From NCBI GenBank assembly GCA_039630575.1, contig JBCNUW010000004.1, positions 1-64,000 on the forward strand: DNA of 64,000 nt, in the 5' to 3' direction. Position 1 is the first letter of the stretch. Each line of letters begins with the position of its first letter. Made by a program: the position numbers and the translations under genes. Source of the DNA: Candidatus Hydrothermales bacterium. GTDB taxonomy: Bacteria > Hydrothermota > Hydrothermia > Hydrothermales > JAJRUZ01. Below the pieces are notes generated by a model that was not told where the DNA came from, ran no database searches, and saw only the letters and a list, made by a program, of their open reading frames with translations. Positions 1 to 64,000 of the stretch are shown piece by piece.

Positions 1-1805
1 CACTTGAAAACCAAACAGAAAAAATCGATAAATACCTCCTCACCATAACAATAGAAGAAATCACCGACTTTTTAAACCATCACAAAATAAACTACAACAA
101 AAAAGACATCCATAACATCATATCAAAAACAAAAGGCCACGGACTCTTCACAAGAATACTCCTCTCAGAATACCTAAATAAAAAAACTGTCCCAGAAAAA
201 TTAGAATCTGAATACATAGAAAAAATACTAAAAGAAAAACTCAATGAACTTGAACCAGTAAAAAGAAGTTTGCTCCTCGGATTATCATGCCTCGAAAGAT
301 TTAAAAAAGATGAACTCGAAAAAATATTAGGCCTAAAAAACCCAGAAAATTTCATCAAAGAAATAACAGAAAAATTCCTATTCATAGAAAAATCCGGCGA
401 ATACTACTTCCTAAACCCAATATTCAAAGAATTCCTACTAAAAGAACTAGAAAAAAACCCAAAAGGTCTCATACTTAAAAAATGGATCCTCGATAACGCC
501 GTAGAATACTACCTAGAAAAAGAAGACTTCTTCCAAGCTCTCTCATACCTACTAAAACTTAAATACTACTCAAAAATACTTGATGTACTGAATAAAAAGA
601 TATACGATATACTCGATACCACCATCTTTTATGAAATAGAACCTATAGTTGAGAAACTACCTGAGGAACTACAAAAAAATTTTCTTATAATTCTAATTAA
701 AGCAGAAATTCACTATTTATCCTATAGATTTGAAGAAACCCTAAAAGAACTTGAAAAAATTGACGTCAGTAAGCTTGAGCCTGAGTATCGAGGACTTTTT
801 TTCTTTTTAAAAGGTGGATCTTTTTATTATCTAAGTAACTACAAGGAAGCCGAAAAATTTGCCTATGAAGGACTTCTTTATAAAGATAAATTAGAAAACA
901 GAATCTTATATAGACTTAATACCCTTTTAGGTGCGGTCAGTTCAGCAAATGAAGAACTTGAAAAGGCTGAAAAGTTTTATAATGAAGCACTTAATATAGC
1001 AAAAAATATAAGAATAACAAAAAGGGGGGTTGCTTTACTTCTAACTAATATTGGTGTTGTGTATTTTAAAAGACTCAAATTAGAAATTGCAGAGGAAAAA
1101 TATAAGGAAGCCTTAAGTATAGCTGTTGATGAAGACTTAATTACCTATATTCTTGGAATGCTCTCTTGGTCATATCTTTATACAGGAGATAAAGAAAAAT
1201 TACTTACAACTTTAGAAGAAATGAAAACCTATATTGAAAAATCGAGAACTTATTACTATTACGACAATTATTATTTTTTGCTTAAAAATTACTATATACT
1301 CATAGGAGATATAGAAAAGGCAAAGGACTGTAATTCTAAGTTAAGAGAACTTTACGAAGAATACAAAGATCCTGATACACTACTTGATGTAATGCTCTTT
1401 GATTCTTCGTATGAACTTATAAAGGGAAACGTACAAAAGGCATTAAATATAGCAAAATCTATTCAGCCACACAGTGAGATATTCGAATGTGATAAAAATA
1501 TTTTACTTGCAAAAATTTTTCTTGTTTTGGGCGAAGTAGAAAAAACTGAAGAATATTTTAGAAAAAGTCTTGAAAAATGTCATAAAAGTCCTCTTAGAGA
1601 AATTTCTTATTATATACAATATTTCTTATTTCTCTTTTACATGAAAGATTTAGAAAGAGCAAGTGAAGAAATAAAAAAAGTAGTAAAAAAATTTTCAGAT
1701 CTTAATCATTTCTTTTACAATTTAAGATATGAAATCAACATTTTTCCACTACCGATTAAAGAAGAAGAAATAATAAATTTTCTCAAGGAACAAAAGATTA
1801 TCTAA
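1..1805 (+). CDS. MalT-like STAND NTPase C-terminal part (helical/winged-helix + TPR array), 5'-partial, no C-terminal LuxR HTH
   Basis: The frame is open from nt 3 (LENQTEKIDKYLL...IISKTKGHGLFTRILL...), so the TTG at 270 is internal. The 'TKGHGL' segment and 'YYFLNPIFKEFL' resemble STAND HD1/WH motifs. TPR-like repeats follow (LGAVSSANEELEKAEKFYNEAL; NIGVVYFKRLKLEIAEEKYKEAL). Confidence 0.65.
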   Translation, partial: LENQTEKIDKYLLTITIEEITDFLNHHKINYNKKDIHNIISKTKGHGLFTRILLSEYLNKKTVPEKLESEYIEKILKEKLNELEPVKRSLLLGLSCLERFKKDELEKILGLKNPENFIKEITEKFLFIEKSGEYYFLNPIFKEFLLKELEKNPKGLILKKWILDNAVEYYLEKEDFFQALSYLLKLKYYSKILDVLNKKIYDILDTTIFYEIEPIVEKLPEELQKNFLIILIKAEIHYLSYRFEETLKELEKIDVSKLEPEYRGLFFFLKGGSFYYLSNYKEAEKFAYEGLLYKDKLENRILYRLNTLLGAVSSANEELEKAEKFYNEALNIAKNIRITKRGVALLLTNIGVVYFKRLKLEIAEEKYKEALSIAVDEDLITYILGMLSWSYLYTGDKEKLLTTLEEMKTYIEKSRTYYYYDNYYFLLKNYYILIGDIEKAKDCNSKLRELYEEYKDPDTLLDVMLFDSSYELIKGNVQKALNIAKSIQPHSEIFECDKNILLAKIFLVLGEVEKTEEYFRKSLEKCHKSPLREISYYIQYFLFLFYMKDLERASEEIKKVVKKFSDLNHFFYNLRYEINIFPLPIKEEEIINFLKEQKII

Positions 1806-2589
1806 AATAAAAGAAAAAAGATCTAACAATTAAAATTAAAAAAAATAAAAGGGAAAAAAATTTTTCAGTTAAATTACCGTATTTTAAAAAATAAAATAAA
1901 AAACCTCTTGCAAAATCAAATTTTTTTAAGAACTCATATTTTCTTAAAAATAAAACAGAAGAACCAACATGATAAAAGTATTTATCTGAGAAGGTTATAT
2001 CTTCTACTTTAAATCCAATTTCATAAAACCTTTTAAAAAATTCAACATCCGTAAAATACACAAAAAAATCCTCATCAAAACCCTTTAATTTATCCAATAC
2101 AATTTTATTTATAAAAATAGCTGAAAAGGCAGGTTGGATTCTATCACCTTTTTCTATTTTACCTCTATTCCAACGTAAAGTCAAAACATTCCAAATAGAA
2201 GGTAAAGGTCTTATAAAATAAAAAGTTTCTCCTTTCTTTTTTAAAAGAGGAATTAATACTAAGGGTTTTTTCTCCTTAAGCTCTTTTATTACATCCTCAA
2301 AAATAAATTTATCAAACGAAACATCAGGATTGCAGAAGAAAATATACTCCCCTTTTGCCTTAGAGATTGCATGATTATTTCCCTTTGCAAAACCTATGTT
2401 TTTTTTAAAAAAATACCTTGATGAATTTTTAACACCTTTTAAAATAGAAGTAGTTTCATCCTTAGAACCAGAATCTACAAATATCCACTCAATATTTTCG
2501 CCTAAAAATCTTTCTGTTGAATTTATTAAATTAAAAATAACCTTAGAACTGTTAAAACTAACAGTTACCCCTGTTAAAAATTTTCTCAT
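1798..2589 (-). CDS. Glycosyltransferase family 2
   Basis: VDSGSKD, NIGFAKGNN, FCNPD, GFDEDFFVYFTDVE motifs. Confidence 0.9.
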   Translation of the reverse strand: MRKFLTGVTVSFNSSKVIFNLINSTERFLGENIEWIFVDSGSKDETTSILKGVKNSSRYFFKKNIGFAKGNNHAISKAKGEYIFFCNPDVSFDKFIFEDVIKELKEKKPLVLIPLLKKKGETFYFIRPLPSIWNVLTLRWNRGKIEKGDRIQPAFSAIFINKIVLDKLKGFDEDFFVYFTDVEFFKRFYEIGFKVEDITFSDKYFYHVGSSVLFLRKYEFLKKFDFARGFLFYFLKYGNLTEKFFSLLFFLILIVRSFFFYFR

Positions 2590-3634
2590 TTATCAGATTC
2601 AAAAAATCCATACAAACATCTTCCCAGGATTTAGAAATATTTTTAACGGACATAGGATTTTTAATTAAACTTTCAAGATAATCAATCATACTTTTTTCTT
2701 CACCCCAAACAAACCCCTTTCCCTTTTCGAAAGTTTTAATGTATTTAAAAAGATTTGAACTTTTTCTGAAATAAGCTAAAACCGGAACATCACCACCTGA
2801 ATATTCAAAGAATTTTAAGGGTATATAATTTTTAGTATCACTATCTCTGAAAATGATAAATAAATCAGCAATCTCAAAATAATTTATTAACTCATCATAA
2901 TTAACATAACCTGGGGTAATAACTCTTTTATCCTTTACTTTTATATCAGAACCTAAAAGATAAAGTCTATAATTTAGATTTTTTGTATATTCTATAAATC
3001 TAAAAAAACTTTCCTCTGCGTTTTTAAGTGTTCCTGTATAGACAATATTAAAACCTTCGTGATTTTTTCTCTCAAACTTTATTGCTCCAGCCTCCAAAAC
3101 ATAACCATCTATTCCAAAGGTTTTTAAAACATACTCATGAGATCCGATAAATAAATCTACTATCCCTTCGATATTTTTGATAAGTCTTTTAAACCTTTTA
3201 CCACTTTCAAAATCAGCTGGATCCCTTATTTCACATATAAGGGGCAAATTAAATCTTTTTTTTAAAGATACTCCAACTTTTAATAACTCAAAAGGCGGAA
3301 CTGTTAGTGCAATAAAATCAACCTTTTCCTTTTCTAACAAATTTTTTGCTCTATCATAAAAAGGCTTTAAAATCCTTTTAATTTCACGTCCAGAACCTCC
3401 TTTAAATTTTAAAAAAGTCTTTATATAAGAAATATAATCAAAAACTCTTTCTACCCTTATTCCACTTAAATCTTTATAGAGTGAGTTATCTTTTATTGAA
3501 GCTTTTGTAATTCTTTTAGTTAATACATATGGCTTAAAAAAATTTTTTAAATACTTGATATAGTTATAAGCTCTTATTGATGCAGCATAAGGTTCTGGTG
3601 GAAAATAATAAGCAATAAACAAAAAACTTTTCAT
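2558..3634 (-). CDS. Glycosyltransferase family 4 (GT-B)
   Basis: N-terminal FIAYYFPP, EIRDP, IVYTGT, PLKFFEY motifs. Confidence 0.85.
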   Translation of the reverse strand: MKSFLFIAYYFPPEPYAASIRAYNYIKYLKNFFKPYVLTKRITKASIKDNSLYKDLSGIRVERVFDYISYIKTFLKFKGGSGREIKRILKPFYDRAKNLLEKEKVDFIALTVPPFELLKVGVSLKKRFNLPLICEIRDPADFESGKRFKRLIKNIEGIVDLFIGSHEYVLKTFGIDGYVLEAGAIKFERKNHEGFNIVYTGTLKNAEESFFRFIEYTKNLNYRLYLLGSDIKVKDKRVITPGYVNYDELINYFEIADLFIIFRDSDTKNYIPLKFFEYSGGDVPVLAYFRKSSNLFKYIKTFEKGKGFVWGEEKSMIDYLESLIKNPMSVKNISKSWEDVCMDFLNLINEKIFNRGNC

Positions 3635-3642
3635 CCATAACT

Positions 3643-6516
3643 TTAGTAGTTAACGATCTTTAAAACACAACTTTCCTTATCTGTTTTTAACTTTAAGAAA
3701 AAGACACCTCTTCCAATTTCCTCTGATTTCAAATTTATAAAATAAATACCAGCATCTTTTTTACCACTTTCTATATTTCGTACCAATCTTCCAGAAAGAT
3801 CAAAAAGATCAAGAGAAACAGAAGAGTTATAAGGTAGAACAAATTTTACTTTTAAACCGTCCATTTTTCTGTAAGATAATATTGAAAGATCCATCCTAAG
3901 ATCCTTTATTAACTCTTTAATATCTGTATAGTATCGGTTTGTTATCGAATCTACATTTTGCTGTAAATTAGTTAAACTGCTCCCACCAACAATTGCAAAA
4001 ACAACTTTTTGAGTATCATTGGGTGAAAGATTAAAAGGACCATAGGATGCTACAATTGACCAGTCAGCTGCTTGATTGGTTTGATCTAAACCAATCTGAC
4101 CTGAAAGAAATTGATATTTTTCTGCTTCTGTTGGTCTTCCAGTAGGATAGACATAAGTGGGATTATGCATAAATTTGCCAATAAATCCAGTCTGAGGTTC
4201 AATAAGTGAAACCCCGATATAAGTTGAGCCATAGTACATGTAAATGAGTCTTCTTGATAAATCCCTATTACCATTATTACTACTATAGGGATTTATATCA
4301 AAATCCATAAAAAGACCTGTGTAAAGTCCTGATACTGTACTTGATCCCTTATTTATGATAGATAGTTCAACTAAAACTCCGTTTCCAGGTCCCGGATTGC
4401 CTGGTTTTGAAAAGGCATAAGCATACTGTGTTATGTATATACTTTTTGGAGTTAAATGGGGGCTATCATCATATCCGGCTCTTGTCAATGTATCGCCTTT
4501 AAAAGCTGGGCTCACCCACCAAATTCCGTCTCTTGCAACAAAGTCATCATCAAAGACATCGTTTGAATTATAAAAGGCATCTGCTACATAGGTTGTACTA
4601 TTTGCAAGTCCTACAGAACCATAATACAAATGATTAGATCCAGTTCTTGGCCACCTAAATCCTGTTCCACCTCCAAAGTTTCCATACTCATCTTGAGAGG
4701 GCAATCCACCCCTATTTGTAACTGTTAAAATTGCATTTCCAGCTGGTATATCAATTAAAGTTGGTCCAAGTTGTCCAACCTTTAAAGAAAAATTATATTG
4801 CCATGTATAATTATTCCCACTGTTATCGGTTCCATTTATATAAAGTGTAAAATTAACATCAGTTCCGTTTGGAGTTCCAGGATCCGAAATAGCAGAAAAA
4901 TTATCAGTATTAGTAGCACTTTGACCAGATTGCAAATCAGGCCAGCTTCCAATTGAATCAATGATAGTTACATAGGGACTAGTTGTTCTTAACTTACCTG
5001 TAAGTGAATAAGCATCAGCTTGACCCATATTTTTTGCAACAAAATCAAAAATAACTTGTTCTCCAGGATCCCATACTGGTCCTGTATTAGAAGTATCCCA
5101 CGAAGCAACGGTGACTATGGGTTTACCAAGTTGAGTTTGTATTGCCTTCCAAACATTCACGATACCCCATCCTACTCTGTCATTTGGATAGGTATACCCA
5201 CATGTTGTAGGTTTTGTTGTTGTATTTATTAAAATCATGTAGGCACTGTCAACGGTAAGTGCGGGGTTTGCCTGGAATAAAAGTGCAAGAGCTCCTGTAA
5301 TATGAGGGGCAGCCATCGAAGAACCGTCCCACGTGGCATAACCACCACCAGGAACAGAGGACCTTATTCCTGAACCTGGAGCAGCAATATCAGGTTTTAG
5401 TAAATTCCATGTGGGGTAAAACCAATTGTCTTGAACATTCCAAGGACTTTGATTTGGTGCTGGTCCTCTCTGTCCAACACAATCATGACAGCCACTTGTA
5501 TTAACAGTTCCAACACCAATTACAGTAGGATAGTTTCCCGGTGTTCCAGCTGTTCCTGTAGCACTACAACTGGTTCCACAATTAGCATTGTTTCCAATTG
5601 CAAAGACAGGAAAAATCTCAAGAGCTCTCCAACTCATAATAGCTTGCCAGTAAGCAGTTGAGGTTTGAGAACAAGAGCCCCAGGAATTGTTTACAGCCCT
5701 TATGTTTATGTTCGAGTCAGCCTTTAAAGAAGCAATCCATTGAAAAGCAGCCGAGATATTACCAGCATAGCATGAATTATCAAATACTTTTGCCATTACA
5801 AAATAAGGAACATTTGGAGCAACCCCAATATCATTTGTACCAAAATTACCTGTTCCTCCTATTATTGTTCCAGAAACATGAGTGCCATGCTGACAACCAT
5901 CATAAAAAGGGTTTCCATCTGGTGTAAAAGCTCTTCCCTTAAATTGAACCCCAGAAAAGGTAGGGTGAGTTCTATCAACACCTGAATCCATAGCTCCTAC
6001 TATCACTCCCTCTCCTCTGAAACCATTTGCCCAAGCTGAATCAGCTTTTATTAACTGCATATTCCAAGGAGCAGCTTTAGAGTCAAAAAAAGTATAATCT
6101 ACATCAGTTTTTTCAGGTTTTATAAGAAATACCTCTGGCTCAAGCTCTATTCTTAAAACATCTTTTCTTTCTATTAACTCTCTTATAAATTTATTTGTTG
6201 CTTTAGCTCTGATACCATTATATACCCAATAAGACTCGTAAAATTCAACTTCAGAATTTAACTTTCTTGACAAAAAATTTAATATATCTCTCTGTGATTC
6301 ATAGGAAATTGTCTTAAGATAATCTGCCCTTGATTTTATATCAGGAATTTTCTTTATAAATTCATAATCTGGAGAAGGATTCATAAGAATTATAACTGTT
6401 AGCATCTCTCTGTCAGATGTCTTATAAAGCTTTTCCATAAGATCTTGAGAAACTTTCTCAAAAGATGGATTAAAAGGATTTATAAAAGAAAAGAAAACAA
6501 ACAAAAAATTAAACAT
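3643..6516 (-). CDS. Secreted S8 subtilase (bacillopeptidase F-like) with propeptide, beta-rich accessory domains and T9SS/FlgD-like C-terminal domain
   Basis: Triad motifs GAMDSG, HGTHVSG, GSSMAAPH; KPDIAAPG; C-terminal 'LDLFDLSGRLV...G.Y...GVFFLKL...KIV'. Confidence 0.9.
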   Translation of the reverse strand: MFNFLFVFFSFINPFNPSFEKVSQDLMEKLYKTSDREMLTVIILMNPSPDYEFIKKIPDIKSRADYLKTISYESQRDILNFLSRKLNSEVEFYESYWVYNGIRAKATNKFIRELIERKDVLRIELEPEVFLIKPEKTDVDYTFFDSKAAPWNMQLIKADSAWANGFRGEGVIVGAMDSGVDRTHPTFSGVQFKGRAFTPDGNPFYDGCQHGTHVSGTIIGGTGNFGTNDIGVAPNVPYFVMAKVFDNSCYAGNISAAFQWIASLKADSNINIRAVNNSWGSCSQTSTAYWQAIMSWRALEIFPVFAIGNNANCGTSCSATGTAGTPGNYPTVIGVGTVNTSGCHDCVGQRGPAPNQSPWNVQDNWFYPTWNLLKPDIAAPGSGIRSSVPGGGYATWDGSSMAAPHITGALALLFQANPALTVDSAYMILINTTTKPTTCGYTYPNDRVGWGIVNVWKAIQTQLGKPIVTVASWDTSNTGPVWDPGEQVIFDFVAKNMGQADAYSLTGKLRTTSPYVTIIDSIGSWPDLQSGQSATNTDNFSAISDPGTPNGTDVNFTLYINGTDNSGNNYTWQYNFSLKVGQLGPTLIDIPAGNAILTVTNRGGLPSQDEYGNFGGGTGFRWPRTGSNHLYYGSVGLANSTTYVADAFYNSNDVFDDDFVARDGIWWVSPAFKGDTLTRAGYDDSPHLTPKSIYITQYAYAFSKPGNPGPGNGVLVELSIINKGSSTVSGLYTGLFMDFDINPYSSNNGNRDLSRRLIYMYYGSTYIGVSLIEPQTGFIGKFMHNPTYVYPTGRPTEAEKYQFLSGQIGLDQTNQAADWSIVASYGPFNLSPNDTQKVVFAIVGGSSLTNLQQNVDSITNRYYTDIKELIKDLRMDLSILSYRKMDGLKVKFVLPYNSSVSLDLFDLSGRLVRNIESGKKDAGIYFINLKSEEIGRGVFFLKLKTDKESCVLKIVNY

Positions 6517-6531
6517 AAAAACCCCTTTTTT

Positions 6532-7851
6532 TTAAATAGGGCTTTGAACCCTATAATTGATTCCCAAATTTAAACCCTCTCTAAAAACCTCTAAAACTTC
6601 CTCTTTTGATTTTCCATATTTTAATACAGATTTTTCAAAAATTTCACTTCCGAACAGATTGAATTTACCAAAAAGAAAACCAATTGAAAAATAATTTGGT
6701 CCACCTCTTACCTTTAGGTATTTTCTTGCTGGTATTCTTAAATAACCTTTATTCTCGCTTAAGGACTCGTCTATTATTACATTTTCTGAAACATTTAAAA
6801 GATTTTTAACTCTCTTAAAACCATCAGAACTTGTTATGATTAAATAAGTAGGCTTTTCAATTCCCGAATACTTTATATTTTTTTCTGATATTATTATTTC
6901 TGAAATTGAAAATCCACTTCCTACTGTAACTGGATTATCATTTTTCTGAGTTGCGTTTAACCCTGCTAAAATAGAAGAGTAACAGAGTAAAGAAGCAGCA
7001 AGCTGCACACCCTCACCAGCTGATCCTGCTATAACAATTTTTAAAGGCTCTTTTAAAGAAATCCTTTTTTCTATTTCAATACCTTTAAATTCAAAATCTT
7101 CTTTACCATTAAAGAACTTACTCTTATAAAGTTCACCAAAACTTTCTTTTTTTACTTTTACTTTAATTTTACCACCAAAATAATCGAGAATATTTTTTAA
7201 ATCTGAACCTTTCATCTCATTATATCTTGTTGCATAGCCTGTGCATAATTCAAGTATTTCTACAGCAGCAAATCCCTTATGTGTTAAGGCTTCTTTTATT
7301 ATCTCCTTTAACTCGGGATCCTGAGAATAAGTACGAGCATAAAAAGTTGCTCCTGAATTTCTTAAAATATCTATTATTTTAAGTGCCTCAAAGGGGTTAC
7401 CTTTTATAGTTGTTGAAGTTTTAAAATCCTTAGGAGTTAAACCAGAATGTTGGCCACCAGTCATTCCATATAAAAAATTATTATGAATTAAAACTTTAAT
7501 ATCTACATTAGTTTTTGCAGCCTCAACTAGATGCAAAAGACCTATAGTGGATCCACCGTCACCTATCATTACAACTACCTTTAACCTATTATCAAAAAGA
7601 ACCTCATCGACCATTTTTATGCCTACTGCAACAGCAGTGGATCTACCATGAAGAGTGTGAACTGTATGAACACTAAAGAGTTTATCCACGAGTCCCACAC
7701 AACCTATATCGGAAACGATAATAAAATCCTCATTTTTTATATCTAACTCAAATATTGCCCTGGCAAGAGCCATATCAATTGCAGTATGACCACAGCCAGG
7801 ACAATAGGGAAAATTCTGAGGCCTATCTATAATCTCAAATATATCTCTCAT
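6532..7851 (-). CDS. 2-oxoacid:ferredoxin oxidoreductase, fused beta (TPP) + gamma subunit
   Basis: YCPGCGH, DIGC, GDGG...NNFLYGMTGGQ (beta); AGSAGEGVQ (gamma). Confidence 0.9.
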   Translation of the reverse strand: MRDIFEIIDRPQNFPYCPGCGHTAIDMALARAIFELDIKNEDFIIVSDIGCVGLVDKLFSVHTVHTLHGRSTAVAVGIKMVDEVLFDNRLKVVVMIGDGGSTIGLLHLVEAAKTNVDIKVLIHNNFLYGMTGGQHSGLTPKDFKTSTTIKGNPFEALKIIDILRNSGATFYARTYSQDPELKEIIKEALTHKGFAAVEILELCTGYATRYNEMKGSDLKNILDYFGGKIKVKVKKESFGELYKSKFFNGKEDFEFKGIEIEKRISLKEPLKIVIAGSAGEGVQLAASLLCYSSILAGLNATQKNDNPVTVGSGFSISEIIISEKNIKYSGIEKPTYLIITSSDGFKRVKNLLNVSENVIIDESLSENKGYLRIPARKYLKVRGGPNYFSIGFLFGKFNLFGSEIFEKSVLKYGKSKEEVLEVFREGLNLGINYRVQSPI

Positions 7852-8945
7852 AGCGAATTTAAAAATTTCTTTATCTCAAAGGGCGATATTAATGACCCTA
7901 TTTTTGTTAAGGAATAACCCTTATTATCAAGAAGATGTCTAATTAAAATATAAAGTGATCCTATAATGTTTTCTTCAATCACAACTATCTTTTTATACCT
8001 TTCAAATATTGATTTTATAATTTCTTCCTCCAATGGATAAAGTGTTTTTAAAATTAAATAACTTAAATTCTTTTCCTCTGAAACTTCCCTCACACTCTCT
8101 GAGGTGATTCCATAAGATAAAAGTAAAATATCAGAGCCTCTTTCAACATATTCATAAAAGAAAAATTTATGAATGTTTTTTATTATTTTTTCCTTAAGAT
8201 GATAAAGTACTTCAAGAACTTCAGGATCGTCCTTTTTTAAATCACCCTTTTTATCATGAGCACTACCAGTATATCTTGTAAGATATTTACCACCAACTGG
8301 AGAAAATAAAGGAACATCTTCTAAGGTTTTAAAATTGTAAGTTTTAAATTCACCGTCACCTTTGTAAATTTTTCTTTCTAAAATTTCAGGTTTTTTTAAA
8401 GAACTTAAATCAACACTTTTTCTTGTCATTGTTACTTCTTTTTCTGTTAAAAATATTGAGGGAGTCCTTAAAACCTCTGAAATGTTTACAGCATGTACTA
8501 TAAATTCATAACTTTCCTCAATAGTTGATGGAGAAACAATTGGAATAGGATAACCACCTGAATTGGAAAAAGCTGCCAAAAGTAGGTCTCCTTGTGAGGT
8601 GGTTGTAGCACCACCGGTTGCTGGCCCTAACCTTTGTGCCAAAACAATAGTTACTGGTATTTCAGACATTAGAGCAAAAGAGACTGATTCAATCATTAAA
8701 GAAAATCCAGGTCCAGATGTAGCTGTCATGGATTTTATTCCCATAAGAGAAGCACCGATACAATAAGAAATGGCTGAAATTTCATCAGAAGCACCAACTG
8801 AAACTCCTCCTACTTTTGGAAGTTCCCTCATAATTGGCTCATATATTACAGAAGCTGGTGTTATTGGATAACCTGCAAAAAACCTTACACCTGCATCTAA
8901 GGCACCTTTAGCAATAAGTTCTCCACCACTTACAAAAATTTTCAT
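7848..8945 (-). CDS. 2-oxoacid:ferredoxin oxidoreductase alpha subunit
   Basis: AGYPITP, ATSGPGFSLM, QRLGPATG motifs; overlaps the start of the beta-gamma gene. Confidence 0.92.
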   Translation of the reverse strand: MKIFVSGGELIAKGALDAGVRFFAGYPITPASVIYEPIMRELPKVGGVSVGASDEISAISYCIGASLMGIKSMTATSGPGFSLMIESVSFALMSEIPVTIVLAQRLGPATGGATTTSQGDLLLAAFSNSGGYPIPIVSPSTIEESYEFIVHAVNISEVLRTPSIFLTEKEVTMTRKSVDLSSLKKPEILERKIYKGDGEFKTYNFKTLEDVPLFSPVGGKYLTRYTGSAHDKKGDLKKDDPEVLEVLYHLKEKIIKNIHKFFFYEYVERGSDILLLSYGITSESVREVSEEKNLSYLILKTLYPLEEEIIKSIFERYKKIVVIEENIIGSLYILIRHLLDNKGYSLTKIGSLISPFEIKKFLNSL

Positions 8946-9358
8946 TTCATTTCATAAATTTTATTTTCATCTATTATATGTATTACCTTAAAACTTAACT
9001 CCACAAGTGATTGAGAAATGAATTTTCTGTGACATTTAAAAAATAACTTTTCAGCACACATAATACAAGTTTTTTTATCTGAAAGATCCATAACTTTTTT
9101 AAGTCCAAATTTATAATGATCTTTCAACATATAAGCTTCATATCCCTCCTTTCTAAAACCACCTAGCTCTTTTCCCAACCAATAATAGGAAATATTTTCT
9201 TCCTTAAGTGCTTTTAAGAGATTTTCTCTATTAAACCACTCAAACTTTTTAGAATAGGGAAATCTTCTTACATCAATAAGATTTTTAATTTCATAGTACT
9301 TTAATAAAGAGATAAAATCCCTTAATTTTCTATTTGAATGACCAATTGTATAGATCAC
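8942..9358 (-). CDS. DUF488 family protein
   Basis: IYTIGHS, DVRRFPYS, ELGG, MCAE...CHR motifs; GTG start. Confidence 0.9.
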   Translation of the reverse strand: MIYTIGHSNRKLRDFISLLKYYEIKNLIDVRRFPYSKKFEWFNRENLLKALKEENISYYWLGKELGGFRKEGYEAYMLKDHYKFGLKKVMDLSDKKTCIMCAEKLFFKCHRKFISQSLVELSFKVIHIIDENKIYEMK

Positions 9359-9360
9359 CT

Positions 9361-9663
9361 TTATATTTTTAAAATTATTTCATCTGGATCTAAAAATGAA
9401 ACAGATTCAACTTCCTCTTGAGTTGGTTCAAGGGTAAAAGTTCCCTCATCTTGCTTTAAAAGTTCAAGAACATCTTTTTCAAGATTCTCCTTTATAAATG
9501 TTCCATCCTTTTTCCTTAGTGCCACAATCATTCCTTTAGCAAAAAAGATCTCACCCCTTAAATATTTACCTTCTATAATCAATTTTCCCGATTTTGAAAG
9601 TCTTTTAATAAATTTTAAAATATCTTCAATTCTAACGTCCCTTAAATCTCCAATAAGTGCCAT
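9361..9663 (-). CDS. Stand-alone DUF4388 (PATAN-like) domain protein
   Basis: MALIGDL..V.I.DIL....KSGKL...GEIFF..G.I...EGTF pattern. Confidence 0.8.
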   Translation of the reverse strand: MALIGDLRDVRIEDILKFIKRLSKSGKLIIEGKYLRGEIFFAKGMIVALRKKDGTFIKENLEKDVLELLKQDEGTFTLEPTQEEVESVSFLDPDEIILKI

Positions 9664-10056
9664 CTATCCCTCCTTTCCTTCAATTCCCAGTATATTTAAA
9701 ACTTTATTCACAAATTCCTTAAGTTTAAAGGGTTTTTCAAAATAAGCTTCAACTCCAATTTTTTCTGCCTCAATATGCACAGCCTCTGAACCATAGGCTG
9801 TCATTAAAATAAGGTGGGTATCAGGATACTTCTCCTTTACTATTTTTAAAAGATCCATACCATTCATCTGTCCAGGAAGTTTTAAATCTGAAATAACAAG
9901 ATCAAACTTTTTCTCTTTTATTTTATCAAGACCCTCCTCAGCTGTTTCACAAAGAACAACCTCAAAGGCACCTGTAGCAGAAAAGAGAATCTCATACAGT
10001 GCCATTCCGAGTAACTTTTCGTCCTCTACAATCAAGATTCTTTTTTCTGGTTTCAT
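9664..10056 (-). CDS. Single-domain response regulator (receiver only)
   Basis: ILIVEDE, DLVISD(LKLPG), MTAY, KPF. Confidence 0.92.
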   Translation of the reverse strand: MKPEKRILIVEDEKLLGMALYEILFSATGAFEVVLCETAEEGLDKIKEKKFDLVISDLKLPGQMNGMDLLKIVKEKYPDTHLILMTAYGSEAVHIEAEKIGVEAYFEKPFKLKEFVNKVLNILGIEGKEG

Positions 10057-10069
10057 TTTTTGAAATTTG

Positions 10070-11665
10070 CTATGGATTTGAACCTTTTATAAACTTCTCC
10101 GGTATATAAATTAAAAATTTTGTTCCTCTATTTATTATACTTGATACCTTTATTATAAATCCATGAGAATCAACTACCTTTTTAACAAAGGACAATCCTA
10201 ATCCAGCTCCCTTTTCTTTTGTTGTGAAAAATGGTTCAAAAATCTTTTCTAGATATTTATCTTCAATCCCTTTTCCATTATCTTCAATTTCAAGAATAAA
10301 ATCTAAATTTTTCTTAAAATTAATTCTGATCTCCCCCATCTTTTCTATTGCCTCTATTGAATTTTTTATCAAATTAATAAGTAAAAGCTCAAACTTAATT
10401 TCATCACATAAAATTTTTATATCTTCGGGAACATTTACATCAAAAACTATATTCTTACCTTTTACGAAAAACCTACTGAGAGAAACAGATTTCTCAATGA
10501 TACTCTTAAGAGAATTCCAACTTAAATTAACTTTAAAAGGTTTTGAAATCTCAAGTAAAGAGGAAAGTAAATAATTCATAGTGCTACTTTCATCTTTTAA
10601 AGTCTTTAATAGTTCTTTTATTTTTTCATCTTTTACCTTTAATTCAAGGAGCTCAGCTAGTCCCAAGATACCTGAAATTAAATTTTTAAGCTCGTGAACA
10701 AGTCCTGCTGTTACTTTTCCAACAAAAGCAAGTTTTTCTTCTTGTGTTCTTTTTTCAAGTAAAGTTTTTAACTCTTCCTCAAGATTTTCCTTTTTCTCTC
10801 TCAATTCTCGTATGAAGTTTACATTTTCTATCGTTATTGAAAGGGTATTAGCAATCATTTCTATGGTTTTTATCTCTTCTAAATCAAAAGTTCCCCTTTT
10901 CTTTTTTATATATAAAACTCCATGAACAAAATCCTTTGTAGGGACAAGCACTGAAAGCTCAGGTCCCTTTAAAATTGTTTTCATACTCATTACAGCCTCT
11001 CCAGGAATTGAAAGTTCAATATTTAAAATTTCAAAATTATCTCTACCTATGAAAGAGAAAGGAATAAGAAAGTTACCTTTGACCTTATAAAAACAGAGTG
11101 ATTCTATATTATCCAAATTTTCATATATATTCTTTATGATATAATCTGAAACCCTTTTCTCATCCTGAACTCTTGTAGAAAAAAGAATAAGATCATAACT
11201 TAACTCAAGTCTTTTTTCAGATTCTTTTCTTTTTTTATAAAGATAAGAGGTTAAAAAAATAGGACCTATAAAGGATGAAAGGATCTTTAGGTCAAAAATG
11301 GTATTCTCTTTAAGCTTGTCTTTAAAATCAATTAAAATAAATCCAAAAAGCTCTCCAAAATGATAAAATGGAAAATAAAATGTATAAGATGACTCAGAGA
11401 CTAAATTTTTATAAAAGGGAATATTTTCAATCTTTTCAAAAAAGGGATCTTTTATGTTAGAAAAATAACTTATTATTTCACTCTCATTCTCATAACTTCT
11501 AAACAAGGGCTTAATTTGGTCTTTTTTTTCACCAATAAAAACATCAAAAGAAGAGTATCCCTTAAAAAAGTTTCTTAAAAAAGCTTCAAGAAACCTCTTT
11601 ACTCTTTCAAGGTCTATTTCTGCTGAAATTTCTTTTATAAAAGACAAAAGTATAGAGCCTTCCAT
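10070..11665 (-). CDS. Cytoplasmic sensor histidine kinase with GAF-like N-terminal domains
   Basis: H-box VHELKN, N-box NLIKNSIEA, DNGKGI, FEPFFTTK, GAGLGL; no clear TM segment. Confidence 0.92.
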   Translation of the reverse strand: MEGSILLSFIKEISAEIDLERVKRFLEAFLRNFFKGYSSFDVFIGEKKDQIKPLFRSYENESEIISYFSNIKDPFFEKIENIPFYKNLVSESSYTFYFPFYHFGELFGFILIDFKDKLKENTIFDLKILSSFIGPIFLTSYLYKKRKESEKRLELSYDLILFSTRVQDEKRVSDYIIKNIYENLDNIESLCFYKVKGNFLIPFSFIGRDNFEILNIELSIPGEAVMSMKTILKGPELSVLVPTKDFVHGVLYIKKKRGTFDLEEIKTIEMIANTLSITIENVNFIRELREKKENLEEELKTLLEKRTQEEKLAFVGKVTAGLVHELKNLISGILGLAELLELKVKDEKIKELLKTLKDESSTMNYLLSSLLEISKPFKVNLSWNSLKSIIEKSVSLSRFFVKGKNIVFDVNVPEDIKILCDEIKFELLLINLIKNSIEAIEKMGEIRINFKKNLDFILEIEDNGKGIEDKYLEKIFEPFFTTKEKGAGLGLSFVKKVVDSHGFIIKVSSIINRGTKFLIYIPEKFIKGSNP

Positions 11666-11680
11666 CTTTTAATTTTAAGA

Positions 11681-12214
11681 CTATTTTATTTTAAATTCTA
11701 TAATTTTTTTTTCATTTTTCATCGTTATATTACCCCAAAAAGTACCAATTATCATTCCTGCAAGAACATCTGTTGCCCAGTGTCTATCTAAGTATATTCT
11801 TGAAATTCCAACTAAAAAAGCCCAACTGTAAAGTAAAAATTTTAGATCTTTATGCCTTTTTGAAAATATGTAGGCAAAGGCAAAGGAACCAGCAGCATGT
11901 CCAGAAGGAAAGGCGTAATCAAAAGTACTTTTAACCTCTCCTGAAGGTCTTTTTCTTTTAAAAAGATACTTTAAAGTCAATACTGAGAGAGAAGAAAAGC
12001 TTACACCAAAAAGTAATAACTTAGCATCATCTTTTTCATGATCTGAAAAAAGATTTGAAAGTATAACCTCACTAATAAGAAAAACTTCCTTATCTGCCGT
12101 TTTTGTTAGAAAGGTAAAAGTTTTATCAAGAAAGGGAGTTCTATTTCTTTGGAAAAATTCCCTTACACTCCTATCAAAGGGGTTATCAAAAATTAAAAAA
12201 ATTAAAAGTATCAT
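11681..12214 (-). CDS. PAP2-family phosphatase
   Basis: K...KRKRP, FPSGH, SRIYLDRHWATDV. Confidence 0.92.
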   Translation of the reverse strand: MILLIFLIFDNPFDRSVREFFQRNRTPFLDKTFTFLTKTADKEVFLISEVILSNLFSDHEKDDAKLLLFGVSFSSLSVLTLKYLFKRKRPSGEVKSTFDYAFPSGHAAGSFAFAYIFSKRHKDLKFLLYSWAFLVGISRIYLDRHWATDVLAGMIIGTFWGNITMKNEKKIIEFKIK

Positions 12215-12981
12215 CTTCCATATAGAAGTCTATCACCAAGGAACTGTGGCAAGCCATTTTCAATAATCTTTTTTCTTGCAAGATCCACATTATAAAAAAC
12301 TCTATAAAATAATAATTCTTTTTTATCAATGTCAAAAATCATAAAGCAAGATTTGGGATCACCGTCTCTGGGTTGACCAACACTACCTGGATTTATAAGA
12401 TAATCAGTATCGTCTTCAACATTATATTTAAAAATAAAAAAATTCTTCTTTTTTTCATAAGTTATATCTTTATAACCAAACTTAAAAAACTTTCCCTCTC
12501 TTTTTCTTTTATAAATTGATGGAATATGAGTATGACCAAAAAAAACTAACCCCTTTTCAATACTTTGAAATTCAAAAATAGCCTCTTCAAGAGAAAAAAT
12601 ATAAAAAAAGGACTCAGGAGCTGAAGGAGCTGTATGGACAATTTCAAAATCATCACTTACTTTTTCCCTAAAATTTAATTCTTTTATAAAGTATTTGTTT
12701 TCCTCCTTTATTACTTTATAAGTCCATTCAATAGCCTTGAGTGCATACTCATTTAGATTTTTCCTTTCATCTATATTAATTAGAGCCAAGTCATGGTTAC
12801 CAAGAACAGTGAGTTTTGCATTTTCTCTTATAAAATCAGTGCAGAGATTAGGATCAGCACCATAACCTACGATATCTCCAAGGCAGAGTATTTCGTCATA
12901 TCCCTCGTCTTTCGCGATCTTAATAACACTCTCAAGTGCCTCGTAATTAGAATGTATATCAGAAAGAATAAGATATCTCAT
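12211..12981 (-). CDS. Metallophosphoesterase (calcineurin-like)
   Basis: SDIH, GDIVGYG, GNHD, GHTH, NPGSVGQPRDGDP. Confidence 0.92.
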   Translation of the reverse strand: MRYLILSDIHSNYEALESVIKIAKDEGYDEILCLGDIVGYGADPNLCTDFIRENAKLTVLGNHDLALINIDERKNLNEYALKAIEWTYKVIKEENKYFIKELNFREKVSDDFEIVHTAPSAPESFFYIFSLEEAIFEFQSIEKGLVFFGHTHIPSIYKRKREGKFFKFGYKDITYEKKKNFFIFKYNVEDDTDYLINPGSVGQPRDGDPKSCFMIFDIDKKELLFYRVFYNVDLARKKIIENGLPQFLGDRLLYGR

Positions 12982-13388
12982 TTTCTTATGCTTTTACCTA
13001 TTTTATCAAGAACCCCGTTTATAAACTTGACTGCCTTTTCATCTACAAAAATGTTTGTTATTTTTAAAAGTTCTTCAATTATCACTTTAAGTGGAGTATC
13101 AGGACAAAAAAGAATCTCTCCAACTCCGAATCTAAGAACAGACTTCTCAAAGGGTAAAACTCTCTCAAAATCCCAGTTCTGTAAATTTTTTTTTATTAAA
13201 TCATCAATGACATCTAAATTTTTACAAAATTTTTCAAGATAAATTTTAGCAATCTCAACCTCTTCTCCTTTCTCTTTTTCAATTAAATACAATGGATCAT
13301 CACCTAAAAGTTCACTTCTATATAGTAAATTTATAGCAAGTAACCTTCCTTTTGTTTGTTTACTTAATTTAACTTTTAAGGATTTCAT
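12978..13388 (-). CDS. nusB: Transcription antitermination factor NusB
   Basis: NWDFERV...EKSVLR, VIIEE, KFINGVLDKI. Confidence 0.88.
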   Translation of the reverse strand: MKSLKVKLSKQTKGRLLAINLLYRSELLGDDPLYLIEKEKGEEVEIAKIYLEKFCKNLDVIDDLIKKNLQNWDFERVLPFEKSVLRFGVGEILFCPDTPLKVIIEELLKITNIFVDEKAVKFINGVLDKIGKSIRK

Positions 13389-14478
13389 TAAGAGATCTTA
13401 CAAGCTTTATATTGTCAACTCTTCTTCCAACAGTAATTCTAAGTGAATTTGGAAAAAGAGATTTAGGTAAAGGTCTTGTTATTATCCCTCTTTTGAGTAG
13501 TTCCCTATAAACAATCTCTGAATCCTTTTCAAATTTTACGAATATAAAATTAGCATCTGATTTTAAATAGAAAACATTCATCTTATCAAAATTTCTATAC
13601 AAAAATTTCTTTTCTCTTAAAATTTTCTCTCTTAAATTCTTTAGAAAATCCTCATCATCAAGGGCATAAAGAGCAGCAAACTGAGCTAACCTATTCACAT
13701 TAAAAGGAATCTTTACTTTATATAAAGCATTAATTATTTTAGGTCTTGCTATAAGATAACCTATCCTTAACCCAGCTAAACCGTAAGCTTTAGATAAGGT
13801 TCTTAGAATTATTAAATTTTCATATTCTTTATAAAGTTCGAAGGCGTTGGGGAAATTCTGACTTTCAACAAAATGGGTATAGGCCTCATCTAATACAACA
13901 AGAGTATCCCCTTTTACTTTTTTTAAGAGATACTCTACATCTTGATGAGAAAAACTTGTTCCTGTTGGATTATTTGGATTAGCAAGAAAAATTAATCTTG
14001 TGTTACTTCTTAGATTATCTGCAATTTTAACTGGATCACAAGAAAGATTTCTTTCATTTAAGGGAATCTCGACTACTTTTGCATTAAATATTTTTGAGAC
14101 AATCTTATACATTGGAAAAGAACCACTGTTATACATCACATAAACATTTTCATCGAGAAAAGCCATTCCAAGATAATACAAAAGCTCAACAGAACCGTTA
14201 CCCACAATTATTTCGTCCTCCTTTACCTTATGTTTTTCAGCAATTTTTTTTCTTAAATAATAACAAGAATCATCCGGATATAAATTCATCTCATTAAGAT
14301 ACCTTCTCATTGCCTTTTTAGCATAGGGAGAAACTCCATAAAGATTTTCATTTGAGGCTAATTTAATAATTTCTTTTAATCCATATTCTCTTTGCACCTC
14401 TTCAATTGGCTTTCCTGGCTGATAGGGTTCAAGGTCAACTAAATTTTTCTTTATTAAATTAGAAATTTCCTCCTTCAT
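13369..14478 (-). CDS. hisC: Histidinol-phosphate/aromatic aminotransferase
   Basis: YQPGKP, KLASNEN, NPNNPTG, DEAY, RTLSKAYGLAGLRIGY. Confidence 0.9.
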   Translation of the reverse strand: MKEEISNLIKKNLVDLEPYQPGKPIEEVQREYGLKEIIKLASNENLYGVSPYAKKAMRRYLNEMNLYPDDSCYYLRKKIAEKHKVKEDEIIVGNGSVELLYYLGMAFLDENVYVMYNSGSFPMYKIVSKIFNAKVVEIPLNERNLSCDPVKIADNLRSNTRLIFLANPNNPTGTSFSHQDVEYLLKKVKGDTLVVLDEAYTHFVESQNFPNAFELYKEYENLIILRTLSKAYGLAGLRIGYLIARPKIINALYKVKIPFNVNRLAQFAALYALDDEDFLKNLREKILREKKFLYRNFDKMNVFYLKSDANFIFVKFEKDSEIVYRELLKRGIITRPLPKSLFPNSLRITVGRRVDNIKLVRSLNEILKS

Positions 14479-15301
14479 AATATTCCCTCCTTAATGCTTC
14501 AAGGGGAGTATCCTTTTCCCCTAAAAATTCAGCGCAAGTAAAAACTCTATCTCCATAAACTTCTCTAAAACTTTTAATGTAATTACTATAACTTAAATCT
14601 CTCACAAAGTGGTGATCTAAAACTAATTTTGATTCATTTAATTCCTTTAAAATATCTGATATATCTCTAACAAATTCATCTATTTCAGATTTTTTGCTCT
14701 GATAAAGAGAAGGACCGTCAACAAAAAAATAATCTATCCTCTTACCTTTCAGAAACTCCCTTAAAGTTTTATCCCATAACCCTTGAGTGTCTGAAGAGTA
14801 AAAAAGGCTTTTTTTTTCCTCTATGATAAATCCGATTACTTTTCCCTCTCTCTTTGCTCTACCATGCCATAATCCATCTGAAAATAAAATTTTTGTTCTA
14901 TTAAAACTAAATTCTTTAAAATCAGCAAAAAAATATCTAACACCCCTTTTCTGCAACTCTTCTACAAATTTTTTTGCTCTTGTTACTTGCATATAATTCA
15001 TGTCCTTTTTATAATCCTTTATTAAAAGAATTTTTCCTAAAAAAATATCTAAATCAAAAAAGGGATAATGATCGTTATGAAAATGGCTTATTATAACAAT
15101 ATCACTCTGTAAAACATGATATCTAATTTTCTTATAGGTCTCATTTAGATTGTAAATCTCCCGGGGTGTAGGAGGATAGCCGTTTCTTCTTGGAGCAAGA
15201 GCACAGGATGGGTCAACTGTTATTTTTATGTCAGAAGTTTCAACATAAAAAGAAAAGGCTCTCGTTCCAAGACTATCCGCTCCCAGTGGAACAATTCTCA
15301 T
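14459..15301 (-). CDS. Metallo-beta-lactamase-fold protein, UPF0282-like (archaeal-type)
   Basis: [38 protein letters not shown]. Confidence 0.8.
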   Translation of the reverse strand: MRIVPLGADSLGTRAFSFYVETSDIKITVDPSCALAPRRNGYPPTPREIYNLNETYKKIRYHVLQSDIVIISHFHNDHYPFFDLDIFLGKILLIKDYKKDMNYMQVTRAKKFVEELQKRGVRYFFADFKEFSFNRTKILFSDGLWHGRAKREGKVIGFIIEEKKSLFYSSDTQGLWDKTLREFLKGKRIDYFFVDGPSLYQSKKSEIDEFVRDISDILKELNESKLVLDHHFVRDLSYSNYIKSFREVYGDRVFTCAEFLGEKDTPLEALRREYYEGGNF

Positions 15302-15749
15302 AATTCGAAATTTTTTTAACCCTTAACTCATGTCTTCCACCCTCAAAAGGAGTGTTAAGAAACTTAAAAACAATATTTTCAATCTCTTTAATATCACTTA
15401 AATCCTTTGCCCCAAGTGTTAAAACATTAGCATTGTTATGTGCCCTTGCAAGATAAGCATCCTCCTCATCTCTACAAAGAGCAGCTCTTACACCCTTTAC
15501 CTTGTTTGCAGCTATGACCATACCAATTCCTGTCATACAGATAAGAATTCCAAAATCTGCCTCCTTTTCCCTAATTTTCTCACCTACCCTTATTGCAAAA
15601 TCAGGATAATCAGTTGATTCTTCTGAAAAACCTCCCAAATCAATTATTTCGTAGTTTTTTTCAATTAATAACTTTTTTATGATTTCCTTTAACTTAAAAC
15701 CCCTGTGATCAGCTCCAAGTGCTACTTTTATTTTAGAGGTGTAAGCCAT
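15273..15749 (-). CDS. rpiB: Ribose-5-phosphate isomerase B
   Basis: [36 protein letters not shown]. Confidence 0.95.
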
Positions 15750-16654
15750 CCGTACTTATCCTCTATATCACCGTTTATATAACTGAAAAACAGTTCTTGC
15801 AGGTGTTTCGTTATCTTTCCCCTTTTGCCATCACCAATTATCATTTTATCAATACTTCTTATTGGTGTTATTTCTGCTGCAGTTCCTGTAAAGAAAACCT
15901 CATCAGCTATGTAAAGAAATTCTCTCGGTAACATCACCTCTCTCACCTCGTAACCTGCGTCCCTTGCAAGTTTTATAACTGTATCCCTTGTTATTCCAGG
16001 CAAGATACAGGCATCAAGAAAGGGGGTGTATATAACTCCTTCTCTTACCACAAAAATGTTTTCACCTGAACCCTCTGAGACAAAACCCATCGCATCAAGA
16101 GCAATACCCTCTGAAAATCCATATAAAACTGCCTCCATCTTTATAAGTTGTCCGTTAGCATAATTACCTGATGCCTTCGCAAGAGGAGGTACAGTGTTGG
16201 GAGCTATCCTTGTCCAAGATGAAACCATAACATCAACTCCTTTTTCAAGAGCCTCAGGTCCAAGATACTTACCCCATTCCCAAACTGCAATAACAACTTC
16301 AACAGGACATTCAAGAGGATTAACACCTAAAGAGTGATAACCCCTAAAAACTATCGGTCTTATATAGCATTCTGAAAGCCCATTCTCTAAAACTGTTTTT
16401 TTACAAGCTTCAATCATTTCATTAAAGGAAAAAGGAATTTCCATTCTATAAATTTTCGCAGAATCAAAAAGTCTTTTTATATGTTCTTTCAATCTGAAAA
16501 TATATGGTCCCTTTTTAGTATTGTAACATCTTATCCCTTCAAATACTGAAGAAGCATAGTGTAGAGCATGTGTCAAAACATGTATCTTAGCCTCTTTCCA
16601 GGGAACAAATTCTCCATTCATCCAAATGTATTTTGCCTCTTTTAAGGAACTCAT
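15728..16654 (-). CDS. ilvE: Branched-chain amino acid aminotransferase
   Basis: HALHY..SVFEGIR, YIRP, AKASGNY, EGSGEN, GITR, GTAAE. Confidence 0.95.
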
Positions 16655-16669
16655 TTTTTTAATGTTTTT

Positions 16670-17119
16670 TTAAAGGGAATTAAACCCTTTGAATAAGATT
16701 TTTTCAATAAAAGACTTTTCAAAACCCCTCCTTAGAAAATACCTATATATGTTTTCCTCAGTTAATCCTTTTCTTTTAAAATTTTCTAATATCTTGCAAG
16801 ATGTCTCTAAAATAATATCCTCATCATATTCTTTTTCAACAACTTTTTTAGCAGTTTCTAAAGTCACACCCTTTTTTAAAAGTTTTTCTATCAGTAAGTC
16901 TTTTGAAACTGGTCTTTTATTTATCTCTTCTATTACAAATAATCTCGCAAATTTTTCATCATCAATAACACCCTCTCTTTCAAGTCTTTCAATTTCTTTT
17001 TTAATTTCTTCCTCATTAAATCCCATATTTTTTAGTCTTAAATAAATTTCCTTTCTTGTTCTTGGTCTATATTTAAAAAGTAAATCTATGTATTTTTTTA
17101 CATCCTTTATTTTTTTCAC
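16670..17119 (-). CDS. recX: RecA regulator RecX
   Basis: RPRTRKEI, IDDEKFA, L.KKGV, FLRRGF. Confidence 0.85.
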   Translation of the reverse strand: MKKIKDVKKYIDLLFKYRPRTRKEIYLRLKNMGFNEEEIKKEIERLEREGVIDDEKFARLFVIEEINKRPVSKDLLIEKLLKKGVTLETAKKVVEKEYDEDIILETSCKILENFKRKGLTEENIYRYFLRRGFEKSFIEKILFKGFNSL

Positions 17120-18366
17120 CTTATTCCTTCCCTTTTTATTCTCAAAAGTGGAACAAGTAAAATCGGGGCAAGTAAGGTAGTAATAAAAGTTGCCATTATA
17201 GCTACTCCATAAAGATCATGTGATATAACACCTCTTGCAAGAGCAACTCCAGCAACAATTAGTGCAACCTCACCTCTTGGTATCATACCAACTCCTATCC
17301 TTGTTGCTCCAAGTATATTAAATTTAACTATGAAAGCAGGAATACTACAACCTACTATTTTTGAAAGTATTGCAATCAGAGTAATTATGACACCAAACAG
17401 CAAAGATCTAAACATAGAACTTAAATCTACAAGCATTCCCATAACAACAAAGAAAATAGGAACTAAGAAATGATACACACCTTTTAAATCCTTAACAATT
17501 TCTTCTTTTAATTCTGTAGTGGAAAAAGCAAGACCTATAGCATAAGAACCAATAATCATAGCAAGACCAAAGTATTCAGCAATATAGGATGAAAAAAAGG
17601 TAAGTGATAGCACGATTGAAAGCCAAGCACCTTCTGATTTGAGTTTTTTTAACAACTTTGTAAGTGGTTTTACAACAATTAGACCAACTGCAAGTATAAT
17701 AAACCATATAGAAAAAGCCTTTAGTGCTATAAAAGAAGCACCCTTTAAGGAAACCTCTCCACTTTCTACTATACTCACAACAATTGTAAGAACAAGTATC
17801 CCCAGAACATCATCAATAACAGCAGCTGCAAGAATTGAAACACCCTCTGGAGTATTAATTTTTTCCATATCAGAGAGAATTCGTGCAGTTATACCTACTG
17901 AAGTGGCAGTAAGTATTGCTCCCATAAAAAGTGCCTTAGGGTCAATGAAAGAATTAGCAAATCCGAATATGATCGTAAAAATATCTCCCAAAATGAAGGG
18001 TAAAAGAACACCACCTACACCAATAAGGAATGCTGGACCAAAGTATCTGAAAAAAAGAGAAATATCTGTCTCCACACCTGCTATAAAAAGAAGAATTATA
18101 ACAGCAACTTGAGCAATTGCATAGAGCTCTGAGGAAATTCCGAGAATGTTGCTATGCTCAACAGGGAACACAGGAGAAAAACCAGGAAGTTTTATATGTT
18201 TTCCAAGAAAAAAGGGACTAATTAATATACCTACCAAAAGTTCTCCAAGAACAGATGGCTGTCTTAGAAACCTCTCGAAAATCTCTCCACCCAACTTTGC
18301 CAAAAAGATTATTAAACTAATCTGAGTTACAAGATGAAAGGCAATTTCAGTTAAATTTGATTCCAT
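17116..18366 (-). CDS. Cation:proton antiporter (CPA2/NapA-like)
   Basis: QPSVLGEL, ATSVGIT, AAVIDDV, PRGEVA; multiple TM helices. Confidence 0.92.
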   Translation of the reverse strand: MESNLTEIAFHLVTQISLIIFLAKLGGEIFERFLRQPSVLGELLVGILISPFFLGKHIKLPGFSPVFPVEHSNILGISSELYAIAQVAVIILLFIAGVETDISLFFRYFGPAFLIGVGGVLLPFILGDIFTIIFGFANSFIDPKALFMGAILTATSVGITARILSDMEKINTPEGVSILAAAVIDDVLGILVLTIVVSIVESGEVSLKGASFIALKAFSIWFIILAVGLIVVKPLTKLLKKLKSEGAWLSIVLSLTFFSSYIAEYFGLAMIIGSYAIGLAFSTTELKEEIVKDLKGVYHFLVPIFFVVMGMLVDLSSMFRSLLFGVIITLIAILSKIVGCSIPAFIVKFNILGATRIGVGMIPRGEVALIVAGVALARGVISHDLYGVAIMATFITTLLAPILLVPLLRIKREGIR

Positions 18367-18415
18367 TAACTTATTAATTTTATGGTCTTGGGATTTGGGT
18401 TTTCAATTAAATTCT

Positions 18416-18835
18416 TTACTTTATTGGTACTATTTCTATGCTGTATGTAATATCAGCAGTTTCTTTTAACATGTTAGAAACAGAACAGTACTTTGATAAC
18501 GAAAGTTCTATTGCCTTTAAGAGTTTATCCATGGGTAAGTTTTCTCCACCAAAAAGATACTTAATATGTATTTTCTTAAAAACTTTAGGATGTTCATCTC
18601 TTCGTTCTCCTTCAATTTCGATTCCAAAATAACTAAAATTCACTTTCATCTTATGAAGGATGGAAACCACATCCATACCGGTACAGCCTCCAAGAGCAAT
18701 CAAAACAGTCTCCATAGGAGAGGGTGCAGAGTCAAATCCTCCTAAATCCTTTTTTGTATCAAGAAAAAGTTCATGTCCTCTTTCATTTTTGCCCTTAAAT
18801 TTAAGACCCTCAAGGTTTTGCAAAGTTACTTTCAT
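18416..18835 (-). CDS. OsmC/YhfA family protein
   Basis: PSPME..L..LGGCTGMDV and SKYCSV (two Cys). Confidence 0.92.
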   Translation of the reverse strand: MKVTLQNLEGLKFKGKNERGHELFLDTKKDLGGFDSAPSPMETVLIALGGCTGMDVVSILHKMKVNFSYFGIEIEGERRDEHPKVFKKIHIKYLFGGENLPMDKLLKAIELSLSKYCSVSNMLKETADITYSIEIVPIK

Positions 18836-20312
18836 TTTCTTCCTCCTTTAAAAGAGATAATGAAAATTCCTTTTCAAATTTTGAAATTATATCGAAGTTT
18901 TCTTTTCTTTCCTTTTGTTCAATTTCAATTTTTAACTCAAAATTACTCCCTAAAGTTCTTCTAATTATATCTTTCAACTTATCCATTTCTTTTTCAACTA
19001 TTTCCTTTTCCACTCCGTCTTTAATTTTTAAATAAATAATTTTATCCTTAAATTCTGCCTTTTCCTTAAAAATAGAATAAACAAGTATTCCAAGGTTTTT
19101 AAGCTCAATTAGGAAAATTTCATAAAGAGATAAATCTTGGGACTTAGCTTGTATCTTATCTTCCTCCTTTTCTTTTTTAAATTCTCTATCTATTTCAACA
19201 ACTGCACCACCTTTTTCTATAATATCCTCAATTTCATAACTCCTTGGCAGGTAAATCATCTTATAGAAAGCATGGCTGGTTAAAATCCTGGGATCGGAAA
19301 TAAAGTAAATTGTTTTCTGAACATCAAAAATATGATTCATAAATCTAATTATGTCAATCTTTGATAAATTTTTATAATATCTTTTATAGATATTTTTTTC
19401 CATATTTTTTAATACATCCTCTAAGAAAAATAGGAAAGATCTTAAAATGTCTCTTTCAGTGTACTTCATCAAGATTTCATCTAAAAATTTTAGAAGCTCT
19501 AAGCCTTTTCTTTCTGAAATTAATTCAAGTAAAGTTTGCATTGATTCTTCTGGCAAAAAACCTATCACTTCCCTTACTTTATTTTCTAAAACTTCTCCAC
19601 CAGAGAAGTAATGGGCTTTTTCAAGAAGTAAAAGAGAGTCCCTTAAACTTCCACCTGCACTTTTTGTTATAAGTCTTAAAGCTCCCTCATCATATTTTAT
19701 GTTCTCTGTTTCACAGACTTGTTTTAGCCTTTCGAAAATTTTTTCTTCAGATATAGGTGTAAACTCAAAAACAAGACATCTTGATTGAATTGTTTCTGGA
19801 ACTTTATAAAGCTCAGTAGTAGCAAAGATAAAGAAAACCTTTTTTGGTGGTTCTTCAAGAGTTTTTAAAAGAGCATTAAAGGCATCCTTTGAAAACATAT
19901 GAACCTCATCAATTATAAAAATTTTATACTTAAACTTAGTTGGGACAAGTTTTGTCATTTCAATAATATTTTTTGCTTCCTGTATCCCTCTATACGAAGC
20001 ACCATCTATTTCAAGAACATCCAGTGAGGATCCCCTTTTGATTTCTAAACAAGGAGCACAGCTATCACAGGGTTCACCATCTTTTGAATCTTCGCAATTT
20101 AAAGCCTTTGCAACTATCCTTGCAACTGAAGTTTTACCACTTCCTCTTGGACCAGAAAACAAAAGTGCCTGAATCTCATTTCCAAGTTTACCCATTCTTA
20201 TCGCATTTTTTAGAGTGATCTTTATCGTATCCTGAGAGACAATTTCACTGAATTTTTGTGGTCTATATTTCCTTGCAAAATTTAGATTAACTCCCTTATT
20301 TTCCTCTCCCAT
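18810..20312 (-). CDS. dnaX: DNA polymerase III gamma/tau subunit
   Basis: ARKYRP, GPRGSGKT, Zn-binding Cys cluster, IIDEVHM, LKTLEEPP, SRC. Confidence 0.95.
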   Translation of the reverse strand: MGEENKGVNLNFARKYRPQKFSEIVSQDTIKITLKNAIRMGKLGNEIQALLFSGPRGSGKTSVARIVAKALNCEDSKDGEPCDSCAPCLEIKRGSSLDVLEIDGASYRGIQEAKNIIEMTKLVPTKFKYKIFIIDEVHMFSKDAFNALLKTLEEPPKKVFFIFATTELYKVPETIQSRCLVFEFTPISEEKIFERLKQVCETENIKYDEGALRLITKSAGGSLRDSLLLLEKAHYFSGGEVLENKVREVIGFLPEESMQTLLELISERKGLELLKFLDEILMKYTERDILRSFLFFLEDVLKNMEKNIYKRYYKNLSKIDIIRFMNHIFDVQKTIYFISDPRILTSHAFYKMIYLPRSYEIEDIIEKGGAVVEIDREFKKEKEEDKIQAKSQDLSLYEIFLIELKNLGILVYSIFKEKAEFKDKIIYLKIKDGVEKEIVEKEMDKLKDIIRRTLGSNFELKIEIEQKERKENFDIISKFEKEFSLSLLKEEENESNFAKP

Positions 20313-21607
20313 TCATCAATAGCCTCCTTTTCCTTTGATTCCATTATAACCCTAAGAACAGGTTCTGTATTTGAAATTCTTATATGAATAAATCCTGAAT
20401 CAAACTTTAATCTTAAGCCATCTTCCTCATTTATCTCTAAAAAATTTGATTTTTGAACGAAATTAATTATTTTTTCCGGTATTTTTCTCTCTGAAATGAA
20501 AAACTTTAGCTTTTTGATAAACCTTCTTCTAAATAATTTCCTAAACTCTCTTGAGTCGGAAAGTTGAGTTAAAAATGAAAGGATAATTGCTGTGGCAAAA
20601 AAAGCATCTCTTGTCATGTTAAAACCTTTAACAATAACTCCTCCATTTCCTTCACCACCATATTCTGCACCCTCATCTATCATCTTTTTCAAAACATTGG
20701 CTTCTCCAACTTTAGTTCTATAAACCTTAACATTAAACTTTTCTGCCACATCCTCAACCTGTTCAGTTGTAGAAAAATTTGTAACTATATCTTTTTTTTC
20801 CCTTGATAAAAGATAAAAAAGACATATTGGTAGAGTTTCTTCCTCAGAGAGAATCTCTCCGTCTTTAGTTACGATCTGCAATCTATCCCCATCGGCATCT
20901 ATAGCAAAACCAACATCTACTTTCTTTTCTTTGACAAAATTTCCAAACTCTTTCAAATTATTTATGTTAACTTCAAAAGGTCTTTCAAATTTTCCCATCT
21001 GAACATTAAAAGGTAGAATTTCACAACCTAGTTTATTTAAAAGAAATGGAAATGAGTTAGAACCAGCTCCGCCTCCTGTATCAACAGCTACTTTAAATCT
21101 TTTTTCTCTTACAGAATCTTTTAAAACAAATTTATTTTCAACAATATCATCTATATGCTCTTTAACAGGATCAAATTTTTCTAACTTATAAACATTTTGA
21201 ATTTTTTCCCAGGCAAAGAAACTTATCTCATTTTTAAACCTTTCGATCTCATTCTCAAAAAGGAATCTGCCCTCTGGATGAATAAATTTTAAACCATTCC
21301 ATTCAGGTGGATTGTGGGAAGCACTTATTACAATTCCGATAGAATTTCTTTCTCTTTTTTTAACAGCATAAACGATTGATGGTGTTGGAGCAATTCTACC
21401 ATCTAGAACAACTTTTCCCCTTGATAGAGAGGCAGCAATAACTAAATGAAGAAAACATTTACCAGAGGGTCTTGAATCTCTTCCTACAATCAAAAAAGGA
21501 ACATCAAAAAGATTACAAAAAGTACCAGAAACTTTTAATATATATTCAGGAGTAAGAGATACAAATGATATTCCTCTTAAACCGGAAACTGAAAAAAAAA
21601 GACTCAG
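20282..21607 (-). CDS. Phosphohexomutase (phosphoglucosamine mutase/PMM); probable CTG start
   Basis: ISASHNP, DADGDR, GGEGNGG. The frame extends upstream of the tracked TTG (21493) to the family N-terminus (L)SLFFSVSGLRG, starting at CTG 21607, with an in-frame TAA 9 nt further upstream. Confidence 0.88.
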   Translation of the reverse strand: MSLFFSVSGLRGISFVSLTPEYILKVSGTFCNLFDVPFLIVGRDSRPSGKCFLHLVIAASLSRGKVVLDGRIAPTPSIVYAVKKRERNSIGIVISASHNPPEWNGLKFIHPEGRFLFENEIERFKNEISFFAWEKIQNVYKLEKFDPVKEHIDDIVENKFVLKDSVREKRFKVAVDTGGGAGSNSFPFLLNKLGCEILPFNVQMGKFERPFEVNINNLKEFGNFVKEKKVDVGFAIDADGDRLQIVTKDGEILSEEETLPICLFYLLSREKKDIVTNFSTTEQVEDVAEKFNVKVYRTKVGEANVLKKMIDEGAEYGGEGNGGVIVKGFNMTRDAFFATAIILSFLTQLSDSREFRKLFRRRFIKKLKFFISERKIPEKIINFVQKSNFLEINEEDGLRLKFDSGFIHIRISNTEPVLRVIMESKEKEAIDEWERKIRELI

Positions 21608-21623
21608 TTTAAATTTTTAAAAG

Positions 21624-21696
21624 AGCCAGGGACGGGAGTTGAACCCGCAACCTTCGCATTACGAATGCGATGCTCTACCATTTGAGCTACCCTGGC
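21624..21696 (-). tRNA. tRNA-Thr(CGT), CCA not encoded
   Basis: Acceptor stem GCCAGGG/CCCTGGC, anticodon arm TCGCA-TTCGTAA-TGCGA, T-loop GGTTCAAC. Confidence 0.95.
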
Positions 21697-21746
21697 AATG
21701 CCCATAATTTTAAATTTTAAGTTAGAAAAAGTTATAATTAAAATAG

Positions 21747-23012
21747 ATGAAATCTAAATTTATAGCGGTAGTTGGTCTACAGTGGGGAGATGAAGGAAAA
21801 GGGAAAATCATTGATGCACTAAAAAATGAATACAAAATAGGAATAAGATTCCAGGGTGGTGCGAATGCTGGGCATACTGTTTATAAAGGTGAAGAAAAAA
21901 TAATTTTACATCAACTGCCCTCGAGTATTTTGCATCCTGACAAGGAGGCACTTATAAGTTGTGGCTGTGTTCTTGATCTTGAGGCACTTCTAAAAGAAAA
22001 GGAAGATTTAAATAAAAAAAACATTAATATAGACAGAAGACTTTTCATAGATGAAAGAACACCTCTTGTATTTAATTTTCACAAAGAGGAAGATATTTTA
22101 GAAGAGGATAAAAAAAAAGAAAAAAAGATCGGAACAACAGGTAAAGGTATAGGACCAGCCTACAGAGATTTAATTTCAAGGAAAGCTTTAAAAATAGGAG
22201 ATCTAAAGGATAAAGATTTTGCCTATAAAAAATTTAAAGAGTTATGGGAATTTGCGAGCGAAATAAGAGGAGCAAGATATGGAAGACCAATGATTCCGCC
22301 AGATGAAATTTTTGAAAAAAATTTAGACTTATTTTCAAAAGTAAAGGAATTCATAACTGATGGTATATTATATTTAAAAGAGAAAGAGAAAATCGGTGAG
22401 CCTATGCTTTTTGAAGGAGCACAGGGAGCACTTCTTGATATTGCTCTTGGAACCTATCCCTATGTAACATCTTCACATACTGTTTCTGCTGCAATCTCTC
22501 TGAGTACAGGCATCGCTCCCTGGAAATTAAATAGGATTATCGGTGTTTTTAAATGCTATAGCACAAGAGTAGGAGAAGGACCCTTTCCAACCGAAGAGAA
22601 AGGAGAAATTGGAATTTATCTAAGAGAAATTGGACAAGAATTTGGAGCAACTACAGGTAGACCAAGAAGGTGTGGATGGCTTGATTTACCTCTTTTAAGA
22701 TACTCCATAAGAATAACAGGTGCAACAGAGCTTGTGATAACAAAAATTGATGTTTTAAAGGATCTTAAAAAAATAAAGGTTTGTAAAGCATATGAATATG
22801 ATGGAAAAAAAATTGACTACCCTCCCCCACTTTCACAGCAACTTGAGAAAGTAAAACCTATATATGAAGAATTTGAGGGATTTAAACCTGATGAAAACGA
22901 TAAAAATTTAAGAAACTTCCTTAAATATATAGAAATAGAAACAGGAATAAAAATTACATATTTTTCTGCAACAAAAGGTGAAGAACTTAGAAAAGTTAAG
23001 AATAACAGCTGA
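21747..23012 (+). CDS. purA: Adenylosuccinate synthetase
   Basis: QWGDEGKGK, GGANAGH, IGTTGKGIGPAY, EGAQG, TTGRPRRCGW. Confidence 0.97.
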   Translation: MKSKFIAVVGLQWGDEGKGKIIDALKNEYKIGIRFQGGANAGHTVYKGEEKIILHQLPSSILHPDKEALISCGCVLDLEALLKEKEDLNKKNINIDRRLFIDERTPLVFNFHKEEDILEEDKKKEKKIGTTGKGIGPAYRDLISRKALKIGDLKDKDFAYKKFKELWEFASEIRGARYGRPMIPPDEIFEKNLDLFSKVKEFITDGILYLKEKEKIGEPMLFEGAQGALLDIALGTYPYVTSSHTVSAAISLSTGIAPWKLNRIIGVFKCYSTRVGEGPFPTEEKGEIGIYLREIGQEFGATTGRPRRCGWLDLPLLRYSIRITGATELVITKIDVLKDLKKIKVCKAYEYDGKKIDYPPPLSQQLEKVKPIYEEFEGFKPDENDKNLRNFLKYIEIETGIKITYFSATKGEELRKVKNNS

Positions 23013-24285
23013 ATTTAAAGAGGCAATTGAAGCTTTTAATCTTATTGAGAAAAACGATAAAATACTTATATCATATTCAGGCGGACCTGATTCAACTTTT
23101 TTAACACTTTTACTTTTAAAAATTAAAAAAATATATAACCTTGATCTTTCAATTTTTTATCTAAATCATAAACTTCCTGGAAGTTTGGATTCTGAGAAAG
23201 TAAAGGAGTTTGCCTTAAATCTTGGACTTAAGTTTTATATTTACGAAGAAGATATTGTTAAATTTTCAAAAGAAAATAAACTTAATATTGAAGAGGCTGG
23301 GAGAATAAAAAGGTACTCACTTTTAAAGGAGATATCAAGTAAATATGGTTATAATAAAATTGCAACAGCCCACACTTTAAATGATGCTCTTGAAAGCTTT
23401 ATAATTAGATTCTTAAGAGAGGGCTTCTCGCTTTTAACTCCTCCTATAAAACCAAAATTTAGAAAAGTCATAAGACCTTTAATTTTAACTCCACGGGAAA
23501 AAATTTTAAAAATTTTAAAAGAAAACGATATCTCTTACCATATAGATATTGAAAATTATAGTCTTATAAGGACAAGAAATAAAATAAGACACATTTTAAT
23601 TCCGATTCTGTCTAAGGAATTTAACTACAATCTCGAGAAGTTTAAAAAATTTTATTTAAGAATTATTGAAGAAAGTGAATTTTATGAAAGGAAAATAAAG
23701 GAGGATATAAAATTCGTTACAGAAGAGGAAAATCCATTTTATTTAAAAATTAATAAGGAAAAAATTCTTAAGATGGATTCTTTTAAAAAGAGAGAACTTT
23801 TAAAAAATATATTTTATAATTTTTATGGTGAAAATGAATTAGGACGGGAAATACTTTTTAAAATGGAGAAAATCTTAGAAAATGATGGTAAAATTGAAGT
23901 TAAAAAGAATATTTTTTTTATATCAAGGGGAAATTACGCATTTTTTATAAAAAAGATTACTAATTTTGAAATCACTTTAAAAGAAGGGGAGTTTGAAATA
24001 GAGGGTTTAAAAATAAAAGTAAAAAAAGATAAAGAGAGAGGATTTTTACCTCAAAATATTTTAAATGAAGCTAAATTAAGATTAAGAAGAAGTGGAGATC
24101 TGATTGAGACTGAGAAGGGAAAGATATTAAAATTAAAAAAATTTCTTGAAAATAAAAAAGTACCCTTTTATTTGAGAGATCACTTAGTTGTTTTAGAATA
24201 TAAAGGGAAAATAGTTTGGATAGAAGGGTTTGAACCTTTTTTAAAAGGGAAAGATGTAAAAATTGAGGTAATAAGATGGAACTAA
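22978..24285 (+). CDS. tilS: tRNA(Ile)-lysidine synthetase
   Basis: PP-loop SGGPDS, ATAH..ND, IRPL, RNKIRH; tilS-hpt-ftsH synteny. Confidence 0.93.
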   Translation: MKNLEKLRITAEFKEAIEAFNLIEKNDKILISYSGGPDSTFLTLLLLKIKKIYNLDLSIFYLNHKLPGSLDSEKVKEFALNLGLKFYIYEEDIVKFSKENKLNIEEAGRIKRYSLLKEISSKYGYNKIATAHTLNDALESFIIRFLREGFSLLTPPIKPKFRKVIRPLILTPREKILKILKENDISYHIDIENYSLIRTRNKIRHILIPILSKEFNYNLEKFKKFYLRIIEESEFYERKIKEDIKFVTEEENPFYLKINKEKILKMDSFKKRELLKNIFYNFYGENELGREILFKMEKILENDGKIEVKKNIFFISRGNYAFFIKKITNFEITLKEGEFEIEGLKIKVKKDKERGFLPQNILNEAKLRLRRSGDLIETEKGKILKLKKFLENKKVPFYLRDHLVVLEYKGKIVWIEGFEPFLKGKDVKIEVIRWN

Positions 24286-24812
24286 TTTTAAAAGAAAAAG
24301 ACATCAAAAAAAAGGTAAAAGAAATTGCAAAACTATTAAAAAAGGAATATAAAGGGAAAAATCCTGTAATAATTGGAATTTTAAAGGGGGGATTTATATT
24401 TCTATCTGACTTAATAAGAGAAATGGGAATAGACTGTACTCTTGAATTCATAAGACTTTCAAGTTATGGGAAAAAATCAAAAATAACTGAAAAGGATGTT
24501 AAAATAATGTGGGATCTACCAGTTAATATTGAAAATAAAGATGTTATATTAGTTGAGGATATAGTTGACACGGGCTTTACCCTTAAATTTCTCAAAGAAA
24601 ATCTCCTAAAGAGAAAACCAAGATCTTTGAAAACGGTAGTATTTCTTGATAAGTATGAAAGAAGAGAAGCAGATGTAGAAATTGATATAATTGGTTTTAA
24701 AGTTCCAAACAAGTTCCTTGTAGGTTATGGGCTTGATTACAATGAAAAGTTCAGGTATTTTAAAAATGTATACGGACTTAACCATGAAGAAATAATAAAG
24801 TATGGAAAATGA
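24276..24812 (+). CDS. hpt: Hypoxanthine phosphoribosyltransferase
   Basis: ILKGGFIF, VEDIVDTG, FLVGYGLD. Confidence 0.95.
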   Translation: MELILKEKDIKKKVKEIAKLLKKEYKGKNPVIIGILKGGFIFLSDLIREMGIDCTLEFIRLSSYGKKSKITEKDVKIMWDLPVNIENKDVILVEDIVDTGFTLKFLKENLLKRKPRSLKTVVFLDKYERREADVEIDIIGFKVPNKFLVGYGLDYNEKFRYFKNVYGLNHEEIIKYGK

Positions 24813-26644
24813 ACGGAAAAGATAAAAAGGAAAATAAAGTAATAAATTTCTCAACTTTACTAACTTGGATACTAGTGTTTTTAATTGCTATTTTATTTTT
24901 AGTTTATTATACAGAAAAAAATTTAAGAATTTTAAATTTAACCTACTCTGAATTTATTCAGGAAGTGGAAAAGGGAAATATAAAGCGAGTTACGGTATCA
25001 GAAAGAGAAATTCAAGGTGAATTTAAAAATTCAAAGGTAGTAAAAGGTATTCCCTATAATGAGTTTAAGATTGCTCTTCCTATGGAAAAACCTGACATTT
25101 TAGATTTTTTAGTTAAGAAGAATGTTACAGTTGAAACGAAGGTAAAAAGTCCTTTCTTAGATTTTCTTTTAGGATACCTTCCTTGGCTTTTATTACTTAT
25201 TGGTATATGGTTTTTATTTTTCAGGCAGATACAGGCAGGTAATTCAAAGGCTTTTTCATTTATAAAGGTGAGAGCAAAGCTTTTAACTGATAAAAAACCA
25301 AACGTAACTTTTAATGACGTAGCTGGATGTGATGAGGCAAAGGAGGAATTAAAGGAAGTTGTAGAGTTTTTAAAAAATCCTCAAAAATTTCAAAAGCTTG
25401 GAGCAAAGATTCCTAAGGGAGTTTTACTTGTAGGAGCACCTGGTACAGGTAAAACACTTTTAGCAAAAGCAGTGGCTGGAGAGGCAGGTGTTCCTTTTTT
25501 GTCAATTTCGGGATCTGACTTTGTTGAGCTATTTGTAGGTGTTGGGGCAGCAAGAGTTAGGGATCTATTTGAGCAGGCGAGAAAAAATGCACCCTGTATA
25601 ATATTCATTGATGAGATAGACGCCGTTGGAAGGCTAAGAGGAGCAGGTCTCGGTGGGGGGCATGACGAGAGAGAACAAACATTGAACCAAATACTTGTTG
25701 AAATGGATGGCTTTGATACAAGGGAAGGAATCATAGTAATGGCTGCAACAAACAGACCAGACATACTTGATCCAGCTCTTTTAAGACCAGGAAGATTTGA
25801 TAGAAGAATAGTTTTACCAATTCCTGATGTTAGAGGAAGAGAAGATATAATAAAGATACATGCAAGAAATAAACCAATTGGTGAAGATGTTGATTTTTCA
25901 GTTATTGCAAAGGGAACTCCTGGATTTTCTGGTGCTGATCTTGCAAATCTGGTAAATGAAGCAGCCCTACTTGCAGCAAGAAAAGGTAAGGAAAAAATCA
26001 CTATGGAAGATTTTGAGGAAGCAAAGGATAAAATCCTTATGGGCGTTGCAAGAAAGAGTATGGTTTTAACTCACAGGGAAAGAGAACAAGTTGCCTATCA
26101 TGAATCAGGTCATGCAATACTTTCTCTTTTACTCCCAAACGCTGATCCAATTCATAAGGTCACAATTATTCCAAGGGGTCAAGCTCTTGGAGTAACTCAG
26201 CAGTTACCAAAAGATGATAGACATATCTATTCAAAGGAATATCTTTTAGATCAGTTAACAGTTCTTATGGGAGGTAGGGTAGCAGAAAAACTAATATTTA
26301 GTAGTATTTCAACAGGTGCTGCTAATGATATAGAAACAGCTACTCAAATAGCAAGAAAAATGGTCGGAGAATGGGGAATGAGTGAAAGAATAGGTCCAGT
26401 TTCTTTTGGTAAACAGGAAGAAGAAATTTTTCTTGGAAGGGAGTTAGGACTAAAAAGAAATATTAGTGAAAAAATTAGTGAATTAATTGATGAGGAAGTT
26501 AAAAGAGTCATAGAAGAAGCAGAAAAAAGAGCGGAGAATTTACTTTTAGGTAAAATTAATGCTCTTCATAAACTTGCTAAAACATTGCTTGAAAAAGAAA
26601 TTCTTGATGCTGAGGAAATAAAAAAGATTGTTTTAGAGGGTTAA
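24809..26644 (+). CDS. ftsH: ATP-dependent metalloprotease FtsH
   Basis: Two TMs, [31 protein letters not shown]. Confidence 0.97.
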
Positions 26645-27520
26645 ATTAATATTTCTTAAAAATCCCTTTAATTTTATTCTTTTTAATGGGCTTTCTTTAA
26701 AATATTTTTCTGGGTTTTTAATAAAATGATCTAAATCGAAGTTGGAAACATAGGGGTGAAGGGGAAAATCTGTAAGTTCTGTTGGATTTCTATTCCATGG
26801 ACAAACTTCCTGACATATATCACATCCAAAAATCCATCCATTTAATTTTTTTGAAATTTCATCAGGAATTTCTCCTTTATTTTCAACAGTGTGATAGGAA
26901 ATACATTTATTTGAGTCCAAAACAAAGGGCTTTATAATTGCCTTAGTTGGGCAAGCTTCAATACATCTCTGACAATTTCCACAATAATTTTTTTTAACTT
27001 CTCTATCAGACTCAACGTAACAGTTCATAAGAACTATACCCAAAACTAAATAGGAACCTTTTTTAAAGGAAATAAGCATTGTATTTTTACCTATAAAACC
27101 GAGACCTGCTTTTCTTGCAAACATTCTCTCAAGAATTGGTCCTGTGTCAACATAAATTTTATAGTCAATATCTTTAAAGTTCTTTTTCGTTTCTTCCATA
27201 ATTTTTTTCAATTTATTATAGAGAAACTTATGGTAATCAACATGTAAAGCATAACTGGCAATTTTAAATTTTTCAAAATATAGCTTTTTGTAAGGAACAG
27301 CAACTACTAAAATGCTTTTAACATCGCTGTATACTTTTTTAACATCAATCCTTTTATCAAGTGTTTTTTCCATCCATAACATTTTGGCGTGATATTTATT
27401 TTTAATCCAGTTTATTAGAGAGAAAGCATCATTTTCATCTACACATGGATCTGTAAAACCATAAATATAGATTTTTTCTTCTTCTAATTTTTCCTTAATG
27501 AATTCCTTTAAATTTTTCAT
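26633..27520 (-). CDS. queG: Epoxyqueuosine reductase
   Basis: VDTGPILER, AGLGFIGKN, CGNCQRCIEACPT, CISY, GCDICQEVCPWN. Confidence 0.93.
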   Translation of the reverse strand: MKNLKEFIKEKLEEEKIYIYGFTDPCVDENDAFSLINWIKNKYHAKMLWMEKTLDKRIDVKKVYSDVKSILVVAVPYKKLYFEKFKIASYALHVDYHKFLYNKLKKIMEETKKNFKDIDYKIYVDTGPILERMFARKAGLGFIGKNTMLISFKKGSYLVLGIVLMNCYVESDREVKKNYCGNCQRCIEACPTKAIIKPFVLDSNKCISYHTVENKGEIPDEISKKLNGWIFGCDICQEVCPWNRNPTELTDFPLHPYVSNFDLDHFIKNPEKYFKESPLKRIKLKGFLRNINLTL

Positions 27521-27533
27521 ATAAAATAATAAA
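27521..27533. promoter_or_regulatory. 13-bp divergent intergenic gap with overlapping -10-like hexamers (putative leaderless promoters)
   Basis: + strand TAAAAT-6 nt-ATG (holB); - strand TATTAT-5 nt-ATG (queG); no SD on either side. Confidence 0.55.
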
Positions 27534-28544
27534 ATGGATGTTTTTGGGCATAAAAATCAAATTAGCTTTTTTGAAAAAATTATAAAAGAAAATAAACTTA
27601 AAGGTGGTTATATACTTTCAGGACCAGAAGGAGTTGGAAAACTTGAAACTCTCAAATTTATATTGATGAAATATGTTTGTAAGGATAATGTTCCCTGTTT
27701 TGAATGTTTAATGTGCAAAAGATTAAAAAGTCTAACAATTCCAGATATAAATTTTATATTACCCGACAAAATAAGTGAAAACTTGAATGAGTTATATGAG
27801 AAAAAGGAATGGACATTCGAAAATTTAAGAACTGATTATTTTTCAAGGGAATTATCAATTGGAATAGACACAATAAGGAAAATAGAAAATGAACTTTTAG
27901 TAAGACCAATTGAACTTAAAAAAAAGTTCTATATTTTTCTTGATGCTGATTTGATGGGAAGAGAAGCTCAGAATGCTTTTTTAAAGATATTAGAGGAACC
28001 ACCAGACTTTGTAACTTACTTCTTGATTACACCTTTTCCGGATTCTCTTCATCTTACCATAAGATCAAGATGTATTCAAATTCCATTTTTTAATTTAAGT
28101 TTAAAAGATTTTAAAAAATATTTTGATGGAAGTAAAAATATTTATTTTCTTTATAGAATATCATCTGGATCAATAGGAAAGGCAAAAAGAATTCTTAAGG
28201 AAAATTTGTTAGACGAGTATGGAAAATTTTTAAAAGAAATGATGAGAAATGAAGAGGAACCTTATTTTTCTTACAGAGAGGAAAGTAGAGAATTTTTAAG
28301 GGATAAAATTTTTCTTTTTGGTTTTTTTTTGAGAGAAATAACAGAACTAAAACTTGGGAATAGAGAGATTTTTAAGGAGCATCCTTATCCTTCAGAGATA
28401 GATTATTTAAATAAAAGAATAGACGGATATACTCTTGATCTTTTATATGAAAAATATTATAAAATTCTTGAAGGCTTAAAGAGAAACATCCCAAATTATC
28501 TTATTACATATCTTATTGATTCTATTAGATTTGGGCTCGCATAA
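27534..28544 (+). CDS. holB: DNA polymerase III delta' subunit
   Basis: GPEGVGK, C..PC..C..C, AQNAFLKILEEPP, TIRSRC. Confidence 0.88.
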   Translation: MDVFGHKNQISFFEKIIKENKLKGGYILSGPEGVGKLETLKFILMKYVCKDNVPCFECLMCKRLKSLTIPDINFILPDKISENLNELYEKKEWTFENLRTDYFSRELSIGIDTIRKIENELLVRPIELKKKFYIFLDADLMGREAQNAFLKILEEPPDFVTYFLITPFPDSLHLTIRSRCIQIPFFNLSLKDFKKYFDGSKNIYFLYRISSGSIGKAKRILKENLLDEYGKFLKEMMRNEEEPYFSYREESREFLRDKIFLFGFFLREITELKLGNREIFKEHPYPSEIDYLNKRIDGYTLDLLYEKYYKILEGLKRNIPNYLITYLIDSIRFGLA

Positions 28545-28550
28545 TATATA

Positions 28551-29408
28551 ATGGAAATAAAGAATATTCTTTGGGCAACTGACTTTAATCCTTTATCAAA
28601 TTATGCTTTCGATTGGGCGAAATTTTTTTCTTTAAAATTTAAGGCAAAACTGTATGCTATCCACATAATTCCAGAAACAGAAAAATTTATATCTGAGAAA
28701 AGAGAGGAAATTGAAAATATGTTCAATCTTATAGAAAAGGAAAAAATTAAATTAGCACAAAAAACTTTTGAGGCAAAAAGAAAGGAGATAAAGGAAGAAA
28801 TAGAATTTGAAACATATATTTTTAAAGGTGAAATAAAGAGCAAAATTGTTGAATTTGTAAACGAAAAGGGAATAGATCTTTTAATTTTAGGTGCATCAAG
28901 TAATGAAGAAAAACAAAAAATTGGAACGACAAGTTATAGAATTCTAACTGAAATAAGGATTCCGGTTTTGGTAGTAAAGGAAAGAAAAAAATTAGAAGTT
29001 AAAAAGATACTTGTGCCAATTGATTTTACAAAATTATCATTTAAAGCACTTGAGTATGCTATTTTTCTCTCTGAAAAATTAAATTCAGAGATCCATGTTT
29101 TACATGTTATTGAAATTTTAGAGTCAATGGGATTAAAAGAAACTGAGGAGAAATTAATCGAGTTAACAACAAAAATTTTAGAAAGGGAAAAAGAAAAGTA
29201 TGGAGAAAAGTATAGGATTTTTGTAAATGCTATAAAGAGGGATGCAGCGGAGATAGGAATAGTTGAATTTGCAAATGAAAACGATATTGATATTATTTGT
29301 TTAGCTACAAGGGGTAAAAAAGGGCTATCACATTTCTTTCTTGGTTCTATAGCTGAGAAGGTTTTAAGGCTATCTGAATTACCAGTTCTTGCTTTTAATC
29401 CCATATGA
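28551..29408 (+). CDS. Tandem universal stress protein
   Basis: Two USP domains (ILWATDF; ILVPIDF...GSIAEKVLR..PVL). Confidence 0.93.
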   Translation: MEIKNILWATDFNPLSNYAFDWAKFFSLKFKAKLYAIHIIPETEKFISEKREEIENMFNLIEKEKIKLAQKTFEAKRKEIKEEIEFETYIFKGEIKSKIVEFVNEKGIDLLILGASSNEEKQKIGTTSYRILTEIRIPVLVVKERKKLEVKKILVPIDFTKLSFKALEYAIFLSEKLNSEIHVLHVIEILESMGLKETEEKLIELTTKILEREKEKYGEKYRIFVNAIKRDAAEIGIVEFANENDIDIICLATRGKKGLSHFFLGSIAEKVLRLSELPVLAFNPI

Positions 29409-29455
29409 TCTATTGATTATCAGTAGAAATTCTTATATAATTGAAAATAGAATTT

Positions 29456-29546
29456 GGAGGGGTGGCCGAGTGGTTTAAGGCGGCGGCTTGCTAAGCCGTT
29501 TCTCCGATAAAAGTCGGGGACGCGGGTTCGAATCCCGCCCCCTCCG
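29456..29546 (+). tRNA. tRNA-Ser(GCT), long variable arm, CCA not encoded
   Basis: GGAGGGG/CCCCTCC acceptor stem, anticodon loop TTGCTAA, GGTTCGAATCC. Confidence 0.95.
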
Positions 29547-29570
29547 CTTTCTCTAACCTTTGGAGGTAAA

Positions 29571-29885
29571 ATGATATCTAAAGAAAAAGTACTTGAAAAA
29601 ATGAAAAATGTATACGATCCAGAAATACCCGTAAATGTTGTTGACCTTGGACTTGTATACGACATAAAAATTGAAGATGAGGGTAAAATAAACATATTAA
29701 TGACTCTTACAGCTCCAGGTTGTCCAATATACGGATATATAGCTGAGCAAGTAAAAAAAGAAGTGAAAACTCTTATAGGTGTAAAAGAAGTGAACGTCGA
29801 ATTTACCTTTGATCCACCTTGGACACCAGAAAAAATGACTGAAGAGGGTAAAGAAGCACTAAGATCTATGGGATTTAATATATAG
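29571..29885 (+). CDS. Fe-S cluster assembly protein (DUF59/SufT-like)
   Basis: VYDPEIPVNVVDLGLVY, MTLTAPGCP, FDPPW; GGAGG SD. Confidence 0.93.
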   Translation: MISKEKVLEKMKNVYDPEIPVNVVDLGLVYDIKIEDEGKINILMTLTAPGCPIYGYIAEQVKKEVKTLIGVKEVNVEFTFDPPWTPEKMTEEGKEALRSMGFNI

Positions 29886-29898
29886 TAAATTAATAAAT

Positions 29899-31023
29899 CT
29901 GACAAGAATCATATCAAAAGTTGATAGATATATACTTTCTTCACTGATCCCCCCTCTTTTTTACTCAATTGTTTTACTCTTGATGATAATGCTTCTTGAT
30001 AAGATTTTTGATTTAGCCGATTTAATTTTTAAAAAGAAAATTCCTCCTCAACTCGTTCTTAAAATACTCTTACTTTCCCTCCCATATATGTTAGCTCTTG
30101 TAATCCCAATGAGTGTGTTAGTTAGTACTTTATATGTATTTGGAAATATGGGACAAGATAAAGAAATTTTGGCTCTTTCAACAAGTGGAGTCTCTCTTTT
30201 TAGGATAACGAAAATACCACTTTTGTTTTCAATAATACTTTTTTTATGCTTAATATACTTTAATGGTTTTTTTGTTCCTCAAGTTAATCACCTACTTAAA
30301 AAGAAAATCTACTACATGTATAGATATAAACCATCCATAGTGTTAATGGAGAAAATTTTTAACGAAATAGGTGGAATGAGTATATATGTGGAAAAAAAAG
30401 AAGGAAATGGAAATATACTTAAAAATATTAAAATTTTTCAGAAAGACAGAGAGATTTCTCAGATTATAAACGCAAAAGAAGGTTTAATAAAGAGGATAAA
30501 GGATGGTTATATTTTAATTTTAAAAGATGGAATAATAAAGGAGAAAAAAGAAGGTGAAGTGAATGTAAGGAAGGTTGAATTTAAAGAGCACAGAATATAC
30601 ATTGCGGATAAGAAAGAAGAGGAGACTGAAATTTTGTATAAAAGTGATAGGGAGTTAACTTTAAAGGAACTTTTTGTTAATATAGAAAAAAACGTAGAAA
30701 AATTAAGAAAAAATAAAGGTGATAATAAACTTTTGTTTTTACAAACACAGCGTTATTGGGTAGAAGTTCATAAAAAATTTTCTATTCCTTTTGCGAGTAT
30801 AGTTTTTGTAATAATTGGTATCCCTCTTGCAAAAATATTTGGAAGATCAGGGTGGGGATCTGCCTTTGGAATCTCAATTATAGTATTTACTTTTCATTAT
30901 ATTCTTCTTGTAGCAGGTGAGGAACTGGCTGATAGAGGTTTAATTTCAACCTTTTTAGCGATGTGGACCGGAAATATCATCACACTTTTGACTGGGATTT
31001 ATCTTATTTATAAAACCAGATAA
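29899..31023 (+). CDS. LptF/LptG family LPS export permease; probable non-canonical start
   Basis: DKEILALSTSGVS, EVHKKFSIPFA, AMWTGN. The frame extends upstream of TTG 29980 to ...IISKVDRYIL (family N-terminus), where only CTG/ATA/ATC starts are available. Confidence 0.85.
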   Translation: MTRIISKVDRYILSSLIPPLFYSIVLLLMIMLLDKIFDLADLIFKKKIPPQLVLKILLLSLPYMLALVIPMSVLVSTLYVFGNMGQDKEILALSTSGVSLFRITKIPLLFSIILFLCLIYFNGFFVPQVNHLLKKKIYYMYRYKPSIVLMEKIFNEIGGMSIYVEKKEGNGNILKNIKIFQKDREISQIINAKEGLIKRIKDGYILILKDGIIKEKKEGEVNVRKVEFKEHRIYIADKKEEETEILYKSDRELTLKELFVNIEKNVEKLRKNKGDNKLLFLQTQRYWVEVHKKFSIPFASIVFVIIGIPLAKIFGRSGWGSAFGISIIVFTFHYILLVAGEELADRGLISTFLAMWTGNIITLLTGIYLIYKTR

Positions 31024-31950
31024 ATAATCGTAAAATTTTTTTTCTATATTTATTTTAATTTCAGGATAAATTATAAAATCCTCTCTTAAGGGCATCCTTA
31101 CAAGATCTTTCTCTGTTGTTATTATATAATCACATTTTAATCTTTCTTTCAATTTTAAAATTCTATCTACGTCTTTTTGACTATAATAGTGATGATCCAT
31201 AAACTTTAAATGTTCCACAAGTATGAAATTTTTTGCTACAAATCTCTTTAAAGATGTAGGATCAGCGATTCCTGTAACAAGTATCACATAGTCTCTTCTT
31301 GAAGGATTAATCACTTCTCCCTTAAGATTTCTAAATCCAATAAGAATATAATTTGCAAAGAAGTAAACTTTTTTTCTTTTATCAAGAAAAGGAACTTTGT
31401 AAGTGTCCATTTCTTTCATTTTTCTGTTAACGATGATAAGGTCAGCAGAAAATATTTCATGTCTAAAGTCTCTTATTGTTCCAACTGGGAAGAACCTTTC
31501 ATGACTTAAAATTTCTTTTTCATCAGTGATATAAATATTTAAATCAAAGTAGAATTTTTTTATCTGGAGAGCATCATCAAGTATAAAGACTGAAACGTTT
31601 TTCTTTTTAAGAATTTCTTCTGCAGCCAACAATCTATTTTTGTGAACACCGATTGGTATATTAAATTTTTTGAAAATAAGAAAGGGTTCATCTCCTATTT
31701 CAAAGACTTCGACTTTTGAATTTTCAAAAATAGTTTTTAATTTTTTCTCTTTTCTTTTGTATCCTCTTGATAGGAGAGCGATATCTATTTTGTTTTTAAG
31801 AAAAAATTTTATTATTTCCATCACAAGAGGAGTTTTTCCACTTCCTCCCATTGAGATACCACCAATTCCTATTGAAGGGTACGGAAATTTTTTTCTAATA
31901 CTTTTTAGAATTAAATTTCTTGTAAAAATAAAAAAAATTGATGGGTTCAT
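30955..31950 (-). CDS. lpxK: Tetraacyldisaccharide 4'-kinase
   Basis: GGSGKTP, LSRGYKR, GDEP, ILDDALQ, DHHYY, TTEKD. Confidence 0.93.
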   Translation of the reverse strand: MNPSIFFIFTRNLILKSIRKKFPYPSIGIGGISMGGSGKTPLVMEIIKFFLKNKIDIALLSRGYKRKEKKLKTIFENSKVEVFEIGDEPFLIFKKFNIPIGVHKNRLLAAEEILKKKNVSVFILDDALQIKKFYFDLNIYITDEKEILSHERFFPVGTIRDFRHEIFSADLIIVNRKMKEMDTYKVPFLDKRKKVYFFANYILIGFRNLKGEVINPSRRDYVILVTGIADPTSLKRFVAKNFILVEHLKFMDHHYYSQKDVDRILKLKERLKCDYIITTEKDLVRMPLREDFIIYPEIKINIEKKFYDYLSGFINKINPSQKCDDISGPHR

Positions 31951-31979
31951 TATATACTATTATAATGTAAAAATAAAGT

Positions 31980-32071
31980 GGAGGGGTGCCCGAGTCTGGT
32001 TCAAGGGGTGCGACTCGAAATCGCATTGTCCCTTAAGGGGGGACACGCGGGTTCAAATCCCGCCCCCTCCG
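31980..32071 (+). tRNA. tRNA-Ser(CGA), long variable arm, CCA not encoded
   Basis: GGAGGGG/CCCCTCC stem, TGCGA-CTCGAAA-TCGCA, GGTTCAAATCC. Confidence 0.95.
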
Positions 32072-32083
32072 CTTATATCAAAT

Positions 32084-33340
32084 CTAAGAGGTAAAAAGTT
32101 TTACCATAATATTTAACCCAAACTCCATAACACTCCATGGTGTACCTGCATGAAAAGGTCTTAAATTCCTAAATCTCCAAGGTAAATACATACCAAGTAG
32201 CTTCTTTCCCAACCTCCAAATCCCTGATGATCCCACTCTATAATTTTCCATTTCAGATTCCTTGACTCTTACAGGTTGTTCTGATAATTGGGTAAGTTCA
32301 AGCGGAACCTTAGCAAATGTTGCCTTATCAAATTGTTCCATTATACACATACTAGTTGGAATAAAAAAGGATTTAAAATTTTTTTTCTCTATCTCAGAAT
32401 ATAAGTGCTCAGCTACTGTATCACCCTGTAAAAGAGCCAAAAAAGCTTGTTTTACTGGAAAATCTCCAACATCACCCACAGCATATATATTAGGATAATC
32501 AACAGTTTGTCTTGTATCAAATTTTGTTTTTATAAAACCTCTTTCATCTGTTTTTAAATTAGAAAGTTTCACAGAAGAAAAATATGGAGGAAAAGAAATA
32601 AGAAGGTCAAAAGGTAAAGATTTACCATTTTTATATTTAACTTCTTTTGGTTCAACTTTCTCCACTACATACTCCGTATAACCTGTAATCTTTCTCTTTT
32701 CAAACTCCTGTGAAACCAAGTTATGTAATCTTGGTCCAAAAGCCTGAATAAAGCTCCTTTCATAAGTTGTGTAAACTATGTTTACCATATCTCTTACATT
32801 CTTCTTTCTTAAGTATGTGTCTAGCATAAAAACTATTTCATAAAGTGGTCCGGAACATTTGTTGTTGGGTGGAACAAGGAATAAAACCTCTTGTCTTTTA
32901 CCTTCCTTTGCACCATCAATTAGCTTGTTTATCGATTCCCTCAACTTGAGCATTTCTTCTGGAGTCCATATTGTATTTGCATACTCTGAAAGACCACTTA
33001 TCTCCTCTGGTGTCATTTTCGCTCCTACTGCTATAACTAAATAATCATAATCAAGAGTTTTTTCATCCACATAAACTTTTTGTTTTGACGGATCAACATC
33101 TAAAAGAGTTGCTTTTAAAAAATTTACTCCTAATTTTTTTGCAGCATCAAGATAACTGAACATAAGCTCTTTAGGATCTTTTCCAAAAGGTATGTAAATT
33201 GTGTTAGGCTTAAAAAGAAAATAATCTTTATCGGATACAAGAGTAATATCAACTTTTTTTGTTAGTTTATATAGGAGGTAAGAAGCAACCTCAAGACCTC
33301 CAAATCCACCGCCAACTATCACTACTTTTGTATTTTTCAT
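32084..33340 (-). CDS. sqr: Sulfide:quinone oxidoreductase-like flavoprotein
   Basis: GGGFGG FAD motif, FKP..IYIPFG, KCSGPLYE, AVGD, SMCIME (two active-site Cys); AGGAGG SD. Confidence 0.8.
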   Translation of the reverse strand: MKNTKVVIVGGGFGGLEVASYLLYKLTKKVDITLVSDKDYFLFKPNTIYIPFGKDPKELMFSYLDAAKKLGVNFLKATLLDVDPSKQKVYVDEKTLDYDYLVIAVGAKMTPEEISGLSEYANTIWTPEEMLKLRESINKLIDGAKEGKRQEVLFLVPPNNKCSGPLYEIVFMLDTYLRKKNVRDMVNIVYTTYERSFIQAFGPRLHNLVSQEFEKRKITGYTEYVVEKVEPKEVKYKNGKSLPFDLLISFPPYFSSVKLSNLKTDERGFIKTKFDTRQTVDYPNIYAVGDVGDFPVKQAFLALLQGDTVAEHLYSEIEKKNFKSFFIPTSMCIMEQFDKATFAKVPLELTQLSEQPVRVKESEMENYRVGSSGIWRLGKKLLGMYLPWRFRNLRPFHAGTPWSVMEFGLNIMVKLFTS

Positions 33341-33352
33341 TTTGATCCTCCT

Positions 33353-33547
33353 TTATATTAAATTGTTGAAACTAAATTTGAAATCTAAAAATGTAGGGGT
33401 GCAAACCGGAGTAAAATCAGCTGGATGACTAAAAAGGACAAACCATTTACCCTTAAAGCTATAAGGCAGATCAAAAGCTCCAAAGGCTTTTATAACTTTT
33501 ATTTTGGGGAAACTATCCCCAAAAAGAGAGATCCTTTTAAGTTCCAT
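33353..33547 (-). pseudogene. Truncated peroxiredoxin (Prx6/archaeal type)
   Basis: Own SD (AAGGAGG) and ATG; KGKWFVLFSHPADFTPVCT, then similarity ends right after the peroxidatic Cys. Confidence 0.85.
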
Positions 33548-33706
33548 TTTTACCTCCTTTTTTAATTTTTGAAAAATTTCTGTTATATAGAAGGGATAGG
33601 TTAAGTTACTTTTAGAAATTTCTAAAAGATCTACAAATTGATTTTTATTATAGGAAAGAAATACAAGAGTTTTAATTGCGTAATTTGTCTTTCTTTTTAT
33701 AAGCAT
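33548..33706 (-). pseudogene. Truncated Rrf2-family regulator, read in frame into the Prx remnant
   Basis: MLIKRKTNYAIKTLVFLS...LEISK...PFYITEIFQKLKK matches Rrf2 N-terminal helices; the wing (rG..GGy) is missing. Confidence 0.7.
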
Positions 33707-33787
33707 ATTAGTTAAAATAGGACTTTTTTAATCCTATTTATAATAAGTTTTTTTTAAAAATTTTTCAAAAAGTAACATTAAAAAAAT

Positions 33788-33816
33788 TTGAAAAAAAAAC
33801 CTTTCTACTATAATAT
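33788..33816 (+). promoter_or_regulatory. sigma70-type promoter of the lipoprotein gene
   Basis: TTGAAA-17 nt-TAATAT, followed by AGGAGG SD before ATG 33841. Confidence 0.55.
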
Positions 33817-33840
33817 ATAAAATTAAAAAGGAGGAATAAA

Positions 33841-34680
33841 ATGAAAAAATTAATACTAATAATAAGTATAGCACTAATAGCTACAAAATGTAAAGGACCA
33901 AAGGGGGAAAAGGGGCCACCAGGACCTATAAATATTTATGTACTTGGTTTTGTAGAACATCACAAGTACAATGATACTTCTGAGGCAGAGGTTGAAGTAT
34001 CATTTTCTCCCTCAATTCCAGATGTAAAAATTAATGATATTGATATTCCTATTTACTATTTCTATGGTAGCTCCTTTTCTTTTTATAAAGATAACATAAC
34101 AACGCTCTCTTCAGGTACTAACTTAAATCTTAAAGTAACATATAAAAAATCTGATGGAAATCAAGGAGAAGCAATTGCAACTGCGAAGATACCTGGTATT
34201 TTTGGTATCACAAGCCCCTATCCAGAGGCTTCTATACCAGTGGGAGGTTCTTTAAATGTAGTTTGGTCTCAATCTTTAAATGCAAATTTTTACTTCGCGA
34301 ATCTTTACTTGTACTACGAGTATATTGATTTGGTAGGGAATCATAGTAGATTTTCTTGTGATGTAGAAACAACATTAACACAGACTTCGATCACTTTCCC
34401 ACCAAGTGTACTTTTTCCTGACCTTAATGAAATTGATTCTATCTACTATAGTATTGGATATTTTTATGTTTTAGGAATAAATGGTCCAAAGTTAGAATAT
34501 GGAGAGATGGGTAATGTGGAAGGTGATGGTTCTGGATTTTTCTGGGGAGTAATGCTTGGAGATGAAATTTATGTTTACATAAGCGGAACAGAATTAATCA
34601 CAATCCAAAAACCCTCTCCATCTGAAAAACTAAGATCATATTTAAAAAATAAATGTTTAAGTTTTAAAATTAAAGATTAA
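33841..34680 (+). CDS. Hypothetical lipoprotein with short collagen-like linker and beta-rich body
   Basis: Signal MKKLILIISIALIATK-C, then GPKGEKGPPGP; aromatic/beta-strand-rich remainder. Confidence 0.7.
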   Translation: MKKLILIISIALIATKCKGPKGEKGPPGPINIYVLGFVEHHKYNDTSEAEVEVSFSPSIPDVKINDIDIPIYYFYGSSFSFYKDNITTLSSGTNLNLKVTYKKSDGNQGEAIATAKIPGIFGITSPYPEASIPVGGSLNVVWSQSLNANFYFANLYLYYEYIDLVGNHSRFSCDVETTLTQTSITFPPSVLFPDLNEIDSIYYSIGYFYVLGINGPKLEYGEMGNVEGDGSGFFWGVMLGDEIYVYISGTELITIQKPSPSEKLRSYLKNKCLSFKIKD

Positions 34681-34703
34681 GAGAAAAAGGTATATTTTTA
34701 GAA

Positions 34704-35554
34704 ATGATCGATAGATATCTCTGTAAAGTGAAAGTTGATGATAGAGAAAAAAAAGCCTTTCTTCCTGACTCTATAAAATTAAAAGATATAATTGAAAGGG
34801 GCAGAGAAATAATTTTAGTCAATAAAATGTGAATAACTCGTGGGTATTTTTAGATAATATTATTATTAATTTTTTAGAAGAGGAAATTGAAAGAAGGAGT
34901 TTACCTTTTTTTAAAAGTTGGAAAATTGAGAGCAAGAAAGTAAAAATTAACGGTTTTAGAATAGATCTTCTTTTGAAAAGAAAATCTAAAAAAATGCTTT
35001 GCAAAATAAAATCGTGCATAAACGCTATAAATGGAATAACATTCTTTCCTGATAAATCAAATTTAAGAGAAATAGAGGATTTAAAAGTACTTTTAAAAGA
35101 AAAGAAAAGGGGAAATTTATCAGCTATTATATTTGTTGCTCTAAGAGAAGATGTTAAAGATTTTGCTCCGAACTCCATAGTTGATATAAATTATTCAAAA
35201 ATTCTATATAAGGGTATACTTGAAGGAATACACATCTTTCTTATTGTAACAAGTTTTAATCCTGATGAGCTTAGTTTAAAAGTTATCCTATATAAAAAGC
35301 TAAACCTCCTTGAAATTCTTAAAAATGAATATCATTTGTGGAGGTATCCTGAAGTATTTATTAGTAAGTTAGAAAGGATAAATAGAGAGATTTATATAGA
35401 AATGATTGGAACTACTTGCTATCATTGTTCCTTTGAAGAAAACCTTTTTGATTTCTTAGAATTTGCAAAAGAAAGAGAATTAGATTTCAAAATAAGAGAA
35501 ATAAAAAGTGAACCAGGAGGACTATCAGCAAAACTAAGGCTAAAATATGGTTGA
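34704..35554 (+). pseudogene. sfsA: Split/degenerate SfsA-family nuclease fused to a C-terminal CxxC domain
   Basis: OB-fold N-part in a different frame (EKGIFLEMIDRYLCKV...AFLPDS; ORF 34704-34832) overlapping the C-part (34829-35554: RIDLLL, FFPD, FAPN..VD). Catalytic EVK is KIK and RG.KH is REIED. Confidence 0.7.
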
Positions 35555-35580
35555 AATTTAACAAAATTCATTTTTATTAT
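35551..35580 (+). promoter_or_regulatory. Putative leaderless promoter for the zinc-ribbon/mtaB operon
   Basis: TTGAAA(35551)-18 nt-TATTAT(35575)-6 nt-ATG(35587); no SD. Confidence 0.55.
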
Positions 35581-35586
35581 ATAATT

Positions 35587-35769
35587 ATGGAAAAGGCAAA
35601 ATGTCCACTCTGTGAAGCTCAAATAAGCGTTCCAGTAAAAAAAATTGGTTATGAATTCTCCTGTCCAGAGTGTAATGAAAGAATTGTGGTAAAACAGATT
35701 AACCCACTTATACTTGACCTTGCACTCGAGGATTATGAAGAAGAAAATACAAAATTTGAAAAAATGTAA
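35587..35769 (+). CDS. LysW-like zinc-ribbon protein
   Basis: CPLC...CPEC...V..INPL.L and an acidic tail; ATG at 35587. Confidence 0.7.
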   Translation: MEKAKCPLCEAQISVPVKKIGYEFSCPECNERIVVKQINPLILDLALEDYEEENTKFEKM

Positions 35770-35771
35770 AG

Positions 35772-36986
35772 TTGACTAAATTCTCTCTCTTTACAGTTGG
35801 TTGTAGAACAAACATAGCAGAGAGTGAAAGATTAAGAGCCATCCTTGTATCTAAAAATTTTAACTATACTGAAAATATAAAAGAAGCTGACCTCGTATTT
35901 ATAAACACTTGCACTGTTACCCACAAAGCAGATAGAGATTCAAGAAAAATTTTTAACAGAGTAAGGAGAATAAATAAGAATGCAAAAATTTTTTTAACAG
36001 GCTGTGCAATTGATAATTTTAAAGAGGAAGAAAATGTAAGGGTCATTAAGTTTGAGGAGCTTTTAACAAATTTAAACCAAGAACTCAAAGAGTTCAAAAT
36101 TTTGTCTCCAGAGGAATCAGGGCACTCAAGATACTTTTTAAAGATCCAAGAAGGGTGTGACTACACGTGCTCCTTCTGTATTGTTCCTTTAAAAAGAGGT
36201 AAATCAAGATCAATAGACCCATTTGATCTATTAAAAGAAGTTGAAATGGCTATATCAAAAGGTTACAGGGAAATAGTTCTTACTGGAACACAAATAGGAG
36301 ACTATGGAAAGGAATTAGACAAAAACTTTGATCTAAAATTTTTAATTAAAGAAATTCTTAAAATTAACCAAGATTTCAGAATAAGATTATCCTCTCTACA
36401 TCCATTCCATGTTAATAAAATTTATGAAATTCTGACAGAAAAAAAGATAACACCTCATCTTCATATACCTCTTCAAAGTGCATCAGAAAAGGTTCTTAAA
36501 GATATGAAAAGACCTTACACGCTAAAATTTTTTGATAAAATTTTGGAGAAAATTTTAAAAATAAATAGAAAATTCAGTATAGGAACAGACATTATAGTAG
36601 GTTTTCCAACAGAAAAAGAAAAAGAATTTAAGGAAACATTAGAATACGTTGAAAATGCACCCTTTTCCTATATTCATATTTTTTCATACTCAAAAAGAGA
36701 TAAAACAGAGGCTGCAAAACTAAAAGGTCTTGACCCTATGATAATAAATGAAAGAATGAAGATAATAAAAGAAATAGACTCAAAAAAAAGAATAAATTTT
36801 TTAAATTCTCTTCTTTATAATATAATAGAACCAGTTTATGAACAGAGTGAAAATGAGTTTTTGAAGGGTCTTTCTGAATATGGCTTTTTAGTAAAATTCA
36901 AAGGTAACAATCTAAAAAAGGGAGAAATAACAAAAGTATACGTACATAAAATTGAAAATACTTACCTTTTAGGTTATAAAATTTAA
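35772..36986 (+). CDS. mtaB: tRNA methylthiotransferase (MtaB-type radical SAM)
   Basis: GCRTN, NTCTVT, TGC, KIQEGCDYTCSFC, DIIVGFP, HIFSYS.R..T. Confidence 0.88.
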   Translation: MTKFSLFTVGCRTNIAESERLRAILVSKNFNYTENIKEADLVFINTCTVTHKADRDSRKIFNRVRRINKNAKIFLTGCAIDNFKEEENVRVIKFEELLTNLNQELKEFKILSPEESGHSRYFLKIQEGCDYTCSFCIVPLKRGKSRSIDPFDLLKEVEMAISKGYREIVLTGTQIGDYGKELDKNFDLKFLIKEILKINQDFRIRLSSLHPFHVNKIYEILTEKKITPHLHIPLQSASEKVLKDMKRPYTLKFFDKILEKILKINRKFSIGTDIIVGFPTEKEKEFKETLEYVENAPFSYIHIFSYSKRDKTEAAKLKGLDPMIINERMKIIKEIDSKKRINFLNSLLYNIIEPVYEQSENEFLKGLSEYGFLVKFKGNNLKKGEITKVYVHKIENTYLLGYKI

Positions 36987-36989
36987 ATT

Positions 36990-37310
36990 ATGAAAATCTT
37001 AGAAGAAATAAAGAGGGAAATTCAAGAATCCTATAAATCATTTTTAAAGAATCATGTTACTTTACCTGAAGATGAAAATGAAGAGTCAGAAAAAGAGGAA
37101 TTTCTCATCTTTGAAGAGGGGAAATCCTCCTTTAGCTTTGAAATAGAAACTGGCAAAGAAAAAAAAGAAGAAATAGAGGATATCTTAAATCTACTGAAAA
37201 TTGGACAATATGACAAAGCTATAGAAAAAATAAGAGAGTTAAAATCAAAAGAGACTCCGAAAATATTAACAGATGATTTAAGAATATCGAGAGACGAAAT
37301 AAATCTTTAA
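36990..37310 (+). CDS. Hypothetical acidic protein
   Basis: 106-aa ORF tightly following mtaB; no recognised motif. Confidence 0.6.
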   Translation: MKILEEIKREIQESYKSFLKNHVTLPEDENEESEKEEFLIFEEGKSSFSFEIETGKEKKEEIEDILNLLKIGQYDKAIEKIRELKSKETPKILTDDLRISRDEINL

Positions 37311-37312
37311 GA

Positions 37313-38164
37313 CTAAACTAATTTTTCCTCATAAAAAATTTTCTTTATAGCCTCTTCAAAATCTGTTAAAGGTATCTTTAGAATTTTTTTTATTTTCTCA
37401 GAATTTAAAACATCAACGCCCTTTCTCTTTTTAACAAACTCAACTTTAAATTCTATTCCTTTTAACTTTTCAAAAATATTTTTTATCTCCTCTACAGATT
37501 TTAAAACTCCACTACCACAATTGTAAATACCCTCTAAAGAGAGCTCCATTACACCAATTACATATTCTGCAGCATCATATGAAAATATATACTCATACCT
37601 TGCATTATAATCATCGTAGAGATAGACAGTGTCCCTTTTTTCCCTTAAAGCTTTTAGAAAATCTGCTATAGGATTTCTTTCCATAAATGGTCCAAAAATC
37701 CTTGGAAATCTGAGTGATGTAAACTTTATATTCTTTTTCTTACTTAAAACATACAAAAGACCCTCCCCTGCAAACTTCTGCGAACCGTATAAATTATTGT
37801 GAAACTTTGCCTCTTCCTCTTCTGGAAATAAATTGTTATCATAAACACTTGCCGATGAGATGTAAATAAAATGACCACCACTTATTCGGTTAAGAATTTT
37901 AATAGGGTAAATCAAATTAACCTCTAAGGCCTCTAAATAATTTTTTTCTACTTGAAATTCTCCAGAAACAGCGGAGAGATAAACGAAATAATCAGCCTCT
38001 AAAGAAATATCAAAAAAATTATCAAAATAAAAAAATTCATCTTTAAACCAACTCTTTTTTCTCCTTGAAAACGCCTTAATTTTATAATTCTTTTCTTTTA
38101 ATTTTTCATAAAGTGATCTTCCCAAAAGATCTGAAAGACCAAATAATATAACTTTTTTTTCTAT
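37313..38164 (-). CDS. NAD-dependent epimerase/dehydratase (extended SDR); probable ATA start
   Basis: YISSASVY, YGSQK (YxxxK), LRFPRIFGP, YNCGSG. The Rossmann strand KKVILFGLSDLLG lies upstream of the tracked TTG (38125) and follows ATA at 38164. Confidence 0.82.
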   Translation of the reverse strand: MEKKVILFGLSDLLGRSLYEKLKEKNYKIKAFSRRKKSWFKDEFFYFDNFFDISLEADYFVYLSAVSGEFQVEKNYLEALEVNLIYPIKILNRISGGHFIYISSASVYDNNLFPEEEEAKFHNNLYGSQKFAGEGLLYVLSKKKNIKFTSLRFPRIFGPFMERNPIADFLKALREKRDTVYLYDDYNARYEYIFSYDAAEYVIGVMELSLEGIYNCGSGVLKSVEEIKNIFEKLKGIEFKVEFVKKRKGVDVLNSEKIKKILKIPLTDFEEAIKKIFYEEKLV

Positions 38165-38165
38165 T

Positions 38166-39095
38166 TTAGTAATTTAAAAGAATTGCACCGAGAAGTGGTA
38201 AAAATATTTCAATATGTAAAGTAAAAGAAACTCCCTTACCACCATCCTTTGTTGGCCTTTCAACAACATTTTGAAGGGGTCTATAATGTTGAATCTGATC
38301 AATATTGCATGCAAAAAAATTATAAACTCTATATCCAAGATTCCTTACCACTGAAAGACTTTTCAAAAAAACCTCTGGCATTAAGACAGCTGAAGCAACA
38401 TTAATCACCACTCCACCTCCCTCAAGTTTAGAAAGATAACTGATAAATCTTTTAAAATCCTTTAAAGTAGTAAACCCAACCTCATCGCCCTCAAGAAAAG
38501 GAAACATATGAATTATATCAGTACCAACAGCAACATGAAAACTCATTGGAATTTTCCTTTCATTTAAAAGACACATTAAACTTTTATCACTGTAGGGAGG
38601 ACTTTTCTCTAAAAGAACTTCAGGCACAACTTCTCCCATTCCCTTTTTTTCCTTATAACCTCTTTTGAGTGCTTCATTAAAAAATTCCATAGTCTCCTTT
38701 GTCATTCCAAACTTTCCATCTCTTATAGTCTCTTCAACAAATTCAGAAGTCTCACCAAACATAGCTATCTCAAAGTCATGAATAGCAACGGCACCCTGAC
38801 CAGCAAGCCAGGTAATATAACCTTCCTCTGCTAACTTTGATAAAAGAGGTGAAAGACCACATTTTATAACAGCATCACCAACCATCCATATGATCGGTTT
38901 TCTTTGATCCCTTGCATTTTTTAAATTTGAAACAAATTCCCTCAAATCGTTAGCCTTAAAAACCGCCGGAAGATAATCAAGAAACAGAGAAAATCTATCT
39001 GGAATACTATCCTTTATAAAATGGGAAACATTTAGTTTATTCCTCCTGTCCTTTATCGATATAAGTTTTAAATTAAAAATTTCTTCTTCCTTCAT
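38166..39095 (-). CDS. Deoxyhypusine-synthase-like fold protein of unknown function
   Basis: IWMVGDAVIKCGLSP, IHDFEIAMFGETSE.V, G.FGM, HVAVGTDIIH, SAVLMPEVFLK, HYRP..NVV.RP. Confidence 0.7.
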   Translation of the reverse strand: MKEEEIFNLKLISIKDRRNKLNVSHFIKDSIPDRFSLFLDYLPAVFKANDLREFVSNLKNARDQRKPIIWMVGDAVIKCGLSPLLSKLAEEGYITWLAGQGAVAIHDFEIAMFGETSEFVEETIRDGKFGMTKETMEFFNEALKRGYKEKKGMGEVVPEVLLEKSPPYSDKSLMCLLNERKIPMSFHVAVGTDIIHMFPFLEGDEVGFTTLKDFKRFISYLSKLEGGGVVINVASAVLMPEVFLKSLSVVRNLGYRVYNFFACNIDQIQHYRPLQNVVERPTKDGGKGVSFTLHIEIFLPLLGAILLNY

Positions 39096-40375
39096 ATTAT
39101 TACCTCTCCATCAAAATTGTCTTTATAGTTTATATTTAGTAAATTCAAAACTGTGGGAACAAAATCAACAATTTTAACATCATCTTTAACAATTTTTCTA
39201 CCCCTTATGTATATAAAAGCATCATCAAAAGTATGGACTCCCTCTATAGGTGAATCAACATAGGGCTCATCTAAATCAAACTCTGCTTTAAGATCATAAC
39301 CCATTTCAGGTATAATAATAAAATCAGGAGCTTTACCTATAAATTCTCTTCCAAATATTTCTAATCTTTTTTTATAACCCTTTATTCCTTCATAACTTAT
39401 AAGTTCATTCAAAAAATTTTCCACTTCTTCTTTTATTTCATTTTCCCAGTATAAGGCTCTTGAGAATCTTTCCTTTTTAAATAAATAAATTCTACCTGGT
39501 GCAAGCGTAAAAACTTTCGAAGTTTCAATAATGTTATTGTAATTGTAAAGTAAATCTCCTTTAAATTTTAATAAACCCTTTGATTTTAAAAAATAAAGAA
39601 TATTTATACTTTTTTTCAACTCTTTAAGACCGTGATCCGAAAGGATAATAAGCTCATCCTCCTCTTTTAAATTGTTTTCAAGAAAGGACATAATCCTTTT
39701 GTCAAGAAAAGAAAAGTAATCTTTCAATTTATAATAATCTTTAATGAAAAAATGAAAAAGCCTGTCAGTTTCCATAATATTTAGGATAATAACATCAAAA
39801 ATCTCATTTTTAATTATTTCCTCACAAACTTTGAATCTTTTATCTGTTACAGTAAATAACTCATTATAAAAAACTTTTTTCTTCTTATCATCCCTTGCCA
39901 TCCATGGGTCAAGATCAATAACATATTTTTCCTTTAAAAGAAAACTTTTCAAATTTTTTGGATAAACTGCCTTATCAATTTTTGGAGCAAGAAACCCTGA
40001 AATACAAACTGTATTTTTAACTTCAGGTGGAGGATAGGTAATAGGTAAATTTATATGTAAGACTCTTTTATTAAAATCCGATAAAATTTCAATAATGGTC
40101 TTTGTTTTAATATCTTTATAATTTGGTATAAAAAGAGTAAGATCATCTTTTATATCAATGAACCCAAAAATTCCATGAGAACCAGGAAGTTTACCAGTTA
40201 AAAGAGTTGCCCAGGCAACTGAAGAAATGGTAGGATAAACTGAACACATCTTCTTTATATCACCGTCTCTGAAAATTTTTTTTAAATAGGGTGTTATATT
40301 TTTTTCGCAAAAATCAATCAATAAAGTAAAGGAAACACCATCAAGACCTAAAACATAAAGTTTTTTTTTATTCAT
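39092..40375 (-). CDS. Alkaline-phosphatase-superfamily (nucleotide pyrophosphatase-type) protein, cytoplasmic
   Basis: LGLDG, PTISSVAW (Ser nucleophile region), PGSHGIFGF, ETDRLFH, SDHG, GVH; no signal peptide. Confidence 0.88.
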   Translation of the reverse strand: MNKKKLYVLGLDGVSFTLLIDFCEKNITPYLKKIFRDGDIKKMCSVYPTISSVAWATLLTGKLPGSHGIFGFIDIKDDLTLFIPNYKDIKTKTIIEILSDFNKRVLHINLPITYPPPEVKNTVCISGFLAPKIDKAVYPKNLKSFLLKEKYVIDLDPWMARDDKKKKVFYNELFTVTDKRFKVCEEIIKNEIFDVIILNIMETDRLFHFFIKDYYKLKDYFSFLDKRIMSFLENNLKEEDELIILSDHGLKELKKSINILYFLKSKGLLKFKGDLLYNYNNIIETSKVFTLAPGRIYLFKKERFSRALYWENEIKEEVENFLNELISYEGIKGYKKRLEIFGREFIGKAPDFIIIPEMGYDLKAEFDLDEPYVDSPIEGVHTFDDAFIYIRGRKIVKDDVKIVDFVPTVLNLLNINYKDNFDGEVII

Positions 40376-41480
40376 TACTAAAGTTTTCCTTTAAAACTTC
40401 AAAAACTTCTGGTCTTAAAATTTCTTTAACTAAATAAGCCCCACTCTTAAGAGCATCCCTAATTTTGGTCATACTTATATACTCTCTAAAACTATCATCA
40501 TGAGGACATGTATTCTCTGAAACAATTCCATCACATTTTTTGCATAAAAAAACAGCCTTTACCTTTATAATTTCTATACCTATATCAGGGTATTCCTCAA
40601 AAATTCTATGAGCAGCATATGGGTCATAAAAGTTCCCAACCCCTGCGTGATCCCTACCAACTATAAAATGAGTTGCGCCATAATTTTTTCTCACTATAGC
40701 ATGAAAAACAGCGTCTCTTGGTCCTGCATACCTCATTGGCGTAGTAAGACCTGATAGAACTACTCTCTCTTTTGGAAAATAATTATCTATAAGCACACGA
40801 TAACTTTTTAAAATTACATCATTTGAATAATCTCCCTCTTTTTTTCTTCCCAAAATTGGATGTATAAATAGACAGTCTGTTATCTCCAAGGCAATTCTTT
40901 GAAGGTATTCATGAGCTATATGGGGAGCATTTCGTGTCTGAAATGCACAAACAGTTTTAAAATTTTTTTCCTTAAAAATCTTCCTTGTTTCTTGCGGTGT
41001 AAGTTCATACATAGAGAAAGGATGTTTCGGTCTTTTAAAAAGCCATACTTTACCTCCTATAGCATATTCTCCTTTTGATTTAAAATAAAAAACACCTGGA
41101 TGCTCATTTGAATCAGTTCCAAAAACTCTTTTAGAAACATAATTTGAATCAAATCTATAAACCTCCTCAATTTCTACCATTCCGAAGATTTCATCCTTAA
41201 AAGAAACTAAAATCTCACCACTATGGGGTATTTCTTTGAATGTTTTTTCATCTATTTGTAGTATAATCGGTATAGTGAAAGGGTAATTATTTAATAATCT
41301 TCCTCTTTCACAAACACTTTCAAGTTCATCCTTTATCATAAAACCTTCAAGTGGAGTGAAGCTTCCTATTGCAATCTTTTCAAGATCGAAAAGAGTATCC
41401 TCATCAACTTCAACTTTTTTTAGATCCTTTACGATCGGGATTTCTTTGTCCTTAGGGATTAATCTTTGAACAAGTTCCAT
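40368..41480 (-). CDS. sat: Sulfate adenylyltransferase (ATP sulfurylase)
   Basis: FQTRN, HIAH, MRYAGPR, GRDHAG, C-terminal Zn motif C..C...CPH, SMTKIR. Confidence 0.95.
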   Translation of the reverse strand: MELVQRLIPKDKEIPIVKDLKKVEVDEDTLFDLEKIAIGSFTPLEGFMIKDELESVCERGRLLNNYPFTIPIILQIDEKTFKEIPHSGEILVSFKDEIFGMVEIEEVYRFDSNYVSKRVFGTDSNEHPGVFYFKSKGEYAIGGKVWLFKRPKHPFSMYELTPQETRKIFKEKNFKTVCAFQTRNAPHIAHEYLQRIALEITDCLFIHPILGRKKEGDYSNDVILKSYRVLIDNYFPKERVVLSGLTTPMRYAGPRDAVFHAIVRKNYGATHFIVGRDHAGVGNFYDPYAAHRIFEEYPDIGIEIIKVKAVFLCKKCDGIVSENTCPHDDSFREYISMTKIRDALKSGAYLVKEILRPEVFEVLKENFSNE

Positions 41481-41574
41481 TTTTATTTAAAATTTGAAAA
41501 AAAAAATTTTAAAATCTTATTATATAAAATCTTAATATTTGGGTTCAATACCCTAAATAGATTGCAGGTATAAA

Positions 41575-41844
41575 ATGAGATTAAAATTAGCCCTTTTATT
41601 AGGGTTTACATTTTTGGCCCTAATTCTAAACTGTGCTCCAAAAATGGCTTCAAAGGAAACACTACAGAGAATTGAGGAGCTTAAGGCTCAAATAGAGAAA
41701 ATTAATTCGGAAATTGCTGCCTGTGAAGAAGAAAAGAAAAATCTTACAGCAAAAAAAAGTGAAAAGATTAAACTAATCGAAAAACTGAAAGTAGAGAGAG
41801 ATTCTTTAAGAACCCTTCTTGAGCTTATAAAACAGGGATATTAA
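41575..41844 (+). CDS. Small coiled-coil lipoprotein
   Basis: Signal ending ILN-C20; the mature 70 aa are a continuous heptad repeat with a second Cys (C50). Confidence 0.78.
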   Translation: MRLKLALLLGFTFLALILNCAPKMASKETLQRIEELKAQIEKINSEIAACEEEKKNLTAKKSEKIKLIEKLKVERDSLRTLLELIKQGY

Positions 41845-41856
41845 GGGGAGGGGAAA

Positions 41857-42438
41857 ATGAAAAAATTATTTATAATTCTTTCATTTACTTTTTCTCTTTT
41901 AGCTCAAGAAAAATTGACTGAAGAAAAAGCCAAAGCACAAATTGTTGAACTTCAAAATCAAATTGAAAAGTTAAAGGAAAGTTTAAATTCATGCCAGAAA
42001 GAACTCGAAGAGATGAAAAAAGAGCTTTTGCCTCTCGATAATGAAATTACTTCAATACAGAATGAAATAAATTCTCTAAAGAATGAGTTAGCTAAGTATC
42101 CATCTGAATATGAAGTTAAAAGGGGTGACTTCCTTGCAAAAATAGCAGCATACCCTTTTATATATGGAACTCATAGGGCATGGCCAAGAATCTGGAGAGC
42201 AAACAGAGATTTGATCAAAAATCCTGATCTAATTTACCCTGGTTGGAAATTAAAAATACCACACGGACTTGACAAAACATACACTGTTATAAAAGGCGAT
42301 TACTTATGGAAGATAGCAGCATTCTGGTGGATCTATAGGGATGGAAGAAAGTGGAAAGCAATTTATGAGGCAAACAAGGATAAAATAAAGGATCCAAACA
42401 TTATATACCCTGGACAGGAATTCATAATTCCAAGATAA
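41857..42438 (+). CDS. Secreted coiled-coil + tandem LysM peptidoglycan-binding protein
   Basis: Sec signal ...LLA-Q; about 60-aa coiled coil; two LysM domains (YEVKRGDFLAKIA...NPDLIYPG; YTVIKGDYLWKIA...DPNIIYPGQ). Confidence 0.92.
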   Translation: MKKLFIILSFTFSLLAQEKLTEEKAKAQIVELQNQIEKLKESLNSCQKELEEMKKELLPLDNEITSIQNEINSLKNELAKYPSEYEVKRGDFLAKIAAYPFIYGTHRAWPRIWRANRDLIKNPDLIYPGWKLKIPHGLDKTYTVIKGDYLWKIAAFWWIYRDGRKWKAIYEANKDKIKDPNIIYPGQEFIIPR

Positions 42439-42477
42439 AGAAAAAAATAAATACATATAACATCTTTACATTTATGT

Positions 42478-43434
42478 GTGGAGATTAGAGTTTTTACTTT
42501 AAAACCTAAAAGAGTAAGAGAGATTTTAGGAATTTTAAATCAAAATTTAAAAGTATTACAGACAAATTTCTCTGGAAAAATTACTGTGAGGGGAGAAGAA
42601 ATAAAATTTGAAGGAACAAAAAAAGAATTTGAAAAATTGAAAGATCTTTTTAAAAAACTTGAATCAAAAGCAGAGGAGGGAAAATTTTTTGAACCGGAGG
42701 AAATTGTTGAAGTTCTACATAATAAAAATTTTTTAAACGAAAGGGAAAGGGGGAAAAATGTAATTATAACACCAAAAAAAATAGTTGAACCCAAAACAGA
42801 AAATCAAATCCTCTATGTTGAAGCCTTAAGAAAATACCCGATAACTTTTTCAATAGGTCCTGCAGGAACGGGTAAAACATACCTTGCCGTAGCTGTTGCT
42901 CTTGAAAGTCTCATGGAAGAAATGGTTGAAAGGATTATTCTAACAAGACCAGCTGTTGAAGCAGGAGAATCTCTTGGATTTTTACCTGGAAGCTTTCAGG
43001 AGAAAGTCGATCCTTACCTTAGACCCCTTTATGATGCATTGTTTGATATGATGCCTTATGAAAGGATAAAAAAATTGATGAATACAGGTGTGATAGAAAT
43101 TGCTCCACTTGCCTACATGAGGGGAAGGACACTATCAAATGCCTTTGTAATTCTTGATGAAGCACAAAATACAAACTATTTGCAGATGAAAATGTTTTTG
43201 ACAAGAATGGGAATAAAAACAAAATTAGCCATAACAGGTGACGTAACTCAGATTGATTTAAAAGAGAAGGAAGAATCAGGTCTTTTAATCGCTGAAAAAA
43301 TTTTAAAAGATTTAGACGGAATTAAATTCATATACTTGGGACCAGAGGATATAATAAGACACCCTATTGTAAAATCAATAATAATTGCTTACGAAAAATA
43401 TGAAGGAAAGAAAAGAGAAGGAAAAAATAGTTAG
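42478..43434 (+). CDS. phoH: PhoH family ATPase
   Basis: GPAGTGKT, RPAVEAGE.LGFLPG, AYMRGRT, DEAQN, GDVTQID. Confidence 0.95.
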   Translation: MEIRVFTLKPKRVREILGILNQNLKVLQTNFSGKITVRGEEIKFEGTKKEFEKLKDLFKKLESKAEEGKFFEPEEIVEVLHNKNFLNERERGKNVIITPKKIVEPKTENQILYVEALRKYPITFSIGPAGTGKTYLAVAVALESLMEEMVERIILTRPAVEAGESLGFLPGSFQEKVDPYLRPLYDALFDMMPYERIKKLMNTGVIEIAPLAYMRGRTLSNAFVILDEAQNTNYLQMKMFLTRMGIKTKLAITGDVTQIDLKEKEESGLLIAEKILKDLDGIKFIYLGPEDIIRHPIVKSIIIAYEKYEGKKREGKNS

Positions 43435-45433
43435 AATTTTGTCTTTACTCATTTTCTCAATTTTAATAACAATACTTCTACCATTTTCTGAAAGAGAAAC
43501 TTACACCATGAGAAAAGGGGAAATCCCCCAAAGGGATATAGTAGCTGATTTTACCTTTGAAATACCAAAAAGTGAAAAAGAATTAGCAAGAGAAAAAGAG
43601 GAAATACTTAAGACTTTAACACTTGTTCTATCACCTCTCGTTAGCCCATCTGTTGATATAGACCTTTTAGAACAGCAACTTCTAAGCTTTGATAAAAAAA
43701 CTAAAGAAAAATTTTTAGAAGGAATAAAAAATTTTTTTACAGAAGTTAAAGACTTAGTGATAGTCGAAGAGCTTGACACAATAAAGAAACTAAATAGGGA
43801 ATTTGTAATCTTACTAACACCTGAAGGTGACAAGTTTTACCCAGTAGATAAAATTCTTTCACTTCAAGAAATTAGAGATATATTAAAAAAGAGAGCTCGT
43901 GAAATTTTTCCATCTAATTTACAACTTTCCTTTTTATTTGAAGAACTAATATCACCCTTTATATATCCGAGCTATAGGATTGATTTTGAAGAAACACAGA
44001 GGAGAGAAAGAAAATTGATTGAATCAATACAAAAAATTAAGGAAATAGTGTATAAGGGTGAGGTAATTGCAAAAGCTGGAGAGCCAATCTCTGATACCCA
44101 AATTGAAAAACTCGAAGTAATGGAAGCTCTGAGGAGAAAAACTATCCTGTCTAAATTTACCTTAATAATTCTGAGGTATATATTATTTTTTCTAATCATT
44201 ACTTTCGCTTACTATTCACTGAGATTTATTTTCCATGAAATATACAACAACACGAAATTACTTTTTATTACTCTTTTGAATATAATTCTTTTTTTATTAA
44301 TTTCAAGTATAGTAATAAAAATTACCAGAAATCCCTTTTTTATTCCCTTTGCTTTTATTCCTTTTTTTTTCTACTTTATAACTGGCAGAAATTTTGCAAT
44401 CTTGGTTACAATGATCCTATCTATTTTCTGTGCCATATACTCAGGGATGAGTCTCTTTTTGTTAATATATTTTTTATCAGTTGGCATATCAGGTATTCTA
44501 ATTTCAAAATTCTTAAGAAAAAGAGTTGATCTAATCTACGGATTTTTCATGTTGTGGGTTATATCCTTAGCACTTACATTCTTTTTTAAAATTTATGTAG
44601 ATTACCCATTATCAAAAAATGAAATTCTTTTAAGTTCAATTTTTTCTTCAGGACTCTCAATACTTGGTAGTATAACCTTTCTGCCATTACATGAGAAAAT
44701 TTTCGGAATCACAACGGACTTTGTTTTGCTTGAACTTTCATCTCCTGATTACTTCCTTCTAAAAGAGTTAGAAAAGAAGGCTCCTGGTACCTTTGAACAT
44801 TCCTTGAGAATTTCAGAATTAGCTGGAGTTGCAGCAGAAAGTATAGGTGCAAACCCCTTAATTGCAAAAGTTGGTGCCCTTTATCACGATATAGGAAAAA
44901 TTGAAATGCCAGAATATTTCATTGAAAACCAAAAAAACATAAAAGAAAATCCCCACACAAAACTTTCACCGTCTCTAAGTGCGACGATAATTCGTACTCA
45001 TGTTAAAAAGGGAATTGAATTAGCAAAAAAATACAGATTACCAGAAAGTATAATAAGAATAATAGAAAGACACCATGGGACTTTAGTAATGGGTTACTTT
45101 TATGAAAAGGCAAAAAAATTAAATCCCAACGTAGTTGAAGAGGAATTCAGATATAAAAGTCCAAAACCCGAAAAAAAGGAGGAAGCCCTAATTATGCTTC
45201 TTGACGGAATTGAGGCAGCTGTTAGAAATCTTGAAAAATACAATTTTAAAAGTATTTCTGATGCTATTGACTCTGTTATAAACCATAGATTCTCAGATGG
45301 ACAGTTCGACAGATGTGAAATAACAAGAAAAGATATTGAAAAAATAAAAGAGGTAATTTTACCAAAACTTGTTCACCGTTACCACACGAGATTAGATTAT
45401 CCACCACTAATTGCAAAAGAAAAAATTGTTTAA
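43400..45433 (+). CDS. 7TM-HD phosphodiesterase (PgpH-like)
   Basis: Extracytoplasmic domain, 7 TM, APGTFEHS, YHDIGK, HV..G, HHGT, D.IEAA. Confidence 0.88.
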   Translation: MKERKEKEKIVRILSLLIFSILITILLPFSERETYTMRKGEIPQRDIVADFTFEIPKSEKELAREKEEILKTLTLVLSPLVSPSVDIDLLEQQLLSFDKKTKEKFLEGIKNFFTEVKDLVIVEELDTIKKLNREFVILLTPEGDKFYPVDKILSLQEIRDILKKRAREIFPSNLQLSFLFEELISPFIYPSYRIDFEETQRRERKLIESIQKIKEIVYKGEVIAKAGEPISDTQIEKLEVMEALRRKTILSKFTLIILRYILFFLIITFAYYSLRFIFHEIYNNTKLLFITLLNIILFLLISSIVIKITRNPFFIPFAFIPFFFYFITGRNFAILVTMILSIFCAIYSGMSLFLLIYFLSVGISGILISKFLRKRVDLIYGFFMLWVISLALTFFFKIYVDYPLSKNEILLSSIFSSGLSILGSITFLPLHEKIFGITTDFVLLELSSPDYFLLKELEKKAPGTFEHSLRISELAGVAAESIGANPLIAKVGALYHDIGKIEMPEYFIENQKNIKENPHTKLSPSLSATIIRTHVKKGIELAKKYRLPESIIRIIERHHGTLVMGYFYEKAKKLNPNVVEEEFRYKSPKPEKKEEALIMLLDGIEAAVRNLEKYNFKSISDAIDSVINHRFSDGQFDRCEITRKDIEKIKEVILPKLVHRYHTRLDYPPLIAKEKIV

Positions 45434-45818
45434 CCTTAATTTTTTTAAAACAGTAAAGAAAAAAATACCGATTAGTAAAAATGAAATTAAAAGATTAAAA
45501 AGAATTTTTAAAAAAGAAATAAAAAGCAAAAATTTAAAGATAAAGGAAATAAATGTAGTTATGGTAGGGAAAGATAGAATAAAAAGTTTAAATAAAAATT
45601 TTTTAAATAAAAACAAAAAAACTGACTGCCTTTCCTTTAACTTAGAAGAAGTAGGAGAAATTTACATATGTTCATGTTACATAAAAAACAAAACAGATTT
45701 TTTGAAACTTTTAACTCACAGCTTCTGCCATATATTAGGATATGACCATAAAAGTAAAAATGAAAAAAAGTTTATGGAAGAAAAGGAAAAAAGCATAATT
45801 AAGAAAATTAAATTATGA
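45411..45818 (+). CDS. ybeY: rRNA maturation endoribonuclease YbeY
   Basis: TDCLSF, GEIYIC, HSFCHILGYDH. Confidence 0.88.
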   Translation: MQKKKLFNLNFFKTVKKKIPISKNEIKRLKRIFKKEIKSKNLKIKEINVVMVGKDRIKSLNKNFLNKNKKTDCLSFNLEEVGEIYICSCYIKNKTDFLKLLTHSFCHILGYDHKSKNEKKFMEEKEKSIIKKIKL

Positions 45819-46582
45819 TTTTCCTAAACTTTATTTTACTGATTATTACCTTTTCCATCTCCTTTCTTGCCTCTGGAACGGAAACTGCCCTTTTTTCCTT
45901 ATCAGAGGAGAAAGCATCAAGATTTCCCTTTAAAAAGGAAAGAAAAAAAATAATTAAAAAAATTTTAGTCTTCCCAGGAATAATAATACTTACACTTGTC
46001 ACTATAAATACATTTGTAAATACTTTAGCCTCTTCAGTTTTTTCAAGCATAACTTTCCAAATTTTCAGTATGGACAAAAAATTAATTGAAATAATAGATA
46101 CAGTTATCTTGGGTTCATTCATATTTATTTTTTGTGAAACTCTACCTAAAAATCTTGCCTTAAAATCTCCTTACAGATTTTTAATACTATCATTTCCATT
46201 TTACATAATAACAATTTACCCTTTAACTTTATTAGCAGAGAAATTCAAAAGAAAAGAAAAAAAGATAATAAAGAGAGATTTTCATTTTTTACACGAACTT
46301 GAACTTATTCTTTTTACAGGTGATATAAAGGAAATCTTAACAGAATCTGAAAAAAATCTCTTTATAAAACTTATAGAATTTTCACAACTAAAACCAACAG
46401 ACTTCAAAAAACATAAAAAAGAAGAGACAAATTTCATAGAAGTTAAAAGTGAGGAACCACTTTTTTTCATCTTAAAAAAATTACTCAAAGAAAAAAAAGA
46501 ATACGCACTCTTTTACTATGAAGGTAAAAGATATTTTATTTCTAAAAAAGATATAATTCAATATGTCTTTAAAGAAATATAA
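45815..46582 (+). CDS. CNNM/DUF21 membrane protein with reduced CBS region
   Basis: SGTETALFSL, NTFVN, FCETLPK. Confidence 0.78.
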   Translation: MIFLNFILLIITFSISFLASGTETALFSLSEEKASRFPFKKERKKIIKKILVFPGIIILTLVTINTFVNTLASSVFSSITFQIFSMDKKLIEIIDTVILGSFIFIFCETLPKNLALKSPYRFLILSFPFYIITIYPLTLLAEKFKRKEKKIIKRDFHFLHELELILFTGDIKEILTESEKNLFIKLIEFSQLKPTDFKKHKKEETNFIEVKSEEPLFFILKKLLKEKKEYALFYYEGKRYFISKKDIIQYVFKEI

Positions 46583-47327
46583 ATATATAAGTAAGAATTT
46601 TTTCATTCTATCGACTTTTTCAATAATAGTAAGCATAGTTCCAATCAATTTATCTAACACTCCAAAAGGAAGTGATCTTTTGTTTCATTTTATTTTCTTT
46701 TTCATATTCTCTATTTTCTGTGAAAACAAAAACGATAGAATACTGATTTTTTTAATTCCCATATTAACTGAGTCAATACAGTTTTTTCTACCTTACAGAA
46801 ACTTTAATTTTTATGATCTTTTATCTGATTACTTTGGTATAATCTCTGGTATTTTCTTTTATAATACGATTTTAAAAAACCCAGAAAGAAGATTTATATT
46901 TGTAGGTTCCTTTTTTTATTTAGGATATGTTATTCCAAAAATGAAAGGAACCTTCTCAAGTTTTCTGATCCTTAACATTTTAATTTTTTACAAACTTCCA
47001 TGGTTCACACTATCAATTTTATTTATATTTACCTATATACTCCATTACCTTTTAAAAGACTTTCTTTATAAAAAAGATCCTGATTTTTTTACCCTTGATG
47101 AAGTAATAGGGACATTTCCTATTTTTTATCTTCAGACTGAAATTTTTTTATATGTTTTTTATTTTATTCTTTATAGATTTTTTGATATAAAAAAACCTCT
47201 ATTCATAAAAAATATTGAAAAAATTCATAATTTTAACGGAGTTTTTCTTGACGACTTTTTAAGTGGAATTTACTCCCTCTTTATTACTCTATTGATTCAT
47301 TTTGTGATTCAAAAAATTTTTCTATAA
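46563..47327 (+). CDS. pgpA: VanZ-like / phosphatidylglycerophosphatase A fusion
   Basis: N-half: D.LFHF...TESIQFFLPYR...DLLSDYFG (VanZ). C-half: GTFSS, KDP..F.LDEVIG, YRFFDI.KP, GVFLDD..SG (PgpA). Confidence 0.75.
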   Translation: MSLKKYKYISKNFFILSTFSIIVSIVPINLSNTPKGSDLLFHFIFFFIFSIFCENKNDRILIFLIPILTESIQFFLPYRNFNFYDLLSDYFGIISGIFFYNTILKNPERRFIFVGSFFYLGYVIPKMKGTFSSFLILNILIFYKLPWFTLSILFIFTYILHYLLKDFLYKKDPDFFTLDEVIGTFPIFYLQTEIFLYVFYFILYRFFDIKKPLFIKNIEKIHNFNGVFLDDFLSGIYSLFITLLIHFVIQKIFL

Positions 47328-47336
47328 AATAAAATT

Positions 47337-47642
47337 ATGGAAAATAAAAGATACATTGCTTTGCTTTCATATTTGGGTATTTTATTTATAATACCCCTTA
47401 TTTTAGAACCTAATGATGAATTTGTAAAATTTCATGTCAAACAGGGAATAGTTCTCTTTGTTTTTTTCATGATTGTATTTATTTTAGGTGGTATAATACC
47501 TTTTATAGGATGGTTTGTCCTTTGGCCGATAGGAATTTTCATCTGGATCCTTCTTCTTATAGTCGGAATAATCAATGCTCTTGGAGGCAAAAAAGAGAAA
47601 CTTCCCTACATAGGTAAATATGCGGACAAGTTAAATTTTTAA
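47337..47642 (+). CDS. DUF4870 / Tic20-like membrane protein
   Basis: ALLSYL...FVKFHVKQG...GIINALGG...LPYIG. Confidence 0.82.
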   Translation: MENKRYIALLSYLGILFIIPLILEPNDEFVKFHVKQGIVLFVFFMIVFILGGIIPFIGWFVLWPIGIFIWILLLIVGIINALGGKKEKLPYIGKYADKLNF

Positions 47643-47655
47643 TAAAATTTCAAAA

Positions 47656-48669
47656 TTGAAAAATTTATATTTTTTAATATCTTTTGTAATATTTATCTTA
47701 CAACTTATCCTTTACTCTCCTTTAATAAATTTTAAAGGCAAAGAGGAAAAGTTGTTAATAAAAAGGGGAACTAATCTGAAAGAGTTTTTTAAAATATTAA
47801 AGGAAAAAAAAATTTTAAATAGTAGCCTTTTTTTATTACTTTTAAAAATTTATAATCCAAAGTTTAAAATTTTTGCTGGAGAATGGAGAATTCTTAACTC
47901 AAGGAACGATTTTATTAATTTGAAAAATATAAGTAAGGCTAAAATTAATACACAATTTTTAATTACAATCCCTGAAGGTTATGAATTAAAAAAAATTTTA
48001 AAATTAGTTTCAGAAAAAACCGGAATTGACCTTAATGAATTGAAGGAACTTGCAGAAAATACAGAAAATTTCAAGGAAATATTTAAAGATAACTTACCCA
48101 AAAATCTTGAGGGATACCTTTTTCCTGATACATACATTCTATCATACTATCTTTCACCCAAAGAAATACTTTTAGTCTTTATAAAAAGACTTTTTGAAGT
48201 TTTAAAGGAATTAAATTACGATTCAGTAAAGGATAAAATTGGTTTAAATTTAAATCAAGTTTTAACGTTAGCTTCAATTATTGAGAAGGAAGCAATATAC
48301 GATTTTGAAAAAAAAATCATTTCTTCAGTATACCATAACAGATTAAAAAAAAATATACCATTGCAGGCTGACCCAACGATCCAATACTTACTTCCTGAGC
48401 CACTTTTTCCTTTACCTATTAAGTTTTTGAAAATAATCTCACCCTACAATACTTATATAAATAAGGGCTTACCACCAGCGCCTATATGTTCACCTGGAAA
48501 AGCATCAATAGAAGCAGCTCTATATCCATCAGAAACGGATTATCTTTATTTTGTAGCAAAAGGCGATGGTACACACATCTTTGCAAAAACTTATAAAGAA
48601 CATATTAAAAATAAAAAGCTTGCAAAAGAAGAATGGGTAAAAAAAGGATTAATTAAAAAAAACTATTAA
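47656..48669 (+). CDS. mltG: Endolytic transglycosylase MltG
   Basis: ITIPEG, LEGYLFPDTY, LASIIEKE, LQADPT, SPYNTY..GLPP.PI. Confidence 0.93.
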   Translation: MKNLYFLISFVIFILQLILYSPLINFKGKEEKLLIKRGTNLKEFFKILKEKKILNSSLFLLLLKIYNPKFKIFAGEWRILNSRNDFINLKNISKAKINTQFLITIPEGYELKKILKLVSEKTGIDLNELKELAENTENFKEIFKDNLPKNLEGYLFPDTYILSYYLSPKEILLVFIKRLFEVLKELNYDSVKDKIGLNLNQVLTLASIIEKEAIYDFEKKIISSVYHNRLKKNIPLQADPTIQYLLPEPLFPLPIKFLKIISPYNTYINKGLPPAPICSPGKASIEAALYPSETDYLYFVAKGDGTHIFAKTYKEHIKNKKLAKEEWVKKGLIKKNY

Positions 48670-48671
48670 AA

Positions 48672-49577
48672 TTACTTAAATAAAATTTTAAAAAGCCCCA
48701 TTTGAGCCCACATTCTGTTTTCGGCTTGCTCATAAACTATTGAATAATCTGCATCCAAAACCTCATCGGTAACCTCTTCACCTCTGTGAGCTGGCAAACA
48801 ATGCATAAATTTCACATCATTGTGAGCTTTTTCTATAAGACTTACGTTTACTTGGTATGGCAAGAAAATCTTTTTTCTGATCTCTGCTTCATGTTCCTGT
48901 CCCATAGAAGCCCACACGTCTGTATATATAAATTTAACACCTCTAACAATTTCATAGGGATCATAACTAAAAATTATCTTTGATTTTGTCTTTTTTGCTA
49001 TTTCATTTGCCTTCTCCATAATCTCCTTTTTAGGCTCATAACCTTTAGGAGTAGAAATTCTTATTTCTCCTCCTGTTAAGGCAAAACCCAAAATAAGAGA
49101 ATGACAAACATTGTTCCCATCTCCTACATATAGAAGTGGACCATTCAGATCTCCTGAAAATTCCTTTATAGTCATAAGATCAGCTAAAACTTGGCAAGGA
49201 TGTTCCAAATCAGAAAGAGCATTTATTACCGGGATATTACTCTCTCTTGCAAGAATATTGAGAGTTTCATGAGAATAAACTCTTGAGATAACTGAGTTCA
49301 CCCATCTTTCGAGATTTTTTGCAATGTCCTTTACAGATTCTCTTTTACCCATTCCAACATCCTGTTGCGAGAGGTATATAGAATGGCCACCCAATTTTTT
49401 TATTCCTGCCTCAAAACTTACCCTTGTTCTAAGAGAGGGTTTTTCAAAGATAAGAGCAAAAATTTTATCTTTGAGAAAGTCTTCGCTTTTTCCTTTCTTG
49501 AATTCTTCTGAGTAAGTTAGAATTTGTTTTAATTCAGATGAAGTAATATCTGTTATAGAGAGGAAATCTCTTTTCAT
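48672..49577 (-). CDS. argF: Ornithine carbamoyltransferase
   Basis: KPSLRTR, HPCQ, GDGNNV, TDVWASMG, HCLP. Confidence 0.95.
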   Translation of the reverse strand: MKRDFLSITDITSSELKQILTYSEEFKKGKSEDFLKDKIFALIFEKPSLRTRVSFEAGIKKLGGHSIYLSQQDVGMGKRESVKDIAKNLERWVNSVISRVYSHETLNILARESNIPVINALSDLEHPCQVLADLMTIKEFSGDLNGPLLYVGDGNNVCHSLILGFALTGGEIRISTPKGYEPKKEIMEKANEIAKKTKSKIIFSYDPYEIVRGVKFIYTDVWASMGQEHEAEIRKKIFLPYQVNVSLIEKAHNDVKFMHCLPAHRGEEVTDEVLDADYSIVYEQAENRMWAQMGLFKILFK

Positions 49578-50570
49578 TTATTTTTTCCCCTCAAGTTCAC
49601 TTGCTTTTTTAAGAGCCTCAAGGGCTTCTTTATTTTTTCCCAACCTTGAGTAACAATCAGCAATCAGCTTATATATTTCTGATTTTTCTTTCAAAGACAA
49701 AGATTTTTTATAGTATTCCAACGCCTTTTCATAGCTATTTGTTAAATGATAGGCTCTACCAATATACTCATAAACATCTGCCTCTTCAGGATTCTTTTTG
49801 GCATATTTTTCGAAATAGGCTATTGACTCCTTATATTTTTTTGAAAGAAAGTTTGAAAAGGCAATATTAAAAAGATAATTTATATTTGACGAATCTGATA
49901 AGTAAGCTTCCTTAAAAAATTTTTCTGCCTCTTCATAATTTCTTTTATTTGAATATATTTCACCCAACAATCCATAAAACTTTGACTTTAACTCTTTATT
50001 TATTTCTTTACCTATGTTATTCTTTGCTATTTCTTCAGCTTTATCTGGGTTTTCTTCCATGTAAAACCTAGCAAGGTAATAGGACATAAGAATATCATCC
50101 TTTGCTCTTTTTTGTCCCTCTTCGAGAGTTTCTTTTGCCCTTTTTGCATCACCTTTACTTTGATAAAAGGCAGCAAGATTGATATAAATTTTTGGACTAT
50201 CTGGTTCAATTTCTTTTAATTTTTCAAAACATTTTATTGCAAAGTCATAATTTTTTTCTTGGTTTGCAACAATTCCAGCGTTAAAAAGGGTTGTTTTATC
50301 AATGTCTTCAAGTTTTTTCTTTAATCCCATATCAAAAGATTTAAAAAGATAATTAGCTCCCTCAACATACTTGTTTGTTAAAGTATAGGCTCTTGAAATC
50401 CATAAATATGGTTCAGGGTTTTTTGGCTCTGACTTTGCCCACTTTTCAGCCTCTTCAATCATCTTCTCAAAATTCTGTTGTTGCATATAAATTTTAACTG
50501 CTGTTGAATGAGGATTTGCTGCACAATAAAAAAATATAATTGAAATTAAAAATCCCAATGATTTTTTCAT
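49578..50570 (-). CDS. TPR-repeat lipoprotein
   Basis: Signal ...IIFFY-C; several TPR repeats. Confidence 0.8.
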   Translation of the reverse strand: MKKSLGFLISIIFFYCAANPHSTAVKIYMQQQNFEKMIEEAEKWAKSEPKNPEPYLWISRAYTLTNKYVEGANYLFKSFDMGLKKKLEDIDKTTLFNAGIVANQEKNYDFAIKCFEKLKEIEPDSPKIYINLAAFYQSKGDAKRAKETLEEGQKRAKDDILMSYYLARFYMEENPDKAEEIAKNNIGKEINKELKSKFYGLLGEIYSNKRNYEEAEKFFKEAYLSDSSNINYLFNIAFSNFLSKKYKESIAYFEKYAKKNPEEADVYEYIGRAYHLTNSYEKALEYYKKSLSLKEKSEIYKLIADCYSRLGKNKEALEALKKASELEGKK

Positions 50571-50615
50571 TTAACTTCTCCTTTTATTTTTGGAGTAGAA
50601 CCAAATTCTGCTTAA

Positions 50616-51731
50616 TTATAAATAAAAATTTCTGATTTTTTCACATATGTATAAAATATCTTCATCTTTAAGATAAGGATGACAAGGTAAAGACAAAACT
50701 TCTTTACAAAGTTTTTCAGTTAACGGCAAATATCCTTCTTTATAGCCGTAAAAACTTGCTGCTGGCTGTAAATGGCATGGTATAGGATAATGTATACCTG
50801 TTTCTATACCGTTTTCTTTTAGATACTCCCTTAAATTATCTCTATTTTTAGCACAAATTACAAAAAGGTGATAAACAGATTTTTTATTCTTATCCTCTTT
50901 GATTAATCTCACATGCTCTAAATCCTTGAGATTTTCGAAATAAATTCTCGCTATTTCTCTTCTTCTTGAATTCCATCTATCCAGGTGTTTAAGTTTTAAA
51001 AGTAAAACAGCTGCCTGAATCTCATCCATTCTAAAATTGAAACCCATTATTTTGCTTACATAACTTTTATCTTGTCCATGAACTCTCAAGAGTTTTAATT
51101 TTTCATATATATCGTAATCATTTGTAGATACTCCTCCAGCTTCACCTAGTGCACCGAGGTTTTTAGTATAGTAGAAACTGAAAGCTGATAGATCTCCGAG
51201 ATTACCAACCCTTTTATCCTCATACAAAGCACCATGGGATTGAGCGGAATCTTCAATTAAAACAATTTGAGGGTTATTTTTTTTAATCTCCCAAAATTCT
51301 TTCATATCACAGGGCATACCAAAAAGGTGAACCAAAATTATTCCTTTTGTTCTTTTTGTTAGCTTTGATTTTACATCTTCAGGGTCAATTGTAAAATCAC
51401 TTTCTTTAATTTCAGCAAAAATAGGTTTAGCCCCAACCATCCAAACAGCTTCAAGGACTGCAAAAAATGTAAAAGAAGGTAATATTACCTCATCATTTTC
51501 TTTTATACCTACACTCCTTAAAGCAAGATGAAGTGCATCTGTTCCAGATGAACAACTTAAAAAATATTTACTTCCGCAGTACAGTGCAAATTCTTTTTCA
51601 AATTTCTCTTGGTGAGGACCCAGATAGAGGTTCATGTCTTTGAAGATTTTTCTTAAGAGGGGAAATAGATCCCTTTTTATTTCAAGATAAGAAAGATAGA
51701 GGTTGTGTAGTTTTATTTCTTTTTTTTTCAT
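50616..51731 (-). CDS. DegT/DnrJ/EryC1/StrS sugar aminotransferase
   Basis: SGTDAL, VHLFG, EDSAQSHG, FSFYYTKNLG, GFNFRMDE. Confidence 0.93.
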   Translation of the reverse strand: MKKKEIKLHNLYLSYLEIKRDLFPLLRKIFKDMNLYLGPHQEKFEKEFALYCGSKYFLSCSSGTDALHLALRSVGIKENDEVILPSFTFFAVLEAVWMVGAKPIFAEIKESDFTIDPEDVKSKLTKRTKGIILVHLFGMPCDMKEFWEIKKNNPQIVLIEDSAQSHGALYEDKRVGNLGDLSAFSFYYTKNLGALGEAGGVSTNDYDIYEKLKLLRVHGQDKSYVSKIMGFNFRMDEIQAAVLLLKLKHLDRWNSRRREIARIYFENLKDLEHVRLIKEDKNKKSVYHLFVICAKNRDNLREYLKENGIETGIHYPIPCHLQPAASFYGYKEGYLPLTEKLCKEVLSLPCHPYLKDEDILYICEKIRNFYL

Positions 51732-51774
51732 TTAGAAATTGTGGGTAGATTTAGATTGTTATCTTTTTAAAAAG

Positions 51775-51849
51775 TCGGGGCGCGCGGATTTGAACCGCGG
51801 ACCTCTTGGTCCCAAGCCAAGCGCGCTTTCCGGACTGCGCTACGCCCCG
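51775..51849 (-). tRNA. tRNA-Pro(TGG), CCA not encoded
   Basis: CGGGGCG/CGCCCCG stem, CTTGG-CTTGGGA-CCAAG, GGTTCAAATCC. Confidence 0.95.
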
Positions 51850-51892
51850 CTTCACTTAATTAATTATATTATTAAAATTTTAAAAATACAAC

Positions 51893-51979
51893 TTAATCCC
51901 TAAGCTTTCTATGAAGATAAAAAAGATAAAAAAATATAACTGTCCAAACCACAATGTAAGATATATATAAAAATTTCAT
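51893..51979 (-). CDS. ccmD: Heme exporter small protein CcmD (28 aa; below the ORF-track cutoff)
   Basis: MKFLYISYIVVWTVIFFYLFYLHRKLRD: single TM with Y...W...Y and a basic tail; ATG immediately after the ccmC stop. Confidence 0.78.
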   Translation of the reverse strand: MKFLYISYIVVWTVIFFYLFYLHRKLRD

Positions 51980-52639
51980 TTAAGCTCTCTCCAACTTTTC
52001 GAATAACCTATAACCTATTTTATACCTCAATAAAAATAAAAATAAAAATAAAAATAAATATGGTATAAAACTCAAAAATAAAGCAATCCTCATAGAAGGT
52101 GTGATCAATACATCTCCGGGAGTAAAAGGTGAGGGATGAACTGATCTCCACAACTTAACTGAAAAATAAACAAAAGGAACATCTACATAAATTATTACAC
52201 CTAAAACAGAGGAAAATCTAGCTCTTTTATCTGGTGTTTCAATAAATCTCCTCAAAAGTAGATATGAGGAATAAAGAAAAAACAAAATAAGAGTTGTTGT
52301 TAATCTTGGATCCCAAACCCAGTAATGTCCCCAAACAGCTTTTGCCCATAACATTCCTGTTATAAGTGTGAGAAAATTATATAAAACTCCAATCTCAGCA
52401 GCACTCTCTGAATAAATATCCAACTTCAAATCCTTTTTAAAAAGATATAGGATACTAAAAAGAAAAACTAAAGTAAAAGAGATCATAGAAACCCAAGCTA
52501 ATGGCACATGAATATACATTATTCTAACAAGATCACCCATATTTCTTTCTGGTGGAGTAACAAAAAGAGAAAAATAAAAGATTATATAACCTGTAATTAA
52601 ACCAAAAATTAAAAGAAAAAACTCAACCTTTATTTTCAA
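51980..52639 (-). CDS. ccmC: Cytochrome c maturation protein CcmC
   Basis: RIMYIHVP, TGMLWAKAVWGHYWVWDPRLTT (WWD motif), WRSVHP. Confidence 0.92.
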   Translation of the reverse strand: MKIKVEFFLLIFGLITGYIIFYFSLFVTPPERNMGDLVRIMYIHVPLAWVSMISFTLVFLFSILYLFKKDLKLDIYSESAAEIGVLYNFLTLITGMLWAKAVWGHYWVWDPRLTTTLILFFLYSSYLLLRRFIETPDKRARFSSVLGVIIYVDVPFVYFSVKLWRSVHPSPFTPGDVLITPSMRIALFLSFIPYLFLFLFLFLLRYKIGYRLFEKLERA

Positions 52640-53955
52640 AGTTTCCCAAAAAATTTCTTTAATATTTCTTCAAGAGTTGGTTCACCAATTTCCTGTAATT
52701 CATATCTCACTTTTACCCAAGGTTTACCTATGTCAAACAAATTTGCAAGATTAATAGGTGTACCTATTATCACTGCGTCACAAGGTGTTCTCCTTATTGT
52801 TTCCCTTAACTCCTCTATTTGAATTTCACTGTAGCCCATAGCTGGAAGGACTTTTCCTGTATTAGGATACTTTTCAAAGGTGGATTTTATTGATCCGACC
52901 GCATATGAAATTGGTGACACGATCTCTTTAGCTCCATACTTTTTAGCAGCCACATATGCTGCACCTATATCCATCTCTCCATGAGTAAGAGTTGGACCAT
53001 CTTCAATACATAAAACTCTTTTTTCCCTAATTACATCTGGATTATCCACATAAATCGGAGATGCAGCTTCAACAATCTTTGCACGCGGATTTAAGCGTTC
53101 TATATTTAATCTTAGCTTATATACATTTTCAAAAGGCGCAAAATCTATTTTGTTTATAACCACAACATCTGCCATCCTTATGTTTGTTTCACCTGGATGA
53201 TAGGTTTCTTCATGCCCTAACCTTAAAGGATCAGCCACAACAATATGCAAATCAGGTTTAAAAAAAGGAAAGTCATTATTTCCACCCTCCCATAAAATTA
53301 CATCATTCTCCTTCTCTGCTAATTTCAAAATCTCTTGGTAGTCAACACCTGCATACACAACAAAACCCATAGAGATATGTGGCTCATATTCTTCTCTTTC
53401 TTCAATAGTTGTTTTATATTTAACTAAATCTTCTTTTGAAACAAATTTTTGGACTTTCATTTTATCAAGATCTCCATAGGGCATAGGGTGTCTTACAACT
53501 CCTACTTTTTTTCCTATATCTTTTAAAATTTTCGCTATTTTTCTTGATGTTTGGCTTTTCCCGCTCCCTGTTCTGACAGCACAAACAGAAATAACCTTTT
53601 TTTCTGATTTTAGCATAGTGCTTTCAGGACCTAATATCCAAAAATCTGCACCACAAGCTAAAGCTCTCGAAGCACGATTCATAACATAAACATGGGAAAC
53701 ATCAGAATATGAGAAAACAACAATGTCAACTTTTTTCTCTTTTATTATTTTTTCCATTTCCTCTTCAAGGTAAATAGGTATACCCTCTGGATAAAGTTTT
53801 CCTGCAAGAGAAGGAGGATATTTTCTTCCCTCAATTCCTGGTATCTGTGTGGCTGTAAATCCTATAACTTTATAATTTTCATTATCCCTAAAAAAAACAT
53901 TAAAGTTATGAAAATCTCTTCCAGCAGCACCAAGTATCAAAACTCTTTTTACCAT
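52636..53955 (-). CDS. Arginine synthetase (ArcE)-like / cDPGS-related P-loop protein
   Basis: GAAGRDFHNFN, FTATQIP, AVRTGSGKSQTSR, RHPMPYGDL, EEREEYEPH, GGNND, EDGPTLTHG, LPAMGY. Confidence 0.8.
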   Translation of the reverse strand: MVKRVLILGAAGRDFHNFNVFFRDNENYKVIGFTATQIPGIEGRKYPPSLAGKLYPEGIPIYLEEEMEKIIKEKKVDIVVFSYSDVSHVYVMNRASRALACGADFWILGPESTMLKSEKKVISVCAVRTGSGKSQTSRKIAKILKDIGKKVGVVRHPMPYGDLDKMKVQKFVSKEDLVKYKTTIEEREEYEPHISMGFVVYAGVDYQEILKLAEKENDVILWEGGNNDFPFFKPDLHIVVADPLRLGHEETYHPGETNIRMADVVVINKIDFAPFENVYKLRLNIERLNPRAKIVEAASPIYVDNPDVIREKRVLCIEDGPTLTHGEMDIGAAYVAAKKYGAKEIVSPISYAVGSIKSTFEKYPNTGKVLPAMGYSEIQIEELRETIRRTPCDAVIIGTPINLANLFDIGKPWVKVRYELQEIGEPTLEEILKKFFGKL

Positions 53956-53992
53956 CTTATATTACCTCCCTATATATACTTTATAATTAAAA

Positions 53993-55531
53993 ATGCTTTT
54001 CAAGAAGTTAATTTTAAATCTTGAAGAAAAGAAATTTCAAAAGGAGCATTTTTTATATTTAATAAGTTCTTTATTAATAAGAGACTTACTTGAAAGTGCT
54101 CTTGAAGGTGATTTTAAAATCTTCCGAACTCCCTCCCTTTACGAGTCTCTCCTTTTTACAATACATCACTTATTTTTTTATTCATCCCTTATTTTAATTC
54201 TTGTTCTTTTTATTTCATATCTTTTAAAAGAAAAAAAGGAAAAGGTCTTAATTGTTTTTATATATTTTTCACCTCTTGTTATTATCGCTCCAATCTTTGA
54301 CTTTCTTTTAGGTGGTGGAAAAATACTTTCTTATCCCACCTCAATAAAGGACTTACTATTAGGCTTATTAAAAGGAGAATTCGAAAAACAAGGTATTTCA
54401 GAAGGACAACTTTTTGAGGTAATTACCATATGTTTTTTTATAGCACTTTATGTTTATCTAAAAAGCAAAAATATTTTAAAACTAATTCTTTCTTTTTTGG
54501 GTTCTTTTATAATAATTTTAACTTTTGGAGGTTTTCCAGGGTATTTCATTGAAATTTTTAAAGAAGGTGGCTACATATTCTCACATAACTCTAAACAAGG
54601 ACTTTTATATGCCTTAATAACAATTATAACAATCCCTCTTTTTTTCAAAATAGAAATAACCTATAATGAACTTTTTACTTTTTCAGTGTGGGGGTATCTT
54701 TCATCTTTGTTCAAAATTTTACTATTAAAAACAAAATACGATATACCTTCTCCCTTATTTCCCTTTGATTATATTTCAGTTATAGTCTTACCAATCTTAG
54801 TCTTGGTTAAAAATAAAAAAAATATTTATTACTTTACAATTTCTCTTTTAATAGTGTTTTTGATTGGTGAAATACCTTTTATTTTCTTTATTCTCTTTCT
54901 TATTATCGATAACACTACCTTTAATCACACTGTTAAAAGGATAATTTCAGCAAATGTTATTTTCCTGTCAGGGTCATCAGTTTTTTTTGGTAACTATTCA
55001 CATTTAGTCCATCCTTTCTTTTTTCCATTTTTGTTATCTTTTTTGGTAATAATTAGAAAAAGATTAATAAGAGAATTAATTTTAAATTCGCTCTTTTTAA
55101 TTTTAACACTTTTAACTTACGAAAGGAGCTTCTGGGTAAGATCTATAAACCTTAACGAAAATTTCATAACAAAAAGTGAATATAGGCACTATTACCTTTA
55201 TTTAAAATATTTAGATAGTTATTCCTTCTTAAGAACAGTCAACATTTTAATTGAAACAAAAAATTATGAGAACATACCCTTTTTAATCGAAAAATTCAAA
55301 AAAGAAAAATCTCTGGGAGACTATTACTTTTACAGGTCGCTTATAGGAGCAATATTTAATGAAGATATTATTAAGCTAAAAAATTTATCTAAACTTGCAC
55401 TTATCTTTGGAAACCCCCTTTGTCTTCCTTTAATTTCCAAAATTTTTGACTTATCCGATGAAAATGAGAAAGCTTTAATTTTTTTAAAAAGAAGTTTGAA
55501 ACATAATATCTATGGAAAATATAATTTTTAA
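53993..55531 (+). CDS. Hypothetical polytopic membrane protein with helical C-terminal domain
   Basis: About 12 hydrophobic segments followed by a TPR-like tail; no recognised catalytic motif. Confidence 0.65.
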   Translation: MLFKKLILNLEEKKFQKEHFLYLISSLLIRDLLESALEGDFKIFRTPSLYESLLFTIHHLFFYSSLILILVLFISYLLKEKKEKVLIVFIYFSPLVIIAPIFDFLLGGGKILSYPTSIKDLLLGLLKGEFEKQGISEGQLFEVITICFFIALYVYLKSKNILKLILSFLGSFIIILTFGGFPGYFIEIFKEGGYIFSHNSKQGLLYALITIITIPLFFKIEITYNELFTFSVWGYLSSLFKILLLKTKYDIPSPLFPFDYISVIVLPILVLVKNKKNIYYFTISLLIVFLIGEIPFIFFILFLIIDNTTFNHTVKRIISANVIFLSGSSVFFGNYSHLVHPFFFPFLLSFLVIIRKRLIRELILNSLFLILTLLTYERSFWVRSINLNENFITKSEYRHYYLYLKYLDSYSFLRTVNILIETKNYENIPFLIEKFKKEKSLGDYYFYRSLIGAIFNEDIIKLKNLSKLALIFGNPLCLPLISKIFDLSDENEKALIFLKRSLKHNIYGKYNF

Positions 55532-55571
55532 AAAGAGGTTGAAATCCTATCTTTAAAAATTTTTATTAAAA

Positions 55572-57917
55572 ATGATAGAGTTAATTTTAATTTCATATAT
55601 AGCCATCGGTAATTATAAGTTTGACCCTCTTTCAACCAATCCAGAAATCCCCGAAGATTTAAAGATTAATAAATCAACTGTTTATATTCTCCTTCTGAAA
55701 TCCCCAATATATGACTTTTATAAACTTCAAATTGAAAAAAAAGGAGCAAGAATTTTACATTATGTTCCATTAAACTCCTTTGCGGTTAGAGTAAAAGATA
55801 CGTTGATACTGAATGAAATTAAAAAACTTGATTTTGTTAAGGGAGTTTATATCTACCAACCTGCCTTTAAAATTTCTTCAAATATTGGAAAAAAAATAAA
55901 CATAAAAGGAAAAAGATATGAAAATCCTTACAAGAATATCTATTATGTACACTTTTTTGAAGATGTAGGCAAAGAAGAAGCAAGAAAAATATTAGAAAAA
56001 TATGGAGCAAAGATCATCTCAGAAATAAAAAGTCTTACACATCCTGTTTTTGTTTTAGAATATAAAGATAGCATAAAAAAACTTGCTTTTGATGAAAACA
56101 TATTCTGGATAGAAGAAAAAAGACCATTTTTCAAGATGAATGACAGAACATACTGGGTTATACAGAACAATGTTCTGAATACTTCACCCATATGGAATAA
56201 GGGAATAAAAGGAGAAAATCAGATAATAAATATAATGGATACAGGTGTTGATACAGCTTCGTGTTTTTTCAGAAATAATAAAATAATTTGGAAAGAAAGC
56301 TATTCAGGTTTTTATACAGATGCCTGTAAAGATGGACATGGTACACATGTGGCTGGAACTATAGCTGGTTATGATGTCTCTAATACACTAAATCAGTTTA
56401 AGGGAATGGCTTATAATGCTAAACTAACAGTTCAGTTTACAGGTGATAACTTTTTTACATGCTGGGTAGGTGCTCTTTATATTCCAGATGATCTTTACAA
56501 TGCTTTTTTAAATGCCTATAATGTGGGCGCAAGAATTTTTTCAAATTCTTGGGGAGGTTTAGACACTACAGTTTATACGACTTTAGATCAACAAGTAGAT
56601 AAGTTTATGTACGATAATAATCACGCTGTTTGCGTGTTTGCAGCTGGAAATTCAGGTGGAAGTGTAGATCAATGGACAGGAGCTGTTCTTGACTCAGTTC
56701 ATTATAGAACTATTGGTACACCAGGTGCAGCAAAAAATGTAGTTACAGTGGGAGCAACACCACCTCCTCCAAAACACGATATATCTGCCTTTTACTCAAG
56801 CAAGGGGCCTACCTTTGATGGAAGAATCAAGCCTGACGTAATGGCTCCAGGCGGAGACTGTGGAACCAGTGCTTTAAATCAAGATCCAAATCTTTATATA
56901 AGGTCAGCCGATAATGATACCCTATCGTATCCTACATGTGATACAGCAAGCTATCCCTTTATGGGAACAAGCATGGCTACACCAGCCGTAGCAGGAGGTA
57001 TAGCTCTTATTAGGCAGTATTTCACTGAGGGATGGTATCCTTCAGGGATTAAGGATCCAAACAATGCCTTTATCCCCTCAGGTGCCCTTCTAAAGGCTAT
57101 GATAATTTCCTCTGCAGAACAAATGAATGGAACAGATCCCTATGGTATAGATTCAAGAGAGGTTCATCCAATACCTGATTCTTCACAGGGTTGGGGAAGG
57201 ATCAAACTTGAAAACTCACTTTATTTCCAAGGTGATATTGATCGTCTATATTTAGATGATAACCTTTCTGGACTTTCAACTGGCTCTTCAAAATCCTATA
57301 TAGTAACTTCAAATGGAGGAAAATTAAAAGTAGTGTTAGTTTGGACTGATTATCCTGCTAATGCTGGTTCAGGGGTCGCACTTGTTAACGATCTAAATCT
57401 AATCGTTCAGGGTCCATCCGGAACATATTATGGAAACAGATTCTATAACGGTGAGTCACAAGTAGGTGGACAGAAAGATAATAGAAATCCAGTTGAGGTA
57501 TTTTATTTATCTAACGCACCTCAAGGAAACTATGTCGTACAGGTTGAGGGAGGAAATGTACCTCATGGACCACAGAAATACGCTATTGTTATTACTGGAA
57601 GATTTTCGAGTGTCTTTATAGAAGAAAAAGTATCAGATAAAACTATAAGTATTAAGGAAACCTATTTAAGAAAACCAATTTATTTACATTCGTCCAATTC
57701 TTATCTGATAAGATTTGGATTAAAAGAAAACACTAAAGTAAAATTATCAATATTTGATATATCAGGAAAAAAAGTAACTGTAATTAAAGAGGGGATTATG
57801 GAAAAGGGAGAATATATCCTCTACTGGAATAAAGAGGAAGTAAAAAGTGGTACATACTTTTTATATTTAGAAACAGGAAAAATAAAATTGAGGGAAAAAT
57901 TTTTAAAACTAAATTGA
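55572..57917 (+). CDS. Secreted S8 subtilase (KP-43/Tag-like) with beta-barrel domain and T9SS/FlgD-like C-terminal domain
   Basis: DTGVD, HGTHVAG, FAAGN, GRIKPD, GTSMATP, PSGALLKA, QGWGR, VLVWTD...VNDLNL; C-terminal 'IFDISGKKV...G.Y...SGTYFL'. Confidence 0.92.
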   Translation: MIELILISYIAIGNYKFDPLSTNPEIPEDLKINKSTVYILLLKSPIYDFYKLQIEKKGARILHYVPLNSFAVRVKDTLILNEIKKLDFVKGVYIYQPAFKISSNIGKKINIKGKRYENPYKNIYYVHFFEDVGKEEARKILEKYGAKIISEIKSLTHPVFVLEYKDSIKKLAFDENIFWIEEKRPFFKMNDRTYWVIQNNVLNTSPIWNKGIKGENQIINIMDTGVDTASCFFRNNKIIWKESYSGFYTDACKDGHGTHVAGTIAGYDVSNTLNQFKGMAYNAKLTVQFTGDNFFTCWVGALYIPDDLYNAFLNAYNVGARIFSNSWGGLDTTVYTTLDQQVDKFMYDNNHAVCVFAAGNSGGSVDQWTGAVLDSVHYRTIGTPGAAKNVVTVGATPPPPKHDISAFYSSKGPTFDGRIKPDVMAPGGDCGTSALNQDPNLYIRSADNDTLSYPTCDTASYPFMGTSMATPAVAGGIALIRQYFTEGWYPSGIKDPNNAFIPSGALLKAMIISSAEQMNGTDPYGIDSREVHPIPDSSQGWGRIKLENSLYFQGDIDRLYLDDNLSGLSTGSSKSYIVTSNGGKLKVVLVWTDYPANAGSGVALVNDLNLIVQGPSGTYYGNRFYNGESQVGGQKDNRNPVEVFYLSNAPQGNYVVQVEGGNVPHGPQKYAIVITGRFSSVFIEEKVSDKTISIKETYLRKPIYLHSSNSYLIRFGLKENTKVKLSIFDISGKKVTVIKEGIMEKGEYILYWNKEEVKSGTYFLYLETGKIKLREKFLKLN

Positions 57918-57930
57918 ATAGGGGGAAAAA

Positions 57931-58683
57931 ATGGCAGGGCATTCTAGATGGGCACAAATTAAACATAAAAAAGCAAAAGCTGATATTCAAAAAGGTAAAA
58001 TTTTTAACAAGCTCATAAGAGAAATACAGATTGCAGCAAAAATAGGAGGTGGGGATCCAGAACATAATTCAAGACTAAGACTTGCAATCGAAAAAGCTAG
58101 AGATCATAATATGCCTTGGGATAATATAGAAAAGGCTATAAAAAGAGGAACAGGTGAAATTGAAGGGCTTAAATATGAAGAAGTTTTTTATGAAGGCTAT
58201 GGTCCGGCAGGAGTTGCTATTTTCATCAAAGCAACAACTGATAACAAAAATAGAACTACTTCTGAAATAAGACACCTCTTTACAAAATACGGTGGAAATC
58301 TCGGAACAACAGGAAGTGTAAGATGGCAATTTGAGGAAAAGGGGGTCATCCACATAAAAAAAGATATTATAGATGAGGAAAAACTAATAGAAATTGCCCT
58401 TGAAGCCGGTGCTGAGGATATAAAATCGGAGGGGGAATACTTCGATATCTACACCTTACCTTCAAAATTCTTAAACGTTAAAACTGAACTACAAAAAAGA
58501 GGGATAGAAGCAGAAGGTTCTGTCAATATGATCCCAAAGAATCAAGTTAAAGTTCAAGGTAAAGAGGCAGAAAAATTAATTGCACTACTAAACTCCCTTG
58601 AAGAGCATGAAGATGTTCAAGAAGTTGTGGCTAATTTTGAAATGAGTGAGGAAGAATTCTCAAAGCTTGTTGGAACAGTATAA
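57931..58683 (+). CDS. yebC: YebC/PmpR family protein
   Basis: MAGHSRWAQIKHKK, YEGYGPAG, TDNKNRT. Confidence 0.95.
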   Translation: MAGHSRWAQIKHKKAKADIQKGKIFNKLIREIQIAAKIGGGDPEHNSRLRLAIEKARDHNMPWDNIEKAIKRGTGEIEGLKYEEVFYEGYGPAGVAIFIKATTDNKNRTTSEIRHLFTKYGGNLGTTGSVRWQFEEKGVIHIKKDIIDEEKLIEIALEAGAEDIKSEGEYFDIYTLPSKFLNVKTELQKRGIEAEGSVNMIPKNQVKVQGKEAEKLIALLNSLEEHEDVQEVVANFEMSEEEFSKLVGTV

Positions 58684-59146
58684 AAAAAATAAAAAAATTT
58701 TCTTTGTTGGAATTGATCCAGGAATAAAATACAGTGGAATAGCTACTATTGATATAAACAAAAAAATTCTAAATCACTCAAAGATAGATTCAAAAAATTT
58801 ATTAAAATTTGCTAATGAGGTCGAAAAGATTTTAAAAAAGTATAAGCCCTTAATGACAGCAGTTGAAAATGTTTTTACGAAAAAAAGCCCAAGAGAAGCC
58901 TTTAAACTTTGTGAAAACCGTGGTGTTGTCATTTTTTTACTTGAAAAAAATAAACTTAATTATATTAACGTCTACACACAAGAATGGAAAAAAGCCCTAA
59001 CTGGTTATGGAAAAGCAAAGAGTTATCAAGTTAAATTTATGCTAAAAAAATTTCTTAAAGGTAGTTTAAAAGATAAAATATCGGAGCATGAGTTAGATGC
59101 TCTCTCTCTTGCTTACTTCGCACTTACAAGATGTTCTATAGAATAA
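58646..59146 (+). CDS. ruvC: Holliday junction resolvase RuvC (exact start uncertain)
   Basis: GIDPG, AVE.VF, WKKALTGYGKA.S.QV, DALSLA. Confidence 0.88.
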   Translation: MRKNSQSLLEQYKKNKKIFFVGIDPGIKYSGIATIDINKKILNHSKIDSKNLLKFANEVEKILKKYKPLMTAVENVFTKKSPREAFKLCENRGVVIFLLEKNKLNYINVYTQEWKKALTGYGKAKSYQVKFMLKKFLKGSLKDKISEHELDALSLAYFALTRCSIE

Positions 59147-59688
59147 AAGGGAAACTAACACTAAAAAGAAATTTCTTTTGTGCAATAGAGAATAACGGTG
59201 TTGAATTTGCAATCACGGTTCCATTAAAAGCTATGGAAAAATTACCTGAGGAAGGTAGTGAAGCAACTTTGTTTATTACATCTATTATTTCGGAGGAAAA
59301 AGTTGACCTTTATGGGTTTACAGATGAAAAAGAAAAGGATATTTTTGAAAAACTCATTTCAATACCAGGTATAGGACCGAAGGTTGCTCTTCAAATCCTT
59401 TCCTATTACACCGCTCATGAGTTTCTTGAAGTTTTAAAAAGAAAAGGGGAAAAAGAAATTTCAAAAATTAAAGGAGTTGGGAAAAAAAGAGCAAATCTAA
59501 TATTACTTGAATTTAAAGATTATTTTTATGAAAAAGAAGTTGAAGGAATTGACATAGAAAAAGTTATATCTGCACTTTGTAAGCTTGGGCTCCAAAGAAA
59601 TAAAGCAAAGGAATTAGCTATAAGAAAAATAAAAGAAAAAAAATTTGAAAAAATTGAAGACTTAATTCAAGAGATTTTGAAAGAATAA
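59131..59688 (+). CDS. ruvA: Holliday junction branch migration protein RuvA
   Basis: LYGF, LISIPGIGPKVA, IKGVGKKRA, AL..LG. Confidence 0.92.
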   Translation: MFYRIKGKLTLKRNFFCAIENNGVEFAITVPLKAMEKLPEEGSEATLFITSIISEEKVDLYGFTDEKEKDIFEKLISIPGIGPKVALQILSYYTAHEFLEVLKRKGEKEISKIKGVGKKRANLILLEFKDYFYEKEVEGIDIEKVISALCKLGLQRNKAKELAIRKIKEKKFEKIEDLIQEILKE

Positions 59689-59705
59689 AAATTGTATAAA
59701 AATAA

Positions 59706-59734
59706 AAGGGGGGACTTTGTACAAATCCCCCCTT
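59706..59734. terminator. Intrinsic (likely bidirectional) terminator between convergent ruvA and porin genes
   Basis: AAGGGGGGA...TCCCCCCTT stem with an inner TTTG/CAAA pair; T-rich tail on the minus strand. Confidence 0.8.
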
Positions 59735-59752
59735 ATGTTTAATTACTCAAAA

Positions 59753-60760
59753 TTACTTAAAATTATAGTGAAAAGTTAAACTCATATACATGTCAGATTT
59801 AGGTTTTATGTTATCTTCCTTGTCGTAGAAAACATACTTAACATTTGGAATAACACTTACATCTTTGTGAGGTTTCATAGCAAAGGCAACAAGCACAAAG
59901 TTTGATGGAGCTTCAGGGCTAAAAGGTGTATAACTTATTTTTTTACCCTCAGGATTTTTCTCAAAGGTTTTATCATATCTTAAAAGAAAATTAAAAGACT
60001 CACTGATGTTAAGCACAAAATAAGAGGAAGCTATCATGAAATTTGTAGTTTTATCGTGATCTTTAAGCTGTGTTTGATTAACGTACTGCAATCCTAATCT
60101 AAACTTTTTGTTTTTGAGTCCAGCAAATCCCTGAATTGTATATTTCTGGTTGTGTCCTAGAGCATCAAACCAATCTCCATAGACTTCGAAAAGAAAATTT
60201 GTTAGATGAAAAGATAAGGACAAGTAAAGAGCCTTCTGCTTGTTGTTTTCAGATCTGATACCCTCGCCGTTACCAAATGTAAAATGATATTTTATTTTTT
60301 TATTCTCTCCAAAACCTCCTTTCAGGCTAAAACCTATATCTCTCGAGGTTCCGATTCTCTGCAAATCAACTGGAGTTTTTTCTACACTTCGGAAACCGTA
60401 ATGATCCTCTATAACTTCCCAAGTAGGCGTAGGGGTAAGACCAAACTGAAATTCAAAAGCTTCTAATTTCCATTTTAAATAGGCATCCTTTATGTAATCT
60501 GTAAGATTTTCCCTTTTCTTATAATCACCTGGACTATTCATTTCAAATCTCAGTCTTGAAGAGAAATTCTCATTTATTTCGTGATCATAGGTGAAATAAA
60601 TTCTTCTAAACCAGAAACCGTTCATACCTTTAATTGAATCGTTGTGATGCTGTGCCACATAGAAGAAATCAAAGTAGCTGTAACCTGATATTTTTCCTTG
60701 AGACATCAAATTTAAAGGGATAAAAGATACCACAAAAAGGGTATAAAATAATCTTTTCAT
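59753..60760 (-). CDS. Outer-membrane porin, probably phosphate-selective
   Basis: Signal peptide, alternating beta strands, FRRIYFTY/IKDAYL motifs, aromatic C-terminus; co-transcribed after pstS. Confidence 0.75.
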   Translation of the reverse strand: MKRLFYTLFVVSFIPLNLMSQGKISGYSYFDFFYVAQHHNDSIKGMNGFWFRRIYFTYDHEINENFSSRLRFEMNSPGDYKKRENLTDYIKDAYLKWKLEAFEFQFGLTPTPTWEVIEDHYGFRSVEKTPVDLQRIGTSRDIGFSLKGGFGENKKIKYHFTFGNGEGIRSENNKQKALYLSLSFHLTNFLFEVYGDWFDALGHNQKYTIQGFAGLKNKKFRLGLQYVNQTQLKDHDKTTNFMIASSYFVLNISESFNFLLRYDKTFEKNPEGKKISYTPFSPEAPSNFVLVAFAMKPHKDVSVIPNVKYVFYDKEDNIKPKSDMYMSLTFHYNFK

Positions 60761-60780
60761 CTTTCACCTCCTTTTTATGC

Positions 60781-61758
60781 TTAGTTTTTTTCGAGCATTT
60801 CTTCAACATTAACTCCAACTTTAGATCCTTTTCCACCAAAAATGGAACCTTTTTTTACTTTCTTAATTCTATCTAGTGCTAATTTATATGCTTTATCTGA
60901 AAGAGGAATATAACCAACCTCTTTTACGATCTTTTTTGCGTTCTTAAGATAAAATTCGAGAAACTTTTTGACTTCCTCTTTTTTTAAAGAATTCACGTTT
61001 ACATATATAAAAAGAGGTCTTGAGAGGGGAAAGTATTTACCCGTCATGATATTTTCAATTGTGGGGGCAATTGGACCTCTTCCATCTTCAGGATCTATCT
61101 TAACTGCTTTAAGCTTATCTTTATTTTCTTCATAGTATGCAAAGCCAAAATATCCAAGAGCTAAAGGGTCACTGCTAACTCCTTGGACTAAAACATTGTC
61201 ATCTTCAGATGCTACAAAATCACCCCTTGAAGAACCTTCTTTACCAACAATTGCTTCTGTAAAATAATCGTAAGTTCCTGAATCTACACCAGGTCCATAA
61301 AGGTTTATATCTTTATCTGGAAAATCATTTCTAACCTGCGACCACTTTTTGACTTTATCTTGAGCTTCTGGTTCCCACAATTTTTTAAGCTCGCTTACCT
61401 TAAGTTCATTACACCATGTGTTAGAAGGATGAACAACAACGGTCAAACCATCATAGGCTATAGGAATTTCAATAAACTCTATTTGATTTTTTTGGGCATT
61501 TTCAATTTCAACCTCTTTTATAGGTCTTGAGGCGTTGTTAATATCAATTTCATTCCTTAAAAATTTTTTGAAACCTCCACCTGTTCCAGAAATTCCAACA
61601 ACTACTTTAATATCTTTGTGTACTTTTTGAAACTCCTCAGCAACAGCCTCTGTTATAGGAAAAACAGTACTGGAGCCATCTATGTAGATCATCTTTTCAG
61701 AAAGCAGAATTCCTTTTATAAGAGCCAATAAAGTGGCTCCTTTTAAAAATTTACTCAT
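60781..61758 (-). CDS. pstS: Phosphate-binding protein PstS
   Basis: [47 protein letters not shown]. Confidence 0.95.
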
Positions 61759-61823
61759 TTATACCTCCTTGATTAACTTTTTAAGGAATTGAACCTTTTA
61801 TTTTTTAATTTTTAATCTCTATG

Positions 61824-61863
61824 AATTAAAAATTCTTTAAGGTAGAGTTAAAAAATTGTTAAA
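61824..61863 (-). promoter_or_regulatory. Putative Pho box (four direct repeats, 11-bp period)
   Basis: Minus strand TTTAACA-attt-TTTAACT-ctac-CTTAAAG-aatt-TTTAATT upstream of pstS. Confidence 0.65.
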
Positions 61864-61871
61864 TATAAATT

Positions 61872-64000
61872 TTATTCAACTAAACTCTCAACGCTTTTTT
61901 CTCCGAAAAGCTCGTTTATTTCATTAAAAAAATCTTCATTAAATGGAACCTTATACAAAAGAGATTTATATAGCCTTTTTTTATCTCCTAAATTTAAAGA
62001 GAAATATAAATCGAATTTCCCCCTATATTTATTTATTGTTTCTTTTAATTTCTTTATTTTATCTTCATTTAAATCTGAGTGATTTAATTTCACCACGATT
62101 CCCTTTAACTTTCTTAAAATTGCTTCCTTAATTGGTAAAATTTCTTTAACTATTACTCTTGAAGAACCTTGTAAAACCTCACCCTCTAAGTAAAAGGGCT
62201 CTAATTTCTTTATAAACTTTTCAACTTTACTTTTTAAATCTTCAAATAAAATGACTTCAAAGGAACCTTCAAAATCTTCAAAATGTAAAATATAATAATT
62301 TTTTCTGTCACTGCTAACCTTTGTTTCAATTTTATTTAAAGCCCCACACATTCTTACATTTTTAAACTCAACATCCTCCTCTAAAAGATCCATCGATGTA
62401 TGAGTTGAAAGAACTTGTACAAAATCTAAATAGGGATCTAAGGGATGGTTTTTAAAATATAAATTAAGAACCTCCCTCTCCCACTCCATAACTTTAATAG
62501 GGTCTCTTTCTTTTAAGTTATCACTTTTCGCGAATTTAAAAAGAGAGGGTGCTTCCTTTGTTTGGAATCTATTTTCAAAGAGATTCATTAATTTTTCTCT
62601 GTCAGGCTCAAACACATCAAAGGCTCCAGCCTTTATTAAAGCTTCGATCACTTTTCTTGTAACCTTTTTTGAACTTGCCCTTTTAACAAAATCATCAAAA
62701 GATAAAAAAGCTCTTTGATTTCTTAATTGAATAATATGCTCACAAGCTTGAATACCAACATTTTTGATTCCTAAAAGTCCATACCTTATTTTATTTTCAT
62801 CTTCAACTTTAAAAAGCTTATCGGATTTCAAAATACAAACAGGTAAGATCTCTACACCATCTTTTTTTGCTAATTGAACAAAATATGAGAGTTTTTCAAT
62901 CTTGTTTATCTCACCATTTAAAAGTGCTGTGTAGAACTCTGTTTTAAAATTTGCCTTCAAGTAAGCAGTAATATACGAGAGAAGAGCATAACCAGTGGAG
63001 TGAGATTTATTAAAAGCATACCTTGCGAAAGAATAGATTTTATAAGCCATATCTCTTGCCATTTCTTCCTGAATACCTCTTTCAACCATACCATCAACAA
63101 ACTCTTTCATAATACTCTCACTCATAAGCTCTTCCTTTTTCTTTCCCATTGCCTTTCTCAATATATCTGCCTTTGCAAAGGAAAAACCAGCTAACTCATG
63201 GGCTATGAGCATAACCTGTTCCTGATAAACAACAAGTCCAAAGGTCTCCTTTAAAATTTTCTCGAGTTTATCATGAGGATAACTAATAGGAACAAGACCT
63301 TTTTTCCTCTTTACATACTCCTCTGTTGTTCCTGCCCCAAGAGGCCCAGGTCTGTATAAAGAAAGTATGGCAATAAGATCCTTAAAATCGTCAGGTTTTA
63401 ATCTCTTTAGTAGCTCCCTCATTCCCCTTGATTCAAGCTGAAAAACTCCCTGTGTTTTACCTTTTGATAGAATCTCAAAAGTTTTTTTATCATCAAGGGG
63501 TAAGTTGTAAGGATCTATGATAATATTTTTTTCGCTTAACATTTTTAACGTTTCCTCGATAACAGTTAAGGTTTTAAGTCCTAAGATATCTATTTTTAAA
63601 AGTCCAACAGATTCAAGAGAATTCATCTCATACTGGGAGCATACTGTTCCTTTAGAATCAGAGTAAAGTGGAACATAATCTGTAATTTCTGAAGGAGCAA
63701 CAACCACACCAGCAGCATGAACTGAAGCATGTCTTGCGAGTCCCTCAGCTTTTTTTGCATATTCAAAAATTTTTCTATAATCTTCATTTTCATCTATCAA
63801 TTTTTTAAAAACTGGATTCTCCGAATATGTTTCTGATAAAGTACTTTCAGTACACTCCCTAGCGAGTCTATCAACATATGAGTAATCGTAACCTAAGACT
63901 CTTCCCATATCCCTTATGGATTGTCTTGCTTTCATTCTTCCAAAGGTAATTATCTGAGAAACATTCTGTTCACCATATTTTCTTTTTATATAGGATATAA
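61872..64000 (-). CDS. dnaE: DNA polymerase III alpha subunit, 5'-partial
   Basis: HAAGVV, GLLKIDILGL, GVFQLES, LYRPGP, YAFNKSH, YLKA; the frame runs off the window end. Confidence 0.97.
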   Translation of the reverse strand, partial: ISYIKRKYGEQNVSQIITFGRMKARQSIRDMGRVLGYDYSYVDRLARECTESTLSETYSENPVFKKLIDENEDYRKIFEYAKKAEGLARHASVHAAGVVVAPSEITDYVPLYSDSKGTVCSQYEMNSLESVGLLKIDILGLKTLTVIEETLKMLSEKNIIIDPYNLPLDDKKTFEILSKGKTQGVFQLESRGMRELLKRLKPDDFKDLIAILSLYRPGPLGAGTTEEYVKRKKGLVPISYPHDKLEKILKETFGLVVYQEQVMLIAHELAGFSFAKADILRKAMGKKKEELMSESIMKEFVDGMVERGIQEEMARDMAYKIYSFARYAFNKSHSTGYALLSYITAYLKANFKTEFYTALLNGEINKIEKLSYFVQLAKKDGVEILPVCILKSDKLFKVEDENKIRYGLLGIKNVGIQACEHIIQLRNQRAFLSFDDFVKRASSKKVTRKVIEALIKAGAFDVFEPDREKLMNLFENRFQTKEAPSLFKFAKSDNLKERDPIKVMEWEREVLNLYFKNHPLDPYLDFVQVLSTHTSMDLLEEDVEFKNVRMCGALNKIETKVSSDRKNYYILHFEDFEGSFEVILFEDLKSKVEKFIKKLEPFYLEGEVLQGSSRVIVKEILPIKEAILRKLKGIVVKLNHSDLNEDKIKKLKETINKYRGKFDLYFSLNLGDKKRLYKSLLYKVPFNEDFFNEINELFGEKSVESLVE

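Follow-up and report, generated by a model that had tools for sequence, protein, structure and literature searches.

The window analysed here, a stretch of 64,000 nucleotides that starts at base 1 of contig C34 in its own 1.89 Mb genome assembly (G000), opens with a tract (nt 1-582, + strand; mean GC skew -0.32, TA skew -0.39) whose coding strand is extremely rich in A and C at silent positions. We propose that this is probably a tract of the GRINS type (Nivina 2021, PMC8256042): the halves of two paralogous genes that carry it evolve in concert, silent sites have shifted in one direction, and the minus strand would have been single-stranded and damaged in the course of recombination.

A bounded A/C skew inside a STAND/TPR gene

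The tract occupies codons ~143-335 of a 5'-truncated, MalT-like STAND/TPR gene (nt 3-1805, + strand), which we read as the downstream (B) copy of a tandem pair and which encodes ~742 aa in relatives. Looking to the left of the window, as the initial annotation had recommended, finds the end of the contig: C34 begins inside the gene and the first 142 aa are absent. Contig C24 enters the gene after comEC and breaks off at aa 106, so the G000 assembly broke inside the N-terminal half; a contig-end overlap search of G000 found no neighbour for the start of C34. The P-loop, GEPGLLKS, looks degenerate against the motif consensus, a point of difference from PH0952. The gene matches the TPR_MalT domain and, weakly, AAA_22, and the best solved-structure match to the family alignment, in the TPR part, is PH0952 (PDB 6MFV, E 2e-7), a MalT-like STAND protein with a TPR sensor that the window gene resembles in this respect.

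Recounting the first 89 codons of the ORF gives 50 ending in A, 28 in C, 11 in T and none in G, exactly the hand counts of the initial annotation. At nt 1-500 the A+C fraction is 0.696, the highest among 18,430 500-nt windows of G000 (mean 0.499, sd 0.042); the genome-wide scan of A+C versus G+T that had been proposed along with those counts places the tract at the extreme of this genome. When amino-acid content is controlled for (C versus T in Y-boxes and A versus G in R-boxes, relative to genome codon use), the ORF comes first among the 1,231 that are 190 codons or longer, with z 12.8 against 9.3 for the runner-up. Third-position C/(C+T) is 0.73 in the 5' part (63 C, 23 T) versus 0.23 in the remainder (46 C, 151 T; Fisher p 4e-15), which bears out the preference for T-ending codons reported earlier for the rest of the gene, and G versus A at third positions also differs between the two parts (p 2e-4). 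Four-fold sites in the tract read A30 C21 T9 G0, and the first positions of Leu codons have likewise moved (TTR 5, CTN 29).

The skew profile stays level and then ends fairly sharply; it does not fade gradually. The best change-point falls at nt 579 for A/C endings (support 555-582) and at nt 627 for C versus T (558-630). The bias had been described as persisting to about nt 620-680 and then relaxing with the frame intact; the intact frame and the loss of bias stand, but the end lies slightly further left, at 555-630, and is sharp. On its other side the tract extends past the contig end, the upstream part of the gene on C24 being also C-rich from codon 46 (16 C, 13 T). The tract is not unique, and similar skew of either sign occurs elsewhere in G000: in a 100-site window, a G/T patch at C78:68.5-70.0 kb reaches z 9.6 (the tract, 9.5), and further patches lie at C21:11.9-15.0 kb (G/T, 8.8) and C18:5.7-8 kb (A/C, 8.3).

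Concerted N-terminal halves and directional silent change

Sixteen of the 41 genomes searched match the gene, and four relatives carry close orthologs at the same locus; relatives that have it are named as WOR-3 bacteria, and the sequencing runs holding it are hot-spring metagenomes. At this locus G001, G004 and G005 carry one copy and G002 two in tandem, with 78% and 68% protein identity to the window gene. A single-protein scan of genome contigs gave no relatives among 185 pattern hits, a family-alignment scan of genome contigs one among 115 (the G005 locus, its sole addition), and a metagenome scan three among 477 (L029, L030 and L031), none with a second copy in the DNA recovered; for L029, whose DNA starts 42 nt ahead of the gene, the upstream side lies outside this count. 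In G000, blastn and tblastn found no second copy, and the A copy of the window species was not among the 10 matches of a protein search.

Contigs from two public runs, X1 and X2, bear on this second copy. In X1, record 1 joins the C-half of a paralog, which has 82 differences over 370 nt, to window nt 1-583 at the spacing seen in G002; it ends at 583, and records 2 and 3 both begin at 554, so that the assembly graph branches here into the continuation of the window and a paralog-type one. The X2 contig covers nt 1-610 and then runs into a paralog-type continuation with 6 differences, and the loose end behind nt 610 in the public contigs reads like the A copy of G002. Over the differences listed, to which the comparison is limited, the X1 and X2 contigs (one study, depth ~5-12) depart from window nt 1-553 once, at nt 259 (+ strand; T in the window, A in the contigs of both runs); uncovered stretches of runs X2 and X3 were not counted as evidence. 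The simplest reading, strongly suggested by these contigs, is that two copies with near-identical N-terminal halves exist in this population, and G000 itself could be a single A/B hybrid or a collapsed form. As the second copy is absent from the G000 assembly, the duplication here rests on the contigs of one study together with G002. At a further loose end in X1, behind nt 1772, the upstream copy closes with the same 30 letters as the G002 A copy, despite about one third of silent sites differing between the species.

Within G002 the two copies exceed 80% identity over aligned nt 1-1140 only; identity is 0.57-0.80 beyond, and below 0.80 after codon 350. Silent divergence between them is 0.19-0.24 in the N-half versus 0.38 in the C-half. 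The N-half tree, possibly affected by composition (the B copy of G000 was flagged), joins the two G002 paralogs (98/95), whereas the C-half tree groups the B copies of G000 and G002 (100/100), orthologs together. At the level of sequence, these comparisons show the N-terminal (STAND/winged-helix) halves evolving in concert while the TPR halves diverge. Shared homology and skew end together at nt 554-630 (+ strand), a boundary marked by the public-contig branch, the change-point and the drop in identity between the G002 copies; the change-point interval coincides with the branch at 554-610. To its right, the copy-specific TPR sensor half (nt 631-1805, + strand) has ordinary codon use and is not homogenised between copies. 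The pair would retain one signalling half in common while its two TPR sensors diverge.

Silent changes were polarised against the G001+G004 consensus at 118 sites in the N-half and 164 in the C-half. The window N-half has T>C 24, G>A 5, C>T 2, A>G 1, T>A 10 and A>T 2, and silent transitions toward A/C versus G/T number 29:3 in the N-half and 17:20 in the C-half. On the + strand, T>C and G>A are thus in excess, as the initial annotation had predicted. On the G000 branch after the split, third positions record 14 T>C and no C>T; 7 A>C changes on this branch are not deamination products. As reconstructed from these alignments, a directional silent shift on the + strand (T>C, G>A and T>A) is shown to be confined to the shared half.

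The skew returns in the N-half of each G002 copy and is missing from the C-half between them: C/(C+T) is 0.46 and 0.38 in the N-halves versus 0.26 and 0.21 in the C-halves (p 0.002 and 0.006). No N-half skew was found in single-copy G001, G004 and G005 (p 0.76, 0.47 and 0.37), nor in single-copy L029 and L031; C/(C+T) is 0.50 in the first 100 codons of single-copy L030, and the TPR part of single-copy G001 and G004 includes a mild A/C patch (z 4.9). The association of skew with duplication amounts to one contrast, since the sample includes a single duplication event. The start of the gene is G/T-rich in G002 and also in single-copy G005, and no polarity switch inside the gene is therefore established.

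Silent divergence in the tract is not raised (0.29 versus a genome median of 0.34, with sites near saturation), which lends no support to the earlier suggestion that the tract is hypermutated; nor do skewed genes in general show a rise in silent divergence (rho -0.06, p 0.15, 578 genes, near saturation). A foreign mosaic allele had also been offered as an alternative. The skewed half has 82% protein identity to both G002 copies and falls, on an unremarkable branch, within their clade, so such an allele is not supported.

Polar skew at tRNA genes and contig breaks

A skew of constant polarity also marks tRNA genes and the sites at which G000 contigs break. Of the 30 G000 contigs that reach 15 kb, 26 are richer in A/C in their first 5 kb than in their last 5 kb (p 6e-5); the folded value at contig ends is 0.026, versus -0.001 (sd 0.003) at interior cuts, and the effect reaches ~15 kb. 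The same flip occurs in contiguous G002 DNA at 12 of 13 sites matching G000 breaks, some of them near tRNAs, and is therefore not an assembly effect. Around tRNA clusters, the right flank is more A/C-rich than the left at 29 of 32 in G000 and at 20 of 20 in the part of G002 examined, which differs from ordinary junctions (p < 0.001) and is seen in any replichore, tRNA strand and gene direction. Even in an A/C background, the left flank is negative at 7 of 8 clusters in G002 and 10 of 15 in G000. Elsewhere in the family the counts are 21/27 in G003, 23/28 in G004, 17/22 in G005 and 17/25 in G001 (not significant), and in other families 9/25 in G006 and 8/21 in G012, the test taking the 30 best of 43-47 loci per genome with duplicates and unscorable loci dropped, and kin not being independent. 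G004 and G005 show the tRNA-flank flip though their single-copy N-halves are unskewed.

Effects of position within genes or operons were rejected as the cause of the flip (convergent -0.010, co-oriented 0.000, divergent 0.012 versus 0.044 at tRNAs). Indel sites between G000 and G002 agree with the polarity in 6 of 10 cases; a count of 14/14 at 'other' synteny breaks includes adjacent and mis-paired sites, which are not independent. In the 700 nt flanks of tRNAs, third positions favour G/T to the left and A/C to the right, for example at the window tRNAs at 21623, 29456, 31980 and 51774. The G/T|A/C polarity forms a sawtooth over the replichore skew up to 15 kb from the contig-breaking sites of G000, and the same polarity is visible downstream of the 23S rRNA end (C17:300-4000). 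A G/T patch near comM in G002 proved to be an N gap.

For bidirectional resection in yeast and tumours, the portion of PMC6334234 used here describes a top strand that is single-stranded left of the break and a bottom strand that is single-stranded to its right. The mutation clusters at such resected breaks give G/T to the left and A/C to the right, as is seen at the tRNAs and variable loci here; those clusters are single eukaryotic events produced via APOBEC or mutagens (PMC6334234), whereas we observe accumulated bacterial composition, known from sequence alone. This geometry is found at tRNA clusters and contig breaks and is not established inside the gene. The same geometry would be expected of daughter-strand gaps left behind a polymerase block, or of the 5' arm of transforming DNA. 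The literature searched (without the term GRINS) did not describe a polar keto skew beside bacterial tRNA genes.

Likeness to GRINS, origin of the skew and other loci

In the portion of PMC8256042 used here, GRINS are defined as duplicated regions of >500 bp with >80% identity to another region of the same genome; their cause is given as unknown, and the authors propose that skew came first and then promoted conversion. In G002 the run above 80% spans aligned nt 1-1140, and in G000 the partner is unassembled. The skews of the window tract (0.32 and 0.39) exceed the GRINS cut-off by a wide margin and those of the G002 copies are borderline (0.15-0.16 and 0.28-0.29), an absolute cut-off that is weak in G000, where 551 of 2,094 coding stretches pass it; both signed mean skews are below -0.15 in 3 of the 2,094, and 1 is as extreme as the window. 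GC and TA skews correlate with r 0.69 along the window ORF and 0.39 within the tract, as described for GRINS, r being weak or negative inside the G002 copies, and the abrupt edge is located by a change-point within ~75 nt. The skew is carried by silent sites with the protein preserved, the frame being open and protein identity to the G002 copies 82%, and the N-half and C-half trees conflict as expected of gene conversion. By these measures the G002 pair passes the GRINS definition, narrowly on GC skew, and we infer the window's partner.

The likeness to GRINS as described in that portion extends to a duplicated coding stretch of ~1 kb, paralogs >80% identical that cluster by genome, same-signed GC and TA skews with an abrupt edge, third positions most strongly affected and an intact protein. 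The case differs in its host, a low-GC thermophilic WOR-3 bacterium of a phylum outside the five surveyed there, in involving a two-copy STAND/TPR pair rather than PKS, and in its uniform C+A polarity. It also offers an ancestral unskewed single-copy state, a MutS/MutL lineage in which NucS was not detected, and, at single-copy tRNA flanks, a polar skew that matches but is weaker, which that portion of PMC8256042 does not describe for GRINS.

We consider it most likely that the minus strand has been repeatedly single-stranded and damaged during recombination, a step that we infer from the composition. Repeated ectopic recombination between the copies would expose the minus strand as a single strand within the homology, as a resected 3' tail, a daughter-strand gap or a displaced nascent leading strand; since the fork passes leftwards at this locus, all three candidates are the minus strand. 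In single-stranded DNA, C turns to U, A turns to hypoxanthine and bases are lost. Such heat-driven changes on the minus strand, or unrepaired wobble errors, would become fixed, further conversion would spread them, and selection would maintain the protein. The skew would then be a by-product of recombination and not its cause, and the same process may, at lower strength, produce the family's G/T|A/C flip around tRNA genes and variable loci. Among the options listed in the initial annotation, recombination or gene conversion in a paralogous STAND pair is supported, as is the T>C/G>A excess.

The repair genes UDG, EndoV and MutS are each present in five of five genomes, and loss of any of them was rejected as the cause of differences between lineages. 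AAG was found in none of the five genomes searched and NucS in none of the six family genomes searched, and on that count GRINS-type skew here appears independent of NucS. Absence of mutL from G000 was rejected as a real loss: a whole syntenic block with several core genes (G002 C12:7.6-24 kb) is missing, an assembly gap.

The main rival, which we judge unlikely, is strand-biased heteroduplex repair, in which G:T and A:C mismatches are resolved to G/T on one strand (C/A on the other) and existing variants are sorted with no extra damage. Such repair accounts for the confinement to homology and the unraised silent divergence, and fits the HsdS blocks described below, but it requires an unknown strand signal and hardly yields T>A 10:2. 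At the tRNA flanks, which are single-copy yet show a signed flip, it would need inter-strain recombination anchored there, and NucS, a candidate for such a bias, was not found in the six family genomes searched. Replication has also to be considered. The dnaA gene lies 75 kb to the right of the window start (~75 kb of C34), where the replichore skew switches, as in three relatives, and G002 has a single skew sign across the locus; the + strand here is therefore the lagging strand. Neither an origin or terminus nor a transfer start just beyond the left edge of the window, as the initial annotation had ventured, is supported: the left side is occupied by the upstream paralog, comEC, ychF and rpsF-ssb-rplI, and both the switch and dnaA lie at 75 kb. 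If stalled forks and an exposed lagging-strand template had merely amplified the replichore skew, the duplication being incidental, the sign of the tract would be that of its replichore, as it is; insofar as contig background can show, the sign also agrees at the HsdS locus and at the other patches of greatest strength. Replichore GC skew, traced to single-strand cytosine deamination in the portion of PMC6263442 used here, has the same sign locally, but the tract is about tenfold stronger (Y-box C excess 0.57 versus contig means up to 0.07) and is bounded by paralog homology. This account is improbable given the sharp stop at the end of homology, the return of skew in each G002 N-half and not in the intervening C-half, the unskewed N-halves of G001 and G004 at the same locus and in the same orientation, tRNA flips that also oppose the replichore, and a search near the tract that found no G4 motif and no strong hairpin (best -3 to -6 kcal/mol).

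We give a small probability to skew having come first, either promoting conversion as a low-complexity stretch, as Nivina et al. propose, or being selected for strand invasion, as proposed for Borrelia vls. Skew may have preceded duplication on the G000+G002 branch, both copies being skewed in both species, but six single-copy orthologs have little or no skew in the N-half, and the 14 T>C changes arose on the G000 branch with the duplicate already present. Nor are there clustered G-runs or a G4 motif of the vls type, the minus strand having just four scattered GGG runs and no G4 pattern in nt 1-700. In the portion of PMC11499132 used here, vls likewise has a strong strand skew limited to the gene-conversion region, and its non-varying homolog vlsH is without it. 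The vls locus is G-rich and of high GC, with G-runs and many silent cassettes, and is read as selected (PMC11499132), whereas here the coding strand is C/A-rich, there are two intact genes, and it is the conserved half that is converted and the variable half that is left alone. An artefact or ordinary cause, whether a chimeric contig end, a foreign allele or translational selection for C-ending codons, is largely refuted and has only a slight chance of being correct. The tract does lie at a metagenome contig end, where the assembler may have jumped from one copy to the other at the node they share, but nt 1-553 recur in two public runs with one listed difference and G002 has the same pattern in contiguous DNA, which also answers the earlier concern about mis-assembly; ribosomal-protein genes are low in C3 (0.07-0.27), and loss of G3 is not a mark of translational selection.

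Recombination between copies, with damage to the exposed minus strand, is thus our preferred reading. Skew as a product of conversion is favoured by this small two-copy case, whose single-copy relatives are unskewed, whose homology boundary is sharp and whose spectrum is polarised; the unskewed ancestors and the T>C changes still accumulating on the G000 branch add evidence on the order of events, and the link between a GRINS-type tract and a polar signature at single-copy sites did not appear in the literature searched without the term GRINS. As a tentative and rather doubtful generalisation, GRINS skews might be the saturated form of a general recombination footprint, in which each strand becomes single-stranded and decays toward G/T 5' of a hot site; this family would record the footprint genome-wide, as flips at tRNA genes, rRNA and variable loci, and at full strength in paralog-shared tracts. 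If true, this would explain GRINS of both signs on one strand, and recombination hot spots could be mapped from composition alone.

A second case in G000 of skew in shared blocks, and not in variable domains, is provided by HsdS variants: G occupies 33 of 55 R-endings in blocks that are 95-100% identical versus 153 of 534 in the variable domains (p 6e-6). The variable domains are imported DNA, which weakens this control. Five HsdS fragments lie on small contigs (C39, C40, C44, C49 and C68), with HsdM at C21:15371 and HsdR at C7:516, family names that we presume from sequence likeness; the five variants, with different target-recognition domains, likely reflect shuffling or strain variation.

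Further skewed loci were noted in both genomes. At a contig end in G000, two secreted-looking genes (C78:68788-70073) have extreme G/T endings (z ~-9 to -11) and are possibly another GRINS with an unassembled partner. Gradients run through housekeeping genes at C21:11100-14750, peaking beside a restriction-modification island, and at C1:122700-124000, peaking beside a pilin locus, the latter kept in G002 (C1:115 kb). Two heavy-metal ATPase-like genes by IS remnants (C18:5849-10035) are A/C-rich throughout and may be imported, and the short contigs C72 and C88, of unusual composition and proteins, may be foreign to the genome. In G002, a dispersed repeat pair that is 85-86% identical (C12:3356-4849 and C1:286649-288346) has an A/C patch at each member.

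Follow-up and report, generated by a model that had tools for sequence, protein, structure and literature searches.

Lpp, the lipoprotein with which any tether joining outer membrane to cell wall is naturally compared, is a homotrimer. A survey of outer-membrane tethers, which covers Lpp, Pal, OmpA, and OmpM, describes the wall link of Lpp as covalent, via its C-terminal Lys, and Lpp itself as limited to some Gammaproteobacteria; the main text of this survey names no WOR-3, Ignavibacteria, or Calditrichota (bioRxiv 2021.05.31.446380). In Salmonella, the murein lipoprotein LppB is described as a coiled coil whose chains are joined by a disulfide and which assembles with Lpp into heterotrimers (bioRxiv 2025.11.13.688167, PMC12681736). 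Regarding proteins with LysM domains, BB0323 of Borrelia is reported to be required for outer-membrane stability, to bind peptidoglycan, and to be cut into two polypeptides, and deletion of its LysM left outer-membrane organisation unaffected (PMC5462797). In addition, the abundant lipoprotein WP_009060351 of Methylacidiphilum has been proposed as a non-Lpp link from the outer membrane to the wall (PMC10260701).

The locus considered here lies in a window (the whole stretch of DNA that was analysed, 64,000 nucleotides) from a Candidatus Hydrothermales bacterium, whose assembly is referred to below as the Hydrothermales genome. The original prediction, made from the letters of the window, had paired a coiled-coil lipoprotein (gene A) with a secreted LysM protein (gene B) as the two halves of a disulfide-locked tether. 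Both open reading frames are present, adjacent and 12 nt apart, as it had claimed, and the features discussed in this work are the following:

41494..41523, plus strand: sigma-70-like promoter match, 10/12, in the 94 nt that separate A from the divergent sat gene
41575..41844, plus strand: gene A, 89-aa lipoprotein with signal peptide 1-19, lipid Cys20, short linker, ~64-residue coil, and terminal Tyr
41632..41634, plus strand: Cys20 codon of A, predicted lipidation site; the +2 residue is Ala
41722..41724, plus strand: Cys50 codon of A, heptad d, helix-cap position 24, predicted partner of B Cys46
41845..41856, plus strand: A-B spacer of 12 nt, a purine-rich ribosome-binding site for B as read directly from the sequence
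41857..42438, plus strand: gene B, 193-aa secreted protein with cleavable signal 1-16, coil ~21-82, and LysM domains 84-135 and 141-192
41992..41994, plus strand: Cys46 codon of B, heptad d, helix-cap position 25
42106..42432, plus strand: the LysM pair of B, which is predicted to grip peptidoglycan non-covalently; the nearest solved sequence relative is the LysM of Kbp
42478..43434, plus strand: phoH-like gene, conserved downstream neighbour, given as context outside the rod

Downstream of B the gene order is phoH, 7TM-HD, ybeY, and CNNM, and the A-B operon is divergent from sat. The divergent operon (minus strand, 37313-41480) encodes sulfate adenylyltransferase, a phosphodiesterase-family protein, an ArgZ-like Rossmann protein, and an epimerase. 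The promoter-like region noted ahead of A does exist, with its score of 10/12, but it is ordinary: 18 such sites were found where 12.1 ± 4.0 are expected, and 43% of the 186 divergent operon starts in the Hydrothermales genome score at least 10. Matches of 11-12/12 occur in 84/259 loci of the family versus 10% of the operon starts of the Hydrothermales genome, an imperfect cross-genome control, and they give a weak hint of high expression; codon bias in this genome is too weak for judging expression.

Gene A encodes the predicted coiled-coil lipoprotein, with the lipobox Cys20 as putative lipidation site and one further cysteine, Cys50, and its chain ends in Tyr, i.e., not in Lys, as had been noted. 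The lipobox, ILNC, is non-canonical, close orthologues have canonical ones, and Cys20 is invariant in 56 aligned A proteins, a partly circular count since the rows were chosen by their lipobox. Mature A is mostly 60-74 aa long across the family, no Pfam or NCBIfam family scores above its cut-off for A, and its look-alikes in the Atlas are hypothetical proteins.

Gene B encodes the secreted coil followed by two LysM domains that had been predicted: 193 aa, with a signal ending at Ala16 and a single cysteine, Cys46. Two stretches match Pfam LysM (PF01476) with 67 bits against a gathering score of 20.9, the AlphaFold monomer has a mean pLDDT of 86.5 and a long helix at residues 22-79, and a fold search returns LysM structures. 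At 1.47 Å per residue this helix would be ~8.5 nm long. As judged from the family, the LysM domains would bind the glycan of peptidoglycan; this LysM class resembles Kbp and the LysM proteins of type IV pili, and many B proteins tolerate an unpaired Cys in these domains. Just ahead of the coil, 159/264 B proteins carry a motif of a small residue, Gln, and an acidic residue.

B proteins fall into three length classes, namely coil plus one LysM (~140 aa), coil plus two LysM (~195 aa), and coil plus a helical insert and one or two LysM (225-300 aa), which were seen across L031-L110 and L196-L331, with the coil of A staying near 56-67 residues. The long forms have an extra helical domain of ~85 residues. 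BB0323, whose structure we take to be spectrin-like, suggested itself as a relative of these long forms; a Foldseek comparison does not support the link, and BB0323 is not among the matches listed in the fold searches of short and long B. Searches of PDB sequences with the pair returned only generic coils and LysM proteins. In WOR-3 family f25 (two loci, L338:952-1327 and L339) the B coil comes without LysM, with a short basic-hydrophobic tail and a terminal Trp, and both coils are Cys-free.

The pair is conserved in WOR-3 and in five other phylum-level groups, upstream of phoH; the names of homologues put the Hydrothermales genome itself in WOR-3. The B profile matches 140/272 WOR-3 genomes at E ≤ 1e-30, and the A profile matches 98/101 genomes in the phylum of G272 (inferred to be KSB1-type), 73/81 in Calditrichota (the phylum of G273), 40/151 in Bacteroidota in the wide sense (that of G275, with the named loci mostly from Ignavibacteria), 39/51 in the phylum of G277 (labelled Gemmatimonadota, probably Latescibacterota), and 17/51 in Cloacimonadota (that of G276). 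In these five phyla the A matches are nearly always single copy; a few A-profile matches are spurious or hit B itself (L302, L309, L332-L334). As the original prediction required of a real pair, the genes are syntenic in relatives: B lies directly 3′ of A in 135/141 loci picked by A, and A directly 5′ of B in 100/103 WOR-3 loci found through B (the 103 were fetched out of 148 matches). Of the six A loci lacking an adjacent B, one is at a contig edge, two are false matches, and three have a second lipoprotein inserted, two of which keep B further on; the three WOR-3 exceptions are one edge and two cases of B alone. The P-loop motif of phoH is found downstream in 84 of the 88 loci with at least 700 nt available, which suggests that the locus is old and vertically inherited. 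The module is also dispensable: searches found neither A nor B in the WOR-3 families f9 (0/7) and f11 (0/6) or in the 15 f32 genomes searched with A, and B stands without A upstream in two f42 loci (L185, L190).

Several variants of A were met during these searches. In one WOR-3 genus (g96, family f35) all six loci, L345-L350, encode A as a 136-aa fusion of lipoprotein, coil, and LysM, so that lipid, coil, and wall grip are on a single chain, and B is kept downstream; the Cys of A is at the coil end and that of B at the start of a LysM helix, possibly a different pairing. This fused form came from the genome searches, and long fused forms sought among proteins with the A profile gave 19 proteins, mostly SMC and other generic coils, which is weak evidence. 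The three-gene loci L310, L312, and L313 have A, then the second lipoprotein, then B (seen in L312 and L313); in the second lipoprotein a Cys is similarly placed and the long tail is acidic and Pro-rich, and A and this chain may be alternative partners of B. Short coiled-coil lipoproteins of a second WOR-3 family were met as well (G000:C1:100157-100435 in the Hydrothermales genome; L352-L367), with a Pro/Lys-rich tail mostly ending in Lys and usually encoded upstream of a gene for a ~255-aa lipoprotein; lineages lacking A and B have them too. The weaker A-profile matches L352-L367, from WOR-3 families without B, belong to this different family and were rejected as A.

Evidence that A and B work together comes from their cysteines. 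For this comparison the coils were anchored at the N-cap with Cys-blind profiles (six B and two A anchors, all from Cys-free Cloacimonadota pairs, were set by hand), 264 pairs were kept once 15 duplicates and three loci whose A was truncated or false had been removed, and Cys in B was counted only at positions 5-61, which leaves out one Cys each in L043, L187, and L197. In the Hydrothermales pair the two cysteines are at +31 (A) and +30 (B) from the mature N-termini, and the hydrophobicity profiles of the family place both at heptad d, in agreement with what had been read from the single locus. A coil Cys is present in both chains in 170 pairs, in neither in 89, in A only in 4, and in B only in 1, so that a lone coil Cys is rare (5/175). 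The pairs occupy about ten positions along the coils: 10/11, 11/11, 14/14, 17/18, 24/25 (the Hydrothermales pair), 25/25, 28/28-29, 41/42, 45/46, 52/53, and 60/60 in A/B numbering, with 45/45 and 45/43 in Ignavibacteria. The offset is 0 or +1 in 161/170 pairs; when partners were shuffled 5000 times, such offsets averaged 32 pairs and never exceeded 52. The remaining nine are 45/43 (offset -2), 21 pairs are at the off-core 45/45, and both of these states are ascribed to coil-end indels in Ignavibacteria, 45/43 being a short deletion in B. Since the positions shift in the same direction in both chains, the two helices should be parallel.

As kin share Cys states, changes were also counted on trees (FastTree). 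On the tree of the post-coil part of B there are 34 state changes in A, 31 in B, and 35 in the joint state, i.e., the two cysteines move together, as the original prediction had asked. The Hydrothermales state, 24/25, changed in the same direction in 7/7 independent pairs (p 0.016), and the presence of Cys, on a Cys-masked concatenated tree, agrees in 8.1/9 pairs with none opposite (p 0.008); the other single states had too few pairs for the test. Among ten loci examined later, five have Cys in both coils and all five fit the register, three have none, and the other two are L344, with Cys in A only, and a locus with the B Cys in LysM.

The pairing is also visible with the cysteines set aside. 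The interface charge score is +1.3 for A-A, +1.0 for B-B, and -5.1 for A-B, and the A-B score is better than the homodimer mean in 263/263 pairs. The scoring left out one pair that carries an indel and, in the Ignavibacteria indel states, masked B beyond position 38. Shuffling the partners brings the A-B score to -1.7, and slipping the register by one heptad brings it to about 0. Lys or Arg at core positions 28, 38, and 49 of A face acidic residues of B. Furthermore, of the 25 column pairs with the highest Cys-masked mutual information, about 15 are contacts of a parallel coil (a-g′, g-a′, e-g′, d-d′, a-d′), and some of the other top pairs, which are far apart, likely reflect ancestry. A heteromer is therefore what the charge patterns favour over homo-oligomers, and a parallel heteromeric coiled coil of A and B can be predicted from these sequences with high confidence.

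Regarding its stoichiometry, a 1:1 dimer would be the simplest reading. The cysteine contacts are, by heptad, d-d′, e-d′, a-g′, and a-a′. An ideal dimer has its closest contact at d-d′ (C-beta 3.5 Å), and its a-g′ distance is 5.6 Å, against 3.8-4.4 Å in higher orders, in a geometry calculation that uses no sequence and is therefore neutral between dimer and higher order. The off-centre Cys pairs are all on one flank (a/e of A with g/d of B), as in a trimer or tetramer, and the co-varying charge pairs are on both flanks.

Our proposal for how the pair works is as follows. A and B would be co-expressed and exported, A being lipidated and B freed by signal peptidase I, after which the two chains would zip N-terminus to N-terminus into a parallel, in-register coiled coil whose specificity derives from complementary charges. 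A would supply an N-terminal lipid anchor at one end of the rod, and B, a soluble periplasmic chain, would contribute the other helix together with the one or two LysM domains at the opposite end, whose grip on peptidoglycan would be non-covalent. The product would be a rigid strut of ~8.5 nm from a membrane, probably the outer one, to the wall, locked by an optional interchain disulfide (here between Cys50 of A and Cys46 of B, d-d′), a staple that would have been gained, lost, and moved along the rod many times. As a whole, this lipid-anchored heteromeric rod that tethers membrane to wall, with its optional disulfide, is the best explanation of the data and is moderately probable; that tethering is the main job of the pair is, taken by itself, likely. 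Counted against it are the lineages without the module, those with B alone, and the B of f25 with no LysM.

The rod could instead be a scaffold, ruler, or regulator that bears no load and holds a third protein, for example a hydrolase or a component of division or secretion, at a set spacing from the wall, in the manner of TsaP, EnvC, or coils of the FtsLB type. The Hydrothermales genome already has a Pal-like lipoprotein with an OmpA domain (G000:C29:3142-3648), and the OmpA domain (PF00691) passes its cut-off at seven places, this one and six more, so that A-B is not the sole possible tether in this genome. The likeness of the B LysM class to Kbp and type IV pilus proteins, the ~85-residue helical domain of the long B forms, the lineage that inserts an acidic-tailed second lipoprotein, and the one that swaps LysM for another tail would all suit such a role, and the BB0323 LysM deletion mentioned above, as far as its published description goes, counts by analogy against a tether. 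However, neither chain has an enzyme domain, the only conserved enzyme neighbours are the housekeeping run from phoH to ybeY, and the short WOR-3 forms expose hardly any surface other than coil and LysM. The DivIC, FtsL, and EnvC profiles match below threshold and in a way generic to coils, and these labels, together with an Rz-like one, were rejected on that ground; the frequency of strong promoters, with its imperfect control, hints weakly at high expression as well. We consider a scaffold role unlikely.

The same heteromeric rod could also stand on the other side of the wall, with A in the inner membrane and the rod acting as a spacer between that membrane and the wall. A parallel geometry works from either membrane, and an attachment of this kind has a precedent in the account of Dickeya OutB (PMC12274547). 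In E. coli, the sorting of lipoproteins follows the +2 rule. Sorting rules of the E. coli type may not hold in these phyla, and of LolA, Lnt, and Omp85, which are all present in the Hydrothermales genome, LolA is matched weakly (E 1e-6). Against an inner-membrane location, the +2 residue of A is never Asp (0/264), and the short linker and the coil of 60-70 residues resemble those of Lpp and OprI, with sub-threshold NF040598 matches in 34/56 A proteins. The missing +2 Asp and the presence of LolA, Lnt, and Omp85 make the outer membrane the likelier anchor, a reasoning that rests on the E. coli rule; if the rod is a tether, the outer membrane is very likely to be where A sits, and the inner-membrane spacer is quite unlikely.

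As for the cysteines of the proposed tether, they most probably form a disulfide, an expectation drawn from their placement in the coils. The bond would be optional, since about a third of the pairs have no Cys pair. The original prediction held that it would suit a thermophile, and this did not hold up: 89/264 pairs lack the Cys pair, whose presence has no relation to thermophily as gauged by composition of the flanking genes, a crude proxy (IVYWREL, p 0.96; charged-versus-polar bias, p 0.74; 142 versus 78 loci), and the thermophile link was rejected. In the Hydrothermales genome, which is 94.7% complete, no match to DsbB, VKOR, or a DsbA-type protein was found by a search that distant oxidases could escape. 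Similarly, in 80 carrier genomes DsbB is found in none and VKOR in three, despite the apparently paired periplasmic cysteines, and both are absent from 44/46 genomes with a Cys pair. Either the bond forms by some route other than the usual enzymes, or the Cys pair has another function, such as bridging a metal or oxidising only under stress, like a switch, with no standing disulfide in a heteromer that is otherwise real. The lack of DsbB and VKOR would fit this, as would the unpaired Cys tolerated in the LysM domains of many B proteins and the lack of a bias towards even Cys numbers in 83 proteins of the Hydrothermales genome predicted, crudely, to be exported (0.48 versus 0.42 ± 0.06). A simple staple is nevertheless better suited to about ten positions and four geometries with no common flanking ligands, lone coil cysteines are rare, and proximity in a zipped coil might allow oxidation with no enzyme, all of which makes a metal bridge or switch very unlikely.

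The two chains seem to share their ancestry as well as their rod. The gap-free alignment of the coils noted in the original prediction stands at the level of family profiles, which align in the same register without gaps (hhalign 96.8%, 57 columns); the resemblance of the two single coils carries little weight, since coils match each other generically. In the Hydrothermales genome the A profile matches B at E 6.5e-7. The gap-free profiles, taken with the A-LysM form of the WOR-3 genus, make it probable that the pair goes back to a duplicated coil-LysM gene. That A and B each form only their own homo-oligomer (A a trimer like that of Lpp, B a LysM dimer) and are alike through tandem duplication would agree with this apparent paralogy and with relatives sharing states by descent, but it is extremely improbable, as paralogy explains neither the joint movement of the Cys positions on the tree nor the off-centre a-g′ and e-d′ Cys pairs, and like chains repel by charge and complementarity is lost with shuffled partners.

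No description of the A-B pair was found in the open literature searched, in line with the statement of the original prediction that it knew of none, and a look-up by sequence gave nothing either; a supplementary gene table could mention it. The pair points to an undescribed way of tying membrane to wall in several little-studied phyla, and a single-copy, two-chain strut in 98/101 and 73/81 of the sampled genomes of two phyla would add a widespread and independently built tether. Its ~30 coupled shifts of a Cys pair are, in addition, an unusually clean natural record of two-chain co-evolution, and they prompt one to ask by what route disulfides arise where the canonical Dsb pathway is missing. 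A bolder reading, which we hold only tentatively and consider doubtful as it stands, is that A-B is the ancestral, near-universal outer membrane-wall tether of several Bacteroidota-related phyla, built from two paralogous chains, with a staple reinvented at about ten positions without DsbB or VKOR. If so, the system would take its place beside Lpp, Pal, OmpA, and OmpM, either the zipped coil would oxidise itself or these phyla would own an unrecognised periplasmic oxidase, and the staple might render the tether redox-switchable.

Among the known systems, A is like Lpp and OprI in being a small lipoprotein with a short linker and a near-pure coiled coil of similar length, and in its proposed use as a membrane-wall strut. 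It scores 18 bits against the NF040598 cut-off of 43 (E ≤ 0.01 in 34/56 A members), and PF04728 has no match in the Hydrothermales genome nor among the families listed for A members. Unlike Lpp, A here has no terminal Lys, its partner is the product of a separate gene with LysM domains, and its A-A charge score of +1.3 would disfavour a homo-oligomer of the Lpp type. With no terminal Lys and no match to an L,D-transpeptidase (YkuD) in the Hydrothermales genome (94.7% complete), a covalent link of the Lpp type is not available here. Such an attachment was rejected for this genome, and the family shows no association with it: a terminal Lys occurs in 108/264 A proteins (with 17% Lys across the preceding five residues) and a YkuD match in 37/80 carrier genomes, and the two are unlinked (14/34 versus 23/46).

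The nearest disulfide-bonded tether is LppB, whose bond, as described, is homotypic (C78-C78) and at a fixed C-terminal place, in contrast to the heterotypic and mobile bond predicted for A-B; LppB is linked to the wall covalently via Lys and LdtB, whereas the grip predicted for A-B is LysM on the non-lipidated chain. BB0323 and LipL71/LruA of Leptospira are, like B, envelope proteins with a C-terminal LysM; each is encoded by one gene and is much longer, and the accounts drawn on here note neither a two-gene heterodimer nor a moving Cys pair. Of LipL71/LruA (NF033163, a single lipoprotein chain of ~470 aa), B matches only the coil-LysM C-terminal part, with 86 bits against a cut-off of 600. 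The Methylacidiphilum protein, compared by its description, also comes from an under-studied phylum, and it differs in being a homo-dimer or tetramer of 139-aa chains for which that description reports no LysM partner. Finally, tethers of the Pal/OmpA type, as surveyed, share with A-B the combination of a lipid anchor and a non-covalent peptidoglycan-binding domain, and Pal differs from it in being one chain with an OmpA-like domain (PF00691, found in neither A nor B) and no coiled-coil rod. By its sequences a member of neither family, the A-B pair is likened to both Lpp and Pal in the way it is predicted to work.
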